Shown here: positions 1 to 49,889 of the stretch, in pieces
Layout: every line of letters starts with the position of its first letter
Position numbering within the stretch: position 1 is the first letter of the stretch
NCBI GenBank assembly: GCA_038127095.1
Contig: JAYPGZ010000007.1
Coordinates: 1-49,889 of the forward strand
Source of the DNA: Candidatus Roizmanbacteria bacterium
GTDB taxonomy: Bacteria; Patescibacteriota; Microgenomatia; UBA1406; HO2-37-13b
Length of the DNA: 49,889 bases
Reading direction: 5' to 3'
Notes under the pieces: model-generated
Database searches by the model: none
Told to the model about the DNA's origin: nothing
The model's input: the letters and a program-made list of their open reading frames with translations, nothing else
Made by a program: the position numbers and the translations under genes

Positions 1-654
1 TACGTTAATGTATTAGTGCCGGCCATAGGTGGACAAAAGAAAGATGTTTCGGCTGTCATTATTAAAGATGGAAATTCTCAAAAGCCGATTGCAGTACTTG
101 ATGGAACAAACTTTACTTGGAAACAATTTTATGAACCCTTCGGTGCAGATATGTATTGGATGGGTCCTGAATATGAGGCGCGGATGCCGGCTGGCACGTA
201 TGAAATTAGTGTAAGTAGTACCAATAATGACAGTAAATATTCACTTGCAATTGGTGAAATTGAGGCATTTGATAGAGCCGAAGGCATTAATGCGCTCACA
301 ACTATTCCTAAGCTTAAAAGTGATTTTTTTAATAAATCTCCGATTGGTTTTATTTCATCTCCTTTTGGTTGGGGACTTATTGTAGCAATGTATGTACTTG
401 CCGTTGTTTTTGGACTAGTGTATCGATTTGTCTTACAACGAATTACCAAAGGTACCGTACGTGGTGTTCGTAAAAATATTGGTTCACGCGATCGGCTGCT
501 TCGTGTTGTAATCGGAATAGGTTTGCTTATGTGGGCAATTACTACTACTTGGAATCCTCTTATAATCTTTTTATCTGGTTTTGCATTTTTTGAAGCGCTC
601 TTTAGCTGGTGTGGATTTTATGCAGCGTTGGGTAAGAATACGTGTCCGCTATAA
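1..654 (+). CDS. Membrane protein with C-terminal DUF2892 (YgaP-like) domain, 5'-truncated
   Basis: Frame is open from base 1. The C-terminus KNIGSRDRLLR...WCGFYAALGKNTCP matches the DUF2892 pattern and follows a soluble region and a TM helix. Confidence 0.75.
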   Translation, partial: YVNVLVPAIGGQKKDVSAVIIKDGNSQKPIAVLDGTNFTWKQFYEPFGADMYWMGPEYEARMPAGTYEISVSSTNNDSKYSLAIGEIEAFDRAEGINALTTIPKLKSDFFNKSPIGFISSPFGWGLIVAMYVLAVVFGLVYRFVLQRITKGTVRGVRKNIGSRDRLLRVVIGIGLLMWAITTTWNPLIIFLSGFAFFEALFSWCGFYAALGKNTCPL

Positions 655-684
655 TGGGGATGCGGATAAGCAATATATGTAATT

Positions 685-1137
685 ATGATGAGCTTTCATT
701 TAGATTTTTTTGGACTCTTTATATTTATTTCAGGGTTTATTATTGGACTTGGAGCTGTAACGGTTATCGATATTCTTGGTTTTTTAGGTAGAAAATCTGC
801 ATACTGGACTGAAGCAGCGATTCGTGCTCACAAAGTAACTAAACCCCTGATTTGGATTGGAATTCTACTTACAATTCTTGGAGGACGTATTGTGTATCGC
901 AATGAAACTTTGGAAGGAATTCCCCTGTATCATGCAATAATCGCATGTATGCTTATTCTGAATGGATTATTTCTTACTTTTTATGTAAGTCCGTATTTAT
1001 TAAAAAAAGAACATGCAAAAAAACAACGAGAACTGTTGCCCGATTCTTTACAACATAAACTAATTATTAGTTTGATTCTTTCGGATATTGGTTGGTGGAG
1101 TGGATTGTTACTATTAGTTCAGTATATTACGCGGTAA
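685..1137 (+). CDS. Hypothetical 4-TM membrane protein
   Basis: 150-aa ORF with four hydrophobic segments, 3 nt from the next gene. Confidence 0.7.
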   Translation: MMSFHLDFFGLFIFISGFIIGLGAVTVIDILGFLGRKSAYWTEAAIRAHKVTKPLIWIGILLTILGGRIVYRNETLEGIPLYHAIIACMLILNGLFLTFYVSPYLLKKEHAKKQRELLPDSLQHKLIISLILSDIGWWSGLLLLVQYITR

Positions 1138-1140
1138 TTT

Positions 1141-1584
1141 ATGCCCAAAAAGGTAGTTGATTTGCACTTCAGTCCAGACTTGACTCCCAAACAAATGCTT
1201 GAACTGGGTGTTTTTGGAGGTTTATATTTTTCCGATAAACCACATGAATTTCCAAACGATTGGTGGGAAAATGCAAAACTTTCTCCTGATGGAAAGAAAC
1301 ACAGTGAGCTCAATTATTTTAAGGTTAACGCAAGTCAGCCACTTTCAGTGTGGAAAGCAAAAGGATGGATTAATCCACAAGATCCGCGAGGATGGTTTCA
1401 ATGGTATTGTCGATATTATGTGGGGCGCAGAAGTGAAGATGACCAGCGACAAATAAAACGGTGGAGGGCAATGCAAAGACATGTTGCTCAAATAAAGAAT
1501 AATTGCAAACCGGGCGATATTATATGTCGACCAAAGCAGCGACAGGCCTTGTTGCACTGGGCATATGATGCGAGAAAGATATAA
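1141..1584 (+). CDS. Conserved hypothetical protein (GWFQWYCRYYxGRR motif)
   Basis: 147-aa ORF with motif-like blocks LTPKQMLELGVFGG, DPRGWFQWYCRYY and RQRQALLHWAYD; no function recognised. Confidence 0.8.
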   Translation: MPKKVVDLHFSPDLTPKQMLELGVFGGLYFSDKPHEFPNDWWENAKLSPDGKKHSELNYFKVNASQPLSVWKAKGWINPQDPRGWFQWYCRYYVGRRSEDDQRQIKRWRAMQRHVAQIKNNCKPGDIICRPKQRQALLHWAYDARKI

Positions 1585-1677
1585 ATAAGCAAGTGTTGAG
1601 AATTATTTCAATTTTTTTGATTATTTTTCAATTTATCTCACTTGTATAGCTAGAATAATATTTGGTATCATAACTTC

Positions 1678-2187
1678 ATGAGTAAACTTATTACCTGTAT
1701 TTGGTTTGCAAATAACAATGGTGAAGAAGCGGTAAAATATTACATAGATACGTTTAATGCTGCTCCTGGAAACCATACGGCAACAATGGGCGACATTACA
1801 AAAGCTCCTAAAGCATCTGAAGATGTTTCCGGAATACCTGAAGGATCTGTAATGACAGCCGAATGCGAACTTGATGGTATAAGTTTTATGTTTTTGAACG
1901 GTGGTCCTGTTGAGCAATTTAAATTATCTGGTGCAACTTCATATATTATTGAATGTGAAACACAGGAAGAAATTGATTTCTTTTGGGCAAAATTATCTGC
2001 AGTACCAGAATCTGAACAATGCGGATGGTGTACTGATAAATTTGGAATTACGTGGCAAGTCGTTCCTAAAATTCTAGATGAACTGATGCGTGACCCTTCA
2101 AAAGCGGAAGCGGTAACTGCCGCATTCATGCCCATGAAAAAACTTGACCTTGAAACAATACGAAAAGCTGGAGAGTTTTTTAAATAA
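1678..2187 (+). CDS. VOC/PhnB-family (glyoxalase superfamily, 3-demethylubiquinone-9 methyltransferase-like) protein
   Basis: TCIWF..EEAVKYY, FMFLNGGP, EQCGWCTDKFGITWQVVP and MKKLD motifs. Confidence 0.9.
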   Translation: MSKLITCIWFANNNGEEAVKYYIDTFNAAPGNHTATMGDITKAPKASEDVSGIPEGSVMTAECELDGISFMFLNGGPVEQFKLSGATSYIIECETQEEIDFFWAKLSAVPESEQCGWCTDKFGITWQVVPKILDELMRDPSKAEAVTAAFMPMKKLDLETIRKAGEFFK

Positions 2188-2347
2188 AAAACATCGAGGT
2201 AATCATCATGATGAGTATTTCAAGTTTAGATTAGTATGTTTGTAAGACATACATTCGAATCATGATTGATAACTTGCAATGACGATGCTTACGTAAGAGG
2301 TAAGTGTTGAACTTGTAGTATGTAGTTGATATATTATTGATAATTAT

Positions 2348-2914
2348 ATGCACTTTGTCTTATCCGAATACAAAACTTTATCAAAAGAACTAGAAGCCGA
2401 AGTTTACGATTTCAGACGCAATACTAGTAAAAACGATGGGACCGTAAGGACAGATGAAGAGTGGACAAAGCATTTGGAGAAATATTGCAGTGATGATGAT
2501 ATATTTGCATGGATTTTAGTTCACGATAAGGATAAGTTGGTCGGTATTACTGCAATTTTTAAAAGGCAAATCACTCTTAACGGAAAGAATATTGCATTGG
2601 GGGGGATTGGAAAAGTTCGCGTTAAAGAAGAATATCGGAGAAAAGGTATAGCTTCACAAATGATGAAGCGAGCAATGGAAATACTCCAGTCTATGCGATG
2701 TGATATTGCACTTTTAAGTCCAGACCCAAGTCCATTTGTAATAAGATTTTATGAAAAGTTTGGTTTTTTAATGATGCAAACTCCATATATTTACTTTGGA
2801 AAGAGTGGAGGTCAATATACTGATTACGGGATGGTTTTTCCATATAATATGGATGTAAGGAGCCAGATTCTTACTGATAAAGTCCAATTAAATATTGGAA
2901 AAGGTAATTGGTAA
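2348..2914 (+). CDS. GNAT family N-acetyltransferase
   Basis: Acetyl-CoA motif A (VKEEYRRKGIASQMM) and motif B (FYEKFGF). Confidence 0.88.
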   Translation: MHFVLSEYKTLSKELEAEVYDFRRNTSKNDGTVRTDEEWTKHLEKYCSDDDIFAWILVHDKDKLVGITAIFKRQITLNGKNIALGGIGKVRVKEEYRRKGIASQMMKRAMEILQSMRCDIALLSPDPSPFVIRFYEKFGFLMMQTPYIYFGKSGGQYTDYGMVFPYNMDVRSQILTDKVQLNIGKGNW

Positions 2915-2958
2915 AATTGTTATCTTTGTGTCTGATATTACAATTTAATCAAATACCT

Positions 2959-3006
2959 ATGAAAGGTTTTATACAGTTTATTTGTGAACAAGGAGTTGTT
3001 AGTTTG
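2959..3006 (+). repeat. 48-bp direct repeat, left copy (right copy 6673-6720)
   Basis: atgaaaggttttatacagtttatt[t/c]gtgaacaaggagttgtt[a/g]gtttg. Confidence 0.92.
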
Positions 3007-3051
3007 CCTTCAGTAGGAAATTCTATTTTGATATACGAAAAGGCATGGTAA
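2959..3051 (+). pseudogene. mscL 5' fragment (16 codons) running into unrelated sequence
   Basis: 2959-3006 equals 6673-6720 with 2 mismatches. It reads MKGFIQFICEQGVVSL, then diverges and stops at 3051. Confidence 0.8.
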
Positions 3052-3184
3052 TGATTTAGAATCATCATCGTCATTTTATAGTTTCTATTATGTTTTGAAA
3101 TTTGACGAACAATCTCGCATTGCAATCAATTGTGGTATAGAGCATAATGAGGAAAATTGTTTGCAGGGAAAGGTGGTGAAAAAT

Positions 3185-3685
3185 ATGAAAAAAATAACAA
3201 TGCTACTACTTATTACACTCTTGTTGAGTCTTTCAGCAAGCGCTACGATGGCTGCACAAAATACTACAAAAGGGGTAAATGAATTTGGATACAACTATTC
3301 AGCAAGAACATTTGTAGGACTGGCAGATGGTGTAGATAAAGTACTTGATGGAAAAGTTTGGGGAGGCACGGCTTATGCTAAAGACCGTTTGGTAATGAAA
3401 TGGAATGCTGAATGGGATCGAGGAAACGCAGAAGGATGGACTGATCCAAACGGATATGATGCGTGGGAAAATAATGAGTGGAATGGAGCCGTTCCAGGTG
3501 GAAGTGGCGAAGTGTGGCATTACAAAATCAAATGGGTAGGAAGCGCACTAGAAAATAGTCCTCGTTGGGTACAAGGAGGATACCCTATATGGGGTCAGTT
3601 TGAAGTAATTATGGATCAGGGTGTTTCCGGGAGCGAACATATTTGGTATGCTCGAGGAATTCCCTCAGGATACGGTGCGCAGTAA
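3185..3685 (+). CDS. Secreted Trp/Gly-rich hypothetical protein
   Basis: The start at MKKITMLLL gives a signal peptide (...ATMA/AQ). SD-like aaggtggtga upstream; 11 Trp. Confidence 0.75.
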   Translation: MKKITMLLLITLLLSLSASATMAAQNTTKGVNEFGYNYSARTFVGLADGVDKVLDGKVWGGTAYAKDRLVMKWNAEWDRGNAEGWTDPNGYDAWENNEWNGAVPGGSGEVWHYKIKWVGSALENSPRWVQGGYPIWGQFEVIMDQGVSGSEHIWYARGIPSGYGAQ

Positions 3686-3699
3686 GATAGTCATAAAAT

Positions 3700-3727
3700 A
3701 AATAGCCCACGTGTATGTGGGCTATTT
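3700..3727 (+). terminator. Hairpin, probable intrinsic terminator
   Basis: aaatagcccac-gtgtat-gtgggctattt: perfect 11-bp inverted repeat 14 nt after the stop at 3685. Confidence 0.7.
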
Positions 3728-3759
3728 GCATGATTATTCTTTTTGATATACTGAAGCTA

Positions 3760-4311
3760 ATGAAATATTGGAAGTATAACAACCTTACTTTTCTAACACT
3801 GTCTCTTATTCTTACATTTTTCATTTTGCGCAACGAATCATTACACTCTTATTTATTACACTTGGGGAATTTTGGTTATTTGGGTGCTTTTTTTGCCGGC
3901 ATATTGTTTGTGTCTACATTTACGGTGGCAACAGGAGCAATACTACTCTTGGTTCTGGCCGAAACGTTATCGCCTATTGAAATAGGAATTATCGCGGGCT
4001 TAGGGGCTGTTGTAGGTGATTTTATTATTTTCCGATTTGTAAAAAATGGATTGAGTCGCGAAATTAAACAACTATATTCTGTATTTGATAAAAATCATCA
4101 TTTTAGAAAAGTACTGCATACAAAATATTTTAGCTGGACGCTGCCGGTGGTAGGAGCAATTATTATTGCATCTCCGCTTCCCGACGAAGTTGGGGTAAGT
4201 TTAATGGGAATTTCCAAACTGAGAACGTATCAATTTTTGATGGTGTCTTTCCTTCTAAACGCAATCGGGATAATTATTGTAGTATCTGCTTCTGCTGTCA
4301 TAAAGCCGTAA
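3760..4311 (+). CDS. DedA/VTT (SNARE-associated)-like membrane protein
   Basis: GAVVGDFIIFRF, SPLPDE and GISKL motifs; hydrophobic. Start chosen from a -10 box 7 nt upstream. Confidence 0.7.
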   Translation: MKYWKYNNLTFLTLSLILTFFILRNESLHSYLLHLGNFGYLGAFFAGILFVSTFTVATGAILLLVLAETLSPIEIGIIAGLGAVVGDFIIFRFVKNGLSREIKQLYSVFDKNHHFRKVLHTKYFSWTLPVVGAIIIASPLPDEVGVSLMGISKLRTYQFLMVSFLLNAIGIIIVVSASAVIKP

Positions 4312-4385
4312 GAACATTGACTATTTTCCTTAATTAATAAGAAATTTTGTAATTGAACGTTTTTCAAACAGTGTATACTCTTACC

Positions 4386-4970
4386 ATGAAAGAACTTTTT
4401 GCTATCATTGCATCGGTTTTTGCCATTATTGGAAATATTTCATATTTCCGTGATGTCATTTCAAAAAAAATTAAACCTCATCCATATACATGGTTTGTGT
4501 GGACAATTGTTTCTGGGGTAACTTTCTTTGGGCAGTTGGTAAAAGGAGCGGGGATTGGTGCATTACCAACAGGAATTGCAGAATTATTTACCCTGTTGAT
4601 TTTTTTATTTTCACTACAGTATGGTTTTAAACACGTTACAAAGTCGGATACCTATTATTTAATATTTGCATTGCTTGGTTTAATTCCTTGGGTATTATTA
4701 AAAGACCCAACAGTCTCTATTATTATTGTAGTCACGATCGATTTGATTGCATTTATTCCTGCGTTTGGCAAAACAAAACGTAATCCTACAACTGAAAGAC
4801 CTGCGTTATATGCAATGAATGTTGCCCGTCATGTTCTTACTTTGTTCTCTCTCCGATCATACAACATCGCAACCACGTTGCATTCCATTGCCATGATTAT
4901 TGCAAATACTTATATGACATTCTTGATAATGAAAAAACAGGTAAACAAATCTTCTCCTGCAAGTCGTTGA
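4386..4970 (+). CDS. Multi-pass membrane protein
   Basis: About 7 TM segments, with KPHPYTW and PTTE motifs; TATACT 6 nt upstream of the ATG. Confidence 0.75.
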   Translation: MKELFAIIASVFAIIGNISYFRDVISKKIKPHPYTWFVWTIVSGVTFFGQLVKGAGIGALPTGIAELFTLLIFLFSLQYGFKHVTKSDTYYLIFALLGLIPWVLLKDPTVSIIIVVTIDLIAFIPAFGKTKRNPTTERPALYAMNVARHVLTLFSLRSYNIATTLHSIAMIIANTYMTFLIMKKQVNKSSPASR

Positions 4971-5006
4971 CCAACTGTCCTGCACCTGATATACTATAGG
5001 TTCGCT

Positions 5007-6629
5007 ATGAAGCACTATACCATCACCAGTCGCCCTGTTATGTCTCAAAATGAAAAAATGCTGTTTGGCGTATTATACGCATTGGGTCTTTCGGCTACCG
5101 TTTTATTTGCTTCATGGTGGTTTTTACCCGAGCATATTCCTCATAATTTCTCTGGGATACTGCATATTCTTGACTTTGGACTTTTTTTTGCGCTTTCATA
5201 TATTGTGTGGTATCAAATCATGAATGAGGTATTTTATTGGTACAACGCATCTGTTATGAGAACAATTGTGCCAACACGACCTGAAGTGGGCTTATCGGTT
5301 GCATTCTTAACAGCATTTGTGCCCGGGAGCGAATCGTATGAAGTGCTTGAAAAAAATGTTAAAGCAATGGTTGCTGTTGATTATCCACACGATACCTGGG
5401 TGCTAGATGAAGGAAATGATCAGACAGCAAAACAAATCTGTAAAAAATATGGTGCTCAGCATTTTTCTCGAAAAGGGATTGCTCGATACAATATGGAAGA
5501 AGGTGAGTTTAAAAAGAAAACTAAGGGAGGAAATTATAATGCGTGGTTTGACATGCATGGCTTGGAATACCACATTGTTGCACAAGTCGACGTTGACTTT
5601 ATTCCCAAAAAAAACTTTTTAATGCAAACTTTAGGTTACTTTAAAGATCCTAAAATTGCATTTGTTGGAACTCCGCAAATATATGGAAATCAGCATGAAT
5701 CCTGGATTGCACGAGGAAGTGCAGAGCAGGCGTTTAGCTTTTATGGTCCGATGCAGCGTGGTTTTAATTTTACTAACATGTCACTTTTTATTGGAGCTAA
5801 TCACGTATTTCGATCGATTGCACATAACGATGTAAATGGATACGCAGGACACATAGTTGAAGATCATTTAACTGGCATGAATATTTATAAGAAGAAATGG
5901 AAAAGTGTATATGTTCCAAAAGTGCTTGCAGTCGGAGAAGGTCCTGCCACGTGGAGTTCATATTTTCATCAGCAAATGCGATGGGCATATGGACTGTTTC
6001 ATATTCTTCTAAATCACAGTCCAAAGATTTATCCAACATTACGATTTCGTCACATAGTAAATTATGCAATACTGCAACAATATTATTTTTATGGAATTTT
6101 GCAAGTGTTGGGAATCATTTTATTAAGTACCTATTTCATATTTGGATTAAACGCAACAAATGCAGAAGTAATACCTATGATTAGTGCTTACGCTCTCCTA
6201 CTCGCAGTTCAGTTACTAATAAGTACCTGGTTACAGCGATTTTTTGTAGATCCATCACAGGAATCTGGGCTGCATATTCGGGCTAAGTTACTCAACATAG
6301 CGGTTTGGCCTATTTATTTTCTCGCCTTTGTTTCGGTTCTTTTTAACAAAAAAATCACGTATAAAGTGACACCAAAAGGACACAAGGAACAAGGTCCAAC
6401 AAGTATCGTCTTGTTTTTGCCCCATGCATTATTAGGAGTACTTTCTGCAATTACAATTGCTGTAGGAGTGAATACTCAGCACACCGCGTTGCATCTCATG
6501 TTTTTTGCACTGTTAAACACTAGTGCAATGTTTGGATTTTTTTGCATGGTATTGCTTGAAAACATTCGTCATTATTTCAGAAATATACGAATAAAACTAC
6601 AGATACCGCTTCTGTTCAACCCATCATAA
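5007..6629 (+). CDS. Processive GT2, cellulose synthase catalytic subunit (BcsA)-like, without PilZ
   Basis: LDEG, KGGNYN, DVD, TPQ, VED and QQMRW (D,D,D,QxxRW) with flanking TM helices. Confidence 0.88.
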   Translation: MKHYTITSRPVMSQNEKMLFGVLYALGLSATVLFASWWFLPEHIPHNFSGILHILDFGLFFALSYIVWYQIMNEVFYWYNASVMRTIVPTRPEVGLSVAFLTAFVPGSESYEVLEKNVKAMVAVDYPHDTWVLDEGNDQTAKQICKKYGAQHFSRKGIARYNMEEGEFKKKTKGGNYNAWFDMHGLEYHIVAQVDVDFIPKKNFLMQTLGYFKDPKIAFVGTPQIYGNQHESWIARGSAEQAFSFYGPMQRGFNFTNMSLFIGANHVFRSIAHNDVNGYAGHIVEDHLTGMNIYKKKWKSVYVPKVLAVGEGPATWSSYFHQQMRWAYGLFHILLNHSPKIYPTLRFRHIVNYAILQQYYFYGILQVLGIILLSTYFIFGLNATNAEVIPMISAYALLLAVQLLISTWLQRFFVDPSQESGLHIRAKLLNIAVWPIYFLAFVSVLFNKKITYKVTPKGHKEQGPTSIVLFLPHALLGVLSAITIAVGVNTQHTALHLMFFALLNTSAMFGFFCMVLLENIRHYFRNIRIKLQIPLLFNPS

Positions 6630-6672
6630 AATTTGCTATACTTATCTCATTGTTATTAATTCAATCATGATT

Positions 6673-6972
6673 ATGAAAGGTTTTATACAGTTTATTCGTG
6701 AACAAGGAGTTGTTGGTTTGGCGGTTGGATTTATTTTAGGCGGAGCAGTTTCTAAATTAGTGACGGCGCTCGTTACCGATATTATTAGTCCAATTTTAGC
6801 ATTAGGTATGGATAATGTAAAAAATCTTAAAGATGCATATGTGCAAGTTGGATCTGCACGAATACTGTGGGGAAATTTTCTGAATGTGACAATTGATTTT
6901 TTAGTGGTAGCTTTAGTTGTGTACTTTGGAGTTAAGTTGTTGCGGTTAGACAAAGTAGATAAGAAGAAATGA
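6673..6972 (+). CDS. mscL: Large-conductance mechanosensitive channel MscL (short form)
   Basis: GVVGLAVGFILGGA, LVTDIISP and WGNFLNVTIDFLVVA motifs. Confidence 0.92.
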   Translation: MKGFIQFIREQGVVGLAVGFILGGAVSKLVTALVTDIISPILALGMDNVKNLKDAYVQVGSARILWGNFLNVTIDFLVVALVVYFGVKLLRLDKVDKKK

Positions 6973-6994
6973 GTTATACATTTTAATTTACAGT

Positions 6995-7615
6995 ATGAAA
7001 AAATTTGACGAACTGGCTAGTGCCGAATCGATTGAAAAAGTTGTAACAAATTTGAAAGCTCATCATATCGATGCTATTGTTGTAGAAACAGGGAAAGACG
7101 CGCACGATAAGATTCTCGAGCTTGTTCCTTCCGGAGCATCGGTCATGAACGGATCATCACGAACACTTGAGCAAATTGGAATTGTTGAAACACTGAAAAG
7201 TGATGAGCAAGGATGGATCAATCACCATGCTGCTATTGTTGCCCAAACAGATCCGGTAAAACAAGCCGAACTTCGAAAACAAGCTTTGCTTTCCGATTAT
7301 TATCTGGGTAGTGTACATGCGGTAACCGAAGAAGGTGAATTTGTTGTTGCTTCAAATACCGGAAGTCAATTGCCTCATATCGTATATTCATCGGCCAACA
7401 TAGTGCTCGTTGTTGGTGTGCAAAAAATTGTGACAGACATTTATGAAGCCGTGAAGCGGATTAACGAATATGTCGTACCTTTAGAAGATGAAAATATGCA
7501 GCAAAAATATGGAATGGGAACTCAGCTTAATAAGCTGGTTATTGTTAAAGGCGAGAACCCCATGTTTGGAAGAAAAGTAACGATGATTTTAGTAAAAGAA
7601 AAATTGGGATTTTAA
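6995..7615 (+). CDS. LUD-domain (lactate utilization LutB/C, YkgG-like) protein
   Basis: GSSRTLEQIG, DYYLGSVHAVTEEG, SNTGSQ and VVGVQKIV motifs. Confidence 0.85.
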   Translation: MKKFDELASAESIEKVVTNLKAHHIDAIVVETGKDAHDKILELVPSGASVMNGSSRTLEQIGIVETLKSDEQGWINHHAAIVAQTDPVKQAELRKQALLSDYYLGSVHAVTEEGEFVVASNTGSQLPHIVYSSANIVLVVGVQKIVTDIYEAVKRINEYVVPLEDENMQQKYGMGTQLNKLVIVKGENPMFGRKVTMILVKEKLGF

Positions 7616-8160
7616 TGCTGTACTGATTTGTACCATTTCCCAAACTGTTTCCAATAACCATTGTCGCCAAAGGGATTATTTCCAGCCTGTACATGTTCTG
7701 CAACCGATTTTCCATCGTTTGTCATGGTGACAACTCGATTTGCTGAAAATCCTTCTCCTTGGACTTGTGAAATGAATCGACCTTTGTGTTGAGTGGTAAA
7801 TATCTGTACATGGTGTTTGTCGATATAGCAGAGCGTGTCGTTATTAATAATTGTTTTGTCTTTGTGTCTACTCATTAAACTAAGAAAGTCCTGCGGATCA
7901 AACCACCGATTAATATATTTCATGTACGGTCCAGGAAATCCATGCAAACTGGGAATTGACCAACCATGATCAGTAACAAATAATGGCTCTTTGATTATTT
8001 CAAAAGCTTGTATTGCTTTATGCCGAGCAATTTCTTCAATAGACTCAGACTGAATTTCTATGAGATCAAGTTCTATTGTTTGAAATGTAATACCTAATGG
8101 ATCGAGACCATTTTTAGCAAGTAATATTTTATCTTTATTTTCTGTAATATAAGTAAGCAT
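7612..8160 (-). CDS. Ham1/ITPase-family non-canonical NTP pyrophosphatase
   Basis: ITENKDK, EIQ and TDHGWSIPSLHGFPGPYMK motifs. Confidence 0.85.
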   Translation of the reverse strand: MLTYITENKDKILLAKNGLDPLGITFQTIELDLIEIQSESIEEIARHKAIQAFEIIKEPLFVTDHGWSIPSLHGFPGPYMKYINRWFDPQDFLSLMSRHKDKTIINNDTLCYIDKHHVQIFTTQHKGRFISQVQGEGFSANRVVTMTNDGKSVAEHVQAGNNPFGDNGYWKQFGKWYKSVQH

Positions 8161-8275
8161 GTTTCAAGTATACCACGGTATTTTAATTCCCGGTGCTTAG
8201 CAAGAACATGTTTGCTATAGAGATGTATGAACTCACTAATTCAACTGCCTCTATGTAATTTGATATAATGATCGC

Positions 8276-8851
8276 ATGAAAAGCGCGCTTATTTTACACG
8301 GAGCAGCAAATGACTCGCAAGGGAACTGGTTTCCATGGTTAAAGGGGGCGCTTGAGAGTAAAGGCTACAAAGTTTGGGTACCTGACTTGCCGAATGCAAA
8401 TGAACCTAAATTAAAAGAATGGCTTGAGTCAACTTATGTAAATTCGAAATGGGAATTTACCGATGAGACGATATTGGTAGGTCACTCTGCTGGAGCAACA
8501 TTGATCTTAAGAATCTTGGAGAAACTGCCAGATAATATTCGAATCAATAAAGCAATTTTGGTTGCCGGATGTGTGCGAGTTGGAGAAAAAAAACCAGAAT
8601 ATTTCAAATATAAAAGAGACTTAACAATAGATCCATTTAATTGGGAGAAGATAAAAAAATCTGCTAAAACCTTTTATTTTATACATTCCGATAATGATCC
8701 ATACGAATGTGGGCAAGAAAATGGAGAGATTATGCAGGAAAACCTTGGAGGGAATTTGATTATCAAATCAGGGGAGGGGCACTTTAATTTGGAAAAAGGT
8801 CCTCAGTATAAGCAGTTTCCATTCCTTCTGGAGCTTATCGATAAACCATAA
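8276..8851 (+). CDS. RBBP9/YdeN-family alpha/beta hydrolase
   Basis: ILHG, NWFPWL, GHSAG nucleophile elbow, HSDNDPY and GHF motifs. Confidence 0.92.
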   Translation: MKSALILHGAANDSQGNWFPWLKGALESKGYKVWVPDLPNANEPKLKEWLESTYVNSKWEFTDETILVGHSAGATLILRILEKLPDNIRINKAILVAGCVRVGEKKPEYFKYKRDLTIDPFNWEKIKKSAKTFYFIHSDNDPYECGQENGEIMQENLGGNLIIKSGEGHFNLEKGPQYKQFPFLLELIDKP

Positions 8852-9093
8852 TGTATTTTTTGTATATCCTTCGTTGTGCCGATAATTCCTTGTATTGCGG
8901 AATAACAAATAATGTTGACGAACGACTGAAAGAACACAATGTAGGTAACGGTTCGAAGTATGTTCGATCTCGATTACCAGCGATTTTGGCATATTCAGAG
9001 GTGCACGCAACATTATCAAGCGCATTAAAACGAGAGGCAGAAATAAAAAAATGGAGTAAAAAGAATAAGGAAGCTTTCATTAAATCACATTAG
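8851..9093 (+). CDS. Small GIY-YIG nuclease (UPF0213/YhbQ-like)
   Basis: LYILRCADNSLYCGITNNVDERLKEHN, GSKY and ALKREAEIKKW motifs. Confidence 0.92.
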   Translation: MYFLYILRCADNSLYCGITNNVDERLKEHNVGNGSKYVRSRLPAILAYSEVHATLSSALKREAEIKKWSKKNKEAFIKSH

Positions 9094-9217
9094 CGATTGC
9101 ACAAAGTAGCATCTTTGGTATAATACCATTTAGGTCTTTTTGGAACTGCTTGTCTATATTAGTTCCTGCTCCCGTTTGAAGTTTGTTAGTGATTAATTAT
9201 ATTGATTAATTTTTAGT

Positions 9218-10966
9218 ATGAAAAAAGTAAAAGCAGCACATGTACGTTTAGATGAAAAATTTGCGACCGCAATTTGTGGAAATGATATTCTTAGTTCGAC
9301 ATTGTACGTAAGTGGTATAGCGATAATTTTTGCAGGAGTTTATGCCCCAATCGTTTTCTTGTTGGTTGCATTAGTACTCTATTTATATAAATCCGTATAT
9401 ACAGAAGTTGTGGAAGCATTACCAGTAAATGGGGGAGCATATAATTGCTTGTTGAATGGCACGTCAAAATCTTTGGCAGCAAATGCAGGAATAATGACAC
9501 TGTTATCGTATGTAGCAACAGCTGTTATTTCCGCAAAGGTTGCAGTGGAATATCTAAATTCTGTAATAGGGCACATACCGGTAATTCCAGCAACCATTGT
9601 ATTGTTGGCATTATTTGGATTGCTTGTTATTGGAGGAATAAAAGATTCTGCTCGTGTTGCATTGGGAATATTTATTTTCCATATTGTGACACTTTTTGGA
9701 CTGTTAATCATGGGTGCAGTTTTTGCATTAAATAATAACGGTTTTTTCATTGAAAATTTACAACATACGACCTCAATTCTTACTAATCAGGGAGGCTTGC
9801 TAAAGGCATTGCTATTAGGTTTTGCTGCTTCATTATTAGGGGTTTCAGGATTTGAAAGTTCTGCTAATTTCGTTGAAGAACAGCAGCGCGGAGTATTTAG
9901 AAAGACACTGCGAAACATGTTGTTGGGGGTAGCTTTTTTTAGCCCTCTGATTACATTAGTTGTTTTAAATTCACTTTCATTTGAAGCAATTTCTCATGCA
10001 AAGGATTTTTTGCTCGCCGATACTGCATACGCAGTTGGAGGTTCTATATTTAAAACTATCTTAGCGCTCGATGCTTTTGCTGTACTTTCAGGAGCAGTTT
10101 TAACTTCATTCGTTGGGGTGAGTGGGCTAATGCAACGAATGGCAGCCGATGCGTGTTTGCCAAACTTTTTTTCGAAGCAAAATAAAAATGGATCGTTTTC
10201 ACGAATCATAATCTTTTTCTTTTTCCTATGTACTTCGATTTTGCTGGTGACAAACGGAGAGTTATTATCGTTGGCAGGAATGTATACCATTTCATTCTTG
10301 GGAGTAATGTCGTTATTTGCATTTGGAAATATGATTTTGCATGAAACAAGAACTGAGCTTAAGCGAACTTATAAAGCACCGCGATTATTTGTAGTTATTG
10401 CAATGTTGGCAACGACTGTAGGAATTGTTGGGAATATATTAATAGATCCAAATAATTTGCTGTTTTTTGCATTGTATTTTATTCCGTGTGCCGTAGTTGT
10501 GTATGGGGTAATGAATCAGGAAATGATATTGAAGACGATTATCAATCGTCTTCCGTCTGACAATGCACTACGTCGTGCGTTGGAATGGAAATTTAAACGG
10601 GTAATTTCGGGTCGTTATATTATATTCTTAAGAAACATGCACCGATTGTTTCCTACTATTGAATACTTAGTTAGGAATGAAAATAATTACAACCTTACAA
10701 TTGTGCACTGTGGAAAACATGAGCGCGCTCAAGATGATAAAGGATATCAGCGTTTAAAAACCATAATTCCTGCATTGCAAGATGCAGGGGTGCATCCATA
10801 TTTGAAAATAGATACGCTGTATAAAAAGGCTTCATTTGGCCCTGAAATAATTGCTCAGGTGTCAGAGGAGCTGGAAGTGCCCAAAAATCGTATTTTGATA
10901 GGTTCTATTCATCATTCTCACAATTTTGATTATGACCAGCTGGGTGGAGTGAGAATTATCTTCTAG
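9218..10966 (+). CDS. APC-superfamily permease (KimA/YdaO-like) with C-terminal cytoplasmic domain
   Basis: About 12 TMs; GNDILSSTLY, NGGAY and GFESSAN motifs; soluble C-terminal domain. Confidence 0.85.
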   Translation: MKKVKAAHVRLDEKFATAICGNDILSSTLYVSGIAIIFAGVYAPIVFLLVALVLYLYKSVYTEVVEALPVNGGAYNCLLNGTSKSLAANAGIMTLLSYVATAVISAKVAVEYLNSVIGHIPVIPATIVLLALFGLLVIGGIKDSARVALGIFIFHIVTLFGLLIMGAVFALNNNGFFIENLQHTTSILTNQGGLLKALLLGFAASLLGVSGFESSANFVEEQQRGVFRKTLRNMLLGVAFFSPLITLVVLNSLSFEAISHAKDFLLADTAYAVGGSIFKTILALDAFAVLSGAVLTSFVGVSGLMQRMAADACLPNFFSKQNKNGSFSRIIIFFFFLCTSILLVTNGELLSLAGMYTISFLGVMSLFAFGNMILHETRTELKRTYKAPRLFVVIAMLATTVGIVGNILIDPNNLLFFALYFIPCAVVVYGVMNQEMILKTIINRLPSDNALRRALEWKFKRVISGRYIIFLRNMHRLFPTIEYLVRNENNYNLTIVHCGKHERAQDDKGYQRLKTIIPALQDAGVHPYLKIDTLYKKASFGPEIIAQVSEELEVPKNRILIGSIHHSHNFDYDQLGGVRIIF

Positions 10967-11021
10967 AATACAGCCCAATTCTTTGGTTTACTTTTGTGTG
11001 TAAATAATGTATGATCGTTTT

Positions 11022-11468
11022 ATGAAAGTAAAAGTTTTTTTAGCAATATTTGCCGGAATATTACTAGTCATTTTTTTTCAATATACCCGTAATGAAAAAG
11101 CAGCCGTTACTATTCCTCCGGTTGCACAAGAATTGACCAAAAACACTACTCGCTATGCTGTGTATACCCCACAAAATCTTTTAGATGCTAAAAATACTAA
11201 AAGAGTATTATTTTTTTATGCATCGTGGTGTCCAACATGTATTCCCGTAGACGCTGATTTTCGTCAAAATGCCTCGTTAATACCACAAGGGGTTACGGTA
11301 ATTCGCGTAAATTATAATGATCCAGACACTGATGCTATGGAAAAAGAATTGGCCGATAAATATAACGTTACTTATCAGCATACATTTGTGCAAATTGATG
11401 AAAGTGATATGGTTGTAAATAAATGGAATGGAGGAAAAACTGAAAAGTTGATCGAAAATATTCAATAG
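11022..11468 (+). CDS. Membrane-anchored thioredoxin-family protein
   Basis: N-terminal TM helix, FFYASWCPTC active site and YNVTYQHTFV. Confidence 0.88.
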   Translation: MKVKVFLAIFAGILLVIFFQYTRNEKAAVTIPPVAQELTKNTTRYAVYTPQNLLDAKNTKRVLFFYASWCPTCIPVDADFRQNASLIPQGVTVIRVNYNDPDTDAMEKELADKYNVTYQHTFVQIDESDMVVNKWNGGKTEKLIENIQ

Positions 11469-11471
11469 TAA

Positions 11472-12230
11472 ATGATATTATTACTCATTTTTTCATTTGT
11501 ATCAGGTGTAGTGACCGTTTTGTCTCCGTGTATCTTGCCTATTTTGCCAATTATTTTATCTTCGACAGTGGGAGCAAAGGAAATTAACAGACAAAGACCC
11601 ATTGGAGTTATTATTGGATTTGTGAGTAGCTTTACATTTTTTACCCTGTTTTTGACTTCAATTATTAGTTTGTTTGGAATTCCTGCACAGACGTTACGAT
11701 TGTTTTCGGTGGCAGTAATTGGTTTTTTTGGAATTTCACTCCTCGTGCCGTCTGCTCAGGCTTATGTAGAACGATTATTTACCCGTCTTACTCGCATCGT
11801 TACACCAACATCTCAACGACCTGGAATACTAGGAGGGGTGTTAGTAGGATTTTCTATTGGATTACTATGGACACCGTGTGTTGGTCCTATTCTTGCATCG
11901 GTATTATCGTTGGCTATTATCGGTTCAGTCACGATCGATGCTTTTTTAATTACACTTGCATATTCTCTGGGTACAGCTATCCCAATGTTTATGATCATGC
12001 TCGCAGGTCAAAATGCGCTTCGTTCGGTTCCGTGGTTAGTCAACAGAACGCAGGAAATTCAAAAAACTTTTGGAGTTATTATGGTGTTAACCGCGATTGG
12101 TATTTATTTTGGAATAGACAAATCTTTTCAAGTGTATATTCTTAACCTCTTTCCCAATTATGCGCAAACATTGGTTGGACTAGAAGAAAGTGCTTTCGTG
12201 CAAGATCTTCTTAAAAATCTTAAGAAATAA
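11472..12230 (+). CDS. ccdA: CcdA/DsbD-beta family membrane electron transporter
   Basis: LSPCILPILP and WTPCVGPIL motifs; 6 TMs. Confidence 0.88.
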   Translation: MILLLIFSFVSGVVTVLSPCILPILPIILSSTVGAKEINRQRPIGVIIGFVSSFTFFTLFLTSIISLFGIPAQTLRLFSVAVIGFFGISLLVPSAQAYVERLFTRLTRIVTPTSQRPGILGGVLVGFSIGLLWTPCVGPILASVLSLAIIGSVTIDAFLITLAYSLGTAIPMFMIMLAGQNALRSVPWLVNRTQEIQKTFGVIMVLTAIGIYFGIDKSFQVYILNLFPNYAQTLVGLEESAFVQDLLKNLKK

Positions 12231-12250
12231 CCTGTGTGCTATACTATCGT

Positions 12251-13723
12251 ATGCCTCGTAAAAAAGTAATTATTATTGGTAGTGGTTTTGGCGGACTCTG
12301 TAGTGCGGCATTGCTGGCAAAAGAAGGCTACGATGTAACGGTGCTTGAAAAAAATTCCCGTATGGGCGGTCGTGCTATGACATTTGATCGCAAAGGCTAC
12401 CACTTTGATATGGGTCCTTCGTGGTATTTAATGCCTGAAGTATTTGAAGATTACATGAAGATATTTGGAAAAAACATTGCTGATTATATAACTTTACGCC
12501 CTCTTGATCCAATGTATAGAATGTTTTTTTCACCGACCGATTATATTGATATTGTACGTGATTTAGAACAGAATTTAAAAATATTTGAATCGATTGAAAA
12601 GGGAGCCAGCGTATCGATTCGAGCATATCTTGATCAAGCAAAAACTCAATATGAAATTGCAATGAAGCATTTTTTATATACTGAATTTAAATCGATATTC
12701 GATTTTATTAAGCCAGAGCTTCTTACTGTTGGGAAAAAGGTTTCAGTTTTTAAGAACCTGCAAGACCATATTGCATCTTTTACCAAAGATAATCGGCTGC
12801 AAAAAATATTGGGATATACAATGGTTTTTTTGGGTGGAGCTCCTCGTAATACACCCGCATTATATTCGCTCATGTCGCATGTTGATTATAATTTAGGAGT
12901 GTTTTACCCAATAGGAGGATTTGGAGCACTTGCTGATGCATTTGTAAAACTTGGTAAAGAATATGGAGTGCGGTATTATCCTTCGCATACGGTTAAAAGA
13001 ATTAAAACAGAGAACGGGAAAGCAACTGCTGTTATTACTGATAAGCAAATCTTTCAGGCTGATCTTGTTCTTGCAAATGCTGATTATCAACATGTGGAAT
13101 CTAAATTACTTCTGGAAGCAGATCGTACATATCACTCTTCATACTGGGAAGCTAAAACACTTGCACCGTCAGCATTTATTATTCATCTTGGTATGAAGGG
13201 TAGAGTACCAAATGTGAAACATCATAATCTTATTTTGACCCATGATTGGCAGAAACATTTTGACGATATTTTTAAAAAGCCAAAATGGCCTAAGCAGCCT
13301 TCGTACTATGTTTGTTGTCCTACAAAAACCGATAACACAATTGCACCCAAAAATTGTGACGAGCTATTTATTTTAGTTCCAGTGGCATCGGGTTTAAAAG
13401 ACACTCCATTACAGAGAAAAAAATATTATGAAAAAATTATGGATGATCTTGAACTACATGTGAAATTCCCGATCCGTTCTCATATTGCATATAAACGAAT
13501 GTATGCTCATGCCGATTTTACTGCTGATTATAATGCATATAAAGGAACTGCTTTGGGCCTTGCTCATACGCTTTCGCAAACAGCAATTCTGCGACCTTCA
13601 ATGAAAAGTAAGAAAGTATCTAATTTATATTTTGTCGGACAATACACACAACCGGGAATTGGAGTACCGATTGCGGTTATTTCTGCGCAGTTAGCTGCAA
13701 AAAGAATACATGAAGAAAATTAA
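12251..13723 (+). CDS. crtI: Phytoene desaturase / CrtI-CrtD family carotenoid desaturase
   Basis: IIGSGFGG FAD-binding motif, FDMGPSW, YPIGG, GLAHTLSQT and LYFVGQYTQPGIGVP. Confidence 0.9.
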   Translation: MPRKKVIIIGSGFGGLCSAALLAKEGYDVTVLEKNSRMGGRAMTFDRKGYHFDMGPSWYLMPEVFEDYMKIFGKNIADYITLRPLDPMYRMFFSPTDYIDIVRDLEQNLKIFESIEKGASVSIRAYLDQAKTQYEIAMKHFLYTEFKSIFDFIKPELLTVGKKVSVFKNLQDHIASFTKDNRLQKILGYTMVFLGGAPRNTPALYSLMSHVDYNLGVFYPIGGFGALADAFVKLGKEYGVRYYPSHTVKRIKTENGKATAVITDKQIFQADLVLANADYQHVESKLLLEADRTYHSSYWEAKTLAPSAFIIHLGMKGRVPNVKHHNLILTHDWQKHFDDIFKKPKWPKQPSYYVCCPTKTDNTIAPKNCDELFILVPVASGLKDTPLQRKKYYEKIMDDLELHVKFPIRSHIAYKRMYAHADFTADYNAYKGTALGLAHTLSQTAILRPSMKSKKVSNLYFVGQYTQPGIGVPIAVISAQLAAKRIHEEN

Positions 13724-14537
13724 TGCGTCTGAAGAAAAAAGAAAATTATTCAAGAAATCGAGTACAACATATTATTATTCGAGTCTATTTTTTACCGGTC
13801 AAATAAAAAGTGATGTTTTTGCCTTGTATGCTTTTGTTAGATATGCTGATAATTTAGTTGATGCAATTCCACCCAAAAAAATTGAATTTTCTCGTTTTTG
13901 CAAAAAGGTTCATCAGGCGTATGGCGGAAAAGTACTCAAAGACCACATTATCGATGATTTCATTGAGTTGTCGCATCGAAAAAAGTTTGATAAAGCCTGG
14001 ACAAATGCATTTTTATCTTCAATGAAAGCGGACTTAACAAAGCATCATTACAAGACGTATGAAGAACTACAAAAATATATGTATGGATCTGCAAATGTTA
14101 TCGGACTATTTATGAGCGCAATTTTTAATTCGAGTCCTCGAGTATTTCCTTACGCACAAGCACAAGGTGAGGCTATGCAATTTATTAATTTTATCCGCGA
14201 TGTGCAAGAAGATTTTGAATTAGGCCGTCAATATATACCCGAAGATGACGTAAAAAAATTTAACACCCATATTCCTCCAAAACCTGGGGAAGAAGAGGCG
14301 TTTTGTTTGCTCATGAGATCACAAATCGACAAGTACAGAAAAATTCAACAGTATGCGAATAAAGGACATAAATATATTGACAAGCGTTTTAGAATAATGG
14401 TCAAAACATCTGCCAAAATGTATGAGTGGACTGCAGACCAAATTTATAGAGACCCGCTTATAGTATTTCGAAAGAAAGTTAAGCCGGCAAAGTGGTATGT
14501 AATTGCATCGGTTATCAGACACGCTCTTTTTTCTTAA
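13710..14537 (+). CDS. crtB: Phytoene synthase
   Basis: LYAFVRYADNLVD, YMYGSA and NFIRDVQED..GRQYIP motifs; overlaps crtI. Confidence 0.9.
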   Translation: MKKINASEEKRKLFKKSSTTYYYSSLFFTGQIKSDVFALYAFVRYADNLVDAIPPKKIEFSRFCKKVHQAYGGKVLKDHIIDDFIELSHRKKFDKAWTNAFLSSMKADLTKHHYKTYEELQKYMYGSANVIGLFMSAIFNSSPRVFPYAQAQGEAMQFINFIRDVQEDFELGRQYIPEDDVKKFNTHIPPKPGEEEAFCLLMRSQIDKYRKIQQYANKGHKYIDKRFRIMVKTSAKMYEWTADQIYRDPLIVFRKKVKPAKWYVIASVIRHALFS

Positions 14538-14541
14538 TGAT

Positions 14542-15390
14542 ATGTTGTTAGACAGGTTTGTTCTTATATTAAAAGTATCGCGTCCCCGATTTTGGTTATA
14601 TGTGGCAGGACCATATTTATTGGGTGCAGTAACCTTTACTTTGCAGAATCATACTGCACTTGAGTGGGTCGTATATGTATATGGGCTTATTTTTTTCCTT
14701 ATTCCTGCAAATATTATTTTATATGGCCTCAATGATTTCTTTGATATCGATACAGACCGTTACAATAAGAAAAAGTTTGGAAAAGAGGGACTACTCAATG
14801 GTGTAGCAGATCGAAAATTAGTAATAGTTTGTATTGTTTTTTGTTGTTTGCTTGCACTTCCACTTTTTTACTTTCTTAATGTGTATGCACGAGCGTTATT
14901 TATTTTGTTTCTTTTTTTGGCGTATGGATATAGCACTCCACCTTTACGATTCAAAATCCGTATTTTACTAGACAGCTTGTCGAATATTCTTTATGTGTTA
15001 CCTGGGCTAATCGCCTACATATATACGTCACAGCATATACCGCCCGTATCGGTTACTACCGCAAGTTTTTTGTGGGCAATTGCAATGCATTTATTTTCGG
15101 CAATTCCCGATATCGAACCCGATAAAAAAGCGGGCATTCAGACAACTGCTGTTTTTTTGGGTAAGAAAGAATCACTTCTCGTATGTTCGGTTTTATGGTT
15201 TTTTGCTGCAATTATTATGAGTTCATATTTATACATTTTTCTCGTCGGCATTATATATGCAACTATTCCACTAGTGATTTATTTTGGTGGTTCTTTAAGT
15301 AATCGGCTCGAGGTAATGTATTGGCGATTTCCCTATATCAATGGTTTTCTTGGATTGACCATCTTCATATATTTGTATTATTGGCTATGA
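14542..15390 (+). CDS. UbiA-family prenyltransferase, lycopene elongase (LyeJ/CrtEb)-like
   Basis: SRPRFWLY, YGLNDFFDIDTD, YSTPPLRFK and HLFSAIPDIEPDKKAGIQTTA motifs; lies inside the crt cluster. Confidence 0.82.
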   Translation: MLLDRFVLILKVSRPRFWLYVAGPYLLGAVTFTLQNHTALEWVVYVYGLIFFLIPANIILYGLNDFFDIDTDRYNKKKFGKEGLLNGVADRKLVIVCIVFCCLLALPLFYFLNVYARALFILFLFLAYGYSTPPLRFKIRILLDSLSNILYVLPGLIAYIYTSQHIPPVSVTTASFLWAIAMHLFSAIPDIEPDKKAGIQTTAVFLGKKESLLVCSVLWFFAAIIMSSYLYIFLVGIIYATIPLVIYFGGSLSNRLEVMYWRFPYINGFLGLTIFIYLYYWL

Positions 15391-16109
15391 AAGTATCTAT
15401 CATAATACCGACGTTAAATGAGTCGCACTATATTAAGCCACTTCTTACTTCTATACAAAAGCAAACTCACCCAATTCTTGAAGTGTTGGTCATCGATGGT
15501 GGATCAGTAGATAACACAGTGGAAATAGTGAAATCATTTCGTCAGGTGAACTGTTTTTACACGGACCAGCCTGTTGGAAATCAGCGTACTGTAGGAGGTT
15601 TCCATGCATCCGGAGATCTACTTATCTTTTTAGATGCGGACGTACAATTGGAGAAAGATTTTATTGCACGCGTGTTGGGAGAAATGAAAAGGAGGTCGCT
15701 TGATATTGCCTGTCCCCAATACACTCCATTTCCTGGTACTGTTTTTATTCGAATATTTTACGCAGTTTTTAATACTCTATTTGCACTGGTGCAAAACAAA
15801 AAAGCTTCTGGGGCAGGGTCGTGCATTTGTGTAAAAAAAGATTTATTCAAGCGTATTGGTGGGTTTGATGCTCGTATGCATTTTGATGATATTGTATTTA
15901 TCCGTAAAGCGAGTAAGCTTGGTAAGTTTGGCATTCTGCATTCATCAATTCATGTTTCTGACAGGAGGTTTCGACAGTATGGATTTCTCCAAACATGTAT
16001 TACATACGTGTATTTGGCCGTGTTGTTTGCTTTTGGATTTTTTAGACAGGCGAATAATGTTCCGTATATATTTGGCAAATTTTCATCTATTACTAAAAAA
16101 AAGGTATAA
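15387..16109 (+). CDS. GT2 glycosyltransferase (possible carotenoid glycosyltransferase)
   Basis: VSIIIPTLNE, IDGGSVDNT, FLDAD and SDRRF motifs; ATGA overlap with the elongase gene. Confidence 0.8.
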   Translation: MKVSIIIPTLNESHYIKPLLTSIQKQTHPILEVLVIDGGSVDNTVEIVKSFRQVNCFYTDQPVGNQRTVGGFHASGDLLIFLDADVQLEKDFIARVLGEMKRRSLDIACPQYTPFPGTVFIRIFYAVFNTLFALVQNKKASGAGSCICVKKDLFKRIGGFDARMHFDDIVFIRKASKLGKFGILHSSIHVSDRRFRQYGFLQTCITYVYLAVLFAFGFFRQANNVPYIFGKFSSITKKKV

Positions 16110-16116
16110 TTGGACC

Positions 16117-17175
16117 ATGAAAAATTTTAAAACATACAACGTCGAGAAAAGAGAATTACTGAGTGCGTTTGTGAAAACCTTTTTGAGCGATCAGAAAAAA
16201 CTCAGTGCTCAAATGCAGTTGCATGGAGCCTTAGATCGACTAGAACATTTTGCAACGCAAGGAAAAATGCTGCGAGGTGTTTTTGTAATGCTTTCTTATG
16301 AGATGTATGGTGGAGTGTCACGTGACGAAATTTTGCGTGTAGCAAGCGCTTTAGAATTAACGCATGCCACACTTCTTATTCATGACGATATCATGGATAA
16401 TGATCAAAAACGTCGTAATGAACCGACAATGTTTGCGCAATATTCCAGAGACGCTCAAAAACAACAGCTTGCAGATCCGGTCAGTTATGGAAAATCAGTA
16501 GCCATGATAGTAGGTGATACAGCTTTGTTACTTGCTTTTGAGTTACTCTCTTCAATTAATGTATCCTCAGAAGTGAAAAAGGAAATACTCGTCTCTTTTT
16601 CGCAAGAAATGGTACGAGTGGCAGGTGGACAACTGCTGGACTTCGATTTTGGCCAAATCCCTCTGCCGCGCACAGAAAATGAAATAGACGATATGTATCG
16701 GCTAAAAACAGGCGGATATACATTTTCATTGCCGTTTTTGTGCGGCGCGTTACTTGCAAATGCAAACAGTGCTGAGCGGGCAAAGCTCCATGAGTTAACG
16801 AGGATTTTAGGAAATACCTTTCAGCTAAAAGACGATGAGCTGGGTATTATGGGAGACAGTGAAGTTACCGGTAAAAGTCCGGGTTCCGATGTACGAGAAG
16901 GAAAAAAGACAATATTGTGGATGCGTTTGTATGCTGCCTGTACACAACAAGAAAAAAGCATACTTGATTCGTATTTGGGTACCTCATTAACATATGAGCA
17001 AATCCAAGAAATTCGTTCAATTTTGCATAAATATGAAATTATTGAAACGATCCAAAGAGAGATTGATACTGCAAAGGCGCGTGCGTATGAGATCATAGAC
17101 TCATTGAAAGTAGGCGAAAAATATAAAATAATTCTCAAGGAATTAACTGATTATAACGCGAGTCGAACTGCATAA
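16117..17175 (+). CDS. crtE: Polyprenyl diphosphate synthase (CrtE/IdsA-like)
   Basis: GKMLRG, LIHDDIMDND..RR, GQLLD, KTGGY, FQLKDDELG and SDVREGKKT motifs. Confidence 0.85.
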   Translation: MKNFKTYNVEKRELLSAFVKTFLSDQKKLSAQMQLHGALDRLEHFATQGKMLRGVFVMLSYEMYGGVSRDEILRVASALELTHATLLIHDDIMDNDQKRRNEPTMFAQYSRDAQKQQLADPVSYGKSVAMIVGDTALLLAFELLSSINVSSEVKKEILVSFSQEMVRVAGGQLLDFDFGQIPLPRTENEIDDMYRLKTGGYTFSLPFLCGALLANANSAERAKLHELTRILGNTFQLKDDELGIMGDSEVTGKSPGSDVREGKKTILWMRLYAACTQQEKSILDSYLGTSLTYEQIQEIRSILHKYEIIETIQREIDTAKARAYEIIDSLKVGEKYKIILKELTDYNASRTA

Positions 17176-17186
17176 TGAGACGCACA

Positions 17187-17732
17187 TTATGGTCGGGGTG
17201 CTACTATTCGAATATTATCGCTAATACATCGAGGATCCTTGGATGGATTTTTTGGGTCGCAGCACATAAAGTAGCTTCCTCCAGCTCTTCTTACCACATG
17301 TTTACATTCTACTCCGTATCCGCAGGCGAGTGAAAGTGCCGCTGAAGCATCGCCTCTGTTTGCTTTAACCGTTTGTTTTTGATCACAATATTCAAATTCT
17401 TTAGCCTGGCCCAGTGGAGCAATGCAGTTGCGAACGGCCTTTTCACCAATAATACAGTTGGTGCCAAATCCGCATAAACATAAGCCTTTCCTATCGGTTG
17501 ACTTGGCTTTTACACACGTAGTGCCTACGGCACATTCTTTATCCGATGAACAGCTCAAATTACAGCCCTTTACAGTGGTTTTAGCAAGCGACTCAACACT
17601 AACGTGCGATGTTAAAACGGCCGAAGATACCAAATAGGCCAAAATCAACAAAATACCAATAGTCAGTACTGGCAGAACCATAGGATTGTATTTGCCTCGG
17701 AAGGTATATGTTTTGAGTTTGGCTTTTTTCAT
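17187..17732 (-). CDS. Single-pass membrane protein with Cys-rich ectodomain
   Basis: Basic N-terminus, one TM, then 14 Cys; consensus promoter upstream. Confidence 0.75.
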   Translation of the reverse strand: MKKAKLKTYTFRGKYNPMVLPVLTIGILLILAYLVSSAVLTSHVSVESLAKTTVKGCNLSCSSDKECAVGTTCVKAKSTDRKGLCLCGFGTNCIIGEKAVRNCIAPLGQAKEFEYCDQKQTVKANRGDASAALSLACGYGVECKHVVRRAGGSYFMCCDPKNPSKDPRCISDNIRIVAPRP

Positions 17733-17744
17733 AGGTATAGAATA

Positions 17745-17774
17745 ATTATATGAACATTTTTGAGTAGATGTCAA
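17745..17774 (-). promoter_or_regulatory. Sigma70-type promoter TTGACA-N18-TATAAT
   Basis: Perfect hexamers on the minus strand, 12 nt before the ATG at 17732. Confidence 0.75.
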
Positions 17775-17829
17775 GGAATAAATAGCATTACTCAAATAAT
17801 ACATTTAAGTATAATAAATAGCATTCAAT

Positions 17830-17937
17830 ATGAAGGAAAAAGAAAAAACAACGTTTATGGGTGTCGAGAAGGATACTTGGAAAAAGGTTGGAGTAGGAGT
17901 GCTTGCTGTGGGACTTTTAGGTATGGTTTTGCTTTAA
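17830..17937 (+). CDS. 35-aa small membrane protein (not in ORF track)
   Basis: MKEKEKTTFMGVEKDTWKKVGVGVLAVGLLGMVLL*; TATAAT at 17810-17815; 4-nt TTAA convergent overlap with the ZIP gene. Confidence 0.6.
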   Translation: MKEKEKTTFMGVEKDTWKKVGVGVLAVGLLGMVLL

Positions 17938-18677
17938 TGATGAAGTGAAGTTATGAGTATGTATCCTATGAGTAGACCGATGATAAACGGTAAACTTTGT
18001 TTCCATCTGCGTTGTTTTTTAAATTCTGTATGCATATCGGGTATTAAATCGGAGCATGAAATATAAATAAACATTCCCGCACTGAACGCAAGAAGTGTTG
18101 GAAGAAGCGACTCGACTTTATTCAAAAAATAGAATCCTGCAATGGCGCCAGCAAAGGCAGTCAATGCTGATAGAAAATTATAATACAGCGCCTTCTTGTT
18201 ACTGAGTCCTCCATGTATGAGTACTGAAAAGTCTGCAATTTCTTGGGGAATTTCGTGTGCTGCAATAGCGAGTGTGGTTATGACTCCAACAGTGGGATTT
18301 GTAATAAATGCAGCAGCGATCGCAATACCATCAAACATATTATGGAAACTATCACCAATAAGTATGAGAATTGATGAAGGTTTGGAGCCGTGGTAGTCGT
18401 CGTGGTGATGAAACCATAATACATAGCGTTCCATAAAGAAAAAGATTACGATCCCCGCAAGTACCCATGTGAAAATGGGCGCGTCTGCACCATGTTCTGC
18501 CGCTTCGGGCAGCAGGTCAAGAAATGCAGTAGTCAACATCATGCCGGCAGCAAAGCTTACAAAATGATTTGACATGTTGCCGCCTGTAATTTTTTTACGG
18601 AGAAAATAAATATTAGCTAGTATCGAAATGCAGCTAATTACTGCGGTCGCAAGTAGTATTTGAAACAAAATAGGCAT
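17934..18677 (-). CDS. ZIP-family metal transporter
   Basis: SFAAG, LLPEA, HHHDDYH, GDSFHNMFDG and AHEIPQEIADF motifs. Confidence 0.93.
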   Translation of the reverse strand: MPILFQILLATAVISCISILANIYFLRKKITGGNMSNHFVSFAAGMMLTTAFLDLLPEAAEHGADAPIFTWVLAGIVIFFFMERYVLWFHHHDDYHGSKPSSILILIGDSFHNMFDGIAIAAAFITNPTVGVITTLAIAAHEIPQEIADFSVLIHGGLSNKKALYYNFLSALTAFAGAIAGFYFLNKVESLLPTLLAFSAGMFIYISCSDLIPDMHTEFKKQRRWKQSLPFIIGLLIGYILITSLHH

Positions 18678-18820
18678 GAGAATAGTATATCATGTTTTAC
18701 TCTTACTCAATATCGAATTTTGCATAGAACGTAACACGTGTTTAACTCGAATGTGGCAGTTGGCCGATTCGCAAAATGGATATCTGTGTAAGAGTAAACG
18801 CACAATGCTATACTCATATA

Positions 18821-19396
18821 ATGACCGGACGAACTCATGATTTATTCGCATTTACTGCACTTTCCTGTATTCTGGCAACACAACCAATTCCTAAAATGTC
18901 TTTAGCCACTGGGCTCGTTGCACTTGGCGCATGTTTTATTGGTGGTCTTGCACCCGATATTGATCAGCCCACAGCAGATTTATGGAATCGTTTACCGGCA
19001 GGTTCGGTAATTGGGAGAATTTTTAGTCCATTCTTAGGAGGACATCGGTGGATTTCACATTCACTCATTGGAGTAGGGTTGTTTGCAATTGTTTCTCAAT
19101 TTTTACTCAATTTGATTGGGAACATATTATTAGTTGATACACACATTGTTTGGATTGCGTTTATGATCGGATTTGTATCTCATCTTGTGATTGATATGTT
19201 CACCAAAGAGGGGGTTGCGTGGCTTTTCCCGATTCCACTTCATTTTGGCATACCACCAATTCGAGCTTTACGGATAGTTTCAAGTGGTATGGTAGAAAAA
19301 TCTATCATTTTCCCCGGACTTTTGTTTTTTAATGTGTACCTCTATTCTCGATATTACAAAGTGTTTTATGCTCTGTTACGATCATTTGTATTGTAG
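18821..19396 (+). CDS. YdjM-like membrane-bound metal-dependent hydrolase
   Basis: MTGRTH, APDID, GHRWISHS and SHLVIDMFT motifs. Confidence 0.88.
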   Translation: MTGRTHDLFAFTALSCILATQPIPKMSLATGLVALGACFIGGLAPDIDQPTADLWNRLPAGSVIGRIFSPFLGGHRWISHSLIGVGLFAIVSQFLLNLIGNILLVDTHIVWIAFMIGFVSHLVIDMFTKEGVAWLFPIPLHFGIPPIRALRIVSSGMVEKSIIFPGLLFFNVYLYSRYYKVFYALLRSFVL

Positions 19397-19482
19397 GGTT
19401 GAGACATATGAGAAAGATAGTTGTTTTTTGCTTTACATCTATGGGCTTATTTCTGATATAATTGGTACTTCTTTGTAATATT

Positions 19483-21306
19483 ATGAATATTCGAAACATA
19501 GCCATTATTGCGCACGTTGATCATGGTAAAACCACATTGGTGGATGCGCTGTTGAAGCAAACACACACATTCCGTGACAATCAAAAGGAAATGGATCAAA
19601 CTTTGATTATGGATTCCAATGATTTGGAACGCGAAAAGGGAATTACGATTCTTGCTAAAAATACGAGTGTATTTTACAAAGGTGAAAAAATAAACATTAT
19701 CGATACTCCGGGACACGCAGATTTTGGAGGAGAAGTTGAGCGAACCATAAATATGGCAAGTGGTGCAATTTTGCTTGTAGATGCTGCAGAAGGCCCACTT
19801 CCTCAGACTCGATTTGTTCTAAAAAAAGCGCTTGAAGCAAAACTTAAAATTATTCTCGTTATTAATAAAATCGACAAAAAAGATGAGCGATCCGATGAAG
19901 TAATTCACGAAGTAGAAAACTTATTTCTAGAACTTGCTCACGACGAAGATGCACTGCATTTTACTACGCTTTTTGCGGTGGGGCGTGATGGAAAAGTGTT
20001 TTTGGAAAAACCAGAAAATTATTCTTCGGAAACACCGGGCGATTTGATTCCTCTATTTGACACTATACTTGCGCAAGTTCCAAATGCTGCAATAAACGAT
20101 GATAAACCGTTTCAAATGTTAATCTCTACCTTAGATCATGATTTGTATGTCGGAAAATTATGTATTGGAAAAGTAAATCAAGGAAAACTCACCAAGGGAT
20201 CTAAAATTGTTCTTCTTAACGAGACTGGTGTATTGGGAAGTTATACCGCTTCAAAGCTGTATACGAGTGAAGGGTTAGCACGTGTGGAAGTAGATGAAAT
20301 TACATCGGGTGATATTGTAGCGCTTGCCGGAATTCCAGAATTAACGATCGGTCAAACCGTTTCAGATCCCAGCAATCCTGTCGCATTACCGACAATTGAA
20401 ATTGAAGAGCCCACAATTAAAGTTACCATTGCTCCAAACACATCCCCACTTGGAGGAAAGGAAGGACAATTTACCACTTCGCGACAAATTCGTGAACGGT
20501 TAATGAAAGAAATGCAAACTAATTTGGGATTACGTTTTGAAGATGATCCAGAGCGAGGAGGATTTATGGTCAGTGGTCGAGGTGAACTACATTTAGCAAT
20601 CCTTATTGAAACAATGCGACGCGAAGGGTTTGAACTTGAGGTTTCTCGCCCCCAGGTAATTTATAAAAAAATCGACGGAGAAACGTGCGAACCGTATGAA
20701 GAAGTCACGATTGATGTGCATAAAGATCACATGGGAGCAGTGAGTGAAGAGCTTGGAAAGCGAAAAGCGCAAATGATTGACCTTATTACCGATCGCAGTG
20801 AGCACGTTCGTATGATTTATAAAATTTCGAGTCAAAATTTAATTGGAATTCGAAGCTCGTTGCTTACCAAAACTCGCGGTACGCTTGTCATGAGCTCGTA
20901 CTTACTTGGCTATGAAAAAAAAGGAAGCAATATGGAATCAATTCGTAATGGTGCGCTTATTGCTACACAATCAGGACCTTCAATGACTTATGGCTTGATA
21001 AACGCGCAAGAACGCGGAACAATGTTTATTGGCCCAACCGTGCAAGTGTATGAAGGAATGGTGGTTGGACTTGCTTCCCGTGAAGATGATGTTGAGGTGA
21101 ATGTATGTCGCGAAAAAAAGCTTACTAATAATCGCTCATCGGGAGAAGGAGTTTCTGTTGCATTGATTCCCCCAACTATCCTTTCCCTTGAGCAATGTCT
21201 AGATTTTATTGGTGACGATGAATTGTTGGAAGTAACTCCATTGAATTTGCGTATTCGTAAACGATATCTTACTCAGAGTGCTCGAAAAGTGGCGGAACGA
21301 CGATAA
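19483..21306 (+). CDS. typA: Translational GTPase TypA/BipA
   Basis: AHVDHGKTTLVD, EREKGITILAK, DTPGHADFGGEVER, NKID and GRGELHL motifs. Confidence 0.97.
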   Translation: MNIRNIAIIAHVDHGKTTLVDALLKQTHTFRDNQKEMDQTLIMDSNDLEREKGITILAKNTSVFYKGEKINIIDTPGHADFGGEVERTINMASGAILLVDAAEGPLPQTRFVLKKALEAKLKIILVINKIDKKDERSDEVIHEVENLFLELAHDEDALHFTTLFAVGRDGKVFLEKPENYSSETPGDLIPLFDTILAQVPNAAINDDKPFQMLISTLDHDLYVGKLCIGKVNQGKLTKGSKIVLLNETGVLGSYTASKLYTSEGLARVEVDEITSGDIVALAGIPELTIGQTVSDPSNPVALPTIEIEEPTIKVTIAPNTSPLGGKEGQFTTSRQIRERLMKEMQTNLGLRFEDDPERGGFMVSGRGELHLAILIETMRREGFELEVSRPQVIYKKIDGETCEPYEEVTIDVHKDHMGAVSEELGKRKAQMIDLITDRSEHVRMIYKISSQNLIGIRSSLLTKTRGTLVMSSYLLGYEKKGSNMESIRNGALIATQSGPSMTYGLINAQERGTMFIGPTVQVYEGMVVGLASREDDVEVNVCREKKLTNNRSSGEGVSVALIPPTILSLEQCLDFIGDDELLEVTPLNLRIRKRYLTQSARKVAERR

Positions 21307-21326
21307 CTTCTTCTTTTGCATGCCCG

Positions 21327-21355
21327 TTGACAATGGTCGTATGTTCCTTTATTAT
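21327..21355 (+). promoter_or_regulatory. Sigma70-type promoter TTGACA-N17-TATTAT
   Basis: The -10 box ends 7 nt before the ATG at 21363. Confidence 0.65.
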
Positions 21356-21362
21356 CGAATTA

Positions 21363-22160
21363 ATGGACGACATTGCTCAAGTAAAGAGTCATATTGCAGG
21401 ACAGCGGTTAATGCTATGGATTTTAGTTGGATTTATTTCTTTCTTTGTTGTGCTCCTCATAATTTCTACTCGTTCATTGCAGGAACAAGCAGTGAGCACA
21501 TCTTCTCGCGCAGCAGAGAATAAACCTAAAGTTGTGTTAAATAAAGCTGCAAGTACCGATGGGGCAAATAGTTGTATTGCTTCCATTACAGATCTTGCAT
21601 TCAAACAAGCTATTGGGGGCGAATCATGTTATTCAAGAGCAAGCTTTACTTGTGTAGGAGGTGAAAATAATGGTAGAAAATTTTCACAAGATGCACCACC
21701 CCAGAGCGGAGGATGTCTGTCGCGTGATAAATGGATTGATGTAGCAAATACGAGTTGTGGATGTGGAAAAGATTCAGGAAGCTGTTCATATAAAAAAATT
21801 GATTTTAGAACGACGGGGATAGTTCGTGAAAGTATTTCATGTAATCGAGCAAGTATTGCAACATGTAATTATGAAGCGGCAATAACTTGTCAAGACAATA
21901 AGGAATATAGAGCGTTCAGGCCTACTTGCATGGGTTCAAGAATTAATAAAGATAAAAGTCCCGATACGTGGGATTTTTACGCTAATATGATTTGCTGTTA
22001 CAATATCGGTAAACCGGCTTGTAGAGAATTTGCTTTAAACGATTACGGAATATGCAGTGCATATTGCGCTGCTCGAAATTCAAAATGTGTTCCTGGTGGA
22101 GAAATAGGACTACAATGTGAAAATCAAAATTGTCCTGGTCGAGTTACTCCTGTTCCATAA
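21363..22160 (+). CDS. Single-pass membrane protein with Cys-rich ectodomain
   Basis: TM helix, STSSRAAE linker, 19 Cys and an internal repeat. Confidence 0.78.
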   Translation: MDDIAQVKSHIAGQRLMLWILVGFISFFVVLLIISTRSLQEQAVSTSSRAAENKPKVVLNKAASTDGANSCIASITDLAFKQAIGGESCYSRASFTCVGGENNGRKFSQDAPPQSGGCLSRDKWIDVANTSCGCGKDSGSCSYKKIDFRTTGIVRESISCNRASIATCNYEAAITCQDNKEYRAFRPTCMGSRINKDKSPDTWDFYANMICCYNIGKPACREFALNDYGICSAYCAARNSKCVPGGEIGLQCENQNCPGRVTPVP

Positions 22161-22788
22161 TACATTCACTCCATAATCCAGTATTATTTTCTTGTGCTTT
22201 TTCTTGAGCTTTGATAAATGTTTCTTTATAGCGTAAATCGGGAGGATAATTTTTTGCGATAGCAAAACCCGATTCTACGAGTTGTTGATTGATAAAAATA
22301 GAATCAATATAAACATATCTCAATAATCTACCGAAGCGATCGGTTTCTGAAATATCCTTTTCCATCCGTACTTGTTTGTTGAGAATTAAGTCGCTCAGTT
22401 TTTGAGCGGCCTGCGTTCCAAAACATTCGGGACGTAAACGATTGGATGTATTTAGTTCTGGCGTGTCAACACCAATGAGTCGTACTATTTGCTTTGTTTC
22501 AATTTCAAACGTATCGCCATCGATAATGCGGGTAACAAGTGACATTTCGTTTTTTGGGAAGGTCGGTTTAAGAGCAGGTTTTGTATCAGGCGCACCGTTT
22601 AGTTTGCGATTAAATGTCTTTGGGGAAGATATGTTTTGAGATATGTTTGGATCTCGGGAGTCGTCGTGTGAAACAATAGTTTTTTCAGGATGCGCTTTTT
22701 GATAGTGGTATGAGTATAGAATTCCAAAAATTAAGGTAGCGAAAATAGCAACAACTAGAGCAATGCTCAGTTTCTGTTTAAGTAACAT
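22144..22788 (-). CDS. Membrane-anchored thermonuclease (SNase family)
   Basis: IIDGDTF, VRLIGVDTPE, DRFGRLLRYV and GLW motifs; N-terminal TM. Confidence 0.92.
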   Translation of the reverse strand: MLLKQKLSIALVVAIFATLIFGILYSYHYQKAHPEKTIVSHDDSRDPNISQNISSPKTFNRKLNGAPDTKPALKPTFPKNEMSLVTRIIDGDTFEIETKQIVRLIGVDTPELNTSNRLRPECFGTQAAQKLSDLILNKQVRMEKDISETDRFGRLLRYVYIDSIFINQQLVESGFAIAKNYPPDLRYKETFIKAQEKAQENNTGLWSECIMEQE

Positions 22789-22790
22789 AG

Positions 22791-23660
22791 TCAGGCAATA
22801 GTATACACCTGGTTTTTGCAAGTTATCATTCCTTCTTTCTGAAGTGAAGCAAGAATTTCAACAGTTTCAAATTCCTCCCGGTTAATGAGTGATAGTAATT
22901 CGTTTTTAGAGATCGTCCCTCGTTGTAATAATAATCGAATTATTTCCCCACGTACTTGTCTTTTTGATCCTTCAAATTTACTTTGTTTGGAATACGAATT
23001 ACTTTTCCGAGAAGGATTTTTAAAATGTTTTTTTATATATACCCCGTAATCCATAAGCGAATAATACCAATCTTGAGGAGTTATTGTTGTTTGTGTGGAA
23101 ACGTTTGTGTGAAGCGCGCGCGTTACGAGCGGCAAAATATCTTTATCGTTTATCGAATTTTTATCTGCAAAAAAATGATGAATGAAAACAGTTCTTATAT
23201 TGGTTTCAATAAAAACCACTGGTTTATTAAATGCAAACGCTACAATGGCACAGGCGGTGTTATATCCTATGCCTGGAAAAGTTGTGAGGATCTCTATATC
23301 GTCTGGAATAGTACCGTTATATGTAGTGGTGATTTTTTCTGCAGTTTTTTTTAGAAATAATCCGCGGCGATTATATCCTAAACCTTGCCATTGTCGTAGC
23401 ACTTCTTCATTTGATGCTGAAGCAAGCGATTGTATAGTTGGAAATACTTTTATAAATTCCTTGTATTTTTCTGTCACTCGAGAAGTTTGGGTTTGTTGTA
23501 GCATTATTTCTGAAACTAAAATAAAATATGGATTTTGAATATTTCTCCATGGAAAATGGCGTTTATGAAAATGGTAAAAGTCTATGACCAATTTTTTGAA
23601 AGCGGCCAGAGATTTTTCGGGGTGAAATTGCCGATAGGGGTCAGGTATGACAGGGCGCAT
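22791..23660 (-). CDS. mutY: A/G-specific adenine glycosylase MutY (no Fe-S Cys motif)
   Basis: FPWR, VSEIMLQQT, WQGLGYNRR and HhH (FPGIGYNTA) motifs. Confidence 0.9.
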   Translation of the reverse strand: MRPVIPDPYRQFHPEKSLAAFKKLVIDFYHFHKRHFPWRNIQNPYFILVSEIMLQQTQTSRVTEKYKEFIKVFPTIQSLASASNEEVLRQWQGLGYNRRGLFLKKTAEKITTTYNGTIPDDIEILTTFPGIGYNTACAIVAFAFNKPVVFIETNIRTVFIHHFFADKNSINDKDILPLVTRALHTNVSTQTTITPQDWYYSLMDYGVYIKKHFKNPSRKSNSYSKQSKFEGSKRQVRGEIIRLLLQRGTISKNELLSLINREEFETVEILASLQKEGMITCKNQVYTIA

Positions 23661-24190
23661 TATTTCTTATAGACAACAACTGACTTGATTTCTGAATTTG
23701 GTAAAAAAATTGCATTCCCTTTGGAATCTTTGAGTTCGGTTGTACGAAGGTTAATTTTTTGCACGTCACCTTTTGTGTCGTTTATTTTTACAGAATCGCC
23801 GATATTGTATTGATTTTCTACAATAATAAAAAATCCAGAAATTAAATCTCGTACTATGGTTTGTGCGCCAAATGAAATTGCTAGTCCGATAATGCCAGCG
23901 CCCGTAATAATTGGAGTTACATCGAGTCCAAGTTTTCTCATGGAAATTAATAGTGCCATGCTTAGAATAATAAACATAACAGAATTGTTTATTAAATTCT
24001 CCATAGTGTTGAGTCGCGAAACGTAGGAGGTTAATCGTGATCTGCTTTTGAGGCCTGTAAAAAATAATCTAACTGCTCGTTGAAAAATAAGGATAATTGA
24101 CAAGCTTGCCATGAAAATAATCGTGATCTGAATTGCTTTTTCTATTGCTGCAGGGGAGAGTCGAAGCACTAGTTTGTTGTAGTAGTCCAT
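23660..24190 (-). CDS. mscS: MscS-family mechanosensitive channel (short)
   Basis: AGIIGLAISFGAQ, DLISGF, GDSVKI and PNS motifs. Confidence 0.9.
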   Translation of the reverse strand: MDYYNKLVLRLSPAAIEKAIQITIIFMASLSIILIFQRAVRLFFTGLKSRSRLTSYVSRLNTMENLINNSVMFIILSMALLISMRKLGLDVTPIITGAGIIGLAISFGAQTIVRDLISGFFIIVENQYNIGDSVKINDTKGDVQKINLRTTELKDSKGNAIFLPNSEIKSVVVYKK

Positions 24191-24192
24191 GG

Positions 24193-24756
24193 TTAAGATA
24201 CCCGTTCTACATATTCTCCAGTTTCAGGGTTTACTACGATTGTATCACCTTTTTTAATGAAAAGGGGAACTTTTACGGTAATACCTGTTTCCAACGTTAC
24301 ATCTTTTCTTGCATTGGTTGCGGTGTCACCTTTTACTGCGTCATCGGCTTGGGTTACAACAAGACGTACACTTTGTGGGGGTCGAACGCTGAAGGGCTCA
24401 TCGTTATACATGAGAATATAAATCAGGTCGCCTTCTTTCAAAAAGTCGGCCAAATTATCGGTTTTCTTACTATCAACTTCAAGTTGCTCATATGTTACAG
24501 GATTCATGAAATAGAGTTTGGTGGCATCTTTATATAAGTATTGTCCTTGTACTTGTTCAATATCGGGAATTTCGTATTCAAAATTTGACTTCGTACCGTT
24601 TTCAATTGTTGTTCCTTTTAATACGTTGCGGATCCGTGCAGATACGTTAGCAGAACCCCGTCCTTGGTAATTAAATTCGGTTTTTTGAACCTGCCAAATT
24701 TCTCCATTGTGAAGAATATAATCTCCTTTTTTTAAAGCACTTGCTTCTTTTTTCAT
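24193..24756 (-). CDS. efp: Elongation factor P
   Basis: QYLY, FMNPVTYEQ, KGDTAT, LETG..VKVPLFIKKGD and GEYVER motifs. Confidence 0.95.
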   Translation of the reverse strand: MKKEASALKKGDYILHNGEIWQVQKTEFNYQGRGSANVSARIRNVLKGTTIENGTKSNFEYEIPDIEQVQGQYLYKDATKLYFMNPVTYEQLEVDSKKTDNLADFLKEGDLIYILMYNDEPFSVRPPQSVRLVVTQADDAVKGDTATNARKDVTLETGITVKVPLFIKKGDTIVVNPETGEYVERVS

Positions 24757-24916
24757 AGTATATTATCTCAATTTAATTTCGCTCGATATCCTATTTTTCA
24801 ACCATAGTGAGCCTACCTCAATTTTAGTAACAATCAAAGTAGCAGTTTCAAATGGTCTCAAAATAGATATCTCGCTCATTGAATTCTAGAAGATATTATA
24901 CTATAAAACCGGGGTT

Positions 24917-25765
24917 TCACGCATCTAATTCTTCAATCAGCTCTTTCTGGCGACCCGTTAGGCGTTCGGGGATTTTGATTTTAAAAATTACGTATTGATC
25001 GCCGTGTCGATTTGAATTTGGATATGCAAGTCCTTTTCCTGCAAGTCGAACCGCTGAATTTGGTTGTGTTCCTGCTCGTACTTTTAATTTTATTCCTTTT
25101 TTATCAAGCGACGGTACGGTAACTTCTCCACCAAGGATTGCAATTTTTAAAGATAATGGAAATTCAATATATACGTCTTGACCTTCGCGTTTAAAATCAC
25201 GACTTGGTCGTACTTGTACTGAAATGTCAAAATCGGAAAATCGAATCCGTGAGCCAGAATCAACTCCTGCTGGAATTTTTATTGTTTTACGTTCTTTATT
25301 AATTTCAAATGTTTTAGCAACTCCCGTAACTGCTTCCTCAAAAGTAATGTCTATTTGATACACAGGATGCGCCTGGCGTCGACCTTGTTGAGCACCGAAT
25401 CCAAAGAATTGTTCAAAAATATCAAAAGGGTCCGAGCCACCAAATCCTTCGAAAGGATTTCCTCCAGAAGTTGAATATGTGTAGGTAAACGGTCCGCCTT
25501 GTTGTCCGCCAAATGGGTTTGCACCACTTGCAGAATTCCCTCCGCGTGCATTAAAGTTGTCATGACCAACCTGGTCATACATTTGTTTTTTGTTGGAATC
25601 CGACAAAACTTCGTAGGCCTGATTTATTTCTTTGAATTTACTTTCTGCCCCTGCTTCTTTATTACGATCTGGGTGCCATTTCAGTGCTAATTTCCGATAT
25701 GCCGCCTTAATCTGCGCTGCGGTTGCACTCTTTGAAACACCCAGAACATCGTAATAACTTGCCAT
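24917..25765 (-). CDS. dnaJ: DnaJ-family co-chaperone lacking the Zn finger (class B)
   Basis: J-domain with HPD, G/F-rich linker and C-terminal domain; no CxxCxGxG repeats. Confidence 0.9.
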
Positions 25766-25770
25766 AAAAC

Positions 25771-27669
25771 TTAGGAGACGACTTCTCCTTCTTCAACGTC
25801 TGCTTTTTTTTGGTCACCAACGGTCTCACTTTCGCCTGGTGTACCATCTGCAGGAGTAGCAGATGCATTGTCAGCACTCTGCTTACTCATGTGTTCGCCA
25901 ATTTTTTGTAGTGATGTTGAAAGTTCGCTTGATTTGGCATCTATATCTTCCTTAGATCCTGTTTCAAGAATATCTTTTAAGGCTTTCATTTTGTCCTCAA
26001 TCTCGGTTTTAAGTTCTGCCGGAACTTTGTCGCCAGCATCCTTAAGAGATTTTTCGGACGTAAAGAGTAAATTGTCTGCCATGTTTCGAGCAGTAATTTT
26101 TTCTACTTCTGCTTTATCTTCATCGGCATGCTTTTCAGCTTCCTCTTTCATCTTCTCAATTTCATCTTTGGTAAGACCTGTTGAGCCGGTGATTTTAATA
26201 CTTTGTTCTTTTCCAGTTGCTTTGTCTTTAGCTGTTACGGTAAGAATTCCGTTTGCATCAAGGTCAAAGGTAACCTCTACCTGAGGAATACCTCGGGGTG
26301 CAGGTGGAATTCCTTCCAAAACAAATCGACCAAGCGATTTATTATCGCGAGCAAGTGGGCGTTCACCTTGCAAAATGTGAATTTCAACCTGCGTTTGATT
26401 GTCGGCAGCAGTTGAAAAAACTTCTGATTTAGATGTTGGCACCGAAGTATTTTTATTAATTAATGCAGTGGTGACTCCACCCAAGGTTTCCAAACCAAGG
26501 GTTAGTGGAGTTACATCTAAAAGTACTACGTCTTTAACTTCGCCTCCTATAATGCCTGCTTGAATTGCTGCACCAATTGCAACTGCTTCATCAGGATTTA
26601 CCGACTTGTTTGGTTCCTTGCTAAAGAACTCTTTTACCTTTTCCTGAATGAGGGGCATGCGTGTCATGCCTCCAACCAAGATGACTTCATTAATATCTTT
26701 TTTATCAATTTTAGAATCCTTAAGCGCTTCCTTGACTGGTTCAAATGATTTTTCAACTAGTGCGGAAACGATTGATTCAAATTTAGCGCGTGTAATTTTG
26801 GTAACAAAGTGCAATGGTTGTCCATCTTTGACCGTTACAAATGGTAAGTTGATTTCGCTTTCCATTGAGCTTGAAAGCTCGATTTTTGCTTTTTCGGAAG
26901 CATCGCGCAATCGTTGTAGTGCCTGAACGTCTTTGGAAAGATCAATTCCATGTTCGTTTTTGAATTCGCTGACTAAATAGTCAACAAGTGATTTGTCAAA
27001 ATCGTCTCCTCCCAAATGCGTATCACCATTTGTAGACTTGACTTCAAAAACACCTTCTCCAAGCTCTAAAATGGTAATATCAAATGTTCCTCCTCCAAAG
27101 TCGTAAACGGCGATATTGTGAGCATCTTTACGGTCAAGTCCATACGCGAGTGCTGCAGCAGTAGGCTCGTTTACAATACGAATTACTTCCAAACCAGCAA
27201 TTTCTCCGGCTTGTTTGGTTGCTTGTCGTTGCGCATCATCAAAGTATGCCGGAACGGTAATTACTGCCTTATCTACCGTTTCACCTAAGTAGTCTTCTGC
27301 ATCCTTTTTCGCTTTTGCCAAAATCATCGATGAAACTTCTTGCGGTGTATATTCTTTTCCTTCAACTGAAACAACCGCCATGCCATCACGGCCTTCTTTA
27401 ACAGTGTAGGGAAGCCACTTTATGTCTTTTTGAACAGAAGTATCGTTAAATTTACGACCGACTAATCGCTTAATTGAAAATATAACCTCTTTTGGCTTCA
27501 TAACCATTTGACGTTTTGCAACATCGCCAACGACGCGGCTTTTTGGATCCACGACTGATGGAATGGTATTTCGACCTTCTTTTGAATGAATAATTTTTGG
27601 TTTGCCGGCTTCCATTACGGCAACGACTGAATTTGTTGTTCCTAAATCAATACCGATTGTTTTTGCCAT
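25771..27669 (-). CDS. dnaK: Hsp70 chaperone DnaK
   Basis: [23 protein letters not shown] and NPDEAVA motifs. Confidence 0.98.
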
Positions 27670-27698
27670 ATTATTTGATTTAATTAATAATTATATTA

Positions 27699-27788
27699 TG
27701 TCATTCTGAGCTCCGCCAGCTGGCGGAAGCGAAGAATCTCAGTCTAGTTTTTAACACCTAGATCCTTCACCTTCGGTTCAGGATGACA
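27699..27788. repeat. 90-bp composite palindromic element (REP/RPE-like doublet) with nested 16-bp palindrome
   Basis: Terminal IR tgtcattctga/tcaggatgaca, inner IR gaagaatct/agatccttc, and perfect palindrome tccgccagctggcgga at 27712-27727. Confidence 0.85.
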
Positions 27789-28272
27789 CTTTAACTTGTG
27801 CATGACGCAGTACTTCGTCATGCAATGTGTATCCATTTCTAACAACTTCCGCAACCATATTTGGTTTTTTTCCTGCTACCATCTCTATTACTTCTGCAGT
27901 GTATGGGTCATATTCTTTCCCTACAAGATCCATTTGTTTTACTCCTTCACTTGCTAACAGTTTCTGAAATTCATCTTTGACTAGCTTTAATCCGGGGTCT
28001 TTTACAAAGACTTCCGCTTGATTAATTACATCTAAGATGTCAATTAGTTTTAGTAGTATCTTTTTATTTGCTCGTTTATTTATGTCGGCTGTTTGATTTT
28101 CTGTTCTTCTTTCTAAATTTTCGTAATCAGCAAGCGCTCGTAAATATTTGTTTTTCCAGATCATCGATTCATCTGCGACTCTCTCTACAACCTGTTCATC
28201 GACAGTATTATCATGCTGATCTTGTTTTAACATCACATCCTCCTCGGGAACGTCATTTGTGTGTTTTTTCAT
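27778..28272 (-). CDS. grpE: Nucleotide exchange factor GrpE
   Basis: YLRALADYENLERR, YDPYTAE and GYTLHDEVLRHAQVKV motifs. Confidence 0.95.
   Translation of the reverse strand: MKKHTNDVPEEDVMLKQDQHDNTVDEQVVERVADESMIWKNKYLRALADYENLERRTENQTADINKRANKKILLKLIDILDVINQAEVFVKDPGLKLVKDEFQKLLASEGVKQMDLVGKEYDPYTAEVIEMVAGKKPNMVAEVVRNGYTLHDEVLRHAQVKVSS
28209..28236 (-). repeat. Degenerate in-frame copy of the palindromic repeat (encodes VMLKQDQHD in GrpE)
   Basis: 22/28 identity to the reverse complement of 29979-30006. Confidence 0.7.
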
Positions 28273-28997
28273 AATCCTTCTTGTTCTACTATTGTATTAA
28301 TTAAATTAGTAACGTATCGAACGCTGGGAACCACGATGTCATATCGCATTCGTCGTGGTCCCATAACACCGATGGCACCATTTATATGCTTACCCTTAAA
28401 TTCTCCAAAAACTGAAGCGCTTATGCTGGCGCTGTCTTGTTCTTCGAACATAAATAATAATTCATTTTCAATTCGTGCAAGTTCCTGTAGAACGGAATTG
28501 CAAAATGCATCCTCATCAAAACGACTAAATATTGAGCGTGCTTCAGTAATATCTTGGAATTCTCGATTTGCAAGCAGGTTATTGATTCCAAAATAATAAA
28601 TATCACCTCGGTCAGTGGTGGTTACAGCCAATAATCCAGTTCGGCGTGCCAATACCCGCGTTGCTGTTTGCAACAGTTCGCTCATATCGTGTTTATGGTC
28701 CCAAACATCGTTCTTATACGATACTTCATCGGTGGTAGAAAGCTCTTTTTCCTGCATTAAATTGTTAATATAAAACCGAAAAGCTTTGGCTGTTGGCACA
28801 CGGCCCGATGAGAAATGTTCCTTTTTGAGATACCCCTTTTTAGAGAGTTCCACCATCTCGTTGCGAATAGTCGCAGGCGAGACGCCCAAATTGTATTTCT
28901 TATCTAGAATTTCCGAGCCAACAGCCTCACCTTTATCGGTGTACTGGGCAATGATTGTCTTTAAAATTTCGGTCTGCCGAGGCGTTAGGTCATCCAT
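28269..28997 (-). CDS. hrcA: Heat-inducible transcription repressor HrcA
   Basis: LTPRQ, VGS, SPATIRNEM, HFSSGRVPT and GVMGPRRMRY motifs. Confidence 0.95.
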   Translation of the reverse strand: MDDLTPRQTEILKTIIAQYTDKGEAVGSEILDKKYNLGVSPATIRNEMVELSKKGYLKKEHFSSGRVPTAKAFRFYINNLMQEKELSTTDEVSYKNDVWDHKHDMSELLQTATRVLARRTGLLAVTTTDRGDIYYFGINNLLANREFQDITEARSIFSRFDEDAFCNSVLQELARIENELLFMFEEQDSASISASVFGEFKGKHINGAIGVMGPRRMRYDIVVPSVRYVTNLINTIVEQEGL

Positions 28998-28999
28998 AA

Positions 29000-29026
29000 T
29001 TAGCACTAGTCTACACCCTCTGCTAA
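29000..29026 (-). promoter_or_regulatory. CIRCE operator
   Basis: TTAGCAGAG-N9-TAGTGCTAA (consensus TTAGCACTC-N9-GAGTGCTAA), 2 nt upstream of the hrcA ATG. Confidence 0.88.
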
Positions 29027-38664: not shown

Positions 38665-38753
38665 TTCCAGTATACCAGAGAGGGCATCAGTCTGATATAC
38701 TCAACTTGTATATTTTCTCAATATTATTTACACTGTAAAAGGAGGTGAACCGT

Positions 38754-39014
38754 ATGCCAATTATAAAATCAGCAAAGAAAAAATTAAAGCAAGATAAAAA
38801 ACGAACTGCAAAAAATCTTACGTACAAGAAAGGCTATAAACTTGCCGTAAAAACAGCTAAAAAAAGCGTTGCAGCAAAGGGAGCTAAAACAATGAGCTTA
38901 ATTTCTAAAGCAGTTTCATTAATCGATAAAGCCTCTAAAAAAGGTGTTATGCATAAAAACAAAGCTGCTCGATTGAAATCCCGAGTTACGAAATCTGCTA
39001 ATAAGAAAAAATGA
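38754..39014 (+). CDS. rpsT: 30S ribosomal protein S20
   Basis: MPIIKSAKK and IDKASKKGVMHKNKAARLKSR motifs; SD aaggaggtga upstream. Confidence 0.96.
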   Translation: MPIIKSAKKKLKQDKKRTAKNLTYKKGYKLAVKTAKKSVAAKGAKTMSLISKAVSLIDKASKKGVMHKNKAARLKSRVTKSANKKK

Positions 39015-39529
39015 GCAAGCACGTAATAAATCTCTTGCCTGAAAAAAGCAAGAGTTTTACAGAAAAGATTCTATATTTTGCACTGCATTATTTGCGGTAT
39101 ATTGTTGTTATTACCCAAATTGTTGTCATATCTGTGTTTTTCTTTCGGTTTACCATAGATCAGCAAATCGTCGATCTAAAAGAGCGCGTAAATCAGAAAC
39201 AGGAGATCATTAAGCTAACACGACCCATTATTGTAGAAGCTGCAGAAGTTTCTGAAAAAATGGAATATATTGAAAAACAGCTTTCTGCACAAAATACTTT
39301 TTTGGCACGGCTTGACAGTATTTTTACCGTTGTTCCCAAGGAGATTGTACTTTTTGACTTTGATGTTACAGAAAAAAACATTTCATTTAAAGGGAGGTCG
39401 ACAACGGTTGAAGCTGTTAAGTATTTGAATACAGTTTTGCAGAAAAAAAAGGTATTTAAAACAGTGCGTATTGATACGGTGGTTAAGAGTCAGAATGGGT
39501 TTGTTTTTTCAATGGTAATTGATTTATGA
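39011..39529 (+). CDS. pilN: PilN-like type IV pilus alignment protein
   Basis: INLLP motif, TM, coiled coil, VPKEI...ISFKG ferredoxin-like domain. Confidence 0.8.
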   Translation: MSKHVINLLPEKSKSFTEKILYFALHYLRYIVVITQIVVISVFFFRFTIDQQIVDLKERVNQKQEIIKLTRPIIVEAAEVSEKMEYIEKQLSAQNTFLARLDSIFTVVPKEIVLFDFDVTEKNISFKGRSTTVEAVKYLNTVLQKKKVFKTVRIDTVVKSQNGFVFSMVIDL

Positions 39530-40101
39530 ATACTAAAGATTTAATACTCAAGCTTACTCAGGATACGAAAGTAAAGGATTATTCATATGCGATATTGTTT
39601 TTCTTAATTTCTTCGTTTTTTGCATGGTTTGTTATTAAGCCAGTATTGGGTATTGCATTTTCACTTGATAGGCAAAAAAAAGATCTGCTTGTTGTTGATG
39701 CTGTATATGAAAAAAGCTTGAATGAACTTATTGATACTCAGTCAAAACTGGAACTGATTCGCGATCGAGTGCGGCTACTTGATGAAGCATTGCCGGCTGG
39801 TCCTCAAACACAGAGTGTATTAATTTCTATGCAGAGTGCTGCGGCAAAAACAGGAGTAAGTATGAGTAAAATCAGCATTGCTCGAATTAATTTAAAGACC
39901 AAAGGAACTACTGCCGAAACATTTAGTGTTAATGCACAAATCGACGGTTCATTTGCACAGGCTCAATCTTTTATACGGGAATTAATGAATCAGCGAAGAA
40001 TAAAAACGATAAAAGATTTGCGGTTAATTAGTGTAGGAGCATCGGAGCAATCATTGCCTGCAGTACGTGTGAACGTGGTGGTAGATGTTGCATATTTATA
40101 A
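39526..40101 (+). CDS. pilO: PilO-like protein
   Basis: TM, coiled coil, ALP and GSF...FI..L.NQRRI motifs; ATGA-coupled to pilN. Confidence 0.8.
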   Translation: MNTKDLILKLTQDTKVKDYSYAILFFLISSFFAWFVIKPVLGIAFSLDRQKKDLLVVDAVYEKSLNELIDTQSKLELIRDRVRLLDEALPAGPQTQSVLISMQSAAAKTGVSMSKISIARINLKTKGTTAETFSVNAQIDGSFAQAQSFIRELMNQRRIKTIKDLRLISVGASEQSLPAVRVNVVVDVAYL

Positions 40102-40107
40102 TTATAT

Positions 40108-40299
40108 ATGAAACAAAAAGAATTACTCATAATTTCAGTGACAGTATTTATTACTATCATTACATGGATTGTTGCTGATATTTACCATATAAGTACTACC
40201 CAGAAAATTGTTCCTGTTGAAGCGTCGATGGCAACGGTTAAGAAAACGACTATAGATACATCGGTGTTAGATATTTTGCAAGCAAAAACGAATGAGTGA
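40108..40299 (+). CDS. Small single-TM protein following pilO
   Basis: 63 aa, N-terminal TM, operonic spacing. Confidence 0.65.
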   Translation: MKQKELLIISVTVFITIITWIVADIYHISTTQKIVPVEASMATVKKTTIDTSVLDILQAKTNE

Positions 40300-41617
40300 T
40301 TATTACAACTATTATAGGGGTGAACGTCGTGTGCCTGGAATCTTGGCACTTATTTTGGTTGCCATTATTTTCTCAGTTCCGTTGTTTTTTTTAAGACAAC
40401 CCACAAAATCAACTAAAAGTTTAGGTGCGGCGAGTGCGCGACCATTTGAAGTGGTAATGCTTAATGTAACAGCAACCAGTGCGGATTTGTTTTGGAAAAC
40501 TAATACACCTTCCAGCAATATTCTGACTGTTCGTGACAGTAACAATAAAACATTGACAGTATCAGATATTCGCGATACTAATTCGAATAAAAAGTCACGA
40601 AAGCTTCATTATTTTTCATTAAGAAACCTACAGGCAAATAGTAAGTATTTTGTGACAATTACGCAGGATGATACCGTATTGGGCGACGCTTCAACTCCAT
40701 ATTTTACGTTTACAACATTAGCTTCATCTGCAATAACTACCTCGCTTCCGCCAGTGTATGGAAAAATAACCGATGAACTCGGTAAAGCAATGGGAAATAT
40801 GCTTTTAGTTGCAAAAGTAGGTAATGCACATGTATTGGGTGGGTTTACTAAACCAGATGGTAGTTTCTTAGTATCGCTCTGTTGTTTGTATGATAAAGGA
40901 ACAGGTACACCTTTAAATCTAGCTCGAAATGAAGTAATCTCATTGCATTTTGAAAATGAAGCAGGAAAAAAAGCGGTCGTATCTGCGCCTATAACTAAGA
41001 CAAGTCCATTTCAAGAAAATATTATTGTAGGGAGAGAAATTAATTTGACCAATGACTCGCTTGTGGAAAAACCAGTGTTGGGTACTATGACTCAGTCAGG
41101 AGTAGCACAGATATCAAATACTGAATTGAAAATATATTATCCAAAAGATAGTGCGGTAATTCCAGGTAAGCGACCCTTGGTAAAGGGAACAGCTATTGGT
41201 GGGAATGTAGTCAAGATAAGTTTTCCTGTTCATAAGCGAACATTTGAAACAACGACAAACGCAGAGGGTATTTTTGAATTTAGTACCCCCTTTGATTTAA
41301 AAAGTGGTACCCAAACAGTGGTGGTTCAGAGCAAAAATGCAAGCGGTAAGCTCATTTCTATTACTCAAACTTTCACAATTCCTAAAAGTGGGGAAACGGT
41401 ATTGGGTGAAGCAACACCGTCAGGATCGCTGATAACGCCCACAGTAACCGTTACACCAACAGATACGGTAACGCCCGAACCAACAACAGTGTTAATCCCC
41501 ACGTCGGCATCTACACCGGTTCCAACATTGTTGCCAACAGGAATCGATTTTAGTGTATTTAGTATGATGAGTGCAGTACTGATACTATTTGGTGTTGGCT
41601 TACTTTTAATTTTTTAA
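40292..41617 (+). CDS. Surface protein with FN3-like and Ig-like domains, PT-rich stalk and LPxTG-like C-terminal anchor
   Basis: N-terminal TM; NVTATSADLFWKT...HYFSLRNLQANSKY; P..KGTA; LLPTG followed by a hydrophobic tail. Confidence 0.78.
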   Translation: MSDYYNYYRGERRVPGILALILVAIIFSVPLFFLRQPTKSTKSLGAASARPFEVVMLNVTATSADLFWKTNTPSSNILTVRDSNNKTLTVSDIRDTNSNKKSRKLHYFSLRNLQANSKYFVTITQDDTVLGDASTPYFTFTTLASSAITTSLPPVYGKITDELGKAMGNMLLVAKVGNAHVLGGFTKPDGSFLVSLCCLYDKGTGTPLNLARNEVISLHFENEAGKKAVVSAPITKTSPFQENIIVGREINLTNDSLVEKPVLGTMTQSGVAQISNTELKIYYPKDSAVIPGKRPLVKGTAIGGNVVKISFPVHKRTFETTTNAEGIFEFSTPFDLKSGTQTVVVQSKNASGKLISITQTFTIPKSGETVLGEATPSGSLITPTVTVTPTDTVTPEPTTVLIPTSASTPVPTLLPTGIDFSVFSMMSAVLILFGVGLLLIF

Positions 41618-41618
41618 T

Positions 41619-42308
41619 ATGGACATAGGAGGTTTTTTATCATCGATCAGCATAATTGCGATCTTGGCATTGATCGTTACTGTGTTGATTCTATTATTTG
41701 AATTACGTCATCTATTTTTTCACAAGAAAGTTACTGCAAATCCAGATATACCTGATTTTGATGGGAACATGCACGTTGCTCCTGCGCACGCAACGCTGAT
41801 CGATTTAGATAATATTTACCATGGAGTAGTTAATAAATCGCTCATATTTTTTTTGCTTGCCGTATTTGTTGTATTAATATGAATTGTGGTAGCTGGGTTT
41901 TTTTTTGTAAAAAAAAAAAAAAACAACACGACTCCCGCAGTGCAGGTACCCACACTAGTTCCTACAGAAATCATCGAAATTGAGCGTATTTCACCCACGT
42001 CGCCATTTGGCGAGATTGTTGAGATTCCATTTGATTTATCGGGAACACCAGTGCAGGTTACCAGTACTCCTGAAATAACGAGAACAAATTCAGCAACTTC
42101 GTCGGGCTCAATGCAAACATACTTGTCTCCCACAAGTGTTGCAAAAGGAGGGCAAATTGTAGCTACTGCAAGAGTGGTCATATCACAAACCGCACAATCA
42201 ACGATTACCCAAGCAAATCCATCGTTACCGGCAAGTGGAGGATTGTCACATGCTATATTGCTAGTGGTACTCCCGTTTTTATTGGTGGCAGTCGCAATAC
42301 TGTTATAA
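41619..42308 (+). pseudogene. Membrane/surface protein split by an in-frame TGA (nonsense mutation or sequence error)
   Basis: ORFs 41619-41882 and 41886-42308 share a frame. The TGA at 41880-41882 falls mid-TM helix. The product ends LPASG plus TM. Confidence 0.65.
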
Positions 42309-43319
42309 AGTGCAAGGTTGTTGGTTCATCTTACAGCGGATATATTCATGAAGTGCATCAAGATCGTTGTCTTTGGGAACCAATACATACTTTCCAAAAT
42401 ATTCATCTACTGGCGGAATTTCAAACAAGTCTTCAGAGAGGGGAATATTGATGAGTTCTACATTTTTTGAAAGCATGTATTTTTTAACAATGAATGCTGC
42501 AGATTCATTTTCGATATCTCGTTCAATTGCGCTATCTAATTCTTTGTATAGTGCTTCTAATTGCTGAACGTTGCCACTTTTTACAACCGAAATAATTTTA
42601 TTAAAAAGTGCATTAATAATTAATTGCTGTCGTTGGCCTCGTGCAAAATCCGATCCTTGTTCTCCTTGAGCGTTTCTAGAGCGCGCGTACTTAAGAGCAG
42701 TTTCACCATCCATGTGTTGTAAGCCTTTTTCAAACGTAATTGTTTCGTATCGACATGCATATTCAGCATCACCGTTACAGGTGTCATTTTCTTTACCTTT
42801 GATAGGGTATTTATTGTCTACAAATGCATGTTGTACGGTAATATCAAGCCCTCCCAACAGATCAATTGTTTCACTAAACTTATCAAAATCAATTACCACC
42901 CCATAATGAATCGGTAAATTCACAACTGCTCCAATTTCTGATTTTGCTAATATAAGACCGCCTCCCTTTTTTTTAGCTTCACCAAACGCATATGCAGCGT
43001 TAATTTTTTCTTCCAATGTACTACTCCAAATATCGCGAGGTATTGACAGTAAAAAAACTTTCTTGTTGGTCAAGTCATATGATGCTACCAACATTGAGTC
43101 GGTTAAATTTGGTCCATCGTGTATGGCATCACCTTTGCCAAGTAGTAGAATGTTTACCCGATTGTCAGTTGTTTTAAAGCGATTATTCAAAAAAATAAGT
43201 CGTAGAGGTGAATGATTGGTAATTTTTCCAGCAAGATTATATAGAGGAATAAAAAAGTACGCAAAAGTCGCTGTAAAAATCACCAGTAGTAATACGATTT
43301 TAAAACGATGTCTTTTCAT
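42303..43319 (-). CDS. LCP (LytR-CpsA-Psr) family protein
   Basis: NILLLG, LTDS, SIPRD, KINAAY, YARSR and SDFARGQRQQ motifs. Confidence 0.93.
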   Translation of the reverse strand: MKRHRFKIVLLLVIFTATFAYFFIPLYNLAGKITNHSPLRLIFLNNRFKTTDNRVNILLLGKGDAIHDGPNLTDSMLVASYDLTNKKVFLLSIPRDIWSSTLEEKINAAYAFGEAKKKGGGLILAKSEIGAVVNLPIHYGVVIDFDKFSETIDLLGGLDITVQHAFVDNKYPIKGKENDTCNGDAEYACRYETITFEKGLQHMDGETALKYARSRNAQGEQGSDFARGQRQQLIINALFNKIISVVKSGNVQQLEALYKELDSAIERDIENESAAFIVKKYMLSKNVELINIPLSEDLFEIPPVDEYFGKYVLVPKDNDLDALHEYIRCKMNQQPCTL

Positions 43320-43975
43320 AGCAACGCAGCTTTAATAGTAGCATAAAATTCTCGAGGATTTAAAGATGCAGAACCAATGCAAACTCCTGCTATAGAATCT
43401 TGAGAAATATATTCTGCAATATTGCCGGCATGTACCGAACCGCCATACAGAAATGCATATTTATCTTGAGGATCAATTTCTTTTTTCATAAGTAATACAT
43501 CTTCAATGGGTTGATTATTTCCAGTTCCGATTGAAGCAAGTTCTTCGTAGACAATGATTTTTGTATGTGTTGGAATAGAGTCATCAATCGAGCGAACGCA
43601 AATGATTGGCTCAATACCAAATGTTTTTGCTTGTTTAGCTTTTTGGTAAACTGTTTCGTTTGATTCGTGTAATAGCGTGCGACGTTCGCTGTGGCCCAGT
43701 AGCGCATACTCGGCTATACCATACAGCATTTGCGCGCAAACTTCGCCTGTGTAAGCTCCTGTAGAGAATCGAGACACGTCTTGTGCGGCTGTATGCATGA
43801 AAAGATAGCGGTCGGTAATTCGCTTGACGCTTTCTAACGTATGAAAAGGAGCTGCAAAAATAATCGTAAATTGATCTTTAATTTCAGAAAAGTCACCTGC
43901 GGTAAATTGAGCCATCCAATCGCTCGTTTCTTGGTATGACATGTGTGCTTTCCAGTTAGCAATAATATATTTCAT
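43316..43975 (-). CDS. tpiA: Triosephosphate isomerase
   Basis: ANWK, GAYTGEV, GHSERR, YE....IGTG and LYGGSV motifs. Confidence 0.92.
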   Translation of the reverse strand: MKYIIANWKAHMSYQETSDWMAQFTAGDFSEIKDQFTIIFAAPFHTLESVKRITDRYLFMHTAAQDVSRFSTGAYTGEVCAQMLYGIAEYALLGHSERRTLLHESNETVYQKAKQAKTFGIEPIICVRSIDDSIPTHTKIIVYEELASIGTGNNQPIEDVLLMKKEIDPQDKYAFLYGGSVHAGNIAEYISQDSIAGVCIGSASLNPREFYATIKAALL

Positions 43976-43998
43976 GGTATGATTATAGCACCAAAAAA

Positions 43999-45789
43999 AT
44001 GTCGAAATTCACATTTACAGAACTTAATGAGCAACAACGTCAAGCAGTGGAAGCTGTTAAGGGACCGTCGATTATTTTAGCAGGAGCAGGATCGGGTAAA
44101 ACTCGAGTGCTTACTAGCAAGGTGAAAAATCTCATTCAAAATCATGGGGTTAATCCGCAAAACATCATGATGGTTACCTTCACAAATAAGGCAGCAGCAG
44201 AAATGAAGGAGCGGGTTGGTGAGAAGCTTGGCTTTATAGGTACTTTTCACTCTTTTGGTGTACGAGTGCTTCGCCGATATGCACCATACGCACATCTTGA
44301 TCCGGAATTTATTATCTACGATCGCGACGATCAGGAAGCGTTGATTAAAGAAGTACTCGTTGAGCTTGAAATTGATAAGAAATATACCCCTGCATTTTTT
44401 CTGAATCGAATTTCCAGTGCGAAAGATGAACTTATTTCTCCTTCAAAGTACCATGAAATTTTTAAGGATTTTTTAGGGAAAATGGTTGGTCCAACATATG
44501 AACTGTATCAAAAAAAACTAGAAAGAAATAATGCGGTCGATTTTGATGATTTAATTTATAAAGTTGTTAATCTGCTTAAATCAAACGAATCAATTCTAGA
44601 TTACTATCAAAAACAATTTCAGTATATTTTGGTAGATGAATTTCAAGATACCAACTTTGCTCAATATCTACTAACCAAACTTCTTGGTCGAGCAGAAGGC
44701 AATGTCACAATTGTTGGAGATTTTTCACAAAGTATTTATTCGTGGCGGGGTGCTCAGATAAAGAACTTAGAAAAATTCAAAACAGATTTTGAAGATGCGC
44801 AAACATTTTATCTAGAGGAAAATTATCGGTCAACACAAAAAATTCTCGATTTTGCATACGACGTGATTTCACAAAATGAGACACATCCAATATTGAAAGT
44901 ATTTACTCAACAGGGAAGTGGGGAAGAAGTGGTAATAGAAGAATTAGATAATGAGGAATATGAAGCACTATACGTTGCATCGAAAATAGAAGCTATTGCT
45001 TCGCAAAGCAATACAGAATATGATTCGTTTGCTGTGTTATACCGCATTAATGCCCAATCTCGAGCAATCGAAGAAGCCTTTTTACACATGGGTATTCCCT
45101 ACGTATTAATTGGAGGTACGCGGTTTTATGAGAGAAAAGAAGTTAAGGATGTTTTGTCGTATATGCGCCTATTGGCTAACGAAAAAGATTCAGTATCACA
45201 AGCAAGAGTTGAGAAAATTGGTAAAAGGCGCTATGAAGGTTTCAAAATGTTGTATGAACTGCTCCGTGAGAAACTTGCCACAACTCCAACATTGGAAATT
45301 ATAGATGCAATTTTAGAAAAGACACGATATTTGGAATTATATAACGGTGAACAAGAAGATGATGTGGCTCGACTTGAAAACATAAAAGAACTTCGATCTG
45401 TTGCACTTAATTTTCCATCACTACATGACTTTTTGGAGCAAGTTGCACTTGTGGAATCTGAATATTCACAAAATGAGAAAATGAGTCATGAAAAAAAAGG
45501 AGTTCATTTAATGACATTGCATCAGGCAAAGGGCTTGGAATTTCCATACGTGTTTATTGTTGGTTTGGAAGAGGGGATTTTGCCTCATAGTCGTGCTGTA
45601 GACGACTTATATGAACTTGAAGAAGAGCGACGTTTGTTTTATGTGGGAATAACACGCGCTCGTAAAAAACTGCATATTACACACTCAAGAAAACGATTTA
45701 TGTTTGGTCGCCGGAATTACAGTCAGAAATCACGTTTTTTAGATGATACAATTACATCAGTCCCTGATCCTGTAACTGACTGGGATTAA
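43999..45789 (+). CDS. pcrA: PcrA/UvrD SF1A DNA helicase
   Basis: AGAGSGKT, TFTNKAA, VDEFQD, QSIYSWRGA, ENYRS, HQAKGLEF and EERRLFYVGITRA motifs. Confidence 0.93.
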   Translation: MSKFTFTELNEQQRQAVEAVKGPSIILAGAGSGKTRVLTSKVKNLIQNHGVNPQNIMMVTFTNKAAAEMKERVGEKLGFIGTFHSFGVRVLRRYAPYAHLDPEFIIYDRDDQEALIKEVLVELEIDKKYTPAFFLNRISSAKDELISPSKYHEIFKDFLGKMVGPTYELYQKKLERNNAVDFDDLIYKVVNLLKSNESILDYYQKQFQYILVDEFQDTNFAQYLLTKLLGRAEGNVTIVGDFSQSIYSWRGAQIKNLEKFKTDFEDAQTFYLEENYRSTQKILDFAYDVISQNETHPILKVFTQQGSGEEVVIEELDNEEYEALYVASKIEAIASQSNTEYDSFAVLYRINAQSRAIEEAFLHMGIPYVLIGGTRFYERKEVKDVLSYMRLLANEKDSVSQARVEKIGKRRYEGFKMLYELLREKLATTPTLEIIDAILEKTRYLELYNGEQEDDVARLENIKELRSVALNFPSLHDFLEQVALVESEYSQNEKMSHEKKGVHLMTLHQAKGLEFPYVFIVGLEEGILPHSRAVDDLYELEEERRLFYVGITRARKKLHITHSRKRFMFGRRNYSQKSRFLDDTITSVPDPVTDWD

Positions 45790-45792
45790 TAT

Positions 45793-46797
45793 ATGAGAAT
45801 AGAAATTCTTCCCGATGATTTTAATCAAAATTTGTACAATTCAGTTGCTACGCATCCATTGCAATCATGGGAATGGGGAGAGGCACGTAAGAAGATGGGT
45901 ATTCGCGTGCTTCGAATTGGAGAGTATCGACAAGATGAACTAAAAAATGTTTTTCAAGTCACTTTTCATAAGATCCCAAAAACGCCGTTTAGTATAGGAT
46001 ATTTACCTCGCAGTAGCTTTCCAAATAAGGATGTTTTGCATTTTTTACAAAAGGAAGGACAAAAGCAAAATTGCATTTTTATTAAAGTTGAGCCATATGT
46101 AATAAAAGGACAACCCGGACAGCCTTTTCATCCACATTTAGTGAAATCACCTCATCCATTATTTCCAAAATGGACACAAATGCTTGATCTTACGTTGTCT
46201 GAAGGGGAGCTCTTAAAGCGCTTGAAACCTAAAACTCGATATAACATTGGTATTGCGCAAAAAAAGGGAGTAGAAATTCGAGAGATGACAAATGACGAAG
46301 GGTTTACTATTTTTGCTGGACTTTTTTTTGACACCGCTTCACGTCAACGATATTATGGTCACAATAGGGAATATCATCGAATCATTTTTGACTCATTAAA
46401 AGGGAAGATCGCACATATACTTGTTGCTTTGTTCAGAGCACAGGGTAAGCTTACTCCCCTGGCTTGTTATGAGGTCTTTATATTTAACGACGTTCTGTAT
46501 TATCCATATGGTGGCTCATCGGTAGATTATCGCAATATAATGGCGCCGAATTTGCTCATGTGGGAAGCGATTATGTTTGGTAAAAAAAATGGTTGTAAAA
46601 AATTTGATATGTGGGGTTCATTGCCGCCAGATTATGATCCTTCAGATTCATGGAGTGGTTTTACTCGCTTTAAACAGGGCTATGGAACGGAATTTGTTGA
46701 ATTTGTCAGCGGGCGCGATTTAATTATTTCTCAGCCATTATACAAACTGTATAACATAGCACATTCACTTCGTAAGAAAATTTTACGGATGGGGTAA
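45793..46797 (+). CDS. FemAB/FemX-family peptidoglycan interpeptide bridge transferase
   Basis: HPLQSWEWG, KTRYNI, YPYGGSS, PNLLMWEAI, FDMWG and GFTRFKQGY motifs. Confidence 0.9.
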   Translation: MRIEILPDDFNQNLYNSVATHPLQSWEWGEARKKMGIRVLRIGEYRQDELKNVFQVTFHKIPKTPFSIGYLPRSSFPNKDVLHFLQKEGQKQNCIFIKVEPYVIKGQPGQPFHPHLVKSPHPLFPKWTQMLDLTLSEGELLKRLKPKTRYNIGIAQKKGVEIREMTNDEGFTIFAGLFFDTASRQRYYGHNREYHRIIFDSLKGKIAHILVALFRAQGKLTPLACYEVFIFNDVLYYPYGGSSVDYRNIMAPNLLMWEAIMFGKKNGCKKFDMWGSLPPDYDPSDSWSGFTRFKQGYGTEFVEFVSGRDLIISQPLYKLYNIAHSLRKKILRMG

Positions 46798-46799
46798 TA

Positions 46800-49889: not shown

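Follow-up and report, generated by a model that had tools for sequence, protein, structure and literature searches.

Organization of the Carotenoid Gene Cluster

What could a tiny host-dependent bacterium make with a compact gene set for a long red membrane pigment resembling the haloarchaeal one? We addressed this question in a window (the whole stretch of 49,889 nucleotides analyzed here) from genome G000, which is 93% complete. Its affiliation with the CPR, as proposed in the preliminary description, was upheld by a Microgenomates-like DnaK, a size of ~1 Mb, and the absence of uL30. The same description had listed five adjacent or overlapping carotenoid genes; an ORF check reproduced their coordinates within 12251-17175, all on the plus strand, and Pfam and NCBIfam confirmed their families (table 1).

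Table 1. Genes of the cluster, with window positions given from the most likely start codons
Predicted product	Position	Strand	Length	Model
CrtID-type carotenoid desaturase	12251..13723	+	490 aa	NF058655 CrtID
SQS_PSY head-to-head condensing enzyme, CrtB by context	13710..14537	+	275 aa	PF00494
LyeJ-type UbiA prenyltransferase, lycopene C5-elongase/1,2-hydratase by homology	14542..15390	+	282 aa	PF01040, NF009516 PRK12875
Small GT2, candidate carotenoid C-1 hydroxyl glycosyltransferase	15387..16109	+	240 aa	PF00535
Short-chain trans-prenyl diphosphate synthase, GGPP synthase by context	16117..17175	+	352 aa	PF00348

The desaturase and SQS_PSY frames overlap by 14 nt, a gap of 4 nt separates SQS_PSY from UbiA, the GT2 start lies over the LyeJ stop in a 4-nt ATGA overlap, and 7 nt lie between GT2 and the prenyl synthase. 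All five frames are intact and single copy, as tblastn against the genome showed for the desaturase, SQS_PSY, and prenyl synthase genes. The order CrtID-CrtB-LyeJ-GT2-IDS recurred in four of the five related genomes with the UbiA gene (G001, G003, G017, and G020, the last seen up to GT2, where its contig stops before the prenyl synthase), and every gene junction was bridged by contigs from a second, independent study at ~98-99% identity. The arrangement thus reflects neither chance nor an assembly chimera. We proposed, with moderate confidence, that the cluster is a single operon whose five genes lead to an acyclic C50 carotenoid in the bacterioruberin series, ending in a glycoside. The thioredoxin-like and CcdA/DsbD-like pair noted directly upstream is indeed there (11007-12230, ending 20 nt before the desaturase), and in the three relatives' loci that reach upstream it does not lie beside the cluster.

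The Desaturase and the UbiA Prenyltransferase

The UbiA N-terminus had been described as typical of haloarchaeal LyeJ, and this was borne out. Its motif (...KVSRPRFWLYVAGP) also occurs in the LyeJ orthologues of Haloferax, Haloarcula, and Halomicrobium and is absent from the Arthrobacter CrtEb-type enzyme; the protein scored 266.5 bits against NCBIfam NF009516 (PRK12875; cut-off 205), on which the haloarchaeal LyeJ orthologues reach 435. It carries both Asp-rich motifs and the SRPRFW motif, and RP[RK]FW was found in 72 of 85 LyeJ-like rows. Against the CrtEb-type model PRK13105, it scored 127.7 bits (cut-off 217), whereas the Arthrobacter CrtEb, from a crtE-B-I-..-Eb cluster, scored 463 on PRK13105 and only 130 on PRK12875; with this score and an N-terminal motif of the LyeJ kind, assignment of UbiA to the actinobacterial CrtEb type was rejected. 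A pass of PRK12875 alone is no proof of LyeJ function, because a Haloferax larsenii plasmid paralogue without RPRFW scored 222.7, and its neighborhood comprises further UbiA genes along with a geranylgeranyl reductase and lacks carotenoid genes.

In two trees with weakly supported backbones, UbiA fell within the LyeJ-like radiation and paired with its counterpart from the same-genus genome G001 (SH-aLRT 99-100), and a branch of length 5 separated the DPPRT outgroup. The distant CtaB and MenA outgroups were drawn artefactually into the group, with branch lengths of 8-10, and the one CrtEb-type sequence was placed within the haloarchaeal clade on a long branch; thus, the trees supported a place among LyeJ-like proteins and gave no clean split between LyeJ and CrtEb.

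[quoted passage not shown] It scored 669.1 bits against NCBIfam NF058655 (cut-off 640), a model built for haloarchaeal bifunctional C40/C50 enzymes, on which the Haloferax desaturase adjoining LyeJ reached 764 and the Arthrobacter CrtI, at 453, stayed below the cut-off; on CrtD models it scored 227-228 (cut-offs 500-580). The gene is the sole CrtI-family member in G000 by tblastn, and a single desaturase would suffice because it is of the CrtID type. A bifunctional CrtI/CrtD desaturase has been described (PMC11946383).

CrtID and LyeJ were adjacent in nearly all of 80 genome-contig loci, and those of the window were 38-48% identical to their haloarchaeal counterparts. Judged from scores and motifs, then, the cassette is of the haloarchaeal bacterioruberin type and not of the actinobacterial CrtEb type. 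The preliminary description regarded such a pathway as striking in a CPR bacterium, a view that is weakened by a 2023 report of lyeJ, crtD, and cruF in Patescibacteria (PMC9948471) and by the common occurrence of LyeJ cassettes among public genomes of CPR and DPANN.

The Condensing Enzyme and the Prenyl Synthase

The two genes that would supply the carbon skeleton are set to family by sequence and to product by context. The SQS_PSY protein scored 164 bits on PF00494 and passed none of the NCBIfam equivalogs (HpnD 112 bits, CrtB models 53-87 bits); its top PDB relative was the phytoene synthase 5iys (56 bits), followed by CrtM entries, and we inferred CrtB, with C40 specificity, from its neighbors. 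Likewise, the gene labeled crtE is a prenyl synthase (PF00348, 166 bits), but it passed no NCBIfam equivalog (GGPP_syn 136 vs. 500; CrtE 80 vs. 460), and its best PDB relatives were the FPP synthase 8f8f and the GGPP synthase 3lk5. The sequence thus points to a short-chain synthase, probably for GGPP by context, and does not set the product length. Without equivalog passes, C40 and C30, as well as C20 and C15/C25, are compatible with the models.

A pathway from FPP could therefore be envisaged, in which a CrtM-like SQS_PSY would lead to an elongated C30-based (C35/C40) diapocarotenoid glycoside. The scores on CrtM and HpnC/D are about equal to those on CrtB, among PDB entries the IDS is closest to an FPP synthase, and C30 staphyloxanthin is glycosylated by a GT2-type enzyme. 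We nevertheless give this reading scarcely any credence: the desaturase passes a CrtID model derived from C40/C50 haloarchaeal enzymes, the CrtID-CrtB-LyeJ core is common to lineages whose relatives make C50 bacterioruberin, and we know of no LyeJ-type enzyme that acts on C30 substrates.

A Glycosyltransferase in the Position of CruF

As noted previously, neither a cyclase nor CruF is encoded in the cluster, and genome-wide searches for cruF and for cyclases (crtY and the C50 cyclase genes) found none elsewhere in G000 either, with the proviso that, at 93% completeness, CruF could sit on the missing DNA. Among 82 distinct loci other than the window, with GT2 counted when within 1.5 kb after LyeJ, CruF was found in 53, GT2 in 12, neither in 17, and both in none. 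With the window included, 13 loci, which span several phylum-level groups, have GT2 directly after LyeJ, and the GT2-linked loci are scattered in the LyeJ tree (seven changes, two of them forced by starred branches). At the genome level, one of 13 GT2-type genomes had CruF: G001 carries a CruF-family gene away from the cluster, and none was found in G000, G003, G017, G020, or the eight others. From its position, GT2 occupies the usual place of CruF after LyeJ, and the tailoring step appears to be what differs.

The GT2 protein scored 91.6 bits on PF00535 and 129 on TIGR04283 (below 182), and it has a DxD motif. CruC, CruG, and CrtQ are GT2-fold carotenoid glycosyltransferases proposed to act on the hydroxyl from a hydratase-type step, and CruC offers a precedent for glycosylation of a tertiary 1'-OH. 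CruG was compared by model score, and CruC and CrtQ by their known roles. Membership in the CruG family was rejected (57 bits vs. a cut-off of 600; 240 aa vs. 386 model positions), and, with CruG as the model tested, GT2 thus matched none of the known carotenoid glycosyltransferases above cut-off.

GT2 might instead serve another lipid, for example a polyprenyl-phosphate sugar, and be kept in the operon because the isoprenoid pool (prenyl synthase and UppS) is shared, in which case the pigment would carry no sugar and would be bisanhydrobacterioruberin or a C45 intermediate. The small size and the one hydrophobic C-terminal stretch are as in polyprenyl-phosphate GT2s, and the weak PDB relatives include ArnC and dolichol-phosphate mannose synthase. 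The 6-kb contigs of the two closest metagenome relatives (L147 and L148, 43-46% identity) carried no carotenoid gene; in the whole metagenome scan, carotenoid genes lay near GT2 relatives in 1 of 80 loci, 78 of which held distant GT2s. A Nudix domain was present in 6 of the best 120 GT2 relatives, the three tested being IDI type 1 over the cut-off, and such GT2-IDI fusions directly follow LyeJ in L034 and L063, a position in favor of the link between GT2 and LyeJ clusters; the fusion as such ties GT2 to isoprenoids generally, not to carotenoids specifically. However, a fixed position behind LyeJ across several phylum-level groups, with overlapping start and stop, argues against this reading, as does the mutual exclusion with CruF, which likewise makes the product of LyeJ more polar. 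Moreover, to the extent visible from the loci, relatives that have UppS but no LyeJ lack GT2, and general glycolipid work in G000 could fall to its other GT2-like matches, of which there are at least 10. We thus regard a role outside carotenoids as unlikely and proposed the carotenoid C-1 hydroxyl as the probable acceptor.

Supply of C5 Units

MEP, mevalonate, and IDI genes were not found in the genus of G000. Of 41 relatives, 2 had IspH and 12 had HMGR, whereas both were missing from the four genomes of this genus; MVK, IDI-1, and IDI-2 gave nothing over the cut-off in G000, G001, or G003, and the thiolase, HMGS, HMGR, and MVK of the G033 mevalonate operon had no tblastn match in G000. Although an IPP pathway could sit on the missing DNA of G000, the same absence was seen in G001 (99% complete) and G003 (98%). 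UppS was present in 5/5 genomes. This precursor gap in the genus was not visible to the earlier reader from the sequence alone. With no IPP or DMAPP genes in the genus, C5 units or a precursor must come from outside, and the absences suggest that IPP, DMAPP, or a precursor is obtained presumably from a host.

With no IPP source visible, the operon may lie idle if precursors are not taken up; the cassette would then be a recent acquisition or in decay and could not work for want of IPP and DMAPP. The LyeJ gene is patchy (6 of 41 relatives), and LyeJ and GT2 are 60-68% identical between G000 and G001, compared with 96% for TypA. We give an idle cluster very little credence, however, given five intact frames with their order kept in four relatives and the mostly synonymous differences from the second-study strain (21 of the 32 listed within the operon, the other 11 being non-synonymous). 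Furthermore, the cluster IDS is the only trans-prenyl synthase in G000 by tblastn, and with UppS also encoded, the cell has to acquire C5 units anyway. None of the RNA runs searched contains the stretch, which is neutral between an idle and an active cluster.

Proposed Pathway and Comparison with Known Clusters

A LyeJ-type UbiA in a CPR genome with no cyclase or CruF and a conserved GT2 makes an acyclic glycosylated C50 carotenoid the best reading; of the C45/C50 product suggested earlier, the C50 form is retained, and both its structure and the GT2 acceptor are predicted by homology and context. The prenyl synthase would make GGPP from C5 diphosphates, and probably also FPP for UppS, and SQS_PSY would join two GGPP into phytoene. 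The single CrtID would convert phytoene to lycopene and later introduce the 3,4 double bonds, while the LyeJ-type UbiA would extend each end at C-2 by a C5 unit and hydroxylate it at C-1, which together would yield bisanhydrobacterioruberin. The published order runs from lycopene through DHIDR, IDR, and DHBABR to BABR, which CruF converts to BR (PMC9122864). With no CruF, the isopentenyl side chains should stay unhydrated. Finally, the small and probably membrane-associated GT2 may add a sugar to the tertiary C-1 and C-1' hydroxyls, with a UDP-sugar as the probable donor; G000 has a GalU-like gene. The likely product, a glycosylated bisanhydrobacterioruberin-like C50 carotenoid, would be a bolaform pigment with polar caps; it would span and stiffen the membrane and may quench radicals.

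The haloarchaeal crtD(c0507)-lyeJ-cruF cluster (Haloarcula japonica, Halobacterium salinarum) likewise has a CrtID-type desaturase beside a LyeJ-type UbiA, passes the same NCBIfam equivalogs, and shares SRPRFW and both Asp-rich motifs. It differs in having CruF where the window has the small GT2 and in keeping crtB apart or on the other strand, whereas crtB and the prenyl synthase lie inside the operon here; its hosts are also unlike the one here, a CPR bacterium of 1 Mb in which no IPP pathway was found. Lake Baikal Patescibacteria were published in 2023 as carrying lyeJ, crtD, and cruF, which were interpreted as serving to make bacterioruberin for a role in the membrane (PMC9948471). In that report cruF is present and the genes are dispersed, and the text examined mentions no glycosyltransferase, crtB, or prenyl synthase; the five-gene operon with GT2 and without CruF is what is different here.

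The actinobacterial crtE-crtB-crtI-crtYe/Yf-crtEb clusters (decaprenoxanthin, C.p.450, sarcinaxanthin) also use a UbiA-family C5 elongase on lycopene and end in C50 glucosides; some include a crtX glycosyltransferase gene, and crtX is mentioned for the Dietzia cluster (PMC6669644). Unlike those clusters, the window has no C50 cyclase, and its UbiA stays below the CrtEb-type cut-off with a different N-terminal motif. In the Arthrobacter locus examined, no GT2 relative was found. In Arthrobacter, CruF is present and bacterioruberin is made in its fully hydrated form (PMC9122864), whereas without CruF the aglycone here should be the bisanhydro form. GT-2 enzymes are reported, at second hand, to glycosylate bacterioruberin. 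The bacterioruberin glycosides of pink Arthrobacter are acyclic C50 carotenoids with sugars, linked to membrane adaptation (PMC8709818, PMC10991996).

Organization and Conservation of the Operon

The five genes named in the preliminary description were found where it had placed them, as nearly unspaced ORFs on the + strand, and the Pfam assignments agreed with all five families (see table). GC content was even along the window (0.35-0.41). The genome itself, G000, was small (1.04 Mb in 66 contigs, 93% complete); the ribosomal protein uL30 (PF00327) was found in 0 of the 41 genomes of the group, G000 included, compared with 13 of 14 control genomes; and the DnaK encoded in the window was 94% identical to a "Microgenomates group bacterium" protein and 73-75% identical to Roizmanbacteria proteins, the nearest named ones. 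These features confirmed the CPR (Microgenomates) origin of the contig. The public records behind the related genomes G001, G003, and G033 (loci L028, L029, and L040) and many of the loci L031-L087 were likewise ~1-Mb, uL30-less genomes, titled "uncultured Gammaproteobacteria" (same genus) or "Limisphaerales" (G033); their markers and genome features were those of CPR, and the titles look like mislabels.

Coordinates of the genes discussed. Positions refer to the window unless a genome (G000, genome of the window; other G numbers, related genomes), contig (C), or compared locus (L) is given.
Feature	Length (aa)	Position	Strand	Remarks
Processive GT2 (Glyco_trans_2_3)	540	5007-6629	+	
Thioredoxin/DsbE-like protein and CcdA/DsbD-type membrane protein		11007-12230	+	Ends 20 nt upstream of desaturase
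Desaturase flavoprotein	490	12251-13723	+	ORF, Pfam
SQS_PSY protein	275	13710-14537	+	14-nt overlap with desaturase; Pfam
UbiA protein	282	14542-15390	+	ORF, Pfam
GT2	240	15387-16109	+	ATG overlapping UbiA stop; Pfam
Polyprenyl synthase	352	16117-17175	+	ORF, Pfam
Cysteine-rich protein	205	17187-17804	-	
IDI-like Nudix gene, GalU-like gene directly after it		G000:C1 (L020:1411-1941, 1938-2816)	- (both)	
Second UbiA-family protein		G000:C8:17933-18484 (L122:1411-2328)		
Geranylgeranyl-reductase-family flavoprotein	395	G000:C23 (L137:822-2009)	+	Next to DnaG
HMG-CoA reductase match		G017:C3:3331-4414		Two adjacent pieces
LyeJ paralogue on a Haloferax larsenii plasmid		L134:3950-4837		
GT2-IDI fusion		L034:5369-6661		Directly after LyeJ
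GT2-IDI fusion		L063:5803-6855		Directly after LyeJ

The LyeJ-type UbiA model NF009516 was passed in 6 of the 41 genomes of the genus, family, and order, G000 counted. The order CrtID-CrtB-LyeJ-GT2-IDS (IDS, prenyl diphosphate synthase) was kept in four of five relatives, namely G001 and G003 of the same genus and G017 and G020 of the same family, with the position of the IDS unseen in G020, where the contig stops before it. In G033, the order was CrtID-CrtB-IDS-LyeJ, followed by a CruF-family gene. DNA runs of two studies, one of them possibly the source, also contained the stretch; they were labeled estuary and activated sludge metagenome. In the second study, every operon junction was spanned by contigs at ~98-99% identity. 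Among the differences listed against this second study, a partial list beyond which lie 73 further differences, 32 fell in the operon and 21 of the 32 were synonymous, a share that fits purifying selection. RNA runs with the stretch were not listed, which says nothing either way.

A LyeJ-Type UbiA Protein

The UbiA protein (PF01040, 85.7 bits) contained both Asp-rich motifs, NDFFDIDTD (NDxxDxxxD) and DIEPD (DxxxD), and residues N64, D65, D68, D72, D190, and D194 were invariant across 27 relatives. It passed the LyeJ-type model PRK12875, equivalent to NF009516 (266.5 bits, cut-off 205), and failed the CrtEb-type model PRK13105 (127.7 bits, cut-off 217); for reference, the Haloferax and Haloarcula LyeJ orthologues scored 435 on the former and the Arthrobacter CrtEb-type enzyme 463 on the latter. 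An N-terminal SRPRFW motif was shared with the LyeJ-like sequences, of which 72 of 85 carried it, and was absent from the Arthrobacter CrtEb-type enzyme and the other UbiA families examined. The gene adjoins the CrtID-type desaturase gene. The haloarchaeal and Arthrobacter pattern of CruF beside LyeJ was not observed, as PF04240 gave 0 matches in the 93% complete G000.

Two quick maximum-likelihood trees, both with a weak backbone, placed the protein inside the LyeJ-like radiation, paired with its G001 counterpart (SH-aLRT 99-100), next to those of G017 and G003 (85), and distant from the other UbiA protein of the cell, which is DPPR-transferase-like. CtaB and MenA were rejected as roots, their very long branches having fallen inside the group as long-branch artefacts, and the single CrtEb-type sequence formed a long branch within the haloarchaeal clade. 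The trees show that the protein belongs to the LyeJ/CrtEb family, the grouping initially expected of it. As LyeJ and CrtEb are not clearly separated in them, this division was based on model scores, the SRPRFW motif, and gene context, by which the proposed LyeJ type proved largely right. The PRK12875 score calls for caution, since a Haloferax larsenii plasmid paralogue also passed this model (222.7 bits); the neighbors of that gene encode a geranylgeranyl reductase and two further UbiA prenyltransferases, with no carotenoid genes among them, and the paralogue itself lacks the SRPRFW motif and clusters, on a long branch, with the Arthrobacter CrtEb. The second UbiA-family protein of G000 resembled decaprenyl-phosphate phosphoribosyltransferase (192.7 vs 207 bits), and similar genes, as weak matches, were seen in most relatives.

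A pattern scan with one genome per species recovered 577 proteins related to the window's UbiA enzyme, and the 80 best of them included many from CPR (Magasanikbacteria, Levyibacteria, Gracilibacteria, Falkowbacteria, Paceibacteria, and Saccharibacteria labels), DPANN (Woesearchaeota and Nanohaloarchaea), some methanogen-labeled MAGs, and many Halobacteria. A CrtID-type gene was located directly upstream of LyeJ in nearly all of the 80, and in the bacterial and DPANN loci among them, crtB and the prenyl synthase usually belonged to the same operon.

The Desaturase and the Two Prenyl-Condensing Enzymes

The first gene of the operon, previously called crtI, does appear to encode a carotenoid desaturase, and its class was corrected to CrtID: the protein passed NF058655 (CrtID, bifunctional phytoene desaturase/3,4-desaturase; 669.1 bits, cut-off 640) and remained below the cut-off of the CrtD models, the class being set by these equivalog scores. 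On the CrtID model, the desaturase neighboring LyeJ in Haloferax scored 764 and the CrtI from an Arthrobacter decaprenoxanthin-type cluster 453. As the only such gene in G000, and being of the CrtID type, it could serve both the steps to lycopene and the later 3,4-desaturations. Two Haloarcula japonica proteins, C0507 and D1086, each have both desaturase activities according to PMC11946383, a finding with which the name of the model agrees.

The SQS_PSY protein (PF00494, 164 bits) scored 53-87 bits on the CrtB models, compared with cut-offs of 480-550, and 112 on HpnD, so that no equivalog was passed; its nearest solved relatives in PDB were phytoene synthase (56 bits) and CrtM (44 bits). Likewise, the prenyl synthase (PF00348, 166 bits) passed no equivalog, with 136 bits on GGPP_syn (cut-off 500) and 80 on CrtE (cut-off 460), and its nearest solved relatives in PDB were FPP synthase and GGPP synthase. 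Its translation had no aromatic residue at positions -4/-5 before DDIMD, an arrangement that would permit products of C20 or longer. We inferred a C40 specificity for the SQS_PSY protein, and a C20 product for the prenyl synthase, from context.

A GT2 Gene in Place of CruF

Two families were observed directly after LyeJ in the compared loci: CruF-like proteins (44 loci), of which the G033 member scored 139 bits on the CruF model, and GT2 proteins of the window's type (13 loci, duplicates counted). In a census of 82 distinct loci, with the window excluded, CruF was present anywhere in the locus in 53 and a GT2 within 1.5 kb after LyeJ in 12; 17 loci had neither, and none had both. The GT2-type loci were labeled Levyibacteria, Gracilibacteria, Paceibacteria, and Armatimonadota (Fimbriimonadales), with one on a 5.3-Mb chromosome, and were scattered over the LyeJ tree with seven label changes, only two of which were forced by well-supported branches. 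At the level of whole genomes, 1 of the 13 of GT2 type had CruF: a weak CruF-family gene lay far from the cluster in G001, with no counterpart in G000, and CruF was not found in G000, G003, G017, or G020, nor in the eight other GT2-type genomes.

Among the best 120 of 917 relatives of the GT2, six (P0276, P0289, P0297, P0303, P0319, and P0326) carried a fused Nudix domain, and in all three fusions tested this C-terminal domain was an IPP isomerase (IDI) type 1 above the cut-off. The GT2-IDI fusions were 416-430 aa long and ~45% identical to the window's GT2, some being labeled Armatimonadota, and at two loci, L034 and L063, such fusions stood in CrtID-CrtB-LyeJ clusters. The GT2 is tied to the pathway by four features in combination: its operon position, the start/stop overlap, the mutual exclusion with CruF, and the fusion to an isoprenoid enzyme. 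A role outside carotenoid synthesis has evidence of its own, however. The GT2 reached 57 bits on CruG, the carotenoid GT2 model compared (cut-off 600), its weak solved relatives included polyprenyl-phosphate transferases, and its two nearest relatives on metagenome contigs had no carotenoid neighbors, the contigs being short; each of these points counts against the carotenoid tie. Its best NCBIfam model, TIGR04283, was also failed (129 vs 182).

Other surveys bore little on linkage. When metagenomes were scanned with the GT2 alignment, the pattern was a generic GT2 N-terminus, and for this reason 78 of the 80 metagenome loci were distant GT2s (28-39% identity), which say nothing on linkage. 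Plasmid matches were of 25-35% identity only, and the two contexts inspected (Thermomicrobium and Parasedimentitalea) were without carotenoid genes and uninformative. In a rough count by eye, at least 16 of the best 120 GT2 relatives had a longest contig equal in length to that of one of the best 120 LyeJ relatives, which is a hint of co-location only.

The lyeJ, crtD, and cruF genes were described in Lake Baikal Patescibacteria in 2023, with a membrane role in the cold proposed (passages of PMC9948471). A LyeJ pathway had thus been known from CPR before, which weakens the view of the preliminary description that such a pigment in CPR would be striking. PMC7306690 refers to CPR in connection with SHC only. 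New are the GT2-for-CruF variant together with its fusions to IDI, an operon in which all five genes stand self-contained, and the gap in IPP supply. Searches of openly accessible main texts found neither the GT2-for-CruF variant nor the GT2-IDI fusion described.

Predicted End Product

In the pathway set out in passages of PMC9122864, Lye converts lycopene to DHIDR and CrtD converts DHIDR to IDR; Lye then converts IDR to DHBABR, CrtD converts DHBABR to bisanhydrobacterioruberin (BABR), and CruF converts BABR to bacterioruberin. The LyeJ-type enzyme of the window would elongate lycopene by C5 at C-2 and hydroxylate it at C-1. As no CruF was found, the pathway should stop at BABR, whose C50 chain would be acyclic and bear a tertiary hydroxyl at either end. 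The GT2, with its DxD motif and C-terminal hydrophobic stretch, would then glycosylate both tertiary hydroxyls, providing polar caps instead of the two extra hydroxyls of CruF. Glycosylation of bacterioruberin by GT-2 enzymes is mentioned in a passage of PMC10991996, which cites another work. The actinobacterial clusters for cyclic C50 carotenoids can include crtX, as noted in parts of PMC6669644; the cluster treated there is a crtEb cluster, not a LyeJ-GT2 cluster.

Searches of G000 agreed with the absence of a cyclase and of CruF noted for the cluster. The heterodimeric lycopene cyclase model TIGR03462 gave 0 matches, and an ORF on contig C23 with a PF05834 match was rejected as a lycopene cyclase (35 vs 209 on the cyclase model), being a geranylgeranyl-reductase-family flavoprotein (TIGR02032, 120.7 bits, cut-off 158.8). 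Product and GT2 acceptor are both predictions; a glycosylated acyclic C50 pigment is the probable product, and in this the initial proposal was largely right. A GalU-like UTP-glucose-1-phosphate uridylyltransferase (UDP-glucose; 312.7 vs 326.8), encoded directly after an IDI-like Nudix protein on contig C1, possibly supplies the sugar donor. Rhodopsin (PF01036) had no match in G000 or in any of the 14 control genomes, which says nothing on a rhodopsin link.

Isoprenoid Precursor Supply

Of the 41 related genomes, 2 had IspH and 12 had HMG-CoA reductase; the four genomes of the genus, two of them 98-99% complete, showed neither. Mevalonate kinase, IDI-1, and IDI-2 were not above the cut-off in G000, G001, or G003, and the mevalonate operon of G033 (thiolase, HMG-CoA synthase, reductase, and kinase) had no tblastn counterpart in G000. 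The search for MVA/MEP and idi genes suggested at the outset thus found none in the genus.

Three candidates were rejected. The IDI-like (IDI/YfcD-like) Nudix protein of contig C1 failed as IPP isomerase type 1 (54 vs 127 bits); it reads WGPSAAG, compared with WSNSCCG in the IDI domain of the fusion P0276, with Ala in place of the Cys that is catalytic in IDI. The only AA_kinase-family gene of G000 was an archaeal-type UMP kinase (177.9 vs 158) and not an IPK (36.7 vs 120 on the IPK model). The DXS model PF13292 gave weak partial matches (27-37 bits, positions ~15-170 of 274) in ORFs of 624-671 aa in six of six genomes, which we read as putative transketolase-like TPP enzymes rather than DXS. 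In G017, the HMG-CoA reductase match came as two neighboring segments (model positions 3-60 and 67-367), which may reflect a frameshift or a split gene.

The operon prenyl synthase was the only trans-prenyl synthase in G000; G002 had a different one, 27% identical and in another context. As no IPP genes were found, yet UppS and this sole trans-prenyl synthase are present, the cell would depend on an outside source of C5 units or of a precursor, and the operon synthase probably also supplies FPP for synthesis of the cell-wall lipid carrier; both conclusions derive from absences in draft genomes. Among the relatives, a trans-prenyl diphosphate synthase was not seen in 19 of 41, and UppS was present in all five genomes tested.

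A Possible Sugar-Capped C50 Carotenoid in a Host-Dependent Bacterium

The observations leave room for a joint reading that we advance tentatively, regarding it as somewhat doubtful as a whole. A CPR bacterium without an IPP route would use isoprenoid units of its host to build a C50 carotenoid that spans the membrane and is capped with sugar, with the operon synthase as the sole source of FPP. The 240-aa GT2 would represent a new glycosyltransferase family acting on tertiary hydroxyls of carotenoids, one that repeatedly replaced CruF in CPR, Armatimonadota-labeled, and other uncultured lineages, sometimes fused to IDI, and the product would be an undescribed BABR mono- or diglycoside. If this reading is true, host-dependent ultra-small bacteria that can make neither fatty acids nor isoprenoid units nevertheless spend five genes on a rigid, polar-capped C50 lipid, which would bear on how CPR stabilize and protect membranes of scavenged lipids, and would imply a testable dependency, the uptake of host C5 or C15 isoprenoid diphosphates or precursors. 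It would also provide a candidate for the step by which acyclic C50 carotenoids are glycosylated, as yet poorly defined, and would mean that the LyeJ product is capped in nature by either CruF or GT2. With a length of 4.9 kb and self-contained, the operon is easily tested in a lycopene- or IPP-overproducing host.

Neighboring Genes

The thioredoxin-CcdA pair reported directly upstream of the operon is indeed there and may be co-transcribed with it in the window; it was not found in the three loci of relatives that extend upstream, and is a local neighbor rather than a conserved feature. Scans of the window gave promoter-like and terminator-like sites at chance level (24 vs 26.7 expected and 4 vs 4.7 expected, respectively) and no tRNA or Rfam match. 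The processive GT2 encoded upstream had weak cellulose-synthase similarity and was preceded by three ORFs of 196-205 aa without a family match. On the other strand, downstream of the operon, the cysteine-rich protein had a hydrophobic N-terminal stretch and no Pfam or NCBIfam match, and was 75% identical to a G001 protein encoded in the corresponding position.
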